Source: an uncultured virus (IMG/VR IMGVR_UViG_3300011906_000001) (Duplodnaviria > Heunggongvirae > Uroviricota > Caudoviricetes). From it: a stretch of 64,000 nucleotides of DNA. Positions 1 to 64,000 of the stretch are shown piece by piece (within the stretch, counting starts at the first letter, position 1; each line of letters begins with the position of its first letter). The stretch covers positions 62,001 to 126,000 of IMG/VR virus record IMGVR_UViG_3300011906_000001; one strand, 5' to 3'. A program made the position numbers and the translations under genes. Under the pieces are notes generated by a model. It ran no database searches, was not told the origin of the DNA, and worked only from the letters and a program-made list of their open reading frames with translations.

Positions 1-71
1 GAAGGCGTGTAACAAACATAGGCCTCCCGTTATGGGAGGCTTTATGTCGTTTAAGAATTGATTCCAATTAA

Positions 72-88
72 TTTAAGACCTATATGAC
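72..88 (+). promoter_or_regulatory. putative early (virion RNAP) promoter
   Basis: TTTAAGACCTATATGAC resembles the recurrent intergenic CTATAT(C/T)AC motif and the phiKZ early consensus TATATTAC; lies upstream of ORF 145. Confidence 0.5.
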
Positions 89-144
89 AATTGGGAACCT
101 GCAACCAATAGGTTCCATAAACCATCGTTCTTAGGAGAACAACC

Positions 145-444
145 ATGCTCGAACTTACCATCACTGGCCTCATGGTTAGCTGCTTTGTTGGATTCAATGT
201 ATTCGTACTGGCTACATTGGGCACCAACGGCTGGCTCTATACCCACGCTTATAATTATCAAATGGTCGTTGATAATGCTAAAGCCTTTGCCGTGTATATT
301 GCTACCAACATCATCATGATGGCAACTGCGTTGTATTTTGATTGGCTTATCTTCACAGCATGCCTCATTGCACTGATCGCAATTGAACACATTGTTCGAC
401 TGGCGGCCTATAAGTTGATTCCAAATAATTTAAAGTCTATATAG
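145..444 (+). CDS. hypothetical membrane protein
   Basis: AGGAG RBS; 99 aa with about 3 hydrophobic segments. Confidence 0.7.
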   Translation: MLELTITGLMVSCFVGFNVFVLATLGTNGWLYTHAYNYQMVVDNAKAFAVYIATNIIMMATALYFDWLIFTACLIALIAIEHIVRLAAYKLIPNNLKSI

Positions 445-503
445 CCTTTGTGAATCTACAGCAACTACGCTGTTATAAACCACGATCTTAGGAGATCAAA
501 AAC

Positions 504-968
504 ATGTTCGGTCTTAATCGCAAAAACAAAACTGCTAAAGCTCAAGAAGACGTGATGGGTCATGAAGCCCATCCCGATATGGTTAACAACGCAAATTTCA
601 CTGAGGGTGCTGACATGGCTGACAATGTTCACGAGTTCAAGAAAACCGATACTGAAAACACCACCAACCAAACCCACGAGGAAAACACCATGAACAACGA
701 AACCAATACGGCTGAAGATGTCAAGCTCGACGAAACCGCTGCTCCTGAAGCCACGACTTCCAAGAGCAAGAAGTTCATCAAAGGTGCTATGATCGGTGCA
801 GGCGCTCTGGTGGGTGTCGGCATCGCATATGGCGTTTATGCCGTCCTGCGCAGCACCGGCGCCACTGAAGCGGCTGATGCTGCTGAAGGTATTGCTGAAG
901 CCGCCAGCGATGCTGTTGCTGAAGCCGCTGGTGAAATCACTGAAGCGGTTGCAGCTGCCTTCCGTTAA
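504..968 (+). CDS. hypothetical protein, acidic and Ala-rich, one TM segment
   Basis: AGGAG RBS; hydrophobic GAMIGAGALVGVGIAYGVYAVL; followed by a hairpin at about 977-1001. Confidence 0.75.
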   Translation: MFGLNRKNKTAKAQEDVMGHEAHPDMVNNANFTEGADMADNVHEFKKTDTENTTNQTHEENTMNNETNTAEDVKLDETAAPEATTSKSKKFIKGAMIGAGALVGVGIAYGVYAVLRSTGATEAADAAEGIAEAASDAVAEAAGEITEAVAAAFR

Positions 969-1037
969 GGCATAAATGAGCCCCAGTTTCCTGGGGCTCA
1001 TCAACTAACATTCTCTACGCTATTAAGGAACTTAAGC

Positions 1038-1154
1038 ATGAATCTCAATAACCAGAATGATCAATCCAAAGAAAAAGAAATCGATGAGCAACTGGCTCAG
1101 CTTGAAGCCTTGCTCAGAAAGCGTCGTCTGAAAAAGATGATAGGCATTGAGTAA
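1038..1154 (+). CDS. small hypothetical protein (38 aa, not in ORF track)
   Basis: TAAGGA RBS then ATG AAT CTC ... GAG TAA (MNLNNQNDQSKEKEIDEQLAQLEALLRKRRLKKMIGIE); hairpin and U-tract downstream. Confidence 0.5.
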   Translation: MNLNNQNDQSKEKEIDEQLAQLEALLRKRRLKKMIGIE

Positions 1155-1208
1155 GGATCAATCTCACCGGGGCGCTATGCCCCGGAGATAATCCCCTTTA
1201 TTTTTTTG

Positions 1209-1694
1209 TTAGTCTTGCTCAGAACGGTCTTTCATACGACCAATGAACTCTTCAGAGGTTTCGGCAATTACTCCAATATCCGCCTCTCCTGGAACAGGTT
1301 CATAATCGCCAAGCTTGCTTTCATCCACTTTAGGAATTACCGGCGTCAGTTCGGTGACAGAACCATCTGGGTTTCGCATGAACGGGTTCTTATTGTTTTG
1401 CGTCCTAACAAACTGAGCCATGGCATCAGCGATGTCTTTAGAGCTATTAACCCCTTCCTGATCAATTCGGTTCTTTCTATCACCAATGGCTGTGTGATCC
1501 ATATCCTTCAGGCCTTTAAGCAAAAGATTAGCCGTTTCAGGATCGGTCGGAATCGAATGTTCACACAACTTATTGATGAACTTACGGCGGATGTTTTGAG
1601 TGTAGTTGAGCGTTTGCTCATAGCTCATGGGTTCAGCTTCAGGGGTCTCGATTAGCGTATCCATTGGGTAATCCTTGAATAATTTACAGCACAC
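1209..1694 (-). CDS. hypothetical protein (likely start at MDTLIE)
   Basis: Open frame with natural composition; converges on the terminator at about 1160-1210. Confidence 0.65.
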   Translation of the reverse strand: MCCKLFKDYPMDTLIETPEAEPMSYEQTLNYTQNIRRKFINKLCEHSIPTDPETANLLLKGLKDMDHTAIGDRKNRIDQEGVNSSKDIADAMAQFVRTQNNKNPFMRNPDGSVTELTPVIPKVDESKLGDYEPVPGEADIGVIAETSEEFIGRMKDRSEQD

Positions 1695-1723
1695 CTTTAC
1701 GATATGCTAAGAATAGAAAAGAG

Positions 1724-1739
1724 TTTAGACCTATATCAT
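1724..1739 (+). promoter_or_regulatory. putative early promoter
   Basis: TTTAGACCTATATCAT, intergenic, upstream of ORF 1799. Confidence 0.5.
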
Positions 1740-1798
1740 TTTAATGTATAGAAACCCTGGATAACCCATTCCACTATGGATACGGCAAAACCCATGAC

Positions 1799-2359
1799 AT
1801 GATCACAAGACTGTTAAACCATTTTAAACGTAAAAACAAGATCAAGCGACTTGAGCGCTATCGATTACAATTGGCTTTAATTGGAGGGAGGATTTATAAC
1901 ACCAGACATGCCCCTAAACTGTTAAGTGATTTTTGGTGTGGGCTTAATGTTGACGATTTAACACGTTTTAATACAAGGCAACGTTTAAGCATTGAACTTG
2001 ATCTGGCTCATCGAAACCTGGTTGAATTGGTTGAGTTTATTGAACAGTTTAATACCCTAATGGCTGAAGAGAAAGATAGTCCATTAGAGCAGTTGTGTTT
2101 AAATAAATTCAATGACACCAAACCTCAGGTGTTAGATCACTACTTGTCAGATGACAAGCATTTAGCTATTGATGTTAAGGCATACCTCACCCGGCTTCGT
2201 GGACAATTGTTGTCTCATGTCACCTTACTTGAACCTTTTGATAACCAATATTACCAACGTCAAGCCAACCGGATGTATTTAGACATCTACAGGCTTACGG
2301 TTCAATTGGTTGAAATCTTAACTGAAAAGGAGATTAGTCTCATTAAAAATCCGACTTAA
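1799..2359 (+). CDS. hypothetical protein (phiKZ-like)
   Basis: 186-aa ORF heading a + strand operon. Confidence 0.7.
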   Translation: MITRLLNHFKRKNKIKRLERYRLQLALIGGRIYNTRHAPKLLSDFWCGLNVDDLTRFNTRQRLSIELDLAHRNLVELVEFIEQFNTLMAEEKDSPLEQLCLNKFNDTKPQVLDHYLSDDKHLAIDVKAYLTRLRGQLLSHVTLLEPFDNQYYQRQANRMYLDIYRLTVQLVEILTEKEISLIKNPT

Positions 2360-2405
2360 GGAATTGATTCCTGACCTTGAAAACCAAACCCCTCATCCAC
2401 CGTAG

Positions 2406-3197
2406 GTGATAAGTGATATGGACTCTGTTAAAGAGCTGTTGTCTGATCCTTTAAAAGGACAAAAAAGAGCGCAAGGCATTTTGTGTTATTTGTTTCGTAA
2501 TGTGTTGCTGTGGAAAGAAGTCAACATGATTAAGTGGAATAAACGGCTTAATCTGTATTTCCAAAAGCCTCACAATAAAGATAAGCCTGTGGACAAAGGC
2601 AATCTGAATAAATGTTTGATTGCCGATGACATGACCTGGGGTTCATTTATGAAAGCCATTGACTTTCTAAGCCCAGTAGCCGCTACTCTCACCATTAAGC
2701 TGACCTGGCGAGATGGGAGAATGTCTGAGTATGTCATCTCTTTAGATCCTGCTGAAGACGAATCAGACCCTAAGCTCAATACGTTTATCAGTAAAGAAGA
2801 AGTAGGGGATATTTTCGCTCAACAGAAAAAACCGGTCAATACCCTGGCTCGACTGTTTCGTTACATTGTTCGTCAAGAGCAGTTAGATGTTCCTAAATGG
2901 AATCATCTGTTTGAGGAGTATGTAAAGAATCCATTAAATGGGGTTGATCACAATAAACGCGATTTAGCGGCGACAATCAGTCAACTGCAACGAAGCATGC
3001 TCGATAAACGCATGACATGGAATACCTTCAGACGGGGCCTTCAGGTGTTAAACCCAATCCATGAACAATTTACCTTAAGTATGCGTTGGACGAATGATCC
3101 GAGGCTTGAGAAGCTCGATCCTTCTAAAGTGGTAACCGAGCACACGGCAAGCTATCGTGATCCTTTTGCAACAGGGACTGTCCATGAAAGCCAGTGA
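2406..3197 (+). CDS. hypothetical protein with an internal tandem domain duplication
   Basis: Two similar halves: LFR..W..Y..P..MTWGSFMKAIDFLSP and LFR..W..Y..P..MTWNTFRRGLQVLNP. Confidence 0.75.
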   Translation: MISDMDSVKELLSDPLKGQKRAQGILCYLFRNVLLWKEVNMIKWNKRLNLYFQKPHNKDKPVDKGNLNKCLIADDMTWGSFMKAIDFLSPVAATLTIKLTWRDGRMSEYVISLDPAEDESDPKLNTFISKEEVGDIFAQQKKPVNTLARLFRYIVRQEQLDVPKWNHLFEEYVKNPLNGVDHNKRDLAATISQLQRSMLDKRMTWNTFRRGLQVLNPIHEQFTLSMRWTNDPRLEKLDPSKVVTEHTASYRDPFATGTVHESQ

Positions 3198-3573
3198 TGA
3201 ACTGATTGACCTTAAGGACCAGGGGTTGAGTAAGATCTTTGGGTTTTACCAGTTCAGTCAAAAGACGACAGCGACGGGCATGCCGTTTAAAAGCTTTGCT
3301 GGGCTTTACTATTACCTGATCACAGGCAAAGCCCATGTTGAGCTTTTAAAATATGCAAATGTGGATGACTATAAATCCAAGCCTTGGGTGTTTGAGCCTG
3401 ATCTTGATACGATCATGTATGACACCCTCGTCTCTCATTTAAGTCATTTCCCCTTGGTGAAGATAAAGCTCAAAAGGACTAAAGGTTTCATCTGGACGAT
3501 GGACCGAGAATTAAACGGGGCTGAGAAACGCTGGTTAGAGTATTTAAACCGCTATCTGAACGAACAGGTCTAA
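3184..3573 (+). CDS. hypothetical protein
   Basis: ATG at 3184 overlaps the end of the upstream gene; hairpin follows. Confidence 0.65.
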   Translation: MKASDELIDLKDQGLSKIFGFYQFSQKTTATGMPFKSFAGLYYYLITGKAHVELLKYANVDDYKSKPWVFEPDLDTIMYDTLVSHLSHFPLVKIKLKRTKGFIWTMDRELNGAEKRWLEYLNRYLNEQV

Positions 3574-3653
3574 TCATAACGCCCTCCCTCCGGGGAGGGT
3601 TTATGAACGTCTTATCGTATAGCTTTATTTTTTTATTCTAAGGATTTAATTCC

Positions 3654-4694
3654 ATGGCTTCTATTGCACGTCCGGTCTTTGAAGCCGGCCCTTCCGATCA
3701 GATTAAAGAAGTTGATGTTTACAACATCACAGATACCCAAACACGAAATGCGTTAACCAGTAAACTCTCAACCTTTGGGGATGGTCTGTCAGGTGTTTAC
3801 GGTAAAAGTACGCAAGTCTTAAGTGGGATTAAAAACAGACTTCTATCAGGGAATATTGATGTCTATCAAGCCTCTGAACGTATTGAACGGGCGTTAAAGG
3901 GTTCACGCAGTGATATTACCAGTCTGTCTACCGATCTTCAGAATGTCATCTTTGAAGAGGTCACAGGTAAAGCCCCTGGCACTAACTATGTTAAGAAAGC
4001 CAGTGATTTAATCAATACCGTTAAGATCGTTACAGAACGGGGAGACCGGGTGTTTAACAACACCAATTACGGTCAAGTCAATGCGGTCATGCGGTTTGTC
4101 AGTGACTTGACAGGAAACAGCATATTCAAAAGCTTAGACTTAGGTGCTGAAGCGGCTTTACTCAAAGGGGTATTGACTGAAGTCAGTCAATGGGGTATTC
4201 CTGAGCTTATTGATGACATTCTTGATAAGACGGATAAGGAAGTCTCGCGTACAGCTGTTAGGCGTTCTGCCTCAGCCATTGCATCGGCTGGCGATATTGA
4301 TTCAATCGAGTCAATGATCAATAAATTGGGGGCTTCAACTTTAACCAGTCAAACCCCTAATTTTGCCAGTACCCTGATCAGTCGGTATCGATTTAAGCCA
4401 GGTACAACAGCGGCTGATTATCCGGCGCTTTTAACCCAATTGGTTTCTGTCATGGATAAGCTACAACCCAATTGGTTCTTCACTAACCGCAATTACCTGT
4501 CGGATGAAACCCAACGCGAAGTTAGTGAAGATATTGCTAATTTGTCGGTGTTGGCCGTGGCCAGTGATGACGCCGTGACCTTGTTAAGTTCCAGTGATGA
4601 ATACTTAAAGTATGTAGTCACCGCTCCACTCTACCCCAGTAAGAAAGCCAAGACACTGCTGAAAACGATGTATCCTTATATTGCCATTGCCTAA
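3654..4694 (+). CDS. virion structural protein (phiKZ gp174-like by synteny)
   Basis: 346-aa ORF convergent with the head protease gene. Confidence 0.6.
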   Translation: MASIARPVFEAGPSDQIKEVDVYNITDTQTRNALTSKLSTFGDGLSGVYGKSTQVLSGIKNRLLSGNIDVYQASERIERALKGSRSDITSLSTDLQNVIFEEVTGKAPGTNYVKKASDLINTVKIVTERGDRVFNNTNYGQVNAVMRFVSDLTGNSIFKSLDLGAEAALLKGVLTEVSQWGIPELIDDILDKTDKEVSRTAVRRSASAIASAGDIDSIESMINKLGASTLTSQTPNFASTLISRYRFKPGTTAADYPALLTQLVSVMDKLQPNWFFTNRNYLSDETQREVSEDIANLSVLAVASDDAVTLLSSSDEYLKYVVTAPLYPSKKAKTLLKTMYPYIAIA

Positions 4695-4697
4695 CGA

Positions 4698-4731
4698 CAT
4701 AATCCCCTCCCAATTACGGGAGGGGATTATG
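4698..4731. terminator. bidirectional terminator hairpin
   Basis: Perfect 14-bp stem CATAATCCCCTCCC/GGGAGGGGATTATG between convergent genes, with a T-run after it. Confidence 0.8.
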
Positions 4732-4747
4732 CTGTCTTTTTTTCTTT

Positions 4748-5518
4748 TTACCAGCGTGTAAAGGCAGGTCGTTTTGCCACCACCGCCTTTTGACGTTCCC
4801 AGCCTAAATCTTTGGCCAGGGATTCAAAATCCAGTCCAACCGATTCCATCCCAAGTCCCAGTTGCTTTTTCTGTTCATCCGCAAGCTGCCAAAGTATGGT
4901 CGGGGTGATTTCAACTTCGGTGTCTTCAAAGCTTTCCAAGGACGGACTGTTGTACTTGTTCGCTTGAAGAATACCCCCTTCACCCACCATGTCCCAGGTG
5001 ACGATTTCACGGGTGAACTTGATCATGTTCATCCGATCATCCATGGTGATCGAACGCACTGAGAAGAAGCTGTTGATGTGAGGGTTACTCAAAGCCGCTT
5101 CAGCACAGTGTGCGTAAGGACCAAAAGGCATCACATCGCCTGTCACCAACACAATAGAGCGACCTTTCTCATCCTTAGACGGTTCCAGGTAAATCGCCCT
5201 GATGTGTGCACAGGCCTTATTCATGTCAATGCGGCGAATGCGTTGAACATAAACCGTATCGTTCATCCCAGGCAATTTCTCGGGATGGGTGTATTCTGCA
5301 TAGAGTACACCCTTTTGAAGCATGCGCATCAAAGGGGAAGTGGGTTGGAACTGAGCCAACGCAGAATTGCGATCATACAAAAAACCACCGCTATTAAACG
5401 CATCATAAGCGCCCAGAGGGACGTTCAGATAATAGCCATGTTCATCTTTTTTCAACACACCTTGCTTGCCTGCTGCAAGCATGGTACAACCAATCACCAC
5501 GCGACGATTAGGCAACAT
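4748..5518 (-). CDS. prohead (head maturation) protease, phiKZ gp175-like
   Basis: LYAEYTHP (His) and FSVRS (Ser) motifs; C-terminal S/G-x-E sites (SLE, SFE, GME) typical of self-cleavage; position next to the vRNAP block. Confidence 0.8.
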   Translation of the reverse strand: MLPNRRVVIGCTMLAAGKQGVLKKDEHGYYLNVPLGAYDAFNSGGFLYDRNSALAQFQPTSPLMRMLQKGVLYAEYTHPEKLPGMNDTVYVQRIRRIDMNKACAHIRAIYLEPSKDEKGRSIVLVTGDVMPFGPYAHCAEAALSNPHINSFFSVRSITMDDRMNMIKFTREIVTWDMVGEGGILQANKYNSPSLESFEDTEVEITPTILWQLADEQKKQLGLGMESVGLDFESLAKDLGWERQKAVVAKRPAFTRW

Positions 5519-5523
5519 AATGG

Positions 5524-6243
5524 TTAAGTCCTAAGAAGCTCCTCTATTCGTTCAACTTGTTCGTTAGGGTTAACCAACGCCGAGATGATCGAATCACTGT
5601 AATAGGCCCCGATGATTTTGCTTGTGGTATCAGAGACGTTCCAAATCACAGAGCGGAACGGGGTAATTACAGGAGGATTGTTTACGATGTCTTCATCTTT
5701 TTCGATGATGTGCCGGTAAAGGCGGGTCAGATCTGTTGAGTCACGGCAGGTGGTCGACAGAATCAATTCAAGCACCGATCGGTTGCCTAAGTTGATACCC
5801 GCAAACTCCTGAGCTGTCTCAAAGAGCTTGGCAATGTCGTAATAGTTAAAATACCACGGAATATTGCCTTTAGCCACTAACTCATCGTAGATGTAGTACG
5901 TTAAGGTATCGTTCTTAACAAGCTCAGTTGAGGGGAAGACGGTATCACCTTTGAAGAATTTAAACTCCAAAAAGGCCATGCCTTCCATTTCAATACGATC
6001 GGTTGAGCTTGGAGTGATTCGCATCATCGCACAGGTTCTAGAAACGCTGTAATAAGCTTCATCCATAATCAAAGCAAAGAAGCCCAAGATGTACACCTTA
6101 TCCCCGACGGTAGCCAAATGACGACTGGCGTAGCGTTCGGGGATCAGGATGCGACAATCGGCAGTGGTAATTACACTGCCGTCATCTTGACTCATTAAGC
6201 GTTTCTTAACGTACTCTGGCGACCGTGTAAACGGGATGGCCAT
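5524..6243 (-). CDS. conserved phiKZ-like protein (gp176-like)
   Basis: 239-aa ORF in the protease operon. Confidence 0.7.
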   Translation of the reverse strand: MAIPFTRSPEYVKKRLMSQDDGSVITTADCRILIPERYASRHLATVGDKVYILGFFALIMDEAYYSVSRTCAMMRITPSSTDRIEMEGMAFLEFKFFKGDTVFPSTELVKNDTLTYYIYDELVAKGNIPWYFNYYDIAKLFETAQEFAGINLGNRSVLELILSTTCRDSTDLTRLYRHIIEKDEDIVNNPPVITPFRSVIWNVSDTTSKIIGAYYSDSIISALVNPNEQVERIEELLRT

Positions 6244-6255
6244 GATACGTTACCT

Positions 6256-8136
6256 CTAGGCGGTGATTGGAACCCGACGCATCACTTTAGACGGGGGCAT
6301 TTCACCGTGTTCATCGGTTGGTAGGTATTCTTCTTCCATCCGATAATGCACCCCCTCAATCTGTTGCTCTTCCGGGACGATATCGATGTTCACATCCGTG
6401 ACTTCTTTATCGTTGATAGACCCTTCCAAACCTTTAACGGCGTCCACTTCACTTTCATTGACGGTCGCTTCAACATCAGTGGCGTCTACCGCAACAGCCG
6501 TTCCATCTTGAGGGATGGAGTCGGTGTCAGTGACAACAGGCGCTGGGTGGTTAGTAGCGTCCACCATGGCATCGGTAACCAGCTCACCACCACCGCCATT
6601 GATCAAGGCTTGTTGGGCTGCCACTTCCGCATCGGCCTCATTCACTTCTTGGGACACCGCAGGCTCAAGAGTGGCATTAGGATCAACCTGAGGTTTGAAG
6701 TCAATCACCTGTACTTGAGCGGCCATCCATGACGCTGCCACTTCAATCAAGCTGTAAACGGCCAGCTCGCGTGGGGTGGCTTCAGGATGCAGTTTGGCAT
6801 AATGTTCAAAGGCATGCAGAAAATCCAGATAGATTGGATTGTCATAATGCAGTCCACAGACGAGTTTTGCAAACATCTGGAACGGATTATCGAAGTCTTG
6901 TTCTTTAAGACCCCGTACAAGGCTCTGAGCGCGCGTACGTGCATCGATCATGGCCAACTGAGGCAGACCCTCAGGTTTGACAACAGAATCATCCATAAGC
7001 GTTGCCAGGGCTTCCTGACGACGACGGGTGGTCACTCGATCAACACAGGCTTGACGCATCAATGGATACAACTGGTTCCAACGCTTGACCAACGTCGGTT
7101 GATCTTCAAGTAGCTGAGCCCCTTTACGCAAGCCTGGTTTGTAAACCGCACCCCCCAAGATGGTTTCTACTTGACCGCCTTTATCCAACCATGCCTGGTA
7201 GATATCACCGTTGACTTCAACGGAGACGGACATGTTCAGAAGCGGATCAACCGCTTGACTGCGGTAGATCAGTACATCGAATTTGCTGTCATCCACACGG
7301 CGCTGGTAAGCATAGAGTAGACGGGAACCCAGGTACTCATGGAGCAGCGTCATGGAACGCTTCCATTCTTCCAGGCTGACGGATTCATTGAGACCATCGA
7401 CTGGGTTGTCAATGAAATGACCACACAGGCAATACGCCAGCAGTAGTTCGTCTATCGCCTGAGGCAGGCGATGAGGCGCAACGAAGTCCAGTGATGACGG
7501 GGTGATGGAACGCGCTTTATTAAACAGCTGATTCCACACCGCGACAATCCGATCAGCGCCGACCTTCAAAAGCCATTCGGTGACTTGCTGCTGATCCAAA
7601 TGAGGATTGTTAGTCGCCGCCAACTCAATGATAGCTTCAGCGGTCTTCGGTCCCATCATGAAGGTGCGGTAATTATCCTGCGCCCGCACTTTCTCATAGC
7701 GCATTTGAACATGGTTGATCAATGCCGGTTCACTATGGACCGGTGCGTATTGCCAGATCAGCACATTCAGGTTAGGTTGACTACCCACCGACCGACGGGC
7801 TTGGTAGGCTTCAACATACGCATTGATTGTTGGGATGATTACTTGACGGGCTTTAAACGTCAGTGCCTTGAGACCTTGGGCCATCAAATCGGCTTGATGA
7901 TCGAAGGCTTCTTCTTGAGGCGTTGAAACAACGGCGTTTTCTTCTTCGAAGTCTTCTTGAGAGACCGTAGCCAACTGATGACTGTAGGCCACTTTGTTGG
8001 GTTTGTCATTAAAGCTGTAGCATTCACAACTAGCAGCCAGGGGAATATGCTCAGAGCGCAAAGCCAGAAGCCGATTGGATTCTGTCAAGGCTTGAGCCAA
8101 AGGCGCAACCACTTTCGGGGATGTTTGACTGAACAT
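6256..8136 (-). CDS. conserved phiKZ-like virion protein (gp177-like)
   Basis: 626-aa ORF with acidic low-complexity C-terminus; synteny. Confidence 0.7.
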   Translation of the reverse strand: MFSQTSPKVVAPLAQALTESNRLLALRSEHIPLAASCECYSFNDKPNKVAYSHQLATVSQEDFEEENAVVSTPQEEAFDHQADLMAQGLKALTFKARQVIIPTINAYVEAYQARRSVGSQPNLNVLIWQYAPVHSEPALINHVQMRYEKVRAQDNYRTFMMGPKTAEAIIELAATNNPHLDQQQVTEWLLKVGADRIVAVWNQLFNKARSITPSSLDFVAPHRLPQAIDELLLAYCLCGHFIDNPVDGLNESVSLEEWKRSMTLLHEYLGSRLLYAYQRRVDDSKFDVLIYRSQAVDPLLNMSVSVEVNGDIYQAWLDKGGQVETILGGAVYKPGLRKGAQLLEDQPTLVKRWNQLYPLMRQACVDRVTTRRRQEALATLMDDSVVKPEGLPQLAMIDARTRAQSLVRGLKEQDFDNPFQMFAKLVCGLHYDNPIYLDFLHAFEHYAKLHPEATPRELAVYSLIEVAASWMAAQVQVIDFKPQVDPNATLEPAVSQEVNEADAEVAAQQALINGGGGELVTDAMVDATNHPAPVVTDTDSIPQDGTAVAVDATDVEATVNESEVDAVKGLEGSINDKEVTDVNIDIVPEEQQIEGVHYRMEEEYLPTDEHGEMPPSKVMRRVPITA

Positions 8137-8148
8137 GAAAAAAAGTCC

Positions 8149-8352
8149 TTAGATTGCAAGTTTGCTGGCAAGGCGAGCCGCTACAGCTTCTTGAAGTTCA
8201 GCGGGAGTGAGTTCAACCCCTTCAAGCTGACTTGACACCTCGTCACTGCCCAGGCAACGGAAGATGGCCTCGGCGGCCACCTCCACACTTGCAGTCAGCA
8301 CTTGAAGGTTATTACCATGGGCTACGTTGGGACTAACGCTTGGCGCGTTCAT
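8149..8352 (-). CDS. small hypothetical protein (MNAPSVSP...)
   Basis: GGAG RBS before the ATG at 8352; fills the gap between the RNAP 3' exon and the next gene. Confidence 0.6.
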   Translation of the reverse strand: MNAPSVSPNVAHGNNLQVLTASVEVAAEAIFRCLGSDEVSSQLEGVELTPAELQEAVAARLASKLAI

Positions 8353-9475
8353 TGGTGTCTCCTTTATAAACAGATGCCACATGCTTGGACAATACATCCA
8401 GCAGCATATTAGTGACCCCAATCAACGTTGGGGAATGAACAATCCGAGCCTCTACAGACAACCGGCCAAAGATGGCGTCAATATCGCGCTTGTCTTCGGT
8501 TTTGTTGTAGCCTGAATAGGTTCTTGAAAACACGGTTTTCAGCTGATTGGCAAACACGGCTTTATCCCCCACACCCGCCACCACATCGTGATCAATATAA
8601 ATCTTGATCGCGAAGGTATCAGGATCGAGGGCTTTGCCTCGAATGCGGAAACTGGTGTCCACTTGTCCTGTAAAGGCTTTGGTACCTAACGCGCGAGCGC
8701 GTTTCTTCCGTTCTTTATCCGATTCACTGGCCAACAGTTGAAGGTTTTCAGACAGGTCATCCATATCCCCGTGATAGAAGCATTCGATTTTCGAAACACG
8801 TCCTACCACTTTAGCGCGTGGGGTTGCATGTTGTAGGCGTTTTAGGGTATCTAAAGCGGCATCACCAAATAGCGTCTGGTCAGCCGTCTCAGGGTCTTCA
8901 ATCGTACATAGAATTGAATCGAGCTCAACATGGTCACCCACTTTAACCAGATCATGAACCGCTTGTTCAAAGCCGACTTGCACCACACGCACTTCGGTGG
9001 TTTGGGTGGTCAGCTTTTTAGCGGTCTCTTCACTGATCGCCGATCCATCTTCCAGCGTGTCGATATTATCGATCATCGCCACCGTACACATCACCCCCGC
9101 TTTCCACACCACTTGATTGGGAACCAAGCGATCGTAAGTAAAATACTTACTGTTATACGCCAGTGTATCCCCTCGTTTAAAGGTATCCCCTGCTTTGAAC
9201 TGAGTGGTGAGTGTATGGGGGAAAGTGACCCCTGTAGCGACCCCATGATTAAGGCCTAAGGGGAGTTTCTCTTCAGACCCGTCTTTATAGCGTACATGAA
9301 TCGCACGCCCTGTTACTGATACCACTTCACCGGCTTGATCGGCTGAGGTTGCAAACATCTTAGTAGTGCGTTGCGCCACCACTTGTTCATAACCTGTTCT
9401 AAGCGGAGTGGCCTCATAGCCGTCAGCGAACGTTCCCTGACTTTGCTGGACCGCGATAAAGTTGATGCGTTTTGG
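8333..9475 (-). CDS. rpoB: virion RNA polymerase beta subunit, exon 2 (phiKZ gp178-like)
   Basis: Starts CCA AAA CGC (PKRINF) immediately after the intron terminal G; contains EDG and GDK..NQLKT beta-subunit motifs. Confidence 0.85.
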   Translation of the reverse strand, partial: PKRINFIAVQQSQGTFADGYEATPLRTGYEQVVAQRTTKMFATSADQAGEVVSVTGRAIHVRYKDGSEEKLPLGLNHGVATGVTFPHTLTTQFKAGDTFKRGDTLAYNSKYFTYDRLVPNQVVWKAGVMCTVAMIDNIDTLEDGSAISEETAKKLTTQTTEVRVVQVGFEQAVHDLVKVGDHVELDSILCTIEDPETADQTLFGDAALDTLKRLQHATPRAKVVGRVSKIECFYHGDMDDLSENLQLLASESDKERKKRARALGTKAFTGQVDTSFRIRGKALDPDTFAIKIYIDHDVVAGVGDKAVFANQLKTVFSRTYSGYNKTEDKRDIDAIFGRLSVEARIVHSPTLIGVTNMLLDVLSKHVASVYKGDTNERAKR

Positions 9476-10588
9476 CGAGGTCTTCAAGTGAGTGCGTAGC
9501 TCACCCCGTGCACTTAAGCACTGCTCCAGGCTTTCCCTGGACGTCGAGACTATATCTTCTTCCTCGACATTTCGTCGATAGGAAGGTTCCCATTTCGGAT
9601 CACTTGATCCTACACTGTGATAAACAGTTAGTCGTTGAACGTTCTTCCTAGCTTGCTTCCCAGCAATCTTTAGAAGCTTCGCTGCTGATTACCCATTGTA
9701 CATCCTCACAGTTTTCAAACCATTGCCGTTTATGCTTTCGCATTCCGTTTTGGTTGTGAGGCTTTAGGATGTCCCAGCAATTAGAGAACATTCACTCGGT
9801 CATTACTGATCGAGCGGACCTGGCGAAACTTGTTAAATAGCCAATCTGTACATTTCCAGGATAAACTTTTTCCACAGGCTCTTTCAATCGATTGCTTAAA
9901 GTGGCGGGCGATACACCCAACATTGTGCTGGCTTCTATCTGTTTTCCGAAAACGAGGAATTTACTCTCGTCTCTAAAATAAACAGCTATTGCTTCATCCA
10001 GCTCTGGCCAATTACGGACATCCTTTCCGATGGCGTACTGATATCCACTTCTACACAGTCTAGTCTGACAGCGCCTGGCTCTCCAAGCGATGGCATCTTT
10101 TGACAAATTAAGGAACTTACCACATTCAAGAAAACTAGGGAACGATTTTACATTACCTTCGATATCCCTAATACTAACTGGAACACACTTAGTGGTTAAG
10201 TTAAATTCACCGGCGTGTTCCGAATTCTCTTTATATGTGACCCACTCAAAATTACTAAGGTGGTTGTTTTCCTTAATACCATCTTTGTGGTTAACGATAA
10301 GACTATCCAAATCACGATTTTGAGGATCGGGTAGGAATGCTAGCGCAATGGCTCTATGCAGACCCAGTCCTTGTCTTTTACCGTTATCCCGAATGAGCGT
10401 ATAGTTCAAATAACCCCTACCATTTTTAGAGGCTCTAAGAACGCGTTCTGTGGACTTACTAATAACTACTCCATCTATATTTACTAAATAGCTGGAGTAT
10501 CCTGGTATTGTAACAAACCCTATTAAATTTTCCACGCCAATATATCCTTGAGAGCTTCTCAATATAATAAGCGTGTAAGTTTCAATTG
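9476..10588 (-). mobile_element. group I self-splicing intron (IA-like) encoding an HNH endonuclease
   Basis: Minus-strand core elements AAUUGCUGGG (P, 9782-9773), AAUCAGCAG (Q, 9690-9682), GUUCAACGACUA (R, 9640-9629), AAGAUAUAGUC (S, 9558-9548); 5' exon ends in U, intron ends in G; splicing restores in-frame STDD|PKRINF. Confidence 0.9.
9792..10562 (-). CDS. intron-encoded HNH homing endonuclease (NUMOD4/HNH_3 type)
   Basis: IPGYSSYLVNIDG.V (NUMOD4-like); LHRAIALAF...VNHKDGIKENNHLSNFEWVTYKENSEHA (HNH); C-terminal HTH-like repeats. Confidence 0.9.
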   Translation of the reverse strand: MRSSQGYIGVENLIGFVTIPGYSSYLVNIDGVVISKSTERVLRASKNGRGYLNYTLIRDNGKRQGLGLHRAIALAFLPDPQNRDLDSLIVNHKDGIKENNHLSNFEWVTYKENSEHAGEFNLTTKCVPVSIRDIEGNVKSFPSFLECGKFLNLSKDAIAWRARRCQTRLCRSGYQYAIGKDVRNWPELDEAIAVYFRDESKFLVFGKQIEASTMLGVSPATLSNRLKEPVEKVYPGNVQIGYLTSFARSARSVMTE

Positions 10589-13500
10589 ATCATCAGTTGA
10601 AGAACAGGGTGCTAACAATGCACTTGATGAAAACAGCTTTGAGGGAGGATCGATCTTAGGGTCGAAGGGTCGTGTGTTCCCTCTTAAGTTAGTGAAGTTG
10701 GCATCAGGCGTCAGATACGCCACCACCCCCACATCCCCTGAGTCAACGGTTGACTCAGACACCGTTCCTTGATCGTTTTCATGGTAGATCCGAGTGCGTT
10801 CCACCATGGACTTACCTGAACGCCCCCCATCTCCCCGGTAGGTCATGGCTTCTTGTTCACGCAGGTTCGCAATGGGGTTAGCTTCTTCTACCAACGTGAC
10901 CGACGGATCTTGAACAATCCGCTGCCAGACTTCATGAGGCTTAAGCTCAACGGCTTGATCGCCTGAAGCCCCTCGGTTATTAAACGCTTTAACCGAACGC
11001 GTCAATTCACCGTAGACCACTCCAGCAAAGCGCTCGTAGCCTCTGTACCGCATAAAGGCTGGATCGACTTCACTTGGCGAATAGTCATCCATTAACAGCT
11101 CACAGGCTCTGACCACCAATGGACCAAAGGTGGTAGGCTCTCCCATCTCCTCCAGCATCCCAAGCGTAATGGGATCTACCCACGCTTGGAACAAGGTATC
11201 GATTTCCCTTAGGTACCTGACCCCCAATTCCGCCTCTTCCAAGATTCTGAAATAGACATCCTTCTTATCAAAATCCCACACCGAGAACCTTTTGAGTGTT
11301 CGGTGATACAGGTTCAAGCCTGACAGGATTAAGGTGGCCCTGTAATCCAACTTTGAAAAGACCCGAACCTCATCTTGGAAGACTAAGGTGTAATCATCAG
11401 GACCTACATTGAGTCGTTCGCCGCGTTGATGACGACTGACTTCAGCACCTAAGGATTCAATCAGTTTCGACAACCCAAACTGATAGGCGAGCACAAACCC
11501 CACCGGAAGGGTTTTATTTGAAACGCTCATGTAAGCAGCTTCAACAGGTGCTTTAGAGGTGTCGATATCAAGGATGTCGGTTAAGGTCCCTAACACCTCC
11601 ATCCCTTGTTCATCCCCTTGATCTTCCAAATAGAAGGTGTTGTTGTAATCAACCAACATCACTTTCCCATTGGCATGCAGTCCTACTGGAACAAAGCCTT
11701 CACTGAATGGGGATTCATCCACCACACGGTTATTGGCTTTAAGAAACTCAAAGCGATCCGGGTAGTTTAAGTAGAAGGTGATATCGCCTGCTTTGAACTG
11801 CTTAAACCGATTCGCCAGTAGGGTGTAGATTCTGGGGAGTTTAAACTCAGAACTTAACCCATTGGTGTAACGAAGGTCGGTGATCGACTGATCGTCTTTA
11901 TCCAGTCCCCTCGCTGTAATCAGTCGGATCAACCATTTGTCATAGTCGTTAATAACACGTTCTGAACGAACGACAAAGGTTTTGTTGTAGTAGCTGGTCA
12001 ACGCCACGCGGGATGGAGCCACTTTACGCAAGGGCACGTCTCCCCTTTGGAGCCGCATACGCTGCTTGGTGCCGTTACTGACAAACCGTCCATCACGATC
12101 CACCACAGGCAGCCTGAAACGAACCGTTGACTGGCGTCCTCTCAGTGGCCTGATGGTCACTGTGTGGATTTGGTAATGATTCATCTCATCTTCAACCGTT
12201 TCCACCTCATAGCCTGTGATTGACACCCCTTGTTGCTGAACAGCCATGACGGCATTTAGGATGTCTTTTTTCATCAAGACTTGCGTGTACTTTTGTTGCA
12301 TGGATTTAAGCTTGCTTTTAAGCATGCTCTTATCCACGATGGTGTCGGTATCAGGAAAGGCTTCTTCCTCTGGAAGTTCAAAATCCTCAGCGCTATAAGC
12401 CATCGCCTCAGCGATTGTTTTACCTGAACCAAACGGATCAGGAAGCTTTTGATACGTCTGGGAATCCTCGATGGCCCGTCGGTAGGAGGCTGGCGAGATA
12501 AGTCCCACCTCGCTCAGCTCCCAAGCCCGTTCCACAACCGCTTGCGTCAGACGGTTGGTTTGCGCTTTAACTGGCTCTTGAAGATAAGCGTCTTCTAACA
12601 CCTCTTCATCCACCAAAGCGACAGGTTCTGAATCTTCATCATCCAACTCAAGGGTGTTATCGACAGACGTAGGCACCATAGGGGCTTCAATGTCCATGGA
12701 TAAGTCAAGCTCAGGCAAGAGACTATCAGCATCTGGCTGATTGTCTTGAACCACCCCTTCCTCGTCAGCATCTGAGGTTGGATCGATCACGTCTGTTTCA
12801 GAATCAGATTGAACTGGAGCGGTCTGCTCAATCGCCTCCTCAGGATCATGGATATTGAGAACGGCTTCATTGTTCTCATCGGTCTCCAATGCAATGACAT
12901 TGGCATTGAAGTCGAGCAATCCTTGCATGAGGACCATGAACTTACGTTGCATGGCGCGGGGTGCAAGGCCTACATCTTTTTCAAGGGTGGGGTCTTTACG
13001 CCATTGGTTGAGTTTACCCAGATTAATCACGGCAAAATGAGTACGGGTTCTTAAGATGAAGTTGATCTTATCAAAGGCTTCAACCGGGATTGCACTCATC
13101 AAGCTGTTAGCGCGATCCTCACCCAACCAAGTGAATAGATCGAACAGGTTCAGCAAGCTTTGGGTGTGAAACTTCTTAAGGTTCTGTTGAGTGGGGCCAT
13201 TGGCCATTAAGTTAAAGTCACTGAACTTAGGCAGGGTTGCAGGCAACTCCAGTTCAATGAATTGATTCCACCCAAATCGCTCATGGATTGAACTGACCGA
13301 ATTCCAAAATGTTTGGGTGTTATTCTTCCACCTGAAAAACCCAGCTTTATAAGAGGCGATGTAACGATAAAGCGGATTAAGCAGGTTGTAGTTAACAATC
13401 AACACATTCAACGGATTGATGGTTAATGCCTTATCTTGACGCAGGGGTCTGAATTGACGGTTCTTGCGTCTGAATTCATTTTCCATGATCAAAGGATTTA

Positions 13501-13774
13501 AAGGCGTTCTCCGAGGAGGACCTTCTGAGCCAATCAGCTTAGTCACATGCTCAACAAAGAGCCTTGGACTTCCATCGTTCAAGATTGCCCGGATAACAGG
13601 ATCAGCAGGGGAAGGCCCTACTACAGCGCCTGAATCTTGAAAGAAATGATAGATCGATTCCCGAGGCAGGTTAAGCCTTAGGTTTGGAATCAGTCTTGGG
13701 CGTGTCAACTTATCAACGGTCATTAACCCGTTTTTAAGGTAATACTGTTTTTCTTTAAGGCGTGCCATTGCCAC
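10589..13774 (-). CDS. rpoB: virion RNA polymerase beta subunit, exon 1 (phiKZ gp178-like)
   Basis: About 1060 aa with RIYH..QGTVSESTVDSGDVG beta-like motif; ends ...STDD at the 5' splice site. Confidence 0.85.
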
Positions 13775-13781
13775 GTGTCCT

Positions 13782-15449
13782 TTAGGAAGTTGGATTGCCT
13801 GTGATAAACCGCAAGGTTAGATCGAGGGTGTCGATTGCCACGCTTGCGGACAGGCCTCCTGTCGCTTGAATATAAGCTGAGCGAGAACCGAAGAACTTGT
13901 CGGTCTCCTCGATTGCATCATCCGAATAAACGGCCAGATAAGAAATGGTGTCTCCATCGAAGTCAGCACCCAGTCCACCAAGCCTCGCTGAAGAGACTGA
14001 GGTTGAATCATGGAACTGGGCAATCTTGCCTAATTGGAAGATGGGGTATTCTAGAGCCAATCGTCCTGTCCGTTCCCAGTCATAACCGAGTTCATGACGA
14101 AGCTCCGCCTTAACGGTGGTTCTGACATACTGCTTACTGGGATAGGAAGAGTTCAAGTTCTCGATGGGGTAACGGGTTACAAAGGCCGATACCTTGTTCC
14201 ATACGTCCAAATTGGTGAGGTAGATCAACTCACACCAGGTAATGGGTCTAACGCGCTTTGCATCAAGTTCTGGAGGAAGCTCTTGAATATCGCGTAGGAT
14301 TTTAAAGTTCTCTTTATCATCCAGATAAATCAAGGCAAGATAATGATTAGCCACCTCAACCGCTTGAGTGCGCCTCTCAATTTCAGAGATGGTATCGACC
14401 ACCTGTTCAAGCCCTTGGTCCGTGGCCCAAACATCCATCTCCTCGTTGCTGATGTCTACCCATTCAAGTTCTAAGCTTTCTTTATTGACAAGCCTGACGC
14501 GGTTAGAACCGGTATCGAAGATATCACTGATGAGCGATTGCTTTAACCCGTAGATGACTTTAGGCTTAATGGCCACACTGGCCTGATAAAGGCCAACTAC
14601 CGTTGAGTTAAACCCAGGCCGGTTCGGTGCATCTAAATCAGCGGTTGAGGTATCGAGCGATGAGATGACATTTCGAGTGCCATTAAAGACGCGGCGAGAG
14701 GCCCAGCGACTTTGAATAAAACCGCCTTTACCACTGAGCAGGTTCTCGATGTGGTCATAAATCCCTGAGAACTTCATCATGATCCCGTAACGGGTTCTGT
14801 CGTAGATCGACAGGTCCTCCTTAGGGTTGATATGTTCAGGGTAGTTACGCGTTAAGATCAAGACGCCTTGATAGAACTCATTGATCTCATCCATGCTCAT
14901 GCGCCCATCAGCATCGATCTCAGCATCGCGAAGCCCGGCTGGCATCACCATCAGATGCTTAACAAGCGCTTGGGATTTGTATTTGTTTAGCAGATCAATG
15001 CGTAGATTTCGAATATGAGAGTTGTTTTTCTCAAATTCAATCTGATCCCAATAGTGCATGAAGTACGAAAGGCCGGTTTTGCCTTCTAACTCATTGCTTT
15101 TATCAAATTCTTTTGTCGTGTCATTCCACACCACAAACGTACGCCCTGCCATGATATCTCCATAAAACCCTTTAAGCTTAATAAGGGTTCTTAGAATGAC
15201 AGGATGAAAGACAGGTACCCTAAGGTCAATATAACCAAAGGTCTTATCACGAAAAGGATCACCCACACGTCCAAAAATTCGGGTTGAGAATAAGCCGTCT
15301 TCATGAAAGTTGCCTCCAGGTCCGTCTGTGGTGTCAAGTGAGGTGACCTCTTGCAGGAATTTAAGTTCGAGATCAGAAGGTGAATAAAGCCCTAAGTTAA
15401 AAGGTTGCATCACCTTTTTATTAGGTGTCATAGGAGGCAATGCCATCAA
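13782..15449 (-). CDS. rpoC: virion RNA polymerase beta' subunit, catalytic part (phiKZ gp180-like)
   Basis: GLFSTRIFG, RYP and GADFDGD (DFDGD Mg-binding) motifs. Confidence 0.9.
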   Translation of the reverse strand: MMALPPMTPNKKVMQPFNLGLYSPSDLELKFLQEVTSLDTTDGPGGNFHEDGLFSTRIFGRVGDPFRDKTFGYIDLRVPVFHPVILRTLIKLKGFYGDIMAGRTFVVWNDTTKEFDKSNELEGKTGLSYFMHYWDQIEFEKNNSHIRNLRIDLLNKYKSQALVKHLMVMPAGLRDAEIDADGRMSMDEINEFYQGVLILTRNYPEHINPKEDLSIYDRTRYGIMMKFSGIYDHIENLLSGKGGFIQSRWASRRVFNGTRNVISSLDTSTADLDAPNRPGFNSTVVGLYQASVAIKPKVIYGLKQSLISDIFDTGSNRVRLVNKESLELEWVDISNEEMDVWATDQGLEQVVDTISEIERRTQAVEVANHYLALIYLDDKENFKILRDIQELPPELDAKRVRPITWCELIYLTNLDVWNKVSAFVTRYPIENLNSSYPSKQYVRTTVKAELRHELGYDWERTGRLALEYPIFQLGKIAQFHDSTSVSSARLGGLGADFDGDTISYLAVYSDDAIEETDKFFGSRSAYIQATGGLSASVAIDTLDLTLRFITGNPTS

Positions 15450-15473
15450 GTCATCCTCTGGTTAACGATATGA

Positions 15474-18400
15474 ATGAGTTCACACAACGCCGACGCTGGA
15501 GTACGCGCCATGGCTAATGATAATTTGTCGTCAGATCCCCTGCATTTAGAGCCGTTGGATCTGAATAACCTAGATGATTTTCTAGGGGATTCGAATCAAG
15601 AAAAAGAAGGCGTCGTTAAACGCTTTACCACAGGCTTCAAGCGAGGCTTTTTACAGCAAACCAAAATCAAGACGATTACCCGAAGCTTTCTACGAACCGC
15701 ATTGCCCGATGGGTACAGTCGGGGGATCGGGGTGTTGGATGACACCCAACAAACCTTGAAGTCGATTGGGTATGACCTTGAGTCTAGCCATTATAATGAA
15801 CTGGATACCATTTTAAGTTCTGTTCAAGAACAGCTTCCAAGGCTTAAGACCCGAACCTCCTCCAAGCTATATGAAAAGCTTGAGAAATCCCTGAAGGAAC
15901 GGCGGGAGGCTTATGCGTTTTCTCGTGAAATGAATCGAGACCGCGAACAGGTTCAGAAAGAACGGCAAACCGCTCAAGATGAGGCCTTAATCAGAGAAGC
16001 CTTAGATGGCTCTGACAGCTTAGCCGTTGAATTGGCAGTAGCGCGTGAGGAAGCTGAAACTGAACGCTTCATGCATGATAATGAAATGCAAGGGCTTCGG
16101 GATCGGGTGAGCAAGGATCGCTTTGATGTGATGAGTCGAGCGCTGAGCTCGATTGTCGTCAGTCAACAAAAGCAAGTGGCCTTCCAAGACCAGATCACCT
16201 ACCGCTATCAGCGCAAGGGGCTTGAGCTCCAATTCAGATCCTTCATGGCCTTGCGCGATATTCGCAAGATGGCCGAGGTTCAGCTTAAGCTGCATAAAGA
16301 CGCCTACACCGCGTTGGTGACTAACACGGGCCTTCCTGATCACCTTAAAAGCACCAAAGCTGAAAGAGCCCGTTTTAATGGAACAGGACGAGCAGGACAA
16401 CGAGGCTCAAACAGGGTCTATTCCAGTCTGCCTATGTTGCTTGCAGGCTTTGCACCGTCGATGGCTGAAAACGCCAAAGGGCTTGCTGGAGGCGCCATCA
16501 GTCAACTCGCTGAACTCCTAGGAGAAGGCGAGGGCATGGGGAGTCTTCTTTATCAGCAGTTTCAAAATGATAAAGCTGGTTTTACAGGCGACATGGCGGG
16601 TCGTGCATCTTCTTTAGCGATGCAGCGACTGCTCATCCCAATGCTGGCAAGGCGAACCCGTCCTGAGTTGACGCGACTGTCAGATAAGCATTTGCAAGGG
16701 CGACACAATCAACTGTCGTACCTATTTGACAATGCCCCATCTGTCTTGCAAGACTATGCCAATGACCACACGAAAAGTGAAGGGTTAAGTGGTATGCTTC
16801 AATCGGCCATTCGGGCGATAGTTCCTCAGTTCGCGCTCAATGATCGCGTAACAACCGGGAACTATCAAACGATTGGGAATCAAGTGGCTTTTAACCAACT
16901 GACCCAACGCTCAATCGTTGAAGTGATCCCAGGGTATCTGGCCCGGATTCTTCATGAAACCCGAATGCTGAGAACAGGGTCTGATTCGGTCGACATGGAA
17001 GTCTATGACGTCACGCGGGGTGAGTTTACCACAAGGGCGACTGCACAGACCAGGCTTCAGAGTCGTATCGTTAAAGGACGTGATTCTAAGAACGTCAGTT
17101 GGGCTATTAATGAAGCCTTAAACACGTACGATGAAGAAGGTCAATTATCACCTGAAGCCCGTCATGCATTGGCTGAGCGGTTGTTACGCGATGCTTCCAC
17201 CAATAAGCGCTTTAGTGCAGAAGCCTATGCCTCAACGGAAGGCTATGCCCCTGAAACCGATGATCAAGTCATCCGTGAGCTTAATCAGTTCTTTAAAGGG
17301 AAGTTCAGGCTTGATGAACAAGGCAAGCTGGTAGCCACCGCTGAGAACTTTGCCGAACAGCAGCGGTTTAGCCAATCATTCCTTGACATTCGTAACATGA
17401 CAAGTGATCCGATTAAAGAGATTAATCGATTGCTTGAAACTGGAAACATCGGAGCCCTTCGAGAGATTGGAATCGTTGTGACAGTTGAAGGTGTTGACCA
17501 GATCAACTATAACCGCCTGTGGGAGTTGTATCGTCAAGGGGTGACGGATACCAATCCTAATCCTGGTAATCCGTTAGGGGATGCGGGTGGACCTGATACC
17601 GGTAATGGTGGAGGGTCTGGAGAAGGATCTGGTGGAGGTGCGCTGAATGGTCTGAGGGCTCAGTTTAATCGAGCTCGTACACTGCTTCAAGATCAAGTGG
17701 CTCAAGCCAGCGGGCGTTTGCCTGGAGGGTTTGCAGGGCCTTTGGGACTGCCTTCTCCATTGCCTCGTCCTGATGAAGCCATTTGGCAACAACGGGCTCA
17801 GGATGTTGCAAACAGGCTTCAGAACAAAGTGATGCCACAGGTTAATCAGGTGATCGATGTATTGGTTGAGGGTACTGATAAAGTGGCCTTTACCGCTCAA
17901 GAGATCACTGAAGGTCGGTTGATTGATGTCTCGACTCAAAAAGTTATTGAATCGATTACTGATATCACAGGGCCTGTCATTGATGAAGAGGGGAAATTAA
18001 GGCTCACCCGAACTGATATCCAAAAAGGCTTAACTGATTCCATTGGGCAGAAGTTAACATTGCCCTTGGCATTGGCCTCCTTTGGATTGCCTTCTATTCG
18101 AGGCATGATCACAGGGATTCGTAATCGACTGACCCGAAGCCAAACCGATGAAGACGGTTACCTTAATCGGATTAAGGATGTTTACATTGAACATGCTAAG
18201 GAACCTGTGTTGCTCGCCCGCGATATGGTCAAAGGTAAATACCTTGATCTTAACTCACAAAAGGTGATTGAAAGCGTTGATGACATCACAGGAGCGGTAG
18301 CCGATAGTTCGACGCAAGAGATTCTGGTGACAGAGGAGGAAGTCCGGCAGGGTCTGTTTGATATGAATGGCTTTAAGTTAAGGTTGCCTAAAGCCATTCG

Positions 18401-21400
18401 GGCCTTGATGAACATTGGTTGGTTTGCCAGTCGGCCTTTGTTGTTAGCCGCACGTACCGGATTGTGGGCAGGGCGCAAGATCTTGAGTATGACGCTTAAC
18501 CGTTTCACGACTCGGGATGCCTACCTACCTGGCGTTAAAGAACCCGTGCTCTCAGCACGTAAGCTTAAGCGAGGAGAATATTTTGATGGGGAAGGCAGTC
18601 CCCTGTCAAGCTTTGATGACCTTCGTAATGGTGTCTTTGATGAACAAGGTGAGGTGATTGTTTCAGAAGAAGACGTTCCAAAGCTGGTTAACCGAGATGG
18701 CAGTAAGCACACCGCTGCTAAACGCCGCTCAGTCATTCGTCGGCTGGGTAAACAAGCCCTTAAATGGGCAGGGCGTAAATACTGGGGGGCTACTAAGAGG
18801 TATTACAACTGGCTTGGTGACTCGATGGACAAGCCGTTTAATACCAAGATCAATCCTGAAACAGGTGAGCGGGAGGAGGTAGTCGATCCGTCCAAGCTTA
18901 ACACCCCAACCGATTCGCTTCTGGGTAAGATCCTCACCACGCTCAATAACCGGTTGCCCTCTGAAGGACCTCGTAAAGGCTCATGGCAAGATCAGTTGGC
19001 TCAAGAGGAAGCGGCAGACGCTGCCCAATCTGAAGCCGATAAGGAAAAGCGGGCTAATCGTCGTGACCGGGGTAATGGCATGATGGCGGGGCTGATGAGT
19101 TTCCTTAGAGGGGAAAAGGGACGAGAGGAGGAAAGCGAAGAGGATGATGGTGGTGGGGATATCTACATCGATAATAACGGTGAAGAGAGAACCCGCAGAC
19201 CTAGACCTGATCGGCCAGATCGTCCTAAAGGCCGTTTCGGGCGAATGATGGATCGCGTTAAAGCCTCGCGCACTGGTAGGGTGTTAGGAGGTTTGGGGCG
19301 TGGAGCTGCATGGCTGGGACGTGGGGCACTCGCGCTTGGAACTGGTGGACTCATTGGGGCCTCAGGGGTGGCTACAGCGGCCTCGGCTGTTGGAAGTGGT
19401 CTCTTAGCGGCTGGGGGGATTCTCGCCAGCGTGGTCACCTCTCCAGTTACCCTAGGAGCAGCAGCGGTTGGCTTGGCAGGTTATGGGGCTTACAAGCTCT
19501 ATACCCGTAACCGAGACACGTCAGGCGATTTCAGGGAACTGAGATTGCTTCAATACGGTATTGACAGTACAGGTCTTGGCCTTAAAGTCTTGAGTATTGA
19601 ATCGGTGCTTGAAACCGTCACCCTTAAAGCCAAAGAACCGGATTGGAGTTTCAATAAAGAGATTGCCGATAAGGTCTTGGATATCATGGGACTTGATAAA
19701 GAGGACCATGAGGAGGTCTTAAGGCTAGGTAAATGGTTGGACCACCGCTTCAAGCCTGTGTTCTTCTCCTATATCAGTGCGATGCATCAGTTGGGACAAG
19801 ATTCAGTTCCCATTAATGAGATCGATGATAAAGTCTCAGACGATCTTAAATTCTCATTGCTTGAGTTAAGCAAACTTCCCTTTGGGACGGAAGGACCCTA
19901 TGGCGTAGTGGAATCCCCAGATGGGGATGAAGATCCGCTTGAGGTCACACCTTCTGAGATTAAGGAGAAATATGAGGAACTTAAAGCTAAATACAAGGAG
20001 TTGGCTAAGAGTGAAGAAGGACGTGTAACCACCCCTGGAGAAGGGACTGTTCCATCAACTGCCGCTAAAGCAACTGCCGCAGGTGTAGCCACTGCGGTAA
20101 CGGGTGCTAAGGTTATCCCCATTACCCAGCAAGCGCGTGATACCGTTAATGCGCAACCCCGTACAGGGACAACAGGTGGGAATCAGGCAGGTTATGTCGG
20201 TGCGATGGTCGTCGCCTTTGCCAAGTTTGATGCCGATGCTGTGAGTTCTCTTCAAGCGATTAGGCTTCGTGCCTATGGCCTTGGAGTCATTGATAAGGCT
20301 ACGGCAAGGGCATTACTTAATGCTGAATCGATCATGTATTCCATGATCAGTTTTGACAACAATGGCCAGGCGAAGTTGGCCCAAGGTACGCATTCATTGT
20401 TTGTCAAGGCAGCACCTCTGTTCGGCACCTCCATGGATGAGGAGATGACCACGGCTAAAATGCGCTTTGTCAACTGGATGCATAAGCGGTTTATGCCAGG
20501 GTTCATGGCTTTCATTACGGCGGTTAAACAGGTCAATCCGGCGCTTAATAACCTGAATGCGGTTGAGTCGCTTTCAGCGGCGGATCAACTCCATGTGGCT
20601 AAAGCCCTCATGGCAGCCGTGGCGCAGGATGGTCGACGTAATCGAAGCATCTGGGAGAGTGCGGCAATTCCTTGGGACGGTAATACATCCTTGGATGGGA
20701 TTAAGGCACTGGCTGAACAGGAACTGAAGGTTCTGGAGGAGAAGGCTAAAAAGGAAACGGTGGCAACGCCGACTCAAAGTGCCAGGGAGCAGCAAGCCAA
20801 GGCGTCCTCTAATGCCGTTACGACCGGGGCGGATGTTAATCAAAGCGCTGGCTTTTTCAGCAGGGCAACAGATGCCATCCGTAACTTTAGTGCAGGCATC
20901 AGTACAGGACTTGGCAATGCCTGGAAGGGGGTTAAAGACTTCTTTGGGTTTGGTGAGCAAGCGCCGATTAAGCCGTATGATCCGGCGACAACACCAACCT
21001 TTGGAGGACCTTTAGCGGCACAAGGGAATGTCTACCAGGGTTTTGCTAAAGGCACAGGAGGCGCCTTTGAGCAGATTCCATTGCCTGCGACCAATAAGTC
21101 AAGGGAAGCGGCCATGCCTACCCTTAAAGCCATTGAAGCGATGACAGGGGTTGATGCTGAACTGCTCGCCACGTTCTGCTCGATTGAGTCTGGGTTTAAC
21201 TACTTGATCAAAGCCCCCACTTCAAGTGCTACAGGGTGGTTCCAGTTCATCAATGCAACCTGGGATGAACAGCTTAAAAAACATGGCAGTAAATATGGAA
21301 TCCCACCCGATGATGCGCAACGCAGCCTAAGGCGAGATCCGCGCATTAATGGCTTGATGGGGGCTGAGTTCTTAAAAGGGAACTACCAATACATGATCTC

Positions 21401-22217
21401 TCGTATTGGTCGGGCACCTACTGATGTGGACCTTTATTGCGCTCACTTCTTTGGACCCGGAACCGCTGTTAAGTTCCTGAACATGGACCCCAATAGCTTT
21501 GCAGCCTTAGCCCTTCCGGCTCAAGCGCGAGCGAATACCTCGATCTTCTATAAGGCCCCAGGAGCCCCTCGCACCGTTCGTGAGGTGTATCAGTTGTTTG
21601 AAGAAAAAGTGGCTAAACACCGTAAAGGAGGTGGGCGTAACATTCTTCTTCAACAGCCGGCTAACGACGATAACTACGTGGATGTCGCTCAAGCCCAAGC
21701 CGATGCAGTCGCACAAGGGGGTACCCAAACGGATACGCCTGATCCTTCCACTCAACCGACACAAGGAGGCAATACACAACAATCTCCAGCATTGGGAACC
21801 ACCTCGTTGTCCGAGCAAGTCAGTAAGACGGTGGCAACGCCGTTGAGCATGCCGGCAACGGCTCAACCAGGGGGATCTGTCAGCAGTGGTGCAAAGCCCG
21901 CTGATGAAACCATTGACGAGCCAAGCGTGGGGGATGATGCTCAAACCACCGCAGCAAAAGCGGCGGCCAAAGCTGACAAAATGAAACAAGCCCAAGTCAA
22001 CGAGCACATGACTCAGGTGAAAACGGCAACGGACCTTCAGGCCCAGCAGTTAGCTGTTCAAGCTGAGATGCGTGATTACCTTAAGGAAATTGCGCAGAAC
22101 ATGGGTGTGACGGGCTTTGCCAGCAAACCTGCTGCCAATGCTATGGAGAAACCTTCAGCTGAGACGCCAGCACGCCGCCCTGGGCAATCCAGAGGCCCTG
22201 TGAACATGTCTCGATAA
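15474..22217 (+). CDS. large tail protein with C-terminal lytic transglycosylase (phiKZ gp181-like); start may be 15510
   Basis: 2247 aa; SLT motifs [30 protein letters not shown]; central Gly/Ala hydrophobic segment; three internal KVIES.DITG-type repeats; divergent from the beta' gene as in phiKZ. Confidence 0.85.
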
Positions 22218-22225
22218 TAGGCACA

Positions 22226-22258
22226 AGGCTCCCCCGTTTTGGGGGAGCTTTTTATTTT
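22226..22258 (+). terminator. rho-independent terminator
   Basis: AGGCTCCCCC/GGGGGAGCTT stem plus T-tract directly after the stop codon. Confidence 0.8.
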
Positions 22259-22263
22259 CGTTT

Positions 22264-24255
22264 ATGAGGTTATACATGGCCGTTTCTGAGAAAAGTAAGA
22301 TTTGGCTAAAATACGCCTTTCTACTGCCCACCGATGAAAGCGCATTAAGTTACGGGTCTCAATCCAGAAGGCGCCATGCCACCAGTGCGGCCTTTAAATT
22401 CACTAACACCAGTTTAGGGGGCAATTACGCCATCAACAACCCCCCGCAGTTTACCAAATACTGCGACATCCGTCATCCAGGCCGGGGGCGGGATGAGGCG
22501 AATAAACACCAAGGGATGGGTCGGTATTATTCGGAAGCCATTGATGACCCCAAGCAGGTCATTCACATGAGCTTTGGCGTGCCTAAGTTTTCCTCCTGGA
22601 CCAGTTTTTTCACCAACTTCTACGATGTCAATGCAGCCATGCTGGCCAACAAAGGCACCGTAGGAGGGCTTTGGTATAACTTGGGTAATGCTGGGGGTTA
22701 TATTGTCTCCTTGCCTGCTCAACCCTTTATCATTGGCTTTACGGGGGTTAATCGGCTATTAAGCTTCTTAAGCAAATCCCAACCTTCGAAGTGGTATTAC
22801 TTTAAACCGACCATGCACAGTTATTGGTCAGCGGTCAATACCATTGCCAACGAGTTCGCGGTAAACTTAGGCATTGTTCCACGGGTCTTTGATCAATCGC
22901 AAGATGACCTTCAAGACCCTGGTATGAAGGTCACGGCTGAAGATCGCAAGCGCATGCATGAAATGTTCCCCGACCTGTTTCGCCCCGATGGGGGCATTGA
23001 TGTCATGGCCTTGGCCAACCGAACGCAACGGATGAGTGATGCTTCTCAAAAGGCCATGCGTAATCTCACGGCGCGGGCTAAAACGGTTAAGGAACTTAAT
23101 GCCACCATTAACCAATACACCCAAGAGAAGATTAAAGACCCTCAGCCTGATGCCGATGCCCGCAAATACTTCTTGGATTACATCAAGGTCGATAACGCCC
23201 AGGAAACCGAAACCTTAACAGGAGCAGATACCTTCAGCAGTTGGAGCGATTTAACTGGGGTATGGAACTTTGTCACGGCCAACCAGCATGATGGTAACCA
23301 GTTTGCGACTTTCCGAGTGGAACACACAGGGCCTTTGAGTGAAAGTTTCAGTAACTCAACGCGTCAGTCAGATATCGCCAGTCAGCTTAACTCCAAAATC
23401 AGCCAAGGTCGTAATGCCAGTTTTAACATGATGCAAGGCAGTATCACCGAAAGCATTGGGGCGGTGTTAAGTGGCCTTAGCAGCATGGCGGGTGGGGCCT
23501 TGGATTCGGTTAACCTAGGTGGCCTTCAAACCTTAACCGGATCGGCTTTCATTGACATCCCAGAACTCTGGGAAGGCTCCACTGCGCAAATGCCAACGGC
23601 GGATTACAAAATCAGTTTGCCATGTCCCTATGGCAATGTCATCAGTCGCTTTATCAACCTGTACATCCCCTTGGCCATGCTGTTACCAACGGTCCTACCC
23701 CTCTCAGCAGGACGGTCTGCGTACACCAGTCCGTTCCTCTGTCAGATCTACCACCAAGGGCGCGTGCAAAAGCAATTGGCACTGGTAGAAAGCATGTCCA
23801 TTACTCGGGGTACCGGTAACGTCGGTTGGAACGCCGAACATGACATGCTAGGCTGTGAAGTCACCTTAACGGTTAAAGACCTCTCCTCGATCATGCATGT
23901 GCCGATCAAGGCAGGCTTTGCCTCCAACAGCTGGGTGGGTACGGCTGCACGAGCAGGCTCTGCGTTAGTGGGGGAAGCCATCGGCGGGGATAAAGGCACA
24001 GCAGTTGCTCTGGCTGCAACTGATGGCGCAGTATGGGATGAACAAAGCCTGTTCTCTGATTACATGTCCGTCCTAACCTCTCTAAGCTTGGCGAATAACT
24101 ATTACATCGGCAAACGCATTAACTTGAACATGACAAGAACCCTTCAGGACTTTAAAACCTGGAGAAGCCCGTCTAACTTTATGAGTTGGGTCTTGGATGG
24201 GGAAGTGGCCCGTTTCCTCTCAGCCTTTACCCAAACCTCAGATCGCTTAGAATAA
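22264..24255 (+). CDS. virion/baseplate structural protein (phiKZ gp182-like)
   Basis: 663 aa; [19 protein letters not shown] and [12 protein letters not shown]; follows the gp181-like gene. Confidence 0.75.
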
Positions 24256-24311
24256 TAACGCACCTCACTTAACACGATTGTTTAATCTTTAAACATCAAT
24301 GGAGAATCAAC

Positions 24312-24560
24312 ATGAATCAATTTAAACGCCTGGTCAGAACGCTGTTAACGAGACTGATGCTCTATAGCCTACTGGGCAATCATAACAGGCCCTATCTCGA
24401 AGCCTTGGTTGAGAATGCAAAGCATGATAACCCAACCTTCTTTGCTCAGAAGGCTGAACTGTATCGGCATTTCAAATCCCAGCACGGCGATCATCTTAAT
24501 TATAACGAACTTAACTTGGCGGTTGAATTGGTTATTTCCCTGTCAGAAGAAACGGCTTAA
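24312..24560 (+). CDS. small hypothetical protein
   Basis: GGAG RBS; hairpin downstream. Confidence 0.65.
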   Translation: MNQFKRLVRTLLTRLMLYSLLGNHNRPYLEALVENAKHDNPTFFAQKAELYRHFKSQHGDHLNYNELNLAVELVISLSEETA

Positions 24561-25079
24561 TCTTAAGGCCCTTTTCCTATTATCAGGAGAAGGGCTTTAT
24601 GCCCTCTCCAATCTATCCTTTAAACCCCATTGTAAGCGTCTGTACGCTTTCCTATTAACCGTTTAGCGTCTAACCCATCCAACCCTACGGCTTATTAATC
24701 AATCGCTCTTAAATGAGCTTATATCTATTTTTAATTAATTTTAATAATTTGTTAAATAATGGCATAAGGGCCTTCCTCTAATGGGAAGGCCTAGTAGGGG
24801 GTTATATCCAATTTAAAGCTTCGCTTGGTTTATAAAGAAATAAGGATGATTAAAGCTTCAGGCTTTAATCCTAATAAAGCGTTTATTATATTTAAAGGCT
24901 ATGATGTCGGGCTTCGCCCTCCTTTTATTCAAGAAACCCCCCAAACCCCCCATGAGGTCCCCTTTTGAGGGATCAGGGATAGGCTAAACATCAGCCTAAG
25001 GTTTGGGGCTAAAGAACATAAATAATGCACTGTGAGTAAAGTTTATTTTAAAGAAGGTTAATTAAGCATTCCAATCACA

Positions 25080-25095
25080 TTGAAATCTATATCAC
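25080..25095 (+). promoter_or_regulatory. putative early promoter driving the tRNA
   Basis: TTGAAATCTATATCAC, 70 nt upstream of the tRNA. Confidence 0.6.
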
Positions 25096-25164
25096 CCCTA
25101 TGTAAAGTAATACCTCAGTAAGTATTACTATGTGAGAAGCTATCTCACAAACGGTAAAGAATCT

Positions 25165-25248
25165 GGGGGTTTGGTGGAATGGTAGACACAGCGGTTTTAA
25201 GCACCGCTGCTTAATAGCGTGAGAGTTCGAGTCTCTCAACCCCTACCA
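25165..25248 (+). tRNA. trnL: tRNA-Leu (anticodon UAA)
   Basis: Acceptor stem GGGGGTT/AACCCCT, D arm GTGGAATGGTAGACAC, anticodon arm GCGGT-TTTAAGC-ACCGC, long variable arm, T arm GAGAG-TTCGAGT-CTCTC, discriminator A and encoded CCA. Confidence 0.95.
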
Positions 25249-25383
25249 CATTTTCAATTCAGTTGTGTTCAATCTATTTAATAGGTCGAAACCGAAAGCC
25301 ATGACTGGATTGAGAACGCACACTCTTAATTTTATTAATTGTCCTGCACAGACATGATCGGAATGACGAGTGTGGTTAAAAAG

Positions 25384-25413
25384 CATAGTCCCTCCCTTCG
25401 GGGAGGGTTTATG
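25384..25413. terminator. terminator-like hairpin (CATA-CCCTCCC family)
   Basis: CCCTCCC-TTCG-GGGAGGG. Confidence 0.7.
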
Positions 25414-25460
25414 TCATCTATAAACTTAATTGAATCGCTAAGCAACCAAGAGAGCTAAGC

Positions 25461-25784
25461 ATGAAAGCCTACCCATTAACACAAGCTTCAACCGTTCAGT
25501 TCAGTTCCATTAAGCCTGAAAAGACTCAAGGGAGTTTAGGGCTAAGCCGTAAAAGCGATAAGGTTTATCATGAGGTGCTTTACTTCACGGTAGATGGGGA
25601 GTTCTTTGCCGATAAAGAATCGATCCTGTATCGGGACAAGATGACCTTTGAACGCGCTTTAAAGGAAGCGGTGATGCAGTATCACCATGATTCGGTTCAT
25701 GCAGGCAATGAGGTGTTGGTCAGGCGCATCAACTATGCCATGCGATATCGTAAAGTCATGGACAAGACCATGAGGAGGATTTAA
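25461..25784 (+). CDS. hypothetical protein
   Basis: 107-aa ORF abutting the next gene. Confidence 0.65.
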   Translation: MKAYPLTQASTVQFSSIKPEKTQGSLGLSRKSDKVYHEVLYFTVDGEFFADKESILYRDKMTFERALKEAVMQYHHDSVHAGNEVLVRRINYAMRYRKVMDKTMRRI

Positions 25785-25786
25785 CC

Positions 25787-26266
25787 ATGGCAGTTTATGA
25801 AATGCCTCATGGAACCTTTGTCACAGGTTTGGGGATCGTTGATGTTCCCAAATACATCAACTACAGGGCGAGCATTAATGCCTGGGTGATCAGTAAGACC
25901 CCAGAGATTCAGGTGGATCGTTACACCTTCAAAGACCGCGATTACATCAATACCGGCTATGCATTGAAAGCGGCTATTAATGAACTGTCTAAAACCCACA
26001 GGCTTCAACGTAAAAAGCGCAGCCTTAATAAGCATGAACGAAAGGATAAGATTATCCTGACAGGTTACCCTGGAATTATGCGCAGGATTCAGTACAAAAG
26101 AGGGCAATGGCAACACACGTTCAGTGTATACAACCCAGCAGATGAATGCATTGTGTATATCTACATCGGTACTCAAAATACCTATCAGAAACATTACTAC
26201 GAGGCCTTAGATAAAGCCAAAGCCATTCGCTTTGAAGCCGTTGAACGTTATTACCAAATGCCTTGA
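25787..26266 (+). CDS. hypothetical protein, possibly AP2-like DNA-binding
   Basis: GAGGA RBS; basic; TGYPGI...EALDKAKAIR resembles an AP2-like end. Confidence 0.55.
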   Translation: MAVYEMPHGTFVTGLGIVDVPKYINYRASINAWVISKTPEIQVDRYTFKDRDYINTGYALKAAINELSKTHRLQRKKRSLNKHERKDKIILTGYPGIMRRIQYKRGQWQHTFSVYNPADECIVYIYIGTQNTYQKHYYEALDKAKAIRFEAVERYYQMP

Positions 26267-26277
26267 TTGAAACGAAA

Positions 26278-26293
26278 CTAAGGCCTATATCAC
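26278..26293 (+). promoter_or_regulatory. putative early promoter
   Basis: CTAAGGCCTATATCAC, intergenic. Confidence 0.55.
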
Positions 26294-26374
26294 ACAAGGG
26301 CAAACACCGTAGAAGAATTACCACCCACTTCTATGCTTTAGCTAATCATTCAAACCCACGAAAGGATAACACCC

Positions 26375-26797
26375 ATGAGCAAGAACACCGAACTCAAAAG
26401 CCGCGTCTTTATCGAAAAGCACGGCCTGGATGAAAAAATTCAGATCAACGAGAAGGGTCTGTTCAACCTTCCAGATGACCTGCATGAAAGCATCGTATTG
26501 GCCGATGCGGGTGTCACCCTTGAGCAATTGAAAAAGGTTCAGAAAACCGAATCTGAATTACTGGCCGCCACCGCATTGCTTGCCGGCGAGAAAACTGCCG
26601 TGGCCTTCAAAGAAAACCCTGAACTGACCGAAACTGCGTTGAGCTATTCGATTGGCTCAACCCAAACCGCGTCGATTGTCTTTAGCCGTGATAACAAAGA
26701 TCACATGGTCGCAGCGGTTGAAACTAAAGTCAAGAGTGCTGAGTTCAAGCGTGTAGCCAGTCACCTCAATAGCCTGTTCGATGACATCAACAGCTAA
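26375..26797 (+). CDS. hypothetical protein (phiKZ-like)
   Basis: AAGGA RBS; has its own promoter and terminator. Confidence 0.75.
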   Translation: MSKNTELKSRVFIEKHGLDEKIQINEKGLFNLPDDLHESIVLADAGVTLEQLKKVQKTESELLAATALLAGEKTAVAFKENPELTETALSYSIGSTQTASIVFSRDNKDHMVAAVETKVKSAEFKRVASHLNSLFDDINS

Positions 26798-26808
26798 TGA
26801 GTACCATT

Positions 26809-26839
26809 ATAAAGGGATCTATAGATCCCTTTATTTTTT
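26809..26839 (+). terminator. rho-independent terminator (perfect 26-bp palindrome)
   Basis: ATAAAGGGATCTATAGATCCCTTTAT followed by TTTTT. Confidence 0.75.
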
Positions 26840-26862
26840 GATAAACCAAAAACCTGTTAGGA

Positions 26863-27852
26863 ATGAAACACATGAAAGGGTTGTTTGTTGTACTTGAGGG
26901 TATGGACTTCTCAGGCAAGACCACACAACGTGAACTTGTAGCCTCTCTTCTGGAAAGTCGCGGCTATGAAGTGGTTCAAACGCGTGAACCAGGTGGTACA
27001 CCCGCCGCTGAACAGATTCGCAGCGTCTTTCTAAACGGTGAGTTCACGCCAATGGGTGAGCTCATGCTGGTACAAGCAGCCCGTGCTGAACATGTACATA
27101 ATTTAATTATCCCAGCGCTTAAGCGCGGGGCGATTGTTCTATGTGATCGTTTCTTTCTATCGACCTATGCTTGGCAAGTTCATCCCTACGTGACTGAAGA
27201 CGATCAGCAGATTCTAGGCCTCTTTGGGGAATCGCTTAAATTCATCATCGATGGGATTGAAGAAACTGTTCAGATCTTTCTGGATGTCCCTAAAGCTGTT
27301 CGTGATGAACGTTATAAAGCTGAAGGCGCACGCAATCCGTTGGATGAACGCCCTGCTGAATTTATGGCTAAGGTTGAAGAAGCCTATGACATCATTAAGC
27401 GTTCAGATGACATTGTTTATGTGGATGCTAATCGTCCAATTGAAGAAGTCACCAGCCAGCTCATTGATATCATCGAACAAGCCCTGATTGAACAGGATGA
27501 ACTCAGTAAAGCATCTACTGAAACCACCCAATCCACTAAATCTGAAGAAGTTCAACTCGATCCACAACCTGTTCAACCCCTGCCTGAGTTGTTCGATTTC
27601 TTGAAAGCTTCTATCGACAAACATTTCTCAGACCTTGGCTTGTCGATGTTGCTATCCCCTGAGCTATTGGAAAAATGGAAAGTGGTGGCGCTTCAAAAGA
27701 GCACGCCGCTTAAGGCTGAGCTTGAAGAAAAGGGTCTTGAAGGTCGTGAGCTTTATGGACAACTCGACGGCGGCATGCGTTGGATTGCTCAGCTGGCGTA
27801 CAACCATGAAATGGCCAATCAGATGTTGAACCCTGTCAAAACTGAAGGTTAA
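26863..27852 (+). CDS. tmk: thymidylate kinase with C-terminal extension
   Basis: FVVLEGMDFSGKTT P-loop, TREPGGT, VLCDRF..STYA.Q. Confidence 0.92.
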   Translation: MKHMKGLFVVLEGMDFSGKTTQRELVASLLESRGYEVVQTREPGGTPAAEQIRSVFLNGEFTPMGELMLVQAARAEHVHNLIIPALKRGAIVLCDRFFLSTYAWQVHPYVTEDDQQILGLFGESLKFIIDGIEETVQIFLDVPKAVRDERYKAEGARNPLDERPAEFMAKVEEAYDIIKRSDDIVYVDANRPIEEVTSQLIDIIEQALIEQDELSKASTETTQSTKSEEVQLDPQPVQPLPELFDFLKASIDKHFSDLGLSMLLSPELLEKWKVVALQKSTPLKAELEEKGLEGRELYGQLDGGMRWIAQLAYNHEMANQMLNPVKTEG

Positions 27853-27863
27853 GGACCTTATTA

Positions 27864-28097
27864 ATGACTAAATCGACCTTGTCGTTGAAAAACCAAGACG
27901 CCGAAGCCACTCCCATGAATGAGGGGTTGGATAAGCTTATTGGGAAAACCTTCGAGAAAAGCCGCTTTGGTAATGTGGTGCGTGCCGAGTTGATCGAAGT
28001 CGGTCGTCGGGATGTACTGTTGAAAGAAAAGGATCGGGTTGATTCTTTTACCGTGTCGATTAAAGAACTGAAGAAGTTCTATAAACAGATCGACTAA
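27864..28097 (+). CDS. small hypothetical protein
   Basis: AAGGA RBS; hairpin downstream. Confidence 0.65.
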   Translation: MTKSTLSLKNQDAEATPMNEGLDKLIGKTFEKSRFGNVVRAELIEVGRRDVLLKEKDRVDSFTVSIKELKKFYKQID

Positions 28098-28100
28098 CCT

Positions 28101-28134
28101 CATAATCCCTCCCCAGTGCAGGGGAGGGATTATG
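28101..28134. terminator. terminator-like hairpin
   Basis: Perfect CATAATCCCTCCCC/GGGGAGGGATTATG stem. Confidence 0.75.
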
Positions 28135-28155
28135 CCCATTAGAGAGTTAAGGCTC

Positions 28156-28386
28156 ATGGTACGTCCTAATACTGGCAATACGCTTAAAATCGGATCATTA
28201 GTTGAATTAATTAACGAGACCAGTGGCTATACTGAAACGTATGTTGTTAAAAAGCCATTTAACTTCAACACCATGACTATTGATTTAGGGCTTAATAAGG
28301 CGTTTAGCAAATTGACTTACCTGGAACTGATGGGGGTATTTGATTATTTGATACGAAGAGACTACATCGCCCCTAAAGTTGATTGA
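28156..28386 (+). CDS. small hypothetical protein
   Basis: TAAGG RBS before the ATG at 28156. Confidence 0.55.
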   Translation: MVRPNTGNTLKIGSLVELINETSGYTETYVVKKPFNFNTMTIDLGLNKAFSKLTYLELMGVFDYLIRRDYIAPKVD

Positions 28387-28393
28387 AACACAA

Positions 28394-28409
28394 TTAAGAA
28401 CTATATCAC
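28394..28409 (+). promoter_or_regulatory. putative early promoter
   Basis: TTAAGAACTATATCAC, intergenic. Confidence 0.55.
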
Positions 28410-28440
28410 ACATGCGTGTGATCTGCGCAGACAGGTAATT

Positions 28441-28746
28441 ATGCCGATGATAGAAGTAGAATCCAGTTATCGTTTCCTCTATCTTCGCCGTGATGAAGAT
28501 GAACTTTATGTCGGGTATGACTACGATGGCATGAAGGCGCTGATCATTGAGAAAGGTGATGAATACTGTTACTTGATTGTTGATCTTAAAGGTGAGAAGC
28601 ACATGCTGCTCATCAGTCCTAAACTGGTTTCTTTGAAAAAGGATACAGACAAAAAGAAAATTGCGACCGATTTATATTTAGACTATTGTCAACAGCTGCG
28701 TAATGAGCGGGAAATACTCTGCTTATTTGAACAGGTCAACACTTAG
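28441..28746 (+). CDS. hypothetical protein
   Basis: AGGT RBS; 101 aa. Confidence 0.65.
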   Translation: MPMIEVESSYRFLYLRRDEDELYVGYDYDGMKALIIEKGDEYCYLIVDLKGEKHMLLISPKLVSLKKDTDKKKIATDLYLDYCQQLRNEREILCLFEQVNT

Positions 28747-28775
28747 TAACGATTAAGCTTTACCCTAAACCACTT

Positions 28776-29117
28776 ATGGAAACTGTTATGAAACTCATTT
28801 GCCGTATGATGTGCTATTTTCTTCTCGTCATGGGAACCACGCTGGCCACTGTTGCAGCAATGGCCGCCGAAGGACCCACCATGACTGATGTTCAAATCTT
28901 CATTGGGCCAGAGGAACTGTATTCAGAGTCTCAGGTCTGGAACGTCTGGTGTGATGACGCCTTACAATGCACCTTGGGAGGTGCTGCTGTTTCGGCCAAT
29001 GAACTCTTTCAGTTGATGCCTGTTGCGACATGGGGCTATTGCGCTGGGTTGTTTTGCTATGGGACTAAACAGCAAAGCGATATCTTAGGATTGAATCCTT
29101 TGTACTTCACGCCATAA
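28776..29117 (+). CDS. Cys-rich protein with signal peptide
   Basis: N-terminal hydrophobic stretch ending AAMA; four Cys in the mature part. Confidence 0.6.
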   Translation: METVMKLICRMMCYFLLVMGTTLATVAAMAAEGPTMTDVQIFIGPEELYSESQVWNVWCDDALQCTLGGAAVSANELFQLMPVATWGYCAGLFCYGTKQQSDILGLNPLYFTP

Positions 29118-29140
29118 AGAAATACCCACAATCCCTTATG

Positions 29141-29830
29141 TTATACACCCAGCCTATTACCCGTCCGTGTAGGCGTTGATTGATAGAGTCTAAGGTCAAC
29201 TAATTGGGTGGTCATCTAAGGAAGGTTCGTTGGGTTTCCTCATCCTTTGATTTGACTCACAGCCTGCACACTCGGCCCGTCCTTCCGAGGTATGTAGGTT
29301 AGTTGCGCATTTGGTCCGCTGCCTTGGTCGCCCGCCATCTTGCGTTTGATAAAGTGCGCAGCCGTCAGTTCATCTTCGGGTGAACTGGTGGATGTTCATT
29401 TAGAGTGTAGTAAGTACACGGCTACTTGGCCCTTTTAACTCACGGTGTAGAAAAGGGTTTCGTTAAACAAGTAGAGGAAGCTACTGTTCAGCCTGTCAAG
29501 CTGAGAACCGGATGGGATTCAATGGCTTTGTGACAAAAGCTCTTGGATTCAAGTCGTTATGAATATCCGTCTTTAGACAACTCTGACCACCCCCGCCGGG
29601 GTTCCCACTCGATGCGTTTGAAGGCCTTATTCATCGCGGCCGTTTGTGTGTATTGAACTGTTAGGGGTTCCTGATGGTTAAGCAGGCCAGCCTTTACACA
29701 CAAGCGTTTATAATTTCTGAATGGGCATTTGTTCATTCAACTGTTTGGGTTCCTTCTTATTGTCTGGTAAGAGGCTTCCTTTATGGAAGGCGGTGACGAA
29801 GGTGTCAGGCAGGAAGCCTTAGATCCCCAT
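29141..29830 (+). ncRNA. putative large structured non-coding RNA (about 690 nt)
   Basis: No ORF of 60 aa or more; over 12 helices, many with G.U pairs on the + strand; a UUCG hairpin; long-range ATCTAAGG/CCTTAGAT closing helix; terminator-like hairpin downstream. Confidence 0.7.
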
Positions 29831-29865
29831 CAACACCTAAGATATCCGTGTAACCCACCCAACGT

Positions 29866-29896
29866 AGTCCCTTCCCTTAATTGGGAAGGGGTTATG
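29866..29896. terminator. terminator-like hairpin downstream of the putative ncRNA
   Basis: CCCTTCCC-TTAATT-GGGAAGGG..TTATG. Confidence 0.65.
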
Positions 29897-29929
29897 TCCA
29901 TTATAAACCTTCAATGGAACTGATTTACA

Positions 29930-30271
29930 ATGTATAGAAAACGTTTTGATAGCCGCACCGCTGATAAATTTGTCATCAGAATGCCTGATGGCATGCGCGG
30001 GCGAGTGATGGAAATCGCCCGCGCACAGCGCCGTTCCATGAACAATGTCCTGTTGCAATTCCTTGAGAAGGAATTGCTTGCTGCTGAACAGCACACCAAT
30101 ACCTGGATTCCATCTATCGGTCAAGCGGTTATGCATTCGGATGGAATTCTCTGGGTGATAAAAGGATTCGATTTAGAAGGAAACGAAGTACGGCTTCAGC
30201 TGTATAACGATCGTTATGGGTCTATTAAGGTAGACCCTAAAGACTGTAAACCGTATTGCGTTAACCTATAA
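29930..30271 (+). CDS. Arc/ribbon-helix-helix DNA-binding protein, AmrZ(AlgZ)-like
   Basis: SRTADKFVIRMPDGMR..V..IAR...RSMN closely matches the N-terminal RHH domain of Pseudomonas AmrZ. Confidence 0.85.
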   Translation: MYRKRFDSRTADKFVIRMPDGMRGRVMEIARAQRRSMNNVLLQFLEKELLAAEQHTNTWIPSIGQAVMHSDGILWVIKGFDLEGNEVRLQLYNDRYGSIKVDPKDCKPYCVNL

Positions 30272-30342
30272 CCAAAAAACAACCGAAAAGAGAGATGATC
30301 AAGTGTCTCTCTTTTCAACTGAGTAATAGAGGTTCATAAACC

Positions 30343-30834
30343 ATGGGACTGTATTTTAAGACGCAAGAGGATCTGGATCAAGCCATCGGTAACGGAGGGG
30401 TCATTGGTATGTTAGACACCCTTGAAGCTGACGGTGATATTCCTCGGGCAATTGGCGATTGGAGTATTCGACTGGCACCATCTGATCAACGCAATAAAAC
30501 CGTTATTGTAGCGGTTCCCACAAACAGCCGCACGCGTGAGATTTATCATCAAGGCCGTCATAAATGGCTGTTGTCCTTAGGGTACAATGATCAATTGGCG
30601 GGTCAATACATCAAAGCCAGCGCTGGCGTGATGTACCGGTGGGAAGAGGTGGTCGCCCGCTTTGTATTGGCCAACATCAAGATGGATACCGAAACCTGGT
30701 ACGATATCAAAGAGGCGGATAATCCACTGGAGAAAGCGCAATCGTTTAATATTGAAGTTGCTATTGCCCGAAGCCGTCTCCAAGCGGCGATGGGGATTTT
30801 GATGAACATCTGGGAATTACCTCCCAAAGCCTAA
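30343..30834 (+). CDS. hypothetical protein
   Basis: GAGGT RBS; terminator at 30835-30880. Confidence 0.7.
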   Translation: MGLYFKTQEDLDQAIGNGGVIGMLDTLEADGDIPRAIGDWSIRLAPSDQRNKTVIVAVPTNSRTREIYHQGRHKWLLSLGYNDQLAGQYIKASAGVMYRWEEVVARFVLANIKMDTETWYDIKEADNPLEKAQSFNIEVAIARSRLQAAMGILMNIWELPPKA

Positions 30835-30925
30835 CATAAAGCCCTCCCATAACGGGAGGGCTTATGGTTTATTTTTTTGTTTTATCAACGATGTTATGTA
30901 TCTTGTTTGAGGAATAGGCGTTTAT

Positions 30926-31357
30926 ATGAACCTTTTTTGCGATTGTGAGTTTAACTCCAATAATGGTGGACTGATTTCACTTGCACTCGTTAGCGAAGAT
31001 GGCACGCGTGAGTTCTATGAGGTGGTTGAATGCAATGAGCCTCTTGATCCATGGGTGGCTGAGAACGTGATTCCGAAGCTTCATAAAGACCCAGTTCCTT
31101 ATTCGGTATTTCAAGCCTTGCTCAAACGCTTCCTAGGACAATTTGCAGGGGTTCATGTTATTGTTAACCATCCCAATGATGTTGTCTATTTTAGCAAAGC
31201 GCTGCTTAAGACAGCGGGCGAATGGATAATGGTGCAGCCACTGACGTTTGAGATTGACGATGAGTTGTCTTCTAAGCAATCGACCATTCTTCATAACGCT
31301 TTAGCCGATGCCGTGGCCACTCGGGATAGCTGGTTTAAGAAACATGGATTTATTTAA
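30926..31357 (+). CDS. DEDD-family 3'-5' exonuclease-like protein (Rv2179c/DUF5051-like)
   Basis: FCDCEF...LISLALV...EFY, WVAENVIP, HNALADA. Confidence 0.75.
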   Translation: MNLFCDCEFNSNNGGLISLALVSEDGTREFYEVVECNEPLDPWVAENVIPKLHKDPVPYSVFQALLKRFLGQFAGVHVIVNHPNDVVYFSKALLKTAGEWIMVQPLTFEIDDELSSKQSTILHNALADAVATRDSWFKKHGFI

Positions 31358-31371
31358 AAGGCCCCTTTATC

Positions 31372-32073
31372 ATGCCCCAGATTTCACCCCATGCCTTGAC
31401 TGCGATCACCCAGAGCCCTAGTCGACGCAGTCGTTCAGAATTGGTTCTTCGTGAACTGACATTTTCAAGTTACCCCCATGCCCTGCTAGGTAATCTGGCT
31501 ATTGCCATTGCAGAGCAAGCAGAATACGATGAAGCCGAGCTTCAATCAGTTGCTGCTCAATTTAGAGAAGCTGAAGACACCTACAGCATTTTGGATTTCA
31601 TTCGCTGTGTGGAACTTAAGCGCAATCTGAATGAGATTGTGATCATTATTAAGTCACTTAAGATCCAACTGGATAACGCGGTGATTGATGATGACAGAAA
31701 GCACCATGAATACATGGCGTCAGGAACAATTGAATTACCTTCTGCCGATTATCAATTCAAAGAACCTTTAAAGATTGCTGAATTGATGCTACGGGCGTTT
31801 TATCAGACCCAATCACGTAACAAGCGCTTTGATCCTTCTTTTGAAGCGTCAACATTAATCAGTCGAATGAAAACCCCATTGGTGTGTCCTCAGGGTGACC
31901 AACGTTCGTTTTCGTTTAACGATGAAGTGGTGTCGATGGATAAAGCGCTTGAAATGATGGTTGAGTCGTTGAATGAGCCTAAGTTTCAATTCATCATGAC
32001 CCACAATACCTTGTTCCTTCAAAACCAGAAGAAAAGGCTGTGGGGTTTGAATCGTCAAGCCAAGCATAAATGA
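31372..32073 (+). CDS. hypothetical protein
   Basis: 233-aa ORF ending at a bidirectional hairpin. Confidence 0.7.
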   Translation: MPQISPHALTAITQSPSRRSRSELVLRELTFSSYPHALLGNLAIAIAEQAEYDEAELQSVAAQFREAEDTYSILDFIRCVELKRNLNEIVIIIKSLKIQLDNAVIDDDRKHHEYMASGTIELPSADYQFKEPLKIAELMLRAFYQTQSRNKRFDPSFEASTLISRMKTPLVCPQGDQRSFSFNDEVVSMDKALEMMVESLNEPKFQFIMTHNTLFLQNQKKRLWGLNRQAKHK

Positions 32074-32107
32074 CATAAAGCCCTCCCCATTTCGGGGAGG
32101 GCTTATG
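32074..32107. terminator. bidirectional terminator hairpin
   Basis: CATAAAGCCCTCCCC/GGGGAGGGCTTATG between convergent genes. Confidence 0.75.
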
Positions 32108-32113
32108 CCGTTC

Positions 32114-34540
32114 TTAAATGACGGTTATAGAGCCGTTCTTGTTTAAGAGGTAACTCTTATTGTCATTTGGGTTTTTAACGCGCCTAGGGGCTCCATAGAC
32201 GCTCTGAGCGTTAACGCCAGGCAAGACCTTCCATGCGCCATCGGTATAACGATAAACAGTGTTAGACGCCGCATCGACTACGATGTCATATAACTGCCCT
32301 CCCACAAAGGTGACATTCTTAAACGTCGCTCCTGGTTGAGACGTAGCCAGATATCCATATTTCTTAGCCCCTTTAAACCGAGCTAAGTAGTCGTGGTCAT
32401 TGAGATCCACCACCATCTTGGTTGCAGGGTCCAACACCTGGTCATTCCATTGACTGGTCACCACCGTAAAGATATCGCCATTACGGACAACCTTTACTCG
32501 ACAGGATCGGTTTGACCATCCATCACCTGCGTTGCTTGCTTGAACCCCAATGTTAGCACTGGCTAAGATAACGGCCCCACCATAGGTTGCATTGTATTGG
32601 ATCGAATGTGACGCATCCGCAGGACTAATCCCTCCTCGATGAACAACCAGGCTTAAGGTCTGGATAACCGTACCTTCAATAGCGCACGCCAATACCACAC
32701 CAACGCCATCATCGTCGACACTGTTGGAAGTTAAGGTGACATCCAATTCATACCGCTCGACTTCTTCCTTGGAGATAAACCCTGTCCAACTGCTGGTATT
32801 CAGTGAGTTCACGGCCTGCTTTAGCGAGTTATCCCAATACCAAGCCGCTGTCTCTTCAGGATACGTCGACCCATTTGGGTAATACACCTTTCCTTGGAAT
32901 CGATCCCAGGTATCAAAGATCTCTTTAAGCCCAGGAGGGGTTAGCGACGCCATTGCAGCTTGTGCCTGAGCAAGGCTTGCATAGATAAAGCCTTGGGTTT
33001 GAGGCATCTCAAGGTTGCCTTGAGAAAAGGCTTTAAGCCGCTTTAAGTTCAATGGCATTTGGGAACTGTAGCGATGACCCAGATTGGAGTAGTTCTCATT
33101 GAGCTTACCGATCGCCTGTTCAAGCACGTCAATGTAGGTCGGACCCTTAAGACCCGCTTCTTTAAAAGCGGTTACTACATCAGCCAAACCAACCTTATCC
33201 TTCCAAACAGGTTGCTTGCGAGTAACCGGAAGAACCTTTTCATATTGGAAGGGTGAGGTGATCTTAACCTTGATGACGTCGCCATTGTTAACCGGGATAA
33301 AACTACCCGAACCCCCATACCAGATCAAGGTCGAACCATTGATCTCATCAAAGGCTAAAGACGCCAAAGGGTTATCATTTAATGTAATCACCCCAGCGAG
33401 GGTACCTAACCCTTCCCCTAGCAATTTAGCGTCCAAGCTTGTGTAGGCACTCCAATCGGTATCAATGCCCGTGATGGGATGGCCTTCTCCATCGAAGATC
33501 TCAATCAAATCCCCTGAGGCGATGGAATACACGAACTGATAGGTTTCAACATCTTGGTCTTTTAGCAGGGCCAACACGCGGATGGTCGTTTTCCCTGAAT
33601 CCAATTTGAAGGTAGGAAGATTGGCGTTGGTGTACTTATCAAAGGTAGCCACCACGACTTGACTTTCAGAACCCCCAGCTGAAACGTCTTCACTGTCAGC
33701 CATTCCATTATAAAGCGGGTGATCTCCATAGGTTCGTCTTAAGAACCCTACATTAACAGATGTGCGATCATAAGTGCCTGAAAAATAAGCCCCAAAGTTT
33801 CGAATCAGTTTATTAGCCGTTGAGAAGAATTGATTCTTACCGCCATTCGGGTAAGCCTGACTGATATCTGTTAGAACAGGACCATGGTCGGTGACCACAA
33901 TGATTCCACCGCCTTGCTCTCTGAATGTCTGGATGTCGTTTACACAGGCATCAGTGATCCAGGCAGTACCGTTAGACAATGACGACATGAGAAAGATACA
34001 GGCGTACTGATTAAGTTCGCTTAAGCGAGCATCCAAATAGCCTGAGGCATAATCAGTTCGGACTTTAAACGTAGGCGTGAACCCCGCCACGCTACAGATT
34101 TGAGTGAGACTTTTATTAAAATCACTACTCGCAGCACCCTTGAGATTGTACCCTTCACCGCTACCGGAATCGCCTAGGAACAATACCTTCTTGTTACCGG
34201 CTTTAACCTTATCTGGGTTGGCTACCCAGTTTAAGGCATTGTGTAAATATTTAAAACCGCCATTCAATTGACTGAATGAGGTGGGGGTAGACGCTGCGGC
34301 TTGAGTGTTATAAAACTTAGGGAACCCACCATCGTACACCACCTTCCCTCGACCATCTTGCGTAACGGCAATGAAGGGTTTAGGGGGGTTTAAGGTATCG
34401 TAGGCGATGTATTCTGAAATCGTAGGCTGTGCCCCATTTTCAGTGAAGTTGATGTATTCAACTTCAGGCGATAGGGTCAGCTTAACGACCTGAGGATCAA
34501 GGTAGGCTGACGGGGGAATGTTGGGCGTGACATTGGCCAT
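32114..34540 (-). CDS. large virion structural protein with a C-terminal lectin/beta-sandwich-like domain
   Basis: 808 aa; GGAG RBS; beta-rich C-terminus with DDDGVGVV. Confidence 0.6.
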   Translation of the reverse strand: MANVTPNIPPSAYLDPQVVKLTLSPEVEYINFTENGAQPTISEYIAYDTLNPPKPFIAVTQDGRGKVVYDGGFPKFYNTQAAASTPTSFSQLNGGFKYLHNALNWVANPDKVKAGNKKVLFLGDSGSGEGYNLKGAASSDFNKSLTQICSVAGFTPTFKVRTDYASGYLDARLSELNQYACIFLMSSLSNGTAWITDACVNDIQTFREQGGGIIVVTDHGPVLTDISQAYPNGGKNQFFSTANKLIRNFGAYFSGTYDRTSVNVGFLRRTYGDHPLYNGMADSEDVSAGGSESQVVVATFDKYTNANLPTFKLDSGKTTIRVLALLKDQDVETYQFVYSIASGDLIEIFDGEGHPITGIDTDWSAYTSLDAKLLGEGLGTLAGVITLNDNPLASLAFDEINGSTLIWYGGSGSFIPVNNGDVIKVKITSPFQYEKVLPVTRKQPVWKDKVGLADVVTAFKEAGLKGPTYIDVLEQAIGKLNENYSNLGHRYSSQMPLNLKRLKAFSQGNLEMPQTQGFIYASLAQAQAAMASLTPPGLKEIFDTWDRFQGKVYYPNGSTYPEETAAWYWDNSLKQAVNSLNTSSWTGFISKEEVERYELDVTLTSNSVDDDGVGVVLACAIEGTVIQTLSLVVHRGGISPADASHSIQYNATYGGAVILASANIGVQASNAGDGWSNRSCRVKVVRNGDIFTVVTSQWNDQVLDPATKMVVDLNDHDYLARFKGAKKYGYLATSQPGATFKNVTFVGGQLYDIVVDAASNTVYRYTDGAWKVLPGVNAQSVYGAPRRVKNPNDNKSYLLNKNGSITVI

Positions 34541-34551
34541 GAATCAACTCC

Positions 34552-34920
34552 TTATTTACTAACAGGACGCAATACTCGAAGCCAGTAGGTCACGGTGGCA
34601 TTATGGTAATTGCGAAGGGTTAGAATACCGTTGGCATCAATGCCATAACTTAAAAGCCCAACGGCATTAACCGCTTGTCCTTTAAAGGGGGATTCATTTT
34701 CTGGATCAATCACCTTAAGATCCACCACCGCCGTTTGAATGTGGTAATCGTTAATGGTTGTTCCTTTAGGCAATTTAGTCTTAAGGTCAACCGTAACGTT
34801 GGCTCCAGCCTCTAGGGTGTTATTAACCGCGTAGATCGTTGTACTGTCGACGGCTTTAACCAAGGAGGTGATTTTATTGATAAACGATTCAAAGCGACTT
34901 ACAAAAATGCGAGCAGACAT
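34552..34920 (-). CDS. putative virion protein
   Basis: 122 aa, co-oriented with the 808-aa gene. Confidence 0.6.
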   Translation of the reverse strand: MSARIFVSRFESFINKITSLVKAVDSTTIYAVNNTLEAGANVTVDLKTKLPKGTTINDYHIQTAVVDLKVIDPENESPFKGQAVNAVGLLSYGIDANGILTLRNYHNATVTYWLRVLRPVSK

Positions 34921-34956
34921 GGTAAGGTATCCTAAATGAGAAAAGGGAACCCAGGC

Positions 34957-37071
34957 TCACCAGTTAAGGTAAGCCGGAGCGTGGGACTTGATAGATGGGC
35001 TAACGCCAAAGGACTCTTGTGATAATTCAATGTCGTAGTCATCAAACCCTGATTGAAGCGTTTTAAACATCATGAGGTTATCGTCCATCTCAATTGATTC
35101 ATCATGGGCTTCAAGGCCTGGGATGTCTTCTAATTGGAAAGGCGAGGAGATGCCAAGGATGAGTTCAACCTGTTGCATGGACCATTGCAGGATCTCATTA
35201 GAGCGCGTTGAGATATTAGGAATATCCCCCGTATCTAAATACATCTGCCAGATCACCGTTTGAGAGTCTTGACCCAAGCGATGAATCCGACTGACCGCTT
35301 GTTCTAGAATGTAACTTCTAAACGGGGAGTTAATCAAGATCATGGTATCGGCCATGGTCAAAGGCACCGCCGTTGACAATGACTGGTAGGTTGCCGCCAA
35401 GGGATTGATGGCTTGATCCTTTTCAAACTTCGCAACCGATGACGTTAATTCAGAACTTGTCGCTCCATACACCAAGATGGGTTTAAGGCCTACGCCCCGA
35501 CACACTGTCTCAACTGCTTTCAAGGCTTCTACATACGAGGTGAAGACCACGGTTTTCTTCAAGCTGGTTTCAAGGATGTCCACGAAGTTAATATGCTGAA
35601 CCATGCTTAACGCACATTCAATCCGCATGCGACCTAATACCCGTCCCAAGCATTCTCCTTGAATCTTAAGCTTCACGTATTTGACGATGGACTTAATGTC
35701 CTTAAAGTCATTGCGGTATTGTTGAGGTAGGCTTGGGATCAACACCTTTTTCTCATAGGCGTTAGTGGCCCGAATTTCATCGCCACAATAGCGGGGGTCG
35801 GCTGTCTTGATGACGATCTTAAGGTTCCGGTAATACTCATCAAACTTGACTTGATCAGCTCGACCTTTAAAGGATTGCCTGTGCAGTTCGATGCATTTGT
35901 TAAAGAAGGCCTCATCTTGGCTTTTACGCGATTGATAATATTTAACGCGCTCAGCAATAAAGGCTTCCATCACCTTTCGAATCTCAGGCAAGGTAAAACG
36001 ATTGCCATCAGGCGTCTTAACGCCAATGGATTTGAAGATGGGATCTTGAAGCGTCAAGACTTTCTTTTCAATCACATACGCAATCAATCCCATGCGTTGT
36101 TTGACGATGTCCAAACCCTTAGAGGCTTCTTTGCCAAAGATCTTCTTAAAGCGTGCTTCAGCATCGGCGTTGAACAGTGGATCAACACAGCGAAGCAAGG
36201 GGATCAATTCAGAACCCATCGCCTTAATAGCCGTCCCCGAAGCCCACACTGTATCTTGTGAGTTAAGCCGCTTACAGAGCTCGATAAACAGTTGGGTTCT
36301 AAGCGATGAGATTTCGTTAAGGTTGTGCGACTCATCTAAAATCACACAGACCTTATTGCCTTTAAGTGTACCTTCCTTGGCCATGATGACCGCTTTATCA
36401 AGCGATTCATAATGGAAGATCGCGATGCGTTCGTTGTTGTATGGTTTGCCTTCTGCAAACACCCAGTTAGACTGAGGGGTTTTATAGGCTTTATTACGAA
36501 CAGTCGAGGCCCATACTTCAAACACGGCAATCTTAGGACTGACCACAACAATGAGGTCTGCTTCTAAGCATTCAGCGAGAGTTAGTCCCAACAGGGTTTT
36601 GCCTGTCCCAGGAGCAGCAGCTAAGAGATACCCTTTAAGCCCGTATTGATCAAGGGCTGTATTGTAGTGATCTAGGTATTCACGCTGGTGAGGCAAGGGT
36701 TGAAGCTTCATGTTCGACAGCTTTGAGAAATTCAACCGACCTTTGATATCAGGATTTGGCAGGGTATTGCGAAGGTAGGTGTTTTGAATAATCTCTTCAC
36801 GGATATTGTTAAGCACTCTAAGGGATGTCCAGGTCTTTCGAGACTGAATCATCACATCGAGCATGTACACAATGTCAGGGGCAAAGAAGCTGTTAAAACT
36901 TAACGTGCTTCTACCGACGGTATTAAATAAATTGATGTTGATTTTAGAGGTTTTCCAGATCTTACTGATGTCTCTTAACATGACATCGGCTGGAATGCCT
37001 TCAACGATAATCTCTTGGTTTTTCTCTTTAACTAAAACACTGCCAAAGGCACGACGGATACCTGAAAACAT
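34957..37071 (-). CDS. SNF2-like (SF2) helicase/ATPase
   Basis: AAPGTGKT (Walker A), ILDESHN (DExH), SGT, QAVSRIHRLGQ (motif VI). Confidence 0.9.
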   Translation of the reverse strand: MFSGIRRAFGSVLVKEKNQEIIVEGIPADVMLRDISKIWKTSKININLFNTVGRSTLSFNSFFAPDIVYMLDVMIQSRKTWTSLRVLNNIREEIIQNTYLRNTLPNPDIKGRLNFSKLSNMKLQPLPHQREYLDHYNTALDQYGLKGYLLAAAPGTGKTLLGLTLAECLEADLIVVVSPKIAVFEVWASTVRNKAYKTPQSNWVFAEGKPYNNERIAIFHYESLDKAVIMAKEGTLKGNKVCVILDESHNLNEISSLRTQLFIELCKRLNSQDTVWASGTAIKAMGSELIPLLRCVDPLFNADAEARFKKIFGKEASKGLDIVKQRMGLIAYVIEKKVLTLQDPIFKSIGVKTPDGNRFTLPEIRKVMEAFIAERVKYYQSRKSQDEAFFNKCIELHRQSFKGRADQVKFDEYYRNLKIVIKTADPRYCGDEIRATNAYEKKVLIPSLPQQYRNDFKDIKSIVKYVKLKIQGECLGRVLGRMRIECALSMVQHINFVDILETSLKKTVVFTSYVEALKAVETVCRGVGLKPILVYGATSSELTSSVAKFEKDQAINPLAATYQSLSTAVPLTMADTMILINSPFRSYILEQAVSRIHRLGQDSQTVIWQMYLDTGDIPNISTRSNEILQWSMQQVELILGISSPFQLEDIPGLEAHDESIEMDDNLMMFKTLQSGFDDYDIELSQESFGVSPSIKSHAPAYLNW

Positions 37072-37289
37072 GATGGTTAATCCAAATGAAGTTAATGCAA
37101 GCTATAGGATTTGCAAGGGCTTGCCTAACTCGACAATCCTATGATTTTGTTTTTTTCTGGGAATGATTATAATGTAGAGAGTCTTTATGCTAGAAGCACT
37201 TACATTCTGATTTAAGAATTTGGAATCGATCGCTTGATGAACAGGAAGTTGATCGACTCTATCAATCAACGCGATGGATGCAGTGAACT

Positions 37290-38189
37290 ATGATTGAATC
37301 ATTAATCATGTCAGACTATGGCGCTGACAGCGTGTTCAAAGGGTTAGAATTTGATCTAACGTACGGTGGTGATAACAATGGCAGTGGTGTCGTTGACATA
37401 CTGGGAAATAAATTATACACCGTTGGAGGCGGGTCCATAAGACCTGGGGTTTCGATTAATGACCAGCTGTGGGAATATGACTTACTGAGTAAGAAATGGA
37501 CCCAGCTTCAAAGCCCTATTATTGCAAGGCGTAACACCATAGGTGGGTTTCGGTCGAAAAGGCTCTATATCTACGGTGGACTTTATGAAGACGCCGATGG
37601 AAAGACTTACCGGACAGCCAGTTTGACGCGTTATAATCCAGAATCAAATTCCTGGTGGGAACGCGCACCTAATCGTGAGATTTATTGTCACGCCGGTTGT
37701 TTCGTAGATGGTTTATTATATTCTCATGGCGGTTATGACGGCGCTTATCAAAACTATCTAGACGTCTATAACCCATCCACGGATACCTGGACTGAACTCC
37801 CTCCTATAGGGTCGCCCAAATGTTACCATGCGGCCGCTGGCCTTAATGGGAAGTTTTATATCTCAGGGGGATGGGATCGAACAAACGTTCTAAAAGAATT
37901 CTTCGTGTTTGACCCAGCAACGGTTAAATGGGAACGATTAGCAGATCTTCCAGAACCTCGGCGGAATCACGGGCTTGTAGCGTACAATAACAAACTGTAC
38001 CTTGTAGGCGGCGCAGACGATGGCATTAAACATAAAGAGATTTTTGAATACACGCCTGAAACCAACACCTGGCGTTTAGCGGCTTATATGAAAACCCCTC
38101 ATGGTTACCCAGGACTTGTGGCGTTAGAAAATGGATTCTTAAGCTACAGTGGGGGTGGTCACGAAGGCATTCTCACTAAATACATGTAA
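37290..38189 (+). CDS. Kelch-repeat beta-propeller protein
   Basis: About 6 repeats of LY.xGG...Y[DN]P...W. Confidence 0.9.
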   Translation: MIESLIMSDYGADSVFKGLEFDLTYGGDNNGSGVVDILGNKLYTVGGGSIRPGVSINDQLWEYDLLSKKWTQLQSPIIARRNTIGGFRSKRLYIYGGLYEDADGKTYRTASLTRYNPESNSWWERAPNREIYCHAGCFVDGLLYSHGGYDGAYQNYLDVYNPSTDTWTELPPIGSPKCYHAAAGLNGKFYISGGWDRTNVLKEFFVFDPATVKWERLADLPEPRRNHGLVAYNNKLYLVGGADDGIKHKEIFEYTPETNTWRLAAYMKTPHGYPGLVALENGFLSYSGGGHEGILTKYM

Positions 38190-38200
38190 GGATATCCTCA

Positions 38201-39100
38201 ATGATTGAAGCGTATTTATTAAATTCAATAGTCCCTCATGAAGGACTAAATGGCTGGGGTGGGCTCTTCAGTGAAGGGGGTTCTTCAATGCATGCGCATG
38301 TAGGGGGCGTTATCGATGACAAGTTCTACATCACCACCGGGCGTGCTACTGATGATACCACTAACTTAAAAGATACATGGGTGTTTGATCCCATGGATAA
38401 TAGTTGGGAACGATTAAGAGATTGCCCTGTTTCACTCTACAGTGCCGCAGCAGCGGTTATTAACGGCAAGCTCTATGTGTACGGTGGTTCTAACAGCGAC
38501 GGACGACAATCGTCACTGTATACTTACGATCCAAAGACTGATCGGTGGGCTAGCTTAAAAGCTAACCGTACGCTCTATGCCCATGCGTGCTGTGAGTGTG
38601 ATGGAAAGTTGTATGCGGTTGCTGGCTATACCGGAAAATACACAACCATCCTAGATTGCTACGACCCTGAAACTGATACTTGGGAAGAACTACCCGATGT
38701 TCCTTTGCCTGCACGCAGTTATCATACAGCTGTTGGGTATAAAGGTGAGGTCTATGTGTTTGGTGGTAGTCCTGGGGGTTCGAGCACTCAGTACCTTAAG
38801 GATGCTTACTGCTATAACGTCGCCTCTAAAACTTGGCGTCGATTAGCGGATATGCCAAACCCTAGAGCCAGTATGGCCTCTGTCGTGTTTAAAGACAAGA
38901 TCTATTTACTCGGTGGGCGTAACATCAACTCTGAAACACCAGATTACAGCTTGATGGAATACGATCCAGTGTTAAATACCTGGACAGGGTTTGAAGACAC
39001 CCACATCAGGGCGTGGTATCCAGTGGCTGGAGTTATCAATGAAGCGGTTTATTTATATTCAGGCAGTCATAACCAGTTCAACATGCTGCGTTTTATTTAA
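38201..39100 (+). CDS. Kelch-repeat beta-propeller protein
   Basis: Repeated KLYVYGG/VYVFGG...YDP.T..W. Confidence 0.9.
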   Translation: MIEAYLLNSIVPHEGLNGWGGLFSEGGSSMHAHVGGVIDDKFYITTGRATDDTTNLKDTWVFDPMDNSWERLRDCPVSLYSAAAAVINGKLYVYGGSNSDGRQSSLYTYDPKTDRWASLKANRTLYAHACCECDGKLYAVAGYTGKYTTILDCYDPETDTWEELPDVPLPARSYHTAVGYKGEVYVFGGSPGGSSTQYLKDAYCYNVASKTWRRLADMPNPRASMASVVFKDKIYLLGGRNINSETPDYSLMEYDPVLNTWTGFEDTHIRAWYPVAGVINEAVYLYSGSHNQFNMLRFI

Positions 39101-39120
39101 CCCCTAAATGAGTTCTAGAT

Positions 39121-39499
39121 ATGTTAGAATCGATCGTTTCAGAACCATTTGTTCCCTTTCCTTTTACAAAAAAGTCGAAAGAGTTTAGCACCTTCTGATG
39201 CAACGGTTTCTTTGTTTGAAGCCTCTGTTGCAAGTTTAGGGGATGGTATTTACATCACGGGTGGTCAAGGTCGAGCGGGATATTTAAGAACCACTAATGT
39301 TTATTTTGATCCTGTGACTTTAACACTCACCCCTAAAGCGGCTTTACCCATTCAAAAACAACGACATGTGATTGAATTATTGCTAACGGAGTCGATTAAT
39401 CCTCTTCCGTTAAAAGGCGTGAATACACGCCTTGTTATTGGAGGCTCTGTAACGGGGTCTAAAAATGGCGCTTCTAATCAACTATGGATGATTGAATAA
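39121..39499 (+). pseudogene. degenerate or collapsed Kelch gene(s)
   Basis: ATG at 39121 gives MLESIV.. and stops at 39198; a single Kelch repeat (IYITGG..FDP) lies in the +1 frame, followed by a VIELLL pseudo-start and a Kelch-like end (VIGG..NQLW). Confidence 0.6.
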
Positions 39500-40113
39500 T
39501 GATCGAATCTTTACTGAGTAAAAGAGAAACCCGTTATTCCAAGGCTATTCGATTTGCAGCTTATTGTAATACCCCTAATGAAGGAACGAACAGCCATCAT
39601 TACGAGATCTTCTCAAACCAAGCTGTAACGATCGCGGATGGCGATAAGCTGGTTTATTCAATGTTCCCTCAGGGGCGAATATGTGCCACGGGAATTGATG
39701 CCTTCTGTTATAATCCTGATGGCACTGGATTTGCTAATTTAAGAGATTGGGGTTATGACTACAGAATCGATGTTGGTAGTTTGCCTAAACTGGTGGATCA
39801 ACATGGAATCACCTTACATGCCCAAGGGCCAGGAGTTGATTCCATTCCATTGAATCAATGGTATTATCGTGTAATCGATATTTCTCCAGCCTCGGGTAAG
39901 ATTATCAAGATGTGGGGACTCGTATTAGAAGGGGATTTGGTAGGTGACTACACCACCTATTTTAATCACATTCATATTCGAGACAAAAATGATAACCTTA
40001 AGGCATTGCTTTTCGGTGACCAACTAGAGGTCGTTCCTCTCTCCACTTATGATCAAGCAGGGACAGTCAATTACATCAACATTAGAAAAGATGTTGTACA
40101 ACTAAACCTTTGA
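39499..40113 (+). CDS. hypothetical beta-rich protein with MIESLL N-terminus
   Basis: Start overlaps the upstream stop; no Kelch repeats. Confidence 0.7.
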   Translation: MIESLLSKRETRYSKAIRFAAYCNTPNEGTNSHHYEIFSNQAVTIADGDKLVYSMFPQGRICATGIDAFCYNPDGTGFANLRDWGYDYRIDVGSLPKLVDQHGITLHAQGPGVDSIPLNQWYYRVIDISPASGKIIKMWGLVLEGDLVGDYTTYFNHIHIRDKNDNLKALLFGDQLEVVPLSTYDQAGTVNYINIRKDVVQLNL

Positions 40114-40124
40114 GTGTATTTATC

Positions 40125-41000
40125 ATGATCGAATTATTAACCATTCCAGATAGGGTAGTGATCCCAGATCCTGACATCCAATACAGTCAAATTGCAAGTG
40201 CTCCTTATGCGGTTTACCATGCAGCCCTGGGTAAGGTCAATGATAAACTGTACCAAATATCTGGCGTGAATCTCTCTAACGTTGCCGTTAATAACGTAAT
40301 CGAATATGACCCTACATTAAACAGATGGGTTAATAAACCGCCTTATCCCCATGCATTAAGCGTCCCCACTGCGTTTGGCTATGATGGACATCTCTATGTC
40401 TTGGGGGGCAGCGGAACAGATTTTCTTTATCGCCTCGATCCAAACGGAGGTGATTGGGTGCAAATGGCTTCAATGCCTAATATAGCCCCAGGTGATATGG
40501 TTCATGGTATTTATGACGGTAAACTCTATGCCGTAGGGAATAACAGATCACCTGGCATTTTTGTTTATGAGTTTAAAACAAATACGTGGGTTACCCTGCC
40601 TCAAGCGGTTTTGGATGACTATAACACACCGGCCTCTGTTCAGGTAGGGACCAAACTGTTCTATCTTCAACACATGTCGTTTAAATCGTACGACATGGCA
40701 ACCGATGCATTTGAAATACTGCCAAACTTCCAATTGACGACGTTCTACGGCGGAGACATGTTCTTCCATCAAGGATCGTTCTATGTAGTAGGGGGTTGGA
40801 ATGGAACGGGTATTAATAAAAACATCTACCAATACAACACCCGAACCCGCCAGTGGAAAGTTTATCTCACCAACGTCCCCTATGCACGTTATACCAACCA
40901 CATAGAGGACATCAATGGTGAGTATTACCTGATCGGTGGATCGCTCAATGGTGGGGCTGGTGGAGGCTCTGCTATCAATTATAAGCTTACCTTAAGTTAA
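40125..41000 (+). CDS. Kelch-repeat protein
   Basis: Start MIELL; LYVLGG, FYVVGG, YYLIGG repeats. Confidence 0.85.
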   Translation: MIELLTIPDRVVIPDPDIQYSQIASAPYAVYHAALGKVNDKLYQISGVNLSNVAVNNVIEYDPTLNRWVNKPPYPHALSVPTAFGYDGHLYVLGGSGTDFLYRLDPNGGDWVQMASMPNIAPGDMVHGIYDGKLYAVGNNRSPGIFVYEFKTNTWVTLPQAVLDDYNTPASVQVGTKLFYLQHMSFKSYDMATDAFEILPNFQLTTFYGGDMFFHQGSFYVVGGWNGTGINKNIYQYNTRTRQWKVYLTNVPYARYTNHIEDINGEYYLIGGSLNGGAGGGSAINYKLTLS

Positions 41001-41011
41001 GAGCATGCTTT

Positions 41012-41923
41012 ATGATCGAATCAATCTTAAGTTTATTCAAGCTTCTTGAACTTCAGGGTATTTTCAAACAGTTGACTAACCTACCCATCAAGCAACATGG
41101 TCATCGTGCCGATGCCTTGGGTAATCACATTTACGTCATGGGTGGCGCTACAACTGAAACGGTTGTACATAACCGTCTGTTCAGGTACACCCCTTCACTC
41201 GACCAATGGGTCGAGCTTACCCCAGCACCCTTTAAGGTCACCCACCATCAAAGCTGTGTGTATCAAGGCAAACTCTATTATCAGGGCGGTTACCACGAGG
41301 ATTTTAGTTTATCCAATAAACTCTTTGCCTACACCCCTGAGACAGACAGCTGGGAAATCCTTAATGATGGACCTAGCGTTATGCAGGGGGTCTTAGTCCC
41401 TTATCAGGATAAACTGTATCTGATCATGGGAGCTTATCAACCCGCTTTCGATTACCGAAATGAAATCCATGTGTATGACCTTAACACCAAACAGTGGACA
41501 ATGCTTCCTGATCCCGGTTGGGGTCCTGCGGGACGAGGCTATATTGGAACTTACCAAGAAGGTCGGTATGTGTACGTCACAGGAGGCTTTTCGATTGAAG
41601 GAGGGTTTTACAATGACTGCTGGGTCTATGACTTAGACTATCACACTTGGGACTCCCTCCCCAACCTTCCTCAGGACCTGTATAGCCATGGACTGATTCA
41701 ACACGGTTCATACCTCTACACTGCCGGAGGCTATGACGGTGATTCGGTCAGGCAGATGTACCGGTATCATCTTGAGAAGATGTATTGGGAACCTTTTGTT
41801 GTAGCCCCATATGGGAACCATACCACTCAATTTGTAAAGCTTGGTAACAAAGGGTATCTCATTGCAGGCCGTGAACAAGGGAGTTATGACCAAGGCGATG
41901 ATCAGGTCTGGGAGGTTATTTAA
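41012..41923 (+). CDS. Kelch-repeat protein
   Basis: IYVMGG, LYYQGG, VYVTGG, LYTAGG repeats. Confidence 0.9.
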   Translation: MIESILSLFKLLELQGIFKQLTNLPIKQHGHRADALGNHIYVMGGATTETVVHNRLFRYTPSLDQWVELTPAPFKVTHHQSCVYQGKLYYQGGYHEDFSLSNKLFAYTPETDSWEILNDGPSVMQGVLVPYQDKLYLIMGAYQPAFDYRNEIHVYDLNTKQWTMLPDPGWGPAGRGYIGTYQEGRYVYVTGGFSIEGGFYNDCWVYDLDYHTWDSLPNLPQDLYSHGLIQHGSYLYTAGGYDGDSVRQMYRYHLEKMYWEPFVVAPYGNHTTQFVKLGNKGYLIAGREQGSYDQGDDQVWEVI

Positions 41924-42459
41924 TGATTGAGTATTTAGCGTCGTCTAATGTATTAAAACCCTTTACGGTGTCTATCAGTAATATTGCTGATTTAACAGAC
42001 CCTACCGAATGGCAGTATGATTCAAGTTTGGGATGGTATCGAAATAGGTACATTTCTAATCAAACCACCGATTTCCCAATGCCCGTTAAGTTTAATCAAA
42101 CGGTGATTAAACGACTTAGAAAAATAGACGGTTTCTTCACGTCTTATTATCAAAATCCAAGTGGTGCGTTAGGCACCAGCTTGATTCAAGGCCTAGCCAG
42201 TGATGGAAAGGTCTATGCGGTAGGCACGGCTGATGCGTGGACTGACAACTCTACAGGCCAGCTCATTAACCATGGGGTGAGAAAAGGGAGTCGCGATTTA
42301 GCTGAAGTTAGAAACGTGGCTGAACGCCTTACGTTAACGCTTCCTGAAGGCGTTTATTTTACAAACCTCACGATTGAAAGCCATGGCTATTATGAGGGCG
42401 GGATTTATTATCCGTTTACGCTTCGTGGAATGAATGACCTTCATTTTTATTTCGAATAG
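41923..42459 (+). CDS. hypothetical protein with MIEYL N-terminus
   Basis: Overlapping stop/start; GGAGG RBS; no Kelch repeats. Confidence 0.7.
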   Translation: MIEYLASSNVLKPFTVSISNIADLTDPTEWQYDSSLGWYRNRYISNQTTDFPMPVKFNQTVIKRLRKIDGFFTSYYQNPSGALGTSLIQGLASDGKVYAVGTADAWTDNSTGQLINHGVRKGSRDLAEVRNVAERLTLTLPEGVYFTNLTIESHGYYEGGIYYPFTLRGMNDLHFYFE

Positions 42460-42468
42460 GGAGGATTC

Positions 42469-43404
42469 ATGTTAGAAGCATTGATTAAACTAAAGCCATT
42501 TGGAGTGGGGCTAAAGGGTATCTATACCCCGCTTGCAGCACTACCCATTAAGATTTATAGCTCATTGTTAGTTGAACTTGATAAAACACTTTATTTAATA
42601 GGTGGGCGAACCGATCAAGGGGATGGACCTACGATTCCTAATACGTATCGTTACGATCTTGATAAAAACCAGTGGACACGGTTACAGGATTTACCAGCTG
42701 GTTTATATCAGATGGGTTCGGCTCAATACGAACAATATATATTTGTCGTAGGAGGCGTTGATAATACGGCCGAAAACAGCACTCAAAACACCCTTTATCG
42801 ATTTGACCCTTCTTTAAATCGATGGGATGTCTTGGCCTTAATGCCTGAGGCAAGAAACTGGCCTGGGGTTGCACAAATAGGGGATTTCTTATATGCCTTT
42901 GGAGGCGTGGATAAAAATCAAACTTATCAAAACACGCTTTTTCGTTATGATATTTTAAACGATCAATGGACCACCATAGTCCCTAACGACACCTTCCCTT
43001 CTGCACGGGGCTATACGACCCCTTTAGTCATAGGTCAGTCCTTTTACATTGTAGGTGGGTATAATAAAGGCGTGGTCCATAAAGAGTTGTGGCGGTATGA
43101 TTCCTCAACCAATACCTGGACTCAGTTGGCTGATGCACCTCACCCGATGTATGGGCAAGCGGCAGCGCTTATAGATGGTAAGCTTTATTACTTCGGGGGA
43201 TGGTTAGGAAATGATCGAGTCAACAATCCCATGTTGTTTGAATATTCACCGCTTACCGACTCTTGGGTAATTGTTACCGAGCAAGGTCAAGGGGGTTTCA
43301 TTGGCGCCTTTGGATGCGCTTGTAACGGAATAGCCTTTATAGGAGGTGGCCGTAAAGAGGCGGATTATAAATCGGCGACCAATGAATTTTGGCGAATTGA
43401 TTAA
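42469..43404 (+). CDS. Kelch-repeat protein
   Basis: LYLIGG, IFVVGG, LYAFGG, FYIVGG, LYYFGG, AFIGGG. Confidence 0.9.
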   Translation: MLEALIKLKPFGVGLKGIYTPLAALPIKIYSSLLVELDKTLYLIGGRTDQGDGPTIPNTYRYDLDKNQWTRLQDLPAGLYQMGSAQYEQYIFVVGGVDNTAENSTQNTLYRFDPSLNRWDVLALMPEARNWPGVAQIGDFLYAFGGVDKNQTYQNTLFRYDILNDQWTTIVPNDTFPSARGYTTPLVIGQSFYIVGGYNKGVVHKELWRYDSSTNTWTQLADAPHPMYGQAAALIDGKLYYFGGWLGNDRVNNPMLFEYSPLTDSWVIVTEQGQGGFIGAFGCACNGIAFIGGGRKEADYKSATNEFWRID

Positions 43405-43414
43405 TCGTATTTAG

Positions 43415-43431
43415 TTTTAAACCTATATTAC
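43415..43431 (+). promoter_or_regulatory. putative early promoter
   Basis: TTTTAAACCTATATTAC contains the exact phiKZ-type TATATTAC. Confidence 0.65.
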
Positions 43432-43468
43432 CCAAGTGAGCAACAACCCAAACCAATAGGAAAACCCA

Positions 43469-43783
43469 ATGACTATTCTCAATCTAACCCCCTTTGATAT
43501 AACTCCTGATCTGGCTGAAGCAGGCGTTGTGGATGTTCGAGACAAAGAAGCCTTAAAGCGACTGTTCGAATTCGACAGCCCTCCTGAAGTCCATGACCTT
43601 GATTCACTGGCTGAGGAGTTGATTGAAATTGCCTTGGCTGAGAAAGCCGACACCGTGATGATTGGTGGCTGTGATTTTCTCATGCCTTATCTAGAAGCTT
43701 GGTGTGAAGAGAATCACTTAACGGCTGTGTATTCTTTTAAAAAGAATGGGGTTCATGTCGATTGGATAGACACTGAATTCTAA
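43469..43783 (+). CDS. phage hypothetical protein (ILNLT...AGVVD type)
   Basis: AGGA RBS; has its own promoter and terminator (43792-43826). Confidence 0.7.
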   Translation: MTILNLTPFDITPDLAEAGVVDVRDKEALKRLFEFDSPPEVHDLDSLAEELIEIALAEKADTVMIGGCDFLMPYLEAWCEENHLTAVYSFKKNGVHVDWIDTEF

Positions 43784-43885
43784 TTAACAAACATAATCCC
43801 TCTCCAGCTAAGGAGAGGGATTTATGCTTACTTTTTTATTTACTGGAGATCTTCATAGTGTGTACTGAGAAGCTAAGGATCAGTT

Positions 43886-44524
43886 ATGCCGGTTTGGTAT
43901 GCTGGGATTGGGAGCCGGGGCGCTCCTGATGACATCCTCATCCTTATGGCGCGCCTTGGACGAACCCTTACTGATAAAGGATTCAGTCTATCCAGTGGCG
44001 ATGCGATTGGATCGGATTATGCCTTTTATGTGGGTGCCCGATTAAGTCCTCGTTTCTTCACCACTCAGCCTAGAATCTACCTGGCTAGGAATGGTGCAGG
44101 CAGGCGTTACGAGAAGCTGTCTTTAGGCTTTATTAATGCTAAAGGATTGGTGGATCAATATGAAGAGGCCCAAGCCATTGCTATTAAAGCTCGTGGAGGA
44201 ATTTACGGACTTAATGAATATGGTATAGAACTCCATACCCGTAATGCCTTTCAGGTATTGGGCTCTGACTTAAAACAACCTGTTCAGGCTGTTTACTACT
44301 ATGCAGAGCCTCTTCCCCGCAACCCAGATAAAGTTAAAGGCGGGACCAACACAGCTCTCCAAATAGCGAAAGCATTTGGCATTGAGATTCTGTGTAATTT
44401 GTACGTTGAAGACACTCAAAATAAGGTTAAGGCGTGGCTTGATAGGAATGAATCAGCCCGACCTTATCCAATTGATCTGCTAGACATGATACATAGCCGT
44501 AAAAGCCACCAACCGGTATTTTAA
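43886..44524 (+). CDS. DprA/SLOG-superfamily protein
   Basis: YAGIGSR..P, SSGDAIGSDYAF, RN..QVLG, GGTNTA. Confidence 0.7.
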   Translation: MPVWYAGIGSRGAPDDILILMARLGRTLTDKGFSLSSGDAIGSDYAFYVGARLSPRFFTTQPRIYLARNGAGRRYEKLSLGFINAKGLVDQYEEAQAIAIKARGGIYGLNEYGIELHTRNAFQVLGSDLKQPVQAVYYYAEPLPRNPDKVKGGTNTALQIAKAFGIEILCNLYVEDTQNKVKAWLDRNESARPYPIDLLDMIHSRKSHQPVF

Positions 44525-44740
44525 GATGATTGCATACCTGCATGACGCTTTACCCCATGGATGGATTTTATCAAGAGGAGAGGATGTACACTCCTTGGCG
44601 CTGATGGATCTGTGCGTCGCTTAGTTTTAACTGTTAGGCAATTGATGCGTGGCCTTTGATAGCCCGATCAAACCATGAGTACGGTTAGGCAAGTGAACAG
44701 AGACGTTCAGCTAAACCCCCTCGATATAGAGGACTATATC

Positions 44741-45052
44741 ATGCCTACTGTTATCCCTGACGATATGCTGGCGCTGCTCAATGACACGCTAGCTCCCCTT
44801 AAAACCGATGCTGAGGACGCCTTTGAGCGTATCTTAAGCAAAACCTACATCAAGATGGCCGAAGACATTCGCGATGAACGCGATAACATCATCGAAGCCA
44901 TCGAAGAAGGCGATCGCTATCGCGGACGGGAGGTAGTTAAGATGCTCGATGATGCGATTCATTCGATCATAGGCGTTGTTGAAAAGAACCTACCTTCTAC
45001 CACTGAAGGCCCTGGGTTGACTACCATCTACTATGAGATGATCAACTCCTGA
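44741..45052 (+). CDS. hypothetical acidic protein
   Basis: GAGGA RBS before the ATG at 44741. Confidence 0.65.
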   Translation: MPTVIPDDMLALLNDTLAPLKTDAEDAFERILSKTYIKMAEDIRDERDNIIEAIEEGDRYRGREVVKMLDDAIHSIIGVVEKNLPSTTEGPGLTTIYYEMINS

Positions 45053-45181
45053 TGAAGCCCTCATAACGCCTTCCTTTCGGGGAAGGCTTTATGCCATGAT
45101 TTACTGACGATATTCATTTTATACGAAAATACCCAACACAGATTAACGAACCAGTTTAAATTCAACACTAAGGACGCACCA

Positions 45182-45922
45182 ATGTCTGTATTAAGCGACA
45201 AGAGCATCATCAAGCTATGCACTCCACCCTCGCATCGAGTTGTTCCAAGCGCCATGGGGTCTAACCCCTACATGGAAACTAAATACGTCTGGGAAAGCAT
45301 CGACCTTCCTGACGTTATTGAATGGTGTGAAGCACAAGGCTCGATTGTACGGTTAACTGAAGAGGAAGTTAACGCCTACAACGAAGAATCCACCCCGATG
45401 ATCAATCCGTTCCTGCCTGAATCGGTAAAGGTAAATGAAGCAGGACTTCCTATCGCCAGTGCAGGGGTGAGTTCCTACGGTTACGATATTCGTGCAGCTG
45501 CCGAATTCAAAGTCTTCCGGGGCTTTACTGACGATGGGCGGATCGACTATAAGAACATCACCGAAGACATGTTCGAAACGGTACATGCCGATTCGGTATG
45601 GATTCCACCGGGTGGTTTCATTCTAGCACGCAGTGTGGAATATGTTCACATTCCGCGTGATGTACTTGCTATTGCCATTGGTAAGAGCACCATTGCACGT
45701 GCGGGTATCAATTGCCTGGTGACCCCGTTAGAGCCACTTTGGAGCGGTTATATCACGCTGGAGTTTGCTAACACCACAAACCTGCCCAATAAGTTCTATG
45801 CCAATGAAGGAGTTTTGCAACTGGTCTTCTTGAAAGGGGATGAGCCTTGCAAGACGTCCTACGCTGATCGTAAAGGAAAGTACAATAACCAAGAAGATCG
45901 GATTATTCTTCCACGGGTATAA
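45182..45922 (+). CDS. dcd: dCTP deaminase
   Basis: GVSSYGYDIR, GKSTIARAGI, TPLEP.W.GYITLE, YANEG..Q, SYADRKGKY. Confidence 0.93.
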   Translation: MSVLSDKSIIKLCTPPSHRVVPSAMGSNPYMETKYVWESIDLPDVIEWCEAQGSIVRLTEEEVNAYNEESTPMINPFLPESVKVNEAGLPIASAGVSSYGYDIRAAAEFKVFRGFTDDGRIDYKNITEDMFETVHADSVWIPPGGFILARSVEYVHIPRDVLAIAIGKSTIARAGINCLVTPLEPLWSGYITLEFANTTNLPNKFYANEGVLQLVFLKGDEPCKTSYADRKGKYNNQEDRIILPRV

Positions 45923-45927
45923 CCTAA

Positions 45928-45960
45928 CATAAAGCCCTGCTTTTAAAGCAGGGCTTTATG
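45928..45960. terminator. terminator-like hairpin
   Basis: Near-perfect palindrome CATAAAGCCCTGCTTT-T-AAAGCAGGGCTTTATG. Confidence 0.7.
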
Positions 45961-46035
45961 CTGTTTAATATAATATGCATAGGGACCGTGGTGAATCCGC
46001 TAAGGAGTGCTCATCATACCGCGTAAGGAGCCACT

Positions 46036-47553
46036 ATGTCAACTCCCAATTACGATGAGTTCAAAAAACAGGTGTTGGACGAAATCGAGCCAATCTTGAA
46101 GAAGTTCTACGACGTGCTATTAGCAAATGGTGGCACACCCGTTGAACCACGACCGGAACAGCCCAAGCCTGAACAACCTACCCCACAGCCCAAGCCTGAA
46201 ACACCCAAGCCGGTGGACCCTACTCCAGTGACAGCGTTCACTATCACACCAAACAACTACAACAGTTCTGATTGGACTAAAGGCGTCTGGGCCAAGGATC
46301 GACCTGGCTTCTCTATTCCCAAAACAGATAAAATCCAGGCAGCGCTCAAGAACAGCAATCGGGTAAAGCTGGGCGATGGGCAAAACCGGACGGTGACTGA
46401 CGTTCAAGTGGTGGGTAATAACCTTAGCCTCTGGCTCGATGGAGGTAAAATCGATCCCAGTAAGGTTGGCTATCCTAATAAGATCGAAGTCCTTGATGTT
46501 AAGGGCGATGATCTGCAATCCCCGCCCGAAGCTGAAAAACCCTCCACGCCAACACCCACCACTCCGCCGGTCAGTGGTAAGCGCAAGCAACTTCCGTTCG
46601 ATCTGAACCTCATGGGAATCAATTTGGCTTCGCCATGTTTTGGTTCCAATGTACCAGGTACATTCAATAAGGACTACACCTATCCAAATCGCGATCATTT
46701 TAAGAAGTACGCGGACATGGGTATGAACCTGGTTCGGTTACCATTTAAATGGGAACGCATGCAACGGGAACTCAATGGTGGTTTAGATGCCGCTGAATTG
46801 AAGCGCATGGATGATTGCTTTAAATGGGCTGAAGAGCTCAAGATGTATATCTTCCCTGATATGCACAATTACCTGCGCCGCAAGGTCAATGGTAAGGAAC
46901 AACTGATTGGAAGTTCGGGTTGTCCGACTTCAGCGTTTATTGACTTCTGGGTGAAGATGGCAAAACACTACAAAGGTCACAAGGCGCTGTTTGGTTACGA
47001 CATCATGAACGAGCCGTATCCAATCCAACCAAGTTGGGCAGGTATTGCTCAACAGACGTACGATGCGATTCAAAAAGTCGACGACATATTCGTGCTCGTC
47101 AATGGTGGTCACTGGGCGAATGCTCACGGGTGGGAAAAGAAGAATCCCGGATTCCCGCTTAAAGGTGACAATATCATCTATCAGGCTCATTGCTACACGG
47201 ATAGCAATGCAGGTGGCCTGTTTCCAAATCGCTCCGAACAGATCAATCCTCAAATCGGTGTTCAGCGCTTAAAAGAATGGGTCGAGTGGCTGAAGAAACA
47301 CAATGCCATGGGATTGCTGGGTGAACTGTCGGCACCGTATAACATGCCGACCGCTATCACAGCGTTGAATGAACAGACCAAGTACATGATCAAAGAGAAG
47401 ATCCCAATGACATATTGGGCAGGCGGTCCTTGGTGGACAGCCACTGCGGCCAACGGAATTGAAGTCAATGGTGTCTTCCGTGCGCCGATCAATGACATTC
47501 GGGCGATTACTGGTAAGAAACATACAGTACGCCAAATTGGACCCTTCAAATAG
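46036..47553 (+). CDS. glycoside hydrolase family 5 endoglucanase (cellulase-like), modular
   Basis: GINLA..FG, VRLPFKWERMQ, DMHNY, IMNEP (acid/base Glu), AHCY.D, LLGE (nucleophile Glu); two Pro/Thr-rich linkers flanking an accessory domain. Confidence 0.88.
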   Translation: MSTPNYDEFKKQVLDEIEPILKKFYDVLLANGGTPVEPRPEQPKPEQPTPQPKPETPKPVDPTPVTAFTITPNNYNSSDWTKGVWAKDRPGFSIPKTDKIQAALKNSNRVKLGDGQNRTVTDVQVVGNNLSLWLDGGKIDPSKVGYPNKIEVLDVKGDDLQSPPEAEKPSTPTPTTPPVSGKRKQLPFDLNLMGINLASPCFGSNVPGTFNKDYTYPNRDHFKKYADMGMNLVRLPFKWERMQRELNGGLDAAELKRMDDCFKWAEELKMYIFPDMHNYLRRKVNGKEQLIGSSGCPTSAFIDFWVKMAKHYKGHKALFGYDIMNEPYPIQPSWAGIAQQTYDAIQKVDDIFVLVNGGHWANAHGWEKKNPGFPLKGDNIIYQAHCYTDSNAGGLFPNRSEQINPQIGVQRLKEWVEWLKKHNAMGLLGELSAPYNMPTAITALNEQTKYMIKEKIPMTYWAGGPWWTATAANGIEVNGVFRAPINDIRAITGKKHTVRQIGPFK

Positions 47554-47601
47554 ATTCAGTTCGGGTCCAAGATGAGGTTCTTCTGTAGTTAACCTCGCAC
47601 A

Positions 47602-47687
47602 ATAAAGTCCCCCTCCTTCGGGAGGGGGCTTATGCCCTTTTTTTTAATTAGTCGGTCATAAGCCCTCCCCTTTCGGGGAGGGTTTAT
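47602..47687. terminator. pair of terminator hairpins between convergent genes
   Basis: CCCCCTCC-TTCG-GGAGGGGG (47602-47634) plus T-run, and CCCTCCCC-TTTC-GGGGAGGG (47657-47687). Confidence 0.75.
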
Positions 47688-47711
47688 TAGGGGTATGGGC
47701 TATACCCATGT

Positions 47712-48146
47712 TTAAGCGACTGGTTTAATGACTACATTGTCGATCGTACATTCGCCCTGGATCGCCTGTACATCCAAAAAGCGATAGGTGTTGTCATAAC
47801 CATGTGGCCGCGCTTTACCTACAAAGGTGACCATCTGACCTTCTTTAACGGCAAGTGAATCAATCCCTTCGGGCTGATCACACCAGTCTGCCTTAAGGAT
47901 TGTATTATCAGCGGCATTCAATACACGGAAGCTGATGTTCTGATCAACACCGTTTTCAAGTTGGTTCAGATCGACATGGATACGGCGTCTTCCTGTATTA
48001 ACCGTGTATTGTTCAGTGTCATCAGATACCGGTATTTCAGGGACTTCAGGTGTAGCCGTAGTGGCTAGAAGTTTAATGAAACGTTCGAGCGCTTCATTAA
48101 GTAATCCTTTGATCGCTTCAATTTCCGACTTATTAATCTCAGACAT
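47712..48146 (-). CDS. hypothetical protein
   Basis: GAGGT RBS; amphipathic N-terminal helix, Pro linker, beta domain. Confidence 0.7.
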   Translation of the reverse strand: MSEINKSEIEAIKGLLNEALERFIKLLATTATPEVPEIPVSDDTEQYTVNTGRRRIHVDLNQLENGVDQNISFRVLNAADNTILKADWCDQPEGIDSLAVKEGQMVTFVGKARPHGYDNTYRFLDVQAIQGECTIDNVVIKPVA

Positions 48147-48476
48147 GACTTTGACCTCATGGGTTTGACCTTGGGAGTATCCCCAAGTATAAAATATGAC
48201 ACCTCATCCATACTTAAATGCTATATAGGTATCTTGTGAATATTTACGAGCCCGTATAATCGTCTGGATGCACTTTCGCACCTAAGGGATTAGAAGGACG
48301 ATATGGGATTTATTGAATGTTTTATCATGATGCTGTTGGGACGCAGTGAAGGATGTGATATCGACGATATTTCCCTATTGGATCTTAATCCTTTAGGCAG
48401 GAATGAGACGATGTGTTTTTAGTGGATGACGACATATGCCCTCCCGCTATGGGAGGGCCTCTATGTTGCAGTTTTA

Positions 48477-48492
48477 TTGACACCTATATTAC
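48477..48492 (+). promoter_or_regulatory. putative early promoter
   Basis: TTGACACCTATATTAC; implies a true start at 48525. Confidence 0.6.
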
Positions 48493-48524
48493 CTAGACTG
48501 AACCCAATTATACCTGAGGGACGG

Positions 48525-49034
48525 ATGCGTATTTTAAACAATTCAGATGTCATGCTGGCCTTGGTGTATAACCACCATAAGCCTAAGAAAGACATCAAGA
48601 AGCTTGCCATTAAGCTCATGAAAAAGACCTACCCTGAAGTGGCTAAAGGGGTATTGACACGCATTGCAGATGCGCCAAATCCCGCCACTGAAATCATTCG
48701 GGCATCTAATGAAGTCGATGAGTTTAAAGCCCTCTTAGAGCAAGTGGGTAACGAGGGCTATTATGGCGTAGCCGTTAGAGATTCGGTTCTCTATCCCATC
48801 GAATTTATATTCGAAGATTCTGAGGATGAGCAATGGGCCATTGAGAATGAAAACATGATGCGGATTAAATGTGCGCATGCCTTGATGAACCTGCTCAATT
48901 TAAAACGGGTTAAATGTCAAGTGGTGCTATTTGGCACCAAAGGCTTTAGCGCTGATTATGTCTATGTTGAGGTGGCTAAGAACAGCTTCTCAGGTCCAGG
49001 GGTCATTGTCACTGACGATAAAGTGGTTCAATAA
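48525..49034 (+). CDS. hypothetical protein
   Basis: GAGGG RBS before the ATG at 48525; the longer start in the ORF track overlaps a hairpin and the promoter. Confidence 0.7.
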   Translation: MRILNNSDVMLALVYNHHKPKKDIKKLAIKLMKKTYPEVAKGVLTRIADAPNPATEIIRASNEVDEFKALLEQVGNEGYYGVAVRDSVLYPIEFIFEDSEDEQWAIENENMMRIKCAHALMNLLNLKRVKCQVVLFGTKGFSADYVYVEVAKNSFSGPGVIVTDDKVVQ

Positions 49035-49040
49035 ACAATC

Positions 49041-49583
49041 ATGACTAATTCTATTGTTGATTATAGTTTTAAAGCCAAGCGCGATAAACAGTTGTTGATT
49101 GAAGCGTCCTTCAATCATCGAAAAGCTTTTGTGCTTTATCTTAAATTGTTCAAGATTGAGCTTTTTGACAAACTGGCAACCGGCATTGAGATTTTAGATC
49201 AAGACTACGATGCTAAGACATTGAGTCATTTAGACCTTGATTTTCGGTATAACCCAACCACTGAACGCTTCTGTTTTACCTTCATAAACCGACTGGCTAA
49301 CGATAAACCTGGTATCACCCTTGAGATGTACTTGAACAATGATCCGAATCCTGTACCTGTGAAGGATTCGATCTATACCCTGTGGAATGAGGTGTGTTTA
49401 GAACACGAAGGCGCGCCTCCGTATCTGCTGGTTCCTGTTTCATTTATACTGGGTTATCTAGATGCTATGAAGGCCGTTGTGATTGATCACACAACATCAC
49501 CTGCCAAGACTCAACTGACGTTAATCCAAGGCCCTTGGACCGTCCTTATCACCCTTAATGCTTCTGCACTGGAACCGACGTGA
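49041..49583 (+). CDS. hypothetical protein
   Basis: 180 aa, abuts the upstream gene. Confidence 0.65.
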   Translation: MTNSIVDYSFKAKRDKQLLIEASFNHRKAFVLYLKLFKIELFDKLATGIEILDQDYDAKTLSHLDLDFRYNPTTERFCFTFINRLANDKPGITLEMYLNNDPNPVPVKDSIYTLWNEVCLEHEGAPPYLLVPVSFILGYLDAMKAVVIDHTTSPAKTQLTLIQGPWTVLITLNASALEPT

Positions 49584-49771
49584 ACACACAGGCTGCATCT
49601 AAACCCCTTGTCCATAAACCCAAGACCCTCGATCATTTCTTCACCCATAAACTTCAACAGCACGCGGTTCATCCTTTCCTAAGCAGGCTTAAATCAAAAC
49701 CCACTCGTTAACATAGATCCCCTTCCCATCGTGGAAGGGGGTTATGTCATAAACCACTTAAGGACACTACC

Positions 49772-50377
49772 ATGAAAACCCATCTGATCGTTATCGCTAA
49801 AGACCAGGCATTGTTTGATCATCGGGATATACTCTACTACCTCGGCACCTGTTCGATCAATGATCATGCCATTGATAACCGGGTGTATAATTGGCAGTTC
49901 GACCTCATGGAAACCGCCATTCAAAAGATCGATAAAGTGCCCTGGTTCGTAAAGGCGTTAGACCTAACCATTGAACCTACCCTTGATGACCTTAAAGGGA
50001 ATCTTCAAGTGGTCTTCTTGGCGCCTAATGATGGGTATCCAAGCTATCTGGTTCAAGATGCATTGTGTCAGTATATATTGCCGGGTAAGCTCGGGCTTGA
50101 ATCATCGATCATGCATTTAGCCTGTGTGTATGAGGATCGGGACTACGTGGCGCAAGGGTACAGTTTTGAGATTGAAGCCTTGGCTAAAGGACAAAGCTTC
50201 TTTAAGTGGATGACAGAGGAACCTTCTACACCCCCTAAAGAAACGCCTAAAACACTGGAGGCGTTCTTAAAAGGACAAGCTCTTGGAGGCGGGTTTAAAC
50301 GGGGTGAGATGGCGATTGTCTCAGCGACCACCACGGCTCGTTCTAAAGCGCTTGAAAATGATGACCAAGCATTCTAA
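49772..50377 (+). CDS. hypothetical protein
   Basis: AAGGA RBS; flanked by hairpins. Confidence 0.7.
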   Translation: MKTHLIVIAKDQALFDHRDILYYLGTCSINDHAIDNRVYNWQFDLMETAIQKIDKVPWFVKALDLTIEPTLDDLKGNLQVVFLAPNDGYPSYLVQDALCQYILPGKLGLESSIMHLACVYEDRDYVAQGYSFEIEALAKGQSFFKWMTEEPSTPPKETPKTLEAFLKGQALGGGFKRGEMAIVSATTTARSKALENDDQAF

Positions 50378-50468
50378 CAATTAATATAAGCCCTCCCTGA
50401 AGGGAGGGCATTATGACCTTTTCTTTTTTTACTCTGGATCTTATGTCTAACCTATCTGGAGTAAAGAA

Positions 50469-51086
50469 ATGAAATTATCTGATTTTAACAGGGATTTCAT
50501 TATTCGTCGTTATACCGCCATTGAAGGTGGGTATGTCAATGATCCGAATGATCTTGGCAAAGAAACGAACCACGGAATAACAGTCGCCCTAGCCAATGAT
50601 TACAAAGCGGAATTGATCAAGCGTTTTGGTTGGGACGGTACCATGCGCAACCTGACCAAAGAGATGGCCAATTGGCTCTACGTCACCGAGTTCTGGAATA
50701 AACTCTTAGGCGACAGACTCTTTAAGATTCATCCGTTGATCATGGATAAGGTCTTTGATATCTCCATTAATGCCGGTAAAACACGGGGCGTTCGTTTTCT
50801 TCAAGAATTCTTGAATGTTAACAACAACGAACAGAAGCTGTATGCAGACCTGATCGCTGATGGCTGGATGGGCGATAAGACATTTAAAGCCATTGATGCC
50901 TTCATTAAAGCCCGAGGTGATGATGGCCTTAAGATCATGCTTCATACGCTGATTGCACGGCAGACCAGTTATTACGTGGATATCTCCATGGGGCGTGAAA
51001 AGAACGAACGCTTCACCTATGGATGGTTAACGCGGGCCATGGATTCTGCGGTTGAATATCAGAAATTAGGCTTTCTTTATAACTAA
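50469..51086 (+). CDS. endolysin, glycoside hydrolase family 108 with PG_binding_3 domain
   Basis: EGGYVNDPNDLGKETNHGIT, FDISINAG, ADGWMGDKT, NERFTYGWL.R. Confidence 0.9.
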   Translation: MKLSDFNRDFIIRRYTAIEGGYVNDPNDLGKETNHGITVALANDYKAELIKRFGWDGTMRNLTKEMANWLYVTEFWNKLLGDRLFKIHPLIMDKVFDISINAGKTRGVRFLQEFLNVNNNEQKLYADLIADGWMGDKTFKAIDAFIKARGDDGLKIMLHTLIARQTSYYVDISMGREKNERFTYGWLTRAMDSAVEYQKLGFLYN

Positions 51087-51095
51087 GGAGAACCC

Positions 51096-51542
51096 ATGCT
51101 TGAATCCAGCCTGATGAGTGCTGATGTGAATCGATTAGCTCAAGCTAGGTTTTATTCAGGCTTGGTTAATTTTGAAGAAGCAGACAATGCGTGGTGGCAA
51201 CACCTGTATCAATTTGTCACTGACGGGTTTTTGAATCAGACCGCCCGTGGGTATGCTAATCCACCTACGCTTAAGAATGGGGTTGCGATATCAGCCTTAG
51301 CCATCCCTAAAATCCACATCAATGGGAAAGCCTATCCAACTCGGCTTGAATTGGCGCTTAAAGGCGATCATCGTTATCTTGAACTGACTGACGTATGGAT
51401 TGGCAATAACAAAAGTAAAGATATCCAAAAGAGTTATCAGATCGTATACCCAGACGATCCCGAATCTGAGATTACTCAATGGTTTTTCGAAATGGAACAA
51501 GAAACCCCTCATGGTGGGATTCATCATATTCGCATTTCATGA
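51096..51542 (+). CDS. hypothetical protein with MLESSL N-terminus
   Basis: AAGGAG RBS; N-terminus resembles those of the Kelch-array genes. Confidence 0.7.
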   Translation: MLESSLMSADVNRLAQARFYSGLVNFEEADNAWWQHLYQFVTDGFLNQTARGYANPPTLKNGVAISALAIPKIHINGKAYPTRLELALKGDHRYLELTDVWIGNNKSKDIQKSYQIVYPDDPESEITQWFFEMEQETPHGGIHHIRIS

Positions 51543-51620
51543 ACGCGTTATAATTGCCCTCCCTAATGGGAGGGCTTTATGCCGAATCATGTGATTTATA
51601 TTTTAATCTAAGGGAATTCA

Positions 51621-52166
51621 ATGCTAAGCAATCTCTGCCATCGGTTTGTGTTTAAACGCTTAATGAGAAAACCCACTTATGGGACATTCTTTGAAGCCAT
51701 CCATAAAGACTACCCCAATGAGACGGTCAGGGTCATAGTCCCAGGCTCAGGCGGTGGAGTCTACCAATATATTCGAATGAACCCGCATTGCCTTGAGGTC
51801 GAATTAAGAGGCAGTGGCTTATTTAAACCCTTAGCGCGTAACTCAGTCATGGAAGCTAACGCTCATCTATATACCACAATGACTGGACTGATTGAAACCC
51901 GCTTAAAAAGGCTCTATAATACTGCCAAAACTACAGGGTTATGTTATCCTGTCTATTGTGATCCTGATGATCATCTGTGGTATGTGACTCCCCACTCAAC
52001 CTTCAAAGCAGGTCAAAATTGGGGGATTACGTTATTGTGTCCCAGTTTGAAAAGACAGATCATTGTCGAACGATCCCATGGCCCTTTTGATTGGAACTTT
52101 TGTCACAATGGTGAGCTTATTAACCCTATTGAAAAGAGCCATTGGATAGCCCTTGATGGGGTTTAA
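51621..52166 (+). CDS. hypothetical protein
   Basis: 181 aa; AAGGG RBS. Confidence 0.65.
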   Translation: MLSNLCHRFVFKRLMRKPTYGTFFEAIHKDYPNETVRVIVPGSGGGVYQYIRMNPHCLEVELRGSGLFKPLARNSVMEANAHLYTTMTGLIETRLKRLYNTAKTTGLCYPVYCDPDDHLWYVTPHSTFKAGQNWGITLLCPSLKRQIIVERSHGPFDWNFCHNGELINPIEKSHWIALDGV

Positions 52167-52270
52167 CAGCAAAGGTTAAAAACTACCCGGCATCTTATGT
52201 CACTACTTCCTATCCACCGGCTTGTTGGGTTTAATCCATTGTAAAACAAGCGCCATTAAAGGCAACCGGT

Positions 52271-52747
52271 ATGAAATATCTTTTTTATGTATGGTGTTTT
52301 TTCCATCGTGCCAACTTGGATACGGCCAGGGGGGTGTGGTTTGTCTACCATGAACGACGAAAATCAGCTGGATTCAAACGCTATATAGGTGCCTCTATTT
52401 TAAGCGTTAATCCCTTTGCGCTATTGCTCATCAGTCCCATCTTTGATTTTCTAAAAGATGAAGGAGTGTATTATGTGCTGGAGCAACTGGGGTATCGGAA
52501 ACCCCCAGTTAAGCCGTTGAATGAATTGGGAATCTTTACCCGAGACTTTACCCGGAACATTGGACGCTATTACCTCAAAGGGGATGGCATTAATGCGTAT
52601 ATATCCATTGAAGACTTTGCCAATCTTCGAAAGCTGTATCTTCGAAATCTAATCCACGTCATCGAGCCTCAAGGCGATCCTGTGGTTGAAGATGACATTT
52701 GGAAGATGCTCGTTGAATTCCAGCACACCCCGGAATTGACCGTATGA
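52271..52747 (+). CDS. hypothetical protein
   Basis: 158 aa; ATGA overlap with the next gene. Confidence 0.65.
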   Translation: MKYLFYVWCFFHRANLDTARGVWFVYHERRKSAGFKRYIGASILSVNPFALLLISPIFDFLKDEGVYYVLEQLGYRKPPVKPLNELGIFTRDFTRNIGRYYLKGDGINAYISIEDFANLRKLYLRNLIHVIEPQGDPVVEDDIWKMLVEFQHTPELTV

Positions 52748-53184
52748 CAGGATTAACCACGCCTCGTGATTTGTTAAAAGCCGTTAATAAAGCTTATCCT
52801 GAATGGGATCATTTCATTCAGTTAGACGACGTCGTGTTTGATAAGCCTGAGCTGTATCTGCATAACCTGTGTAACTCACGCATTAAAATCAAAGCCAAAG
52901 ATACCTCCGTTCATTTTAAGAATGAAGGCGTTGTGTTTTACAACAGGTTAAGGCTTGACTACTATTTGAAGGATATCAGAATCCCTGGAAATAAAGGGGA
53001 TTATGCTAATACCCATCAGGTGGTCGATGCCTTAGTTGAAGCCTACGGCTTTGACTTTAGTTCAGATGAGTTCACCTTCGCTCAAGTGGATGTCAATGAG
53101 TCAACCGTATCGTTAAAGTCATTAGACTCAAGCATTGCATTTTTTACCAACTTTCCAGCCACTCTTTCATACATGGGATTTTAA
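52744..53184 (+). CDS. putative virion/baseplate adaptor protein (phiKZ-like)
   Basis: LL..VN..NSRIKI....YNRL.L pattern recalled from phiKZ-like virion proteins; heads the fibre array. Confidence 0.5.
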   Translation: MTGLTTPRDLLKAVNKAYPEWDHFIQLDDVVFDKPELYLHNLCNSRIKIKAKDTSVHFKNEGVVFYNRLRLDYYLKDIRIPGNKGDYANTHQVVDALVEAYGFDFSSDEFTFAQVDVNESTVSLKSLDSSIAFFTNFPATLSYMGF

Positions 53185-53193
53185 GGAGCGATC

Positions 53194-54222
53194 ATGGCTT
53201 TTAGAATTCAGCTAAAGCAAGGATCGAGCCTTCAAGCCCAAACCTATCTAGGGATGGAAGGGGAACTCTTCCTCGATACCCAAGCCAAGATACTCTACGC
53301 GCATGATGGTATCACTCCAGGTGGTCATGGGGTTGCCTTAAGTGAAGCGGAAGTGGTGAGGTTGTTTAACGATCAATTTATTCACCGCTTCACCCCTGAA
53401 TTGCGAGCAAAGCTAGAATCCATTCAAGCTCTGGCCACTAAAAACGCTGATGATGTTTTTCTGTTAGATCGAAAGAATCATCAGGGAACCCAGTCAGCTG
53501 AAACCCTTACCGGGTTAGGTAGTATGGCTTTTGTGGACACTCGGAATTTTCCGTTCACTAACCTCATGCCAGATTCGGGACGTTTTGCAGGACCTGTCAA
53601 TCCACTCATCAATGTATTGTCTACACCGTTTACTGCGGGAAGCTGGTTCACCCCCTACAACGGCGGATCAGCTAGTCTAGGGGGTAAATTCCTCACAGAC
53701 AATGGAAGCTTTGGGGGTTCGCGTGAACCACTTAATGCAGACACCCTCGATCTGATTGAAACCATGGGACGAGATGACATTGGATGGGGTCGGTTCGGGG
53801 TTGAGTTTTACATCCTTAAACTAACCATGGGTAATTCCCCGGTTAATTATCCAACCCCCGGTACAGATGAAGTGATTCGATGGCTAGCCAGTACCACTAA
53901 CATGCGGGCTATTTACGGGCAGGGTGTCTACATGACCTTTGTATGTTGGATGAAAGCTATCACGGGTTCGGCTATGTTTGGGTCGGCGTCCGAGCTCTAT
54001 TACGACGGGGTTGAAGTACCGATTCGAACACCCCTTCCAACTGGTTGGCATCATGTAAGACGCCATAGCTTTGTTCACGCAGGTTATGACAACGGCGCCC
54101 CTCAACTTTATTTGACGCCGGGTGCCTCTGTCCTCATTGCCCTTCCGGCGTTCTTTAACGGGTATTGTGATGTAGGGATTCACTACTCCCCTATCCCCGG
54201 TTTTAATGCGTCGATCGCATAA
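53194..54222 (+). CDS. tail fibre/receptor-binding paralog A1 (Mtd_N-like N-terminus)
   Basis: GELFLDT...LYAHDG.TPGG; ATKN..D..LLDR.NH.GTQ; NLMPDSGRF; ALPAFFNG. Confidence 0.75.
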   Translation: MAFRIQLKQGSSLQAQTYLGMEGELFLDTQAKILYAHDGITPGGHGVALSEAEVVRLFNDQFIHRFTPELRAKLESIQALATKNADDVFLLDRKNHQGTQSAETLTGLGSMAFVDTRNFPFTNLMPDSGRFAGPVNPLINVLSTPFTAGSWFTPYNGGSASLGGKFLTDNGSFGGSREPLNADTLDLIETMGRDDIGWGRFGVEFYILKLTMGNSPVNYPTPGTDEVIRWLASTTNMRAIYGQGVYMTFVCWMKAITGSAMFGSASELYYDGVEVPIRTPLPTGWHHVRRHSFVHAGYDNGAPQLYLTPGASVLIALPAFFNGYCDVGIHYSPIPGFNASIA

Positions 54223-54232
54223 GAGAAACACT

Positions 54233-55264
54233 ATGGCTTTTAGACTTCGTATTTTACGTGCCCGTGCTCCAGTGGCTAGTAGCTATATTGGGACGGACGG
54301 GCAGATCGTGCTTGATATTGACAATCAACAATTGTACCTCCATGATGGGGTGACTGTAGGGGGTACGCAATTAGGTCTCAGCAATACCCAAATTCAAGCA
54401 GTGATTCATAATGCGTTAGCCGAATATTCATTCACTGAAGACGAGGCGCTTAAGTTAAACAGTGTTGCTGACGGGGCTACAAAGAATGCGCCTGATGAAA
54501 TGTTGCTTAACCGCCAGAATCATACGGGGACGCAACCGGCCAACACCATTGAAGGATTGGCCACTGGCGCCTTTTCTGAAATCGGCAATTTCCCCTTTGT
54601 GAACCTGATGCCGGACAGTGGACGATTCGCAGGACGAATGAATCCATTATCATTAAATGTTAGCCCAACTTTTCAGTTCAGTCCGTTCCTGTACCCCTAT
54701 AATGGTGGAACAGTTGTTTCAGCAGGGCGCTTTATTCATAACAACACCAATGACGGTGGAACCGCTGGAACCTTGACCCAATCGGTGATCGATCTGCTGG
54801 ATGCCATAGGGCGTAGAGTCGGTACTGGGAATGCCCGGTATGGGGTTGAATACCATATTGCTCGGTTTACCGCCGGACAGTCAAAATCCGTTGAACGCAT
54901 CGGATTAGATGGTGTGACACACTATCTCCTCACAGTGAATGATGCACGCTGTCTGTTTGCAGCAGGACAGTGGGCAACGTTCAGTTGTTGGTTTCGTGTC
55001 GTCTCTGGATCGGTTATTATAGGTTCTGCCCACTGTTACGTGAATGACGTTCATGAGCCTTATAGAACGCCTCAAACACCCAGTGGGTGGAAGCGCTTAC
55101 GCAGTCATGCCCAATCGATGGGTGGTTACAATAACGAATGGCCAAGTCTCTTTGCAGTTCCAGGCAGTGTTATTGAAATCGCACTACCTGCTTTCTTTAA
55201 TGGTTACGTTGATCCAGGGCATTATATTTCGCCTATCGCGACGGTTAACGAATTGATGGTTTAA
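54233..55264 (+). CDS. tail fibre paralog B1
   Basis: Start MAFRLRILRA; same conserved blocks as A1. Confidence 0.75.
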   Translation: MAFRLRILRARAPVASSYIGTDGQIVLDIDNQQLYLHDGVTVGGTQLGLSNTQIQAVIHNALAEYSFTEDEALKLNSVADGATKNAPDEMLLNRQNHTGTQPANTIEGLATGAFSEIGNFPFVNLMPDSGRFAGRMNPLSLNVSPTFQFSPFLYPYNGGTVVSAGRFIHNNTNDGGTAGTLTQSVIDLLDAIGRRVGTGNARYGVEYHIARFTAGQSKSVERIGLDGVTHYLLTVNDARCLFAAGQWATFSCWFRVVSGSVIIGSAHCYVNDVHEPYRTPQTPSGWKRLRSHAQSMGGYNNEWPSLFAVPGSVIEIALPAFFNGYVDPGHYISPIATVNELMV

Positions 55265-55281
55265 GAGATAGTGAGTTATTT

Positions 55282-56298
55282 ATGGCTTTTAGAATTCAAA
55301 TAAAGCGAGGATCGAGCCTTCAAGCCCAGGCCTTTATGGGGGTTGAAGGGGAGTTGTTTATTGACTCCGAATTAAACCGGCTTTATGTGCATGACGGCAT
55401 TACTCAGGGAGGGCTTCGTGTAGGGCTTTCTGAAGCCGAAATTCTTGAGCTGATTAAAGCCATTGAAGAGCGAGCCTTCACTCCTGAGCTTCGTGCTAAG
55501 CTTTCCTCCATTGAAGCACAAGCGACCAAAAACGCCGATGATGCATTTTTGCTCAATCGACGGAACCACACGGGGAAGCAGGATGCCTCAACCTTAACAG
55601 GGTTGGGCTCAATGGCGTTTGTAGATACAAGGTCCTTTCCTTTTATCAACCTGATGCCTGATTCTGGTAGGTTCATGCCTCGCCAAAACCCACTTAGTCT
55701 TTTAGTGGGTGATTACACACCCACTACGTTCCTAGATCCTTGGGGACCTAATAGAGTTACTCAAGTCAGTGGGGGAAAGTTCATTAATGACAATACAACC
55801 TTTGGGGGTTCCCGAGGTGCATTGAATCAGGACGTGATTGAACTTTTAAATGTACAGGGGCGTACAGATAAACGCTATGGCGTTGAATTCAACATTAATA
55901 AATACACAATGAGTGATAACCCTACCGAAAATAATTACAATTCAAGTAATGGTAACGAAGCATGGCTTACAACCGTTTCTACACATAAAGCCATTTTTGG
56001 ACTAGGGGATTACACCACCTTTGTGTGTTGGATTAAAGTGTTAAAAGGGACAGCGTTCTTTAGAGGAAGCTGTTTTTTGGATGGAACCAAAGTTGAGGAT
56101 TATAGGGAGTTACCTAACGCTTGGGTTCATGTCCGAATACACAAAATAAACCCAAGAGGGTATGACAATGCTTTCCCGTTTTTATGTTTATCAGTGAAAG
56201 GTGAAGTTCTTATTGCTTTACCCGCATTCTTTCATGGTCGACATGATCCTGGAATTCATATCAACCCTATTTCAGGTTTTAATAAAAACATCACTTAA
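55282..56298 (+). CDS. tail fibre paralog A2
   Basis: MAFRIQIKRGSSLQAQ, nearly identical to the A1 start. Confidence 0.75.
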   Translation: MAFRIQIKRGSSLQAQAFMGVEGELFIDSELNRLYVHDGITQGGLRVGLSEAEILELIKAIEERAFTPELRAKLSSIEAQATKNADDAFLLNRRNHTGKQDASTLTGLGSMAFVDTRSFPFINLMPDSGRFMPRQNPLSLLVGDYTPTTFLDPWGPNRVTQVSGGKFINDNTTFGGSRGALNQDVIELLNVQGRTDKRYGVEFNINKYTMSDNPTENNYNSSNGNEAWLTTVSTHKAIFGLGDYTTFVCWIKVLKGTAFFRGSCFLDGTKVEDYRELPNAWVHVRIHKINPRGYDNAFPFLCLSVKGEVLIALPAFFHGRHDPGIHINPISGFNKNIT

Positions 56299-56317
56299 TC
56301 AATGAGGCTCGCATCCA

Positions 56318-57328
56318 ATGGGTTTTCGTTTAAGAATCCTAAGAGCCACTACCGAGGCAAATACCCAGTATGTGGGTGAGCCTGGGCAAATGGTCTTAGA
56401 CACGCAAACATACACCTTATACCTACATGACGGAGAAACGCCAGGTGGGCAATTAGTTGGGCTTAATTCTACTCAGGTTAAGGACCTTATTAATCAAGCT
56501 TTAAATGAATATCCGTTTAGCGATGATGAGAAAATCAAGTTACAAGGGATCGAAGACGGAGCTACGGTTAATAGCCCTGATCGTTTTCTACTTGATCGAG
56601 CCAATCATGAAGGGATTCAGTCAGCAGATTCCATTGATGGGTTAGCCTCGGGAGCCTTTAGCGAAGTCGCTAATTTTCCTTTTGTAAATCTCATGCCTGA
56701 TAGTGGACGATTTGGTGGACGGATAAATCCATTACAATATCAAGTCTACAATTATGTTCCTTCAGAATTTCTCAATCCCTACAATGGGAGTTCTGTTGTA
56801 AATGTCGGTCAGTTTATTTACAACAATTCAACCTACGGTGGGACAAAGGATGCATTAACAGCTTCCGTTGATAATTTGCTTAAAGCTCAAGGTCGTGGGA
56901 ACAATGCCCGTTATGGTGTCGAATTTTTTGTTGTTAAGTTTACTCAAGGGTCAGGTACCCAATCACGTAAGGCTGTTAATGGGGTAGATTGTTATCTCTT
57001 AACAACAAATACAAATCGGGTGCTCATTGGGGCTGGGAATCTGGCCACCTTTACCTGTTGGATAAATGTGACCAATGGGACTGTAGTACCCCTTAGTGAC
57101 TATCACCTCAATGGTGAACTCCAGGAGAGTGGAACCCCTATCCCTAAAGGTTGGCATCGGTTGAGAATTCATCATGAAAACCAATTGGGTTATGATAATG
57201 CGTTCCCTTATCTGTACGCATCCACAGGTGCTACATTAGAGATGGCGCTTCCGGCTTTCTTCAATGGTTATGTTGACCCTGGTAATTACACGTCTCCCAT
57301 CACTACGATCAATGAACTGATTAATTAA
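56318..57328 (+). CDS. tail fibre paralog B2
   Basis: MGFRLRILRA; GQMVLDT; same conserved blocks. Confidence 0.75.
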   Translation: MGFRLRILRATTEANTQYVGEPGQMVLDTQTYTLYLHDGETPGGQLVGLNSTQVKDLINQALNEYPFSDDEKIKLQGIEDGATVNSPDRFLLDRANHEGIQSADSIDGLASGAFSEVANFPFVNLMPDSGRFGGRINPLQYQVYNYVPSEFLNPYNGSSVVNVGQFIYNNSTYGGTKDALTASVDNLLKAQGRGNNARYGVEFFVVKFTQGSGTQSRKAVNGVDCYLLTTNTNRVLIGAGNLATFTCWINVTNGTVVPLSDYHLNGELQESGTPIPKGWHRLRIHHENQLGYDNAFPYLYASTGATLEMALPAFFNGYVDPGNYTSPITTINELIN

Positions 57329-57337
57329 GGGGGATGT

Positions 57338-58348
57338 ATGTCAGGTCGAATCCGTATCGCACATCGGGATGAAGCAACGGACTACATTGGGGTCGAAGGT
57401 GAATTAAGTGTAGATCTTGGGCAACAGATGCTATTCGTGCACGATGGACACACAGTAGGGGGTCATTCCGTTAGTTTGTCCGTTGATGAAGTTGAAGCGT
57501 TGATAACGGCCGCTTTTGAGATAACACGACTTCCTCAAGACGTTAAAGCTAAGTTGGAAGGTCTTGCTGAAGAAGCCAGTAAGAACCTCACGGATGCGTG
57601 GTTGCTTTCCCGTGAACACCATACCGGAACGCAATCGGCTGAAACTATCACGGGACTTAAGAGCCTGGCGTTCAGAACCCCAGGATTTCCTAGTGTAAAC
57701 CTCGATCCACATAGCGGACGGTTTGCCGGTAAGATCAATCCTTTTGCAGGACGGGTGACTAAGTTTGAGCCTTGTCCATTAATTGTACCCAGTAATGGCA
57801 CTGTTGTAACTGAAGTTGGTAAATTTATTTACGATAATAATAATTACGGGGGTGGCGCCGGCTGGATGCATCCCGAGTTTGAAGAGCTATTAAGTTCAAT
57901 GGGGATAACCGGCTATATCTCTCGATATGGTGTGGAGTATTACATCGCGAAGTATATGTTGGGTTCTGGACGATCGAGTGCTTCAGTAGGGACCGATGGA
58001 GTTACCCGATATCTGTTAGCGACAAGCGACTACCGTCTTTTGTTCGGAGTCAATAATCGTTCAACCTTTGTGGCGTGGCTTAAAGCGACTGGGGTGGGTT
58101 CGATCAGTATTGGGTGCGAGGCCTTTATTGATGGGCAACCATGGGAAGCCTATCGACCCCTTCCCAGCGGATGGCATCATGTACGGTACCATTTCCGTCG
58201 ATCCCGTGGATACGATAACGCCCTCCCACGGATCATGGTTGAAGCAGGTGGGGGTACGATGATTGCATTACCTGCCTTTTTCAATGGGGATGCAGACCCA
58301 GGTATCCATACACGGCCGTTGACCTCCATTAATGGGTTAAATGCTTAA
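57338..58348 (+). CDS. tail fibre paralog A3 (divergent)
   Basis: GVEGELSVD; NLDPHSGRF; ALPAFFNG. Confidence 0.75.
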   Translation: MSGRIRIAHRDEATDYIGVEGELSVDLGQQMLFVHDGHTVGGHSVSLSVDEVEALITAAFEITRLPQDVKAKLEGLAEEASKNLTDAWLLSREHHTGTQSAETITGLKSLAFRTPGFPSVNLDPHSGRFAGKINPFAGRVTKFEPCPLIVPSNGTVVTEVGKFIYDNNNYGGGAGWMHPEFEELLSSMGITGYISRYGVEYYIAKYMLGSGRSSASVGTDGVTRYLLATSDYRLLFGVNNRSTFVAWLKATGVGSISIGCEAFIDGQPWEAYRPLPSGWHHVRYHFRRSRGYDNALPRIMVEAGGGTMIALPAFFNGDADPGIHTRPLTSINGLNA

Positions 58349-58359
58349 GTGAGTTATTT

Positions 58360-59382
58360 ATGGCTTTTAAATTTAGAGTATTGAGAGCCGCCGCGCAGGT
58401 TGCTGAAAACTACATTGGTGCCAAAGGTCAGCTTCTTTTAGACACCACGTATTATCACCTCTATGTTCACGATGGCGTGACGCGTGGTGGTCACCGCCTC
58501 GGTATTTCCGCTGACATTGTGAATGCGATGATTGATACTGCATTGACTGATCTCAGGGTAGATATGAATGAGGCCGTGGCTAAACTCGATAAAATCGAAC
58601 CTGAAGCCACCAAGAACAGCTCCGACGCGTTCCTCCTAGACCGTGCAAACCACACAGGAACTCAAGGTGCTGACACTATTGTCGGGTTAGGTACCGGTGC
58701 CTTCTACGCCGCTGAGAACTTCCCCTTATTGAATTTGCTTCCTGACAGTGGACGTTTCGGTGGACGGGCAAACCCCTTGAGTTTGAAAGTCACTGGCGCT
58801 TTTGCTAATAATACTTTCTTAGACATTTACAATGGAGGAAGCTGCGTTAGCGCTGGGAAGTTCATTCACGACAACACCACGTATGGGGGGACTGAAGGAA
58901 CCCTTACGCCTTCGGTTATTTCGTTGGTCGAAGCCATGGGGTTGAAGGAAGAGGACGCCCGTTATGGCGTTGAATTCTACGTTGCTGAATATAAACAAGG
59001 TTCAGGCACTCAAGCTGGCTCGATCTTAACAGATGGTACCGATGTTTACCTTGTCACGGTAAACAATGGACGTCTTCTATTCGGGTTTGATAAGAGTTGT
59101 ACGTTTACCTGTTGGATACGGCGTATTTCAGGATCTGTTGGTATAGGGGCCGACCATTATCGAAATGAGGTGTTCACTGAGAAAGGAACACCATTAACCG
59201 ATAAATGGGTAAGGTTACGTTACAATCAATCACAATCACGCGGTTACGACAACGCCTATCCAAAAATCCATGCTACACACGGAGCGGTGTTTCAGATCGC
59301 GCTACCTGCCTTCTTCAACGGCGATGTAAATCCAGGGTTTTACACGTCACCGATTCCAACCTTTAATGAATTGAGTGCTTAA
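58360..59382 (+). CDS. tail fibre paralog B3
   Basis: MAFKFRVLRA; GQLLLDT; same conserved blocks. Confidence 0.75.
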   Translation: MAFKFRVLRAAAQVAENYIGAKGQLLLDTTYYHLYVHDGVTRGGHRLGISADIVNAMIDTALTDLRVDMNEAVAKLDKIEPEATKNSSDAFLLDRANHTGTQGADTIVGLGTGAFYAAENFPLLNLLPDSGRFGGRANPLSLKVTGAFANNTFLDIYNGGSCVSAGKFIHDNTTYGGTEGTLTPSVISLVEAMGLKEEDARYGVEFYVAEYKQGSGTQAGSILTDGTDVYLVTVNNGRLLFGFDKSCTFTCWIRRISGSVGIGADHYRNEVFTEKGTPLTDKWVRLRYNQSQSRGYDNAYPKIHATHGAVFQIALPAFFNGDVNPGFYTSPIPTFNELSA

Positions 59383-59383
59383 C

Positions 59384-59797
59384 ATGAATCGTTTGAAAGT
59401 ATTGCTAGATGGTCAATTTTTCACCTATACCGAATATGAACTGGGTTTACAGAGCCTGGCTGATTTCTCAGGAGTGGAGGTATCAAGGCTTTCGTTTGAT
59501 CCCGAAGACTTAGCTATTTATAAACGGGAAGTCTTCAAGCAAAAGCGGAAAGAGAATGTTAACCGTATTCAAGTGACCACCTCCAAGGGCAATACCTTTG
59601 ATGGCGATGAAACCAGCCAAGCCAGGATGGACCGTGCTATCCGGGTATTGCAATATAAAGGCGAGGGTTTTACAGCCACCTGGGTGTTAAGTGACAACCG
59701 TGTTATTCAGGTGGGTGCTGATGAGCTTGCTGAAGCTCTCTACCTTGCAGGGGAAGAACAGACTCGACTCTGGACCCCTTCTGAAGAAGACCTTTAA
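59384..59797 (+). CDS. tail fibre assembly/chaperone-like protein (DUF4376-like)
   Basis: GNTFDGDETSQARMDRAI...WVLSDN...ELAEAL; closes the fibre array. Confidence 0.7.
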   Translation: MNRLKVLLDGQFFTYTEYELGLQSLADFSGVEVSRLSFDPEDLAIYKREVFKQKRKENVNRIQVTTSKGNTFDGDETSQARMDRAIRVLQYKGEGFTATWVLSDNRVIQVGADELAEALYLAGEEQTRLWTPSEEDL

Positions 59798-59903
59798 CGC
59801 ATTTAGGGAATGGGCCTTACGCCCTTCCCTTATGCCGTCAATTAAATACACTCAGCTTCATTAGGCTATAGGACTCTGTTCATTCTCCCTTAAGGACTGT
59901 TTT

Positions 59904-60896
59904 ATGTCACGCGAAACACACCACTACCACATTGATCTGACCCTTAACCGCTTTTCACCTTTTGCACTTTCCAAAGAAGAGCGGGATGATTACACGCATG
60001 ATGTCTTGTGGGCGCTCTATGACAGTCCAGAGATGCTCTATTTGAAGCAATCTAAGGTTACCCTATGGGATGGCCTGGCTGATCAAGAAAAGGCGCTCTA
60101 CGGCGATTATACACCCATTCAGCGTATTTCGTTGTATGGCACTCCTGAGCTTGGAGCTGAGTTCTTTAACTATATCGGTGATTTCATCAAGACCGAACCC
60201 ACTGAAGACTGGGTTGAAGATAAAGAACCTGTAATCATCGAAGAAGTGGCAGATGAGCAATTTGTTCGAAAAGATGAAACCAAACGTTGGGTGCATCCTC
60301 AAATCAACGAGATTGGTCATGCTTGGCTTGATCTTAAAGGCTTAAAAGGGGCTGCTAAAGAAATCGTATTGGGTCCAATTAAATCAGGGTTTGAACCTAA
60401 TACACTCGAAGGTCTTAAGGCATTTACTAATGCAGACCTTGATGAAACCGTTATCGTCCAAAAACGTCTTCCTGCTACAATCTTGGATGGGTTTAAGCTG
60501 GAGCTGACCAAGCGGGACATCAAAGAAGAAACACTGTGTCAGATGTTGATTGATCTAAAGCTTGCCAAGACAATTGACGAGGCTAAACCCTTGCTTAAAC
60601 TCTTCAGGGATAAACTGCCTGAATATGAAATCGAAGCACGTGTTAATCTAGTAGAGCTGACTGATCCTAAGCTCTTTACCATGGCTTTGTTCCAAGCGAT
60701 GCTCATGACGCGCATTGCAGCGCATTCATTGAATCTGATCTGTGATGGGCTTTATATCGAGAGCCATCATGAGTTTGAAGGCAATCAATCCTTGCATTCA
60801 ATCTTTGAAGCTGAGGTGTACAGCACGCATCTCTTTATTCAAGGTGAAACCGTGCCGTTTCATCTGTATCAATTCAATCAATTTGAATTTATGTAA
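59904..60896 (+). CDS. hypothetical protein
   Basis: 330 aa; AAGGA RBS. Confidence 0.7.
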   Translation: MSRETHHYHIDLTLNRFSPFALSKEERDDYTHDVLWALYDSPEMLYLKQSKVTLWDGLADQEKALYGDYTPIQRISLYGTPELGAEFFNYIGDFIKTEPTEDWVEDKEPVIIEEVADEQFVRKDETKRWVHPQINEIGHAWLDLKGLKGAAKEIVLGPIKSGFEPNTLEGLKAFTNADLDETVIVQKRLPATILDGFKLELTKRDIKEETLCQMLIDLKLAKTIDEAKPLLKLFRDKLPEYEIEARVNLVELTDPKLFTMALFQAMLMTRIAAHSLNLICDGLYIESHHEFEGNQSLHSIFEAEVYSTHLFIQGETVPFHLYQFNQFEFM

Positions 60897-61026
60897 ATCG
60901 TCAACATATTCCCCTCCCTTAATTGGGAGGGGAATTGTCTATGTACAGGAGAGCCTCTATGGACCAGGATAAACAGCGTATCTTGATGCAGGTAGAACGG
61001 AAAAAGTTTGAGGCTGTGGAAATGCA

Positions 61027-61530
61027 ATGAGCCTTAAACGGAGAATCAATAAAGCGTTTATAAGGCGGGTGGCGTGGGTCAAGTCAGTAGCCTTTGAACT
61101 TAGGCTTAAATGGTTAGCTTTTTGTTATAAAGGGGCTAAGAACATCCCTGTTGATAAATTGCCTAAGATTTCAATGGGTGATGAGCATGATGAATTTTGC
61201 ATCATCAACAGCGTCAAGATCCATGGTTATTTTAATTTATTGAGCGAGCATTATAAGCTTGATAAAAGCCAAAGTGTGTTCATGGGGATTATGGGTCGTT
61301 TTATTCACGCCTATTACCTAGATGAGGAAGTCGAGCATTGGTTCTATGGCCTGCTTAATACCCAACCTCCCATGATTGGGATTGAGGTCTTTAAAGCCAT
61401 GAGGCTTTTAGGCGACATCCCTGATCATAAGCTTAACTACTTCACCCCACCTGCGCCCTATGAGACGCCAATCGAATGGATGTTGGCCTTAGGTCAAGAC
61501 GATCCCTTTGGTATAACTGTAAGGAAATAA
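61027..61530 (+). CDS. hypothetical protein
   Basis: 167 aa, directly upstream of thyA. Confidence 0.65.
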   Translation: MSLKRRINKAFIRRVAWVKSVAFELRLKWLAFCYKGAKNIPVDKLPKISMGDEHDEFCIINSVKIHGYFNLLSEHYKLDKSQSVFMGIMGRFIHAYYLDEEVEHWFYGLLNTQPPMIGIEVFKAMRLLGDIPDHKLNYFTPPAPYETPIEWMLALGQDDPFGITVRK

Positions 61531-61535
61531 CCCAC

Positions 61536-62660
61536 ATGCATCAAGACTTGCAATACAAGATCCTTCTCGGGGACATCAAGACCTATGGCGTGGATAAAGG
61601 TGAGCGCACTGGTACGGGGGCACGTTCTCTCTTTGGTCGCTCGATGCGCTTTGATCTAACTGATGGAAAGATTCCGCTGTTGACCACTAAGAAGGTCTTC
61701 TTCAAAGGAATCGTCCATGAACTGCTTTGGATGCTGTCAGGCGATACCAACATTCGGTACCTGAAAGAACATGGGGTGTCCATTTGGGATTCTTGGGTTA
61801 AACCTGGAACAGAAGAATACGTGCTTAATGACGATGACTCTAAAGCGCTCATTGCAGGGGAACTTCCCAAGATTTATCAACACCAATGGCGTCAGTGGGA
61901 TGACACCCGTGTTGTCGATTACCATGAAGCTGAAATCCTTAAAGAGAAAGGCTTTGAAGTCATTGCTGAAATCTCTGCCAGTCAGTTTGTGGTTCAGCGC
62001 AAGATCGATCAGATCAAGAATGTTATTGAACGCCTTAAAACCCATCCTGATTGCAGACGCTTGATTGTCAGTGCATGGAATGTCGCTGAGATCGAAGAGA
62101 TGGCCCTCGCGCCCTGCCATACCCTCTTTCAGTTCTATACCAAACCGATGACTCACACGGAACGTGGGGAATGGTATCGTGCACGCACTACTGAAGCCGA
62201 GCAGATGGAAAAAAAGGTATTACCCATTGGCGAAATCGTGCGTTTATCAGTCGAAGAGCAGATATCCGAAGCGCAAGCGGATGACTCGGTAACGGAACTA
62301 TACGACTCTCTGGGCGTGCCCTCTCGTAAACTGTCCTGTCAGTTGTATCAGCGGAGCGCTGATACGCCAATCGGTTTGCCGTTCAATATTGTTCAATACA
62401 GCTTGCTGACGCATTTAGTTGCTCAGGCGGTTAACATGGTACCTGACGAGTTTATATGGGTAGGAGGCGATACCCATATTTACAGCAATCAACATGAGGG
62501 GGTCAATGAACACATCGACCGTCCATTGATTGAGGGTCCTCATCCTAAGGTTAAACTCAATCCTAACATCACCAATATCTTTGATTTCACCTTTGATGAT
62601 ATCGAGGTGGTGGACTATGAACCACAAGCGGTGATCAAGTATCCATCAGCAGCTGTCTAA
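61536..62660 (+). CDS. thyA: thymidylate synthase with two insertions
   Basis: ERTGTG, PLLTTKKV, ELLW..SGDTN, RRLIVSAWN, MALAPCH, LYQRSAD.PIGLPFNI..Y, GDTHIY; AAGGA RBS before the ATG at 61536. Confidence 0.95.
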   Translation: MHQDLQYKILLGDIKTYGVDKGERTGTGARSLFGRSMRFDLTDGKIPLLTTKKVFFKGIVHELLWMLSGDTNIRYLKEHGVSIWDSWVKPGTEEYVLNDDDSKALIAGELPKIYQHQWRQWDDTRVVDYHEAEILKEKGFEVIAEISASQFVVQRKIDQIKNVIERLKTHPDCRRLIVSAWNVAEIEEMALAPCHTLFQFYTKPMTHTERGEWYRARTTEAEQMEKKVLPIGEIVRLSVEEQISEAQADDSVTELYDSLGVPSRKLSCQLYQRSADTPIGLPFNIVQYSLLTHLVAQAVNMVPDEFIWVGGDTHIYSNQHEGVNEHIDRPLIEGPHPKVKLNPNITNIFDFTFDDIEVVDYEPQAVIKYPSAAV

Positions 62661-62679
62661 GGATGCGAAGGATTAAATC

Positions 62680-62901
62680 ATGCGTAAGAAACAAGACTAC
62701 CCGGATCGCAGACCTACGACACCCATGCCGGATGGTACTACCCACCATGATAACCGCTATTGGTACAAGGATGGTGGGCGAACTTACTGGTCAGATCCCT
62801 ATGGGGAGGGGTATGACTGGTATAGCTGTCACTGGGGTGTGATGGACCCACTGGATCATCTATGGGCGATTGATACCCCACTTGCAAGTGAACTGAAGTA
62901 A
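62680..62901 (+). CDS. small hypothetical protein
   Basis: AAGGA RBS; Trp-rich, 73 aa. Confidence 0.6.
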   Translation: MRKKQDYPDRRPTTPMPDGTTHHDNRYWYKDGGRTYWSDPYGEGYDWYSCHWGVMDPLDHLWAIDTPLASELK

Positions 62902-62970
62902 CACTCGATGATTTTCAGTGCATGGTATGGGGAGGGTACACTAACTAAGTTATTAGGAGGTCACCTTTCT

Positions 62971-63123
62971 ATGTCTACTATTCTGATCATTGTCTTAGTG
63001 TTACTGCTTGTGGGTGTTTTACCTATCTTTCCTCACTCCAGAAGTTGGGGGTATATGCCAGGTGGGGTTATTGGACTGATCCTCCTGGTGCTTGTCATTA
63101 TGCTCTTAACAGGGCGATTGTAA
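62971..63123 (+). CDS. DUF3309-family small membrane protein
   Basis: AGGAGG RBS; TILIIVLVLLLVGVLP.FPHSRSWGY.PGG..GLILLV...LLTGRL. Confidence 0.85.
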   Translation: MSTILIIVLVLLLVGVLPIFPHSRSWGYMPGGVIGLILLVLVIMLLTGRL

Positions 63124-63180
63124 CTGTCATAACTGCCTGCCCTTCGGGGCAGGCGGTATGCCATCTGATTCGATCAATAA

Positions 63181-63195
63181 TAAAACATATATCAT
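63181..63195 (+). promoter_or_regulatory. putative early promoter
   Basis: TAAAACATATATCAT, after the hairpin at 63128-63160. Confidence 0.45.
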
Positions 63196-63232
63196 CGTAG
63201 TGATATCAACCCAGGCAAATAAGGAACTTTAA

Positions 63233-63766
63233 TTGAATCTGTCACTTAGTTTTATTCGCGAGGTGATTCGTGACCAGCTCGTCAAACCGTTTTACCTGCT
63301 AGATCCAAATGGTAATGAACATCAGGTCTATGACATTACGGACGATAAAGACTTTGTCATTGCTGATGAAGATGGGATTCGTAAGGTCGTAGAAGTTCAT
63401 CCTGAAGGGTGTGATTGCGGAGAAACCACCTATCTACTCCCTAGAGTCGTTATGGATCAAGTGATCAATCTTCAAGTCAAGCGCTCAATGCAGGCTGATC
63501 ATCAATTGCTTGATGCCTTTAAAGCTGACATCTTTAAAACAGAAGATGATTTTAAGAAAGGCAGTTATGTCACGCTTAAAAGTGAATACTTTGAAACAGC
63601 AGAAGGTCCTCGTTTTGGGGATCTGGTATTGGTGCATTCACAGTATCGTCCGACTGGCGTTAGCATTAACTTCATTGTGGGCTACACCAACCAAGACCGT
63701 TGTATTGTCATGGTTAAAGATGAAGCATGGCGATATCGAGCAGTTGATCCATCTGAACTGATCTGA
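63233..63766 (+). CDS. hypothetical protein
   Basis: AAGGA RBS; TTG start; 177 aa. Confidence 0.65.
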   Translation: MNLSLSFIREVIRDQLVKPFYLLDPNGNEHQVYDITDDKDFVIADEDGIRKVVEVHPEGCDCGETTYLLPRVVMDQVINLQVKRSMQADHQLLDAFKADIFKTEDDFKKGSYVTLKSEYFETAEGPRFGDLVLVHSQYRPTGVSINFIVGYTNQDRCIVMVKDEAWRYRAVDPSELI

Positions 63767-63842
63767 TTGCTTTTACTAAAACCCAATAAATCGTCTGGGA
63801 TTAATATCCCTTTTCTTAAACTGGTACTCTAAGGACCTTTAC

Positions 63843-64000
63843 ATGAGTGACGTACAAACCCAAAAGGCTGAAGCTGTAGATGTCAATACTGATGAGATTC
63901 TTAAAAATGATCAAGACGTCTTGATCGGAAAGCTTAATGACATCGTCGATAACATAGCCGATGAGGAAGGTACTGAAGTAGGGCGTGGGGCACGCCTTGC
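63843..64000 (+). CDS. hypothetical protein, truncated by the window end
   Basis: AAGGA RBS, ATG AGT GAC..., open to the end of the window. Confidence 0.55.
   Translation, partial: MSDVQTQKAEAVDVNTDEILKNDQDVLIGKLNDIVDNIADEEGTEVGRGARL

Follow-up and report, generated by a model that had tools for sequence, protein, structure and literature searches.

A candidate hairpin-chain non-coding RNA in the largest ORF-free gap of a phiKZ-like jumbo phage genome

What does a densely coding phage genome keep in 812 bp that carry no gene? The question is raised by positions 29118–29929 of the window, a stretch of 64,000 nt comprising bases 62001–126000 of the IMG/VR record IMGVR_UViG_3300011906_000001 (233,433 bp, estimated to be 78% complete), in a genome of which called ORFs cover approximately 90% (crude ORF map). 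A sequence-only reading of the window had proposed that 29141–29830 encodes a large, highly structured, stand-alone RNA on the + strand, comparable in size to the ROOL and GOLLD RNAs.

A non-coding gap and its setting

The gap lies between the stop codon of an ORF at 28776–29117 and the start of an ORF at 29930–30271, both on the + strand, and none of the other gaps of at least 300 nt on the crude ORF map of the record (17 in all) is larger. As the sequence-only reading had stated, some 800 bp are free of any ORF of 60 aa or more, the longest ORFs within the gap being of 59 aa (29557–29736, − strand) and 46 aa (29783–29923, + strand). The six frames contain between 12 and 21 stops each, and all three kinds of stop codon occur in every one of them; recoding of a stop codon is therefore excluded. 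When six-frame translations of the gap with X at the stops were searched, the best PHROG match was not below E 0.15 and the single Pfam row scored 15.9 bits against a cut-off of 33.9, and a pseudogene was dropped as an explanation because these searches detected no protein relic. The region is non-coding. It was also claimed that the proposed RNA interrupts no gene and, indeed, the ORFs on both sides are complete: the upstream one (113 aa) has a weak match to the C-terminus of PHROG 14004, reaching the end of that profile, and the downstream one encodes an Arc-like ribbon-helix-helix DNA-binding protein of 113 aa (Pfam Arc, E 4e-12; PHROG 38161) whose Arc domain begins at residue 8. An RNase H-like gene lies 1 kb downstream.

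Gene content and order, as judged by PHROG and Pfam searches and by comparison with related phage loci, agree with those of phiKZ-like jumbo phages, as the sequence-only reading had supposed. The marker run consists of split RNA polymerase beta genes, a 2247-aa tail-fibre-like protein and a gp182 homologue, together with thymidylate kinase (gp188) and then gp198, gp199, gp200 and gp203 helicase homologues. The closest named phages are Pseudomonas phages, with Noxifer showing 62.8% identity on the gp182 homologue, and the gp198 homologue is 36–40% identical to those of PhiPA3-like and phiKZ-like phages. Among 5.8 billion protein clusters the gp198-like protein has just two relatives (45% and 43% identity) and, judged by such comparisons, public data contain almost nothing else of this lineage.

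Two transcription signals had been placed at the ends of the proposed RNA, and both are present. Immediately before it, TTATG at 29136–29140 (+ strand) matches the TATG of the phiKZ late promoter and would place the 5′ end of the RNA at G29140, with the first helix 6 nt further on; in the accessible part of the source, the phiKZ late promoter is described as TATG with G as +1, necessary but not sufficient for promoter function (PMC4666361). The genome contains 566 copies of TTATG, and most of the 175 that are intergenic flank terminator hairpins or are start codons. Beyond the 3′ end, the terminator-like hairpin expected near 29866 lies at 29862–29897 (+ strand; pairing read from the sequence) and belongs to a genome-wide family of the form CCCTCCC..GGGAGGG-TTATG. 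Intergenic regions of this genome are dominated by hairpins of the type CATAA-CCCTCCC..GGGAGGG-TTATG, and the present copy is 97% identical over 32 nt to one at genome position 214120 and 81–90% identical to five more. Read on the + strand, the hairpin is fully paired (15 pairs, three of them G.U) and is therefore weaker on the − strand; the following gene may make use of its TTATGTC tail. Further upstream, TTGATTGAAA..CTATATCA at 28376–28408 (+ strand) is a copy of a recurrent intergenic motif, found at window positions 25087, 26285 and 28401, that looks like the early promoter of the phage. The copy at 28401 precedes two small ORFs upstream of the gap and, since the scan called no terminator-like site in 29118–29140, downstream of the ORF stop and ahead of the first helix, it could drive these two ORFs and read into the gap.

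Long helices on the + strand and their arrangement

The + strand of 29141–29830 (690 nt) folds with an energy of −245.4 kcal/mol compared with −214.0 ± 8.7 kcal/mol for 100 dinucleotide shuffles, the control suggested by the sequence-only reading, and none of these shuffles was as low (z −3.59; − strand, z −1.17). Estimates from 20 shuffles were −4.87 (+ strand) and −1.75 (− strand), with four coding controls at −0.5 to −2.6, and DNA energy parameters also gave z −3.54 on the + strand. However, the plain energy argument is weaker than had been supposed. Such a z value is not unique, in that 3 of 13 independent control windows of high G+U content reached −3.6 or lower (−5.37, −5.04 and −3.76), one of them lying inside a gene and on its sense strand. 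When minimum free energy (MFE) was regressed on GC and G+U content over 186 control windows, the candidate fell just 6.4 kcal below prediction (rank 52 of 186), and local 200-nt windows gave z values from +0.29 to −2.73 (10 shuffles only), no better than those of neighbouring genes. The other 810-nt gap of this genome (genome positions 170798–171607) gave z −10.4 and −12.0 on its two strands, as DNA palindromes fold. Agreement between the MFE and centroid structures is unusually good, with an energy gap of 7.4 kcal that is smaller in only 1 of 62 controls (control median 34.2); in ensemble diversity, by contrast, the candidate (122.6; control median 154.5) does not stand out, and several controls have lower values.

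A clearer distinction is given by helix length. The + strand fold contains 13 uninterrupted helices of at least 8 bp, 8 of which are of at least 9 bp, amounting together to 122 bp. The corresponding means were 4.25, 2.32 and 38.9 in 184 genome windows of the same size (maxima 9, 7 and 86), which included the most G+U-rich windows sampled, and 4.69, 2.63 and 42.8 in 150 dinucleotide shuffles (maxima 10, 7 and 92); none of the 184 windows and none of the 150 shuffles reached the candidate. The thresholds of 8 and 9 bp were set after the fold had been seen, and the outcome is the same with either. These counts thus uphold the description of the region as tiled with helices, to an extent beyond chance. 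The − strand fold has no helix of 8 bp or more. On the + strand, G.U accounts for 39 of 233 pairs and A.C for none of the three 1×1 mismatches; the sequence-only reading had likewise cited mismatches that are mostly G.U in favour of an RNA of this strand. G.U pairs without A.C mismatches, taken with helices specific to one strand, point to selection on a + strand RNA rather than to DNA palindromes, and from these predicted folds we conclude that there is a genuine structure signal and that it resides in the + strand as an RNA.

The local elements were assessed by mean pair probabilities in three folding contexts, namely exactly 29141–29830, the same with flanks, and a widest context; all positions that follow refer to the + strand. 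Of the eight local helices originally proposed, seven appear in the MFE fold where they had been placed; the eighth, CGGATG/TATCCG, is complementary in sequence but is not used by the fold, and the same holds for the outer pairing CTACTTG/CAAGTAG of another helix. At the 5′ end, CACCCA/UGGGUG is predicted to close a three-way domain around two hairpins (29146–29210), one loop of which carries CCCGUCC; its pair probability, 0.92 in two of the contexts, drops to 0.001 in the widest. There follow a hairpin AGCCUGCA/UGUAGGUU with an inner CUCGG/CCGAG (29261–29300; 0.89–0.95 over all three contexts), whose loop contains a second CCCGUCC, a hairpin with an 11-bp base GUUGCGCAUUU/AAGUGCGCAGC (29302–29362; 0.61–0.88), a 12-bp hairpin that is capped by a cUUCGg tetraloop and scored as terminator-like in the scan (29363–29390; 0.85–0.96), the hairpin GCCCUUUU/AAAAGGGU (29429–29458; 0.95 in all contexts) and the hairpin GGAUUCAA-GGCUUU/AAAGCU-UUGGAUUC (29515–29550; 0.94–0.97). 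A GGAUGGG at 29510 could, as read from the sequence, pair with the loop CCCGUCC. The 3′ half is predicted to comprise a long irregular hairpin of 5+7+10 bp and a tip (29553–29640; probability of the 10-bp core 0.99, 0.99 and 0.38), a hairpin with a 12-bp base CGUUUGUGUGUA/UACACACAAGCG and a 10-bp arm (29641–29706; 0.97–0.99), a 9-bp hairpin UGAAUGGGC/GUUCAUUCA (29718–29739; 0.96–0.98) and a long, context-dependent hairpin of 8+5+9+5 bp (29741–29812), the outer helix of which drops from 0.59 to 0.03 once flanks are added. Seven local hairpins are robust, with pair probabilities of at least 0.61 in all three contexts and of at least 0.85 in the case of six. A repeat search also identified two copies of a 17-nt motif 83 nt apart, TGAACTGTTAGGGGTTC at 29654–29670 and TCAACTGTTTGGGTTCC at 29737–29753, and the degenerate motif has no other mismatch-free match in the genome; GGGTTCC occurs three times in a 155-nt stretch, out of 10 occurrences on the + strand of the whole genome.

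The long-range pairings fared less well. Exact complements are present, as had been proposed, both for the enclosing helix ATCTAAGG/CCTTAGAT (29214–29221 with 29817–29824, + strand) and for the competing pair GGGTGGTCA/TGACCACCC (29206–29214 with 29584–29592), but their formation depends on context: the mean pair probability of the enclosing helix is 0.66 for exactly 29141–29830 and at most 0.02 with flanks, and that of the competing pair climbs from 0.007 to reach 0.62 when the context is widest. By our own arithmetic, a 690-nt sequence should by chance contain approximately 3.6 perfect 8-mers and 0.9 perfect 9-mers of this type, so the long-range pairs taken by themselves are not beyond chance. 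A single global fold of the ROOL/GOLLD kind is not supported, since the enclosing helices are not robust to flanking sequence. The density of long helices is 17.7 bp per 100 nt in the candidate compared with 2.9 in the group I intron of the same window (see below); since a bona fide group I intron scores low, this measure marks an unusual architecture and not RNA function as such. Taken together, the loss of the long-range helices and the difference in density suggest that the candidate looks like a chain of long, regular stem-loops rather than a compact ribozyme.

Known RNAs and the search for relatives

A scan of the whole window with Rfam 15 at gathering thresholds returned only Intron_gpI, at 9524–9836, and one tRNA. 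When 28900–30100 was scanned permissively (E ≤ 10), a single noise row was obtained (SCARNA18, 14.3 bits, E 7.7), and ROOL, GOLLD, OLE, RNase P, tmRNA, tRNA and both intron groups gave no match at that level, so that no Rfam family matches the candidate even at E ≤ 10; nor did ARAGORN report a tRNA or tmRNA in 29118–29929. The sequence-only reading had also held that group I elements are lacking, and this agrees with the absence of any intron-model match at E ≤ 10 from a library that detects the true intron of the window at 63.2 bits. That intron (9524–9836, − strand) interrupts an RNA polymerase beta gene and contains an ORF for an HNH endonuclease; it is, like the candidate, a structured RNA encoded by the same phage, but the candidate splits no gene, matches no model and has a long-helix density six times higher. 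The Rfam models of group II introns cover domain V, and the hairpin at 29363–29390, inspected by eye against the consensus, has neither the bulge nor the AGC pairing of that domain.

In several respects the candidate resembles GOLLD and ROOL, the large 'ornate' RNAs known from phages and prophages and the subject of a cryo-EM preprint (10.1101/2024.12.08.627333). It is likewise phage-borne and ORF-free, belongs to the 0.6–0.8 kb size class and has many helices. It differs from them in having no covariance-model match (E ≤ 10) and no family of relatives, and in its build, which is a succession of long, regular hairpins and not a robust fold of several domains. ROOL and GOLLD frequently adjoin tRNA genes in phages or prophages; the candidate is not beside one, the sole tRNA in 24000–31000 being a tRNA-Leu at 25165–25248, approximately 3.9 kb upstream. 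A further comparison is with the small RNAs of phiKZ and 201phi2-1, which are likewise non-coding, located in intergenic regions or 5′ UTRs and found in phiKZ-like phages. As far as the accessible part of PMC11512511 goes, these are shorter than 250 nt and often derived from 5′ UTRs, and the conserved one among them lies upstream of the gp182 homologue (PMC11512511). The candidate, by contrast, is ~700 nt long and lies ~5 kb downstream of the gp182 homologue (ORF 22264–24255). The ncRNAs in the accessible parts of PMC11512511, PMC10914365 and PMC13282480 are all shorter than 250 nt, and a limited literature search, which is not proof of absence, found no description of a large ncRNA in phiKZ-like phages. 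Finally, the candidate resembles CsrB and RsmZ in that one transcript would carry a chain of many hairpins, but it differs from them in having no shared loop motif and in that most GGA lie in stems. GGA motifs are not enriched (8 seen against 10.2 expected) and 2 or 3 are unpaired; a protein sponge of the Csr/Rsm type was consequently dropped.

Searches for relatives covered several collections. Distant-mode blastn against 50,697 phage records gave no match to the candidate, and nhmmer and blastn against the loci of PhiPA3, KTN4 and a further relative gave none below E 0.05, so that the homologues which nhmmer had been expected to collect from phiKZ-like genomes were not found in the loci and genomes searched. 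A DNA search of four whole related genomes (among them Noxifer, PhiPA3 and KTN4) had a best E of 0.587, and in five further genomes the best match was of 25 nt (E 0.0011); we judged the latter to be due to chance, as it covers the 3′ end of an ORF, runs into the short spacer that follows and lacks a hairpin partner. Eighty chimallivirus loci centred on the gp182 homologue yielded no match with nhmmer (E ≤ 1) or blastn (E ≤ 0.1). Two single-sequence covariance models of sub-domains (116 and 89 positions) gave no match at E ≤ 1 over 85 loci (1.77 Mb), and one covariance-model match of 18.3 bits in the five further genomes was rejected, since it sits inside a 569-aa ORF. Exact-pattern scans with three patterns found nothing in a viral contig collection, and nothing was found by an exact-pattern scan of a genome contig collection; the single match in metagenome contigs shared a stretch of just 21 nt and was taken as chance. 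Within its own genome only the terminator hairpin recurs, and a paralogue among the other large gaps was accordingly dropped. Synteny via the gp198-like protein or thymidylate kinase led to no relatives, and via the helicase to one locus at 40% identity. In phiKZ (KTN4), PhiPA3, Noxifer and Phabio the syntenic interval holds ordinary small genes or tRNA genes. Apparent gaps on the crude ORF map of two relatives turned out to be ORFs, and that of a third to be a stretch of ~400 nt, next to a tRNA, in which no ORF reaches 60 aa. On these sequence comparisons, the candidate is an orphan among the collections searched, from which records very close to its own may have been withheld.

What the region may encode

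The reading that we prefer, and to which we give somewhat better than even chances, is that 29118–29929 encodes a + strand non-coding RNA of ~0.7–0.76 kb built as a chain of hairpins. Such an RNA would present about a dozen stable, unusually long and regular stem-loops in one molecule. Transcription would enter either at a TATG-type start at G29140 or by read-through, via the two small ORFs, from the early-promoter-like site near 28401, and the transcript would end at the + strand-specific hairpin 29862–29897. We suppose that the RNA would work through its structure, our preferred guess being a stable protein-binding scaffold or a decoy during infection, the latter perhaps directed at host RNases or RNA-sensing defences; the roles of scaffold, cage, decoy or ribozyme are pure inference.

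It is possible, although we think it unlikely, that the gap holds several separate RNA elements, namely the 3′ tail of an early two-gene operon, small RNAs ended internally and a leader of the Arc-like gene. The robust structures are local hairpins only, with the enclosing helices lost in the presence of flanks, the hairpin at 29362–29391 passes the terminator-like scan and could end a small RNA, no terminator-like site is called in 29118–29140, and the known ncRNAs of phiKZ and 201phi2-1, as far as the accessible part of the source goes, are of less than 250 nt and often come from 5′ UTRs (PMC11512511). However, the internal hairpins do not have the CCCTCCC..GGGAGGG-TTATG signature of the usual terminators of this phage, the gap contains no internal promoter-like motif of the CTATATCA kind, and 12 consecutive long hairpins are many for untranslated regions. 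Rather less probable is a functionless spacer, that is, DNA left by gene loss or old palindromes in which structure is a by-product of G+U richness and strand-biased C-to-T mutation. The region is indeed carried by no relative searched, different genes occupy the syntenic interval in relatives and indicate local turnover, GC and G+U content largely predict the MFE, and T exceeds A throughout (AT skew −0.12 to −0.26). Yet composition-preserving shuffles (0 of 150) and the 184 genome windows, including the G+U-richest sampled, fall short of the helix counts, no protein relic is detectable, and 39 G.U pairs against no A.C mismatch would demand extreme mutation bias; a genome ~90% covered by ORFs would, moreover, rarely be expected to retain 0.8 kb of junk.

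The remaining explanations carry far less weight. A cis-acting element at the DNA level, either an origin of replication whose primer transcript is structured or an operator or centromere-like region for the Arc-like protein, might be suggested by the Arc-like DNA-binding gene directly after the gap, the RNase H-like gene 1 kb downstream, the two 17-nt direct repeats 83 nt apart with the three copies of GGGTTCC, and the z value of −3.54 that is obtained with DNA parameters too. We nevertheless regard it as improbable: pairing is asymmetric between the strands, which is unexpected for duplex DNA sites, there are only two good repeat copies and no regular iteron array, a terminator lies between the repeats and the Arc gene, and as an origin-like candidate the AT-rich, symmetric palindrome gap at genome positions 170798–171607 is much stronger. 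The idea of a self-splicing intron that has degenerated, or of a mobile-element RNA now lacking its protein gene, is close to refuted. The real group I intron with its HNH ORF in the same window indicates that such elements move in this genome, and a size of 0.7 kb would suit an ORF-less group II intron, but no Rfam intron model matches at E ≤ 10 from a library that scores the genuine intron at 63.2 bits, the ORFs on either side are complete, and no further copies occur in the genome.

A bolder form of the hairpin-chain reading, which we put forward tentatively and with some doubt, is that the candidate is the first-seen member of a new class of large hairpin-chain RNAs in giant phages of the phiKZ kind with their own polymerases, produced as a single stable transcript of ~0.75 kb in which a dozen long, G.U-rich stem-loops act together. 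Phages of this group make transcripts with their own polymerases and, in model members, export them from a protein-walled nucleus. If such a class exists, its RNA might serve as a decoy or shield against host RNases or RNA-sensing and RNA-targeting immunity, or else provide phage proteins with a scaffold. The value of the finding is limited for now, as the phage is known from a metagenome alone and has no close relatives in the data reached. Set beside the known ncRNAs of phiKZ-like phages, all of less than 250 nt in the accessible parts of the sources cited above, a structured RNA of 0.7 kb would nonetheless be a new player in phage RNA biology. The striking assemblies formed by GOLLD and ROOL have been demonstrated only recently, and an unrelated large phage RNA of hairpin-chain build would widen that field.

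Intergenic hairpins and a recurrent promoter-like motif

Dozens of intergenic hairpins throughout the genome share the form CATAA-(A/G)CCCTCCC-loop-GGGAGGG(C/T)-TTATG(C/T)C, examples in the window being those at 25390-25407, 29862-29897, 30839-30863 and 32078-32104. Many are symmetric and, judged by this sequence feature, would thus act as bidirectional terminators, and the phiKZ late-promoter TATG falls within their TTATG tail, a coincidence which suggests that they are combined terminator-promoter modules. The member at 29862-29897 is traversed by a 46-aa ORF (29783-29923), which has a Shine-Dalgarno-like AAGAGG 9 nt upstream and is unlikely to be a gene. A second recurrent element, TTGATTGAAA-N-CTATATCA, was found at window positions 25087, 26285 and 28401 and at a minimum of eight other sites in the genome, lying 35-90 nt upstream of ORFs and approximately 80 nt upstream of a tRNA-Leu gene; it is probably the early promoter of the phage.

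Other strongly folding gaps

That tRNA-Leu (anticodon TAA; 25165-25248) stands alone within an ORF-free gap of 794 nt (24667-25460), for which z, the folding energy relative to shuffled sequences, was about -5 on the plus and minus strands alike. Two further ORF-free gaps lie outside the window, and neither had an Rfam match. Folding of the 624-nt gap at genome positions 138476-139099 was strong and symmetric (z of -7.5 and -6.3); that of an AT-rich gap of 810 nt (genome 170798-171607) was equal on the two strands (z of -10.4 and -12.0). The latter abounds in perfect palindromes, with words such as TACAATAATA and GGGGGTTTGAGCCAAT repeated, and may serve as an origin of replication or as some other element that works at the DNA level.

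A group I intron in an RNA polymerase beta gene

An RNA polymerase beta gene (8333-13774, minus strand) is interrupted by a group I intron (9524-9836, minus strand; Rfam, 63.2 bits) carrying an HNH endonuclease ORF (9792-10562). PHROG 3148 is matched in two ORFs, positions 2-1051 by ORF 10559-13774 and positions 1049-1423 by ORF 8333-9487. PhiPA3 reportedly has a similar intron endonuclease. The interruption also resembles the vRNAP intron described for 201phi2-1 (PMC11512511).
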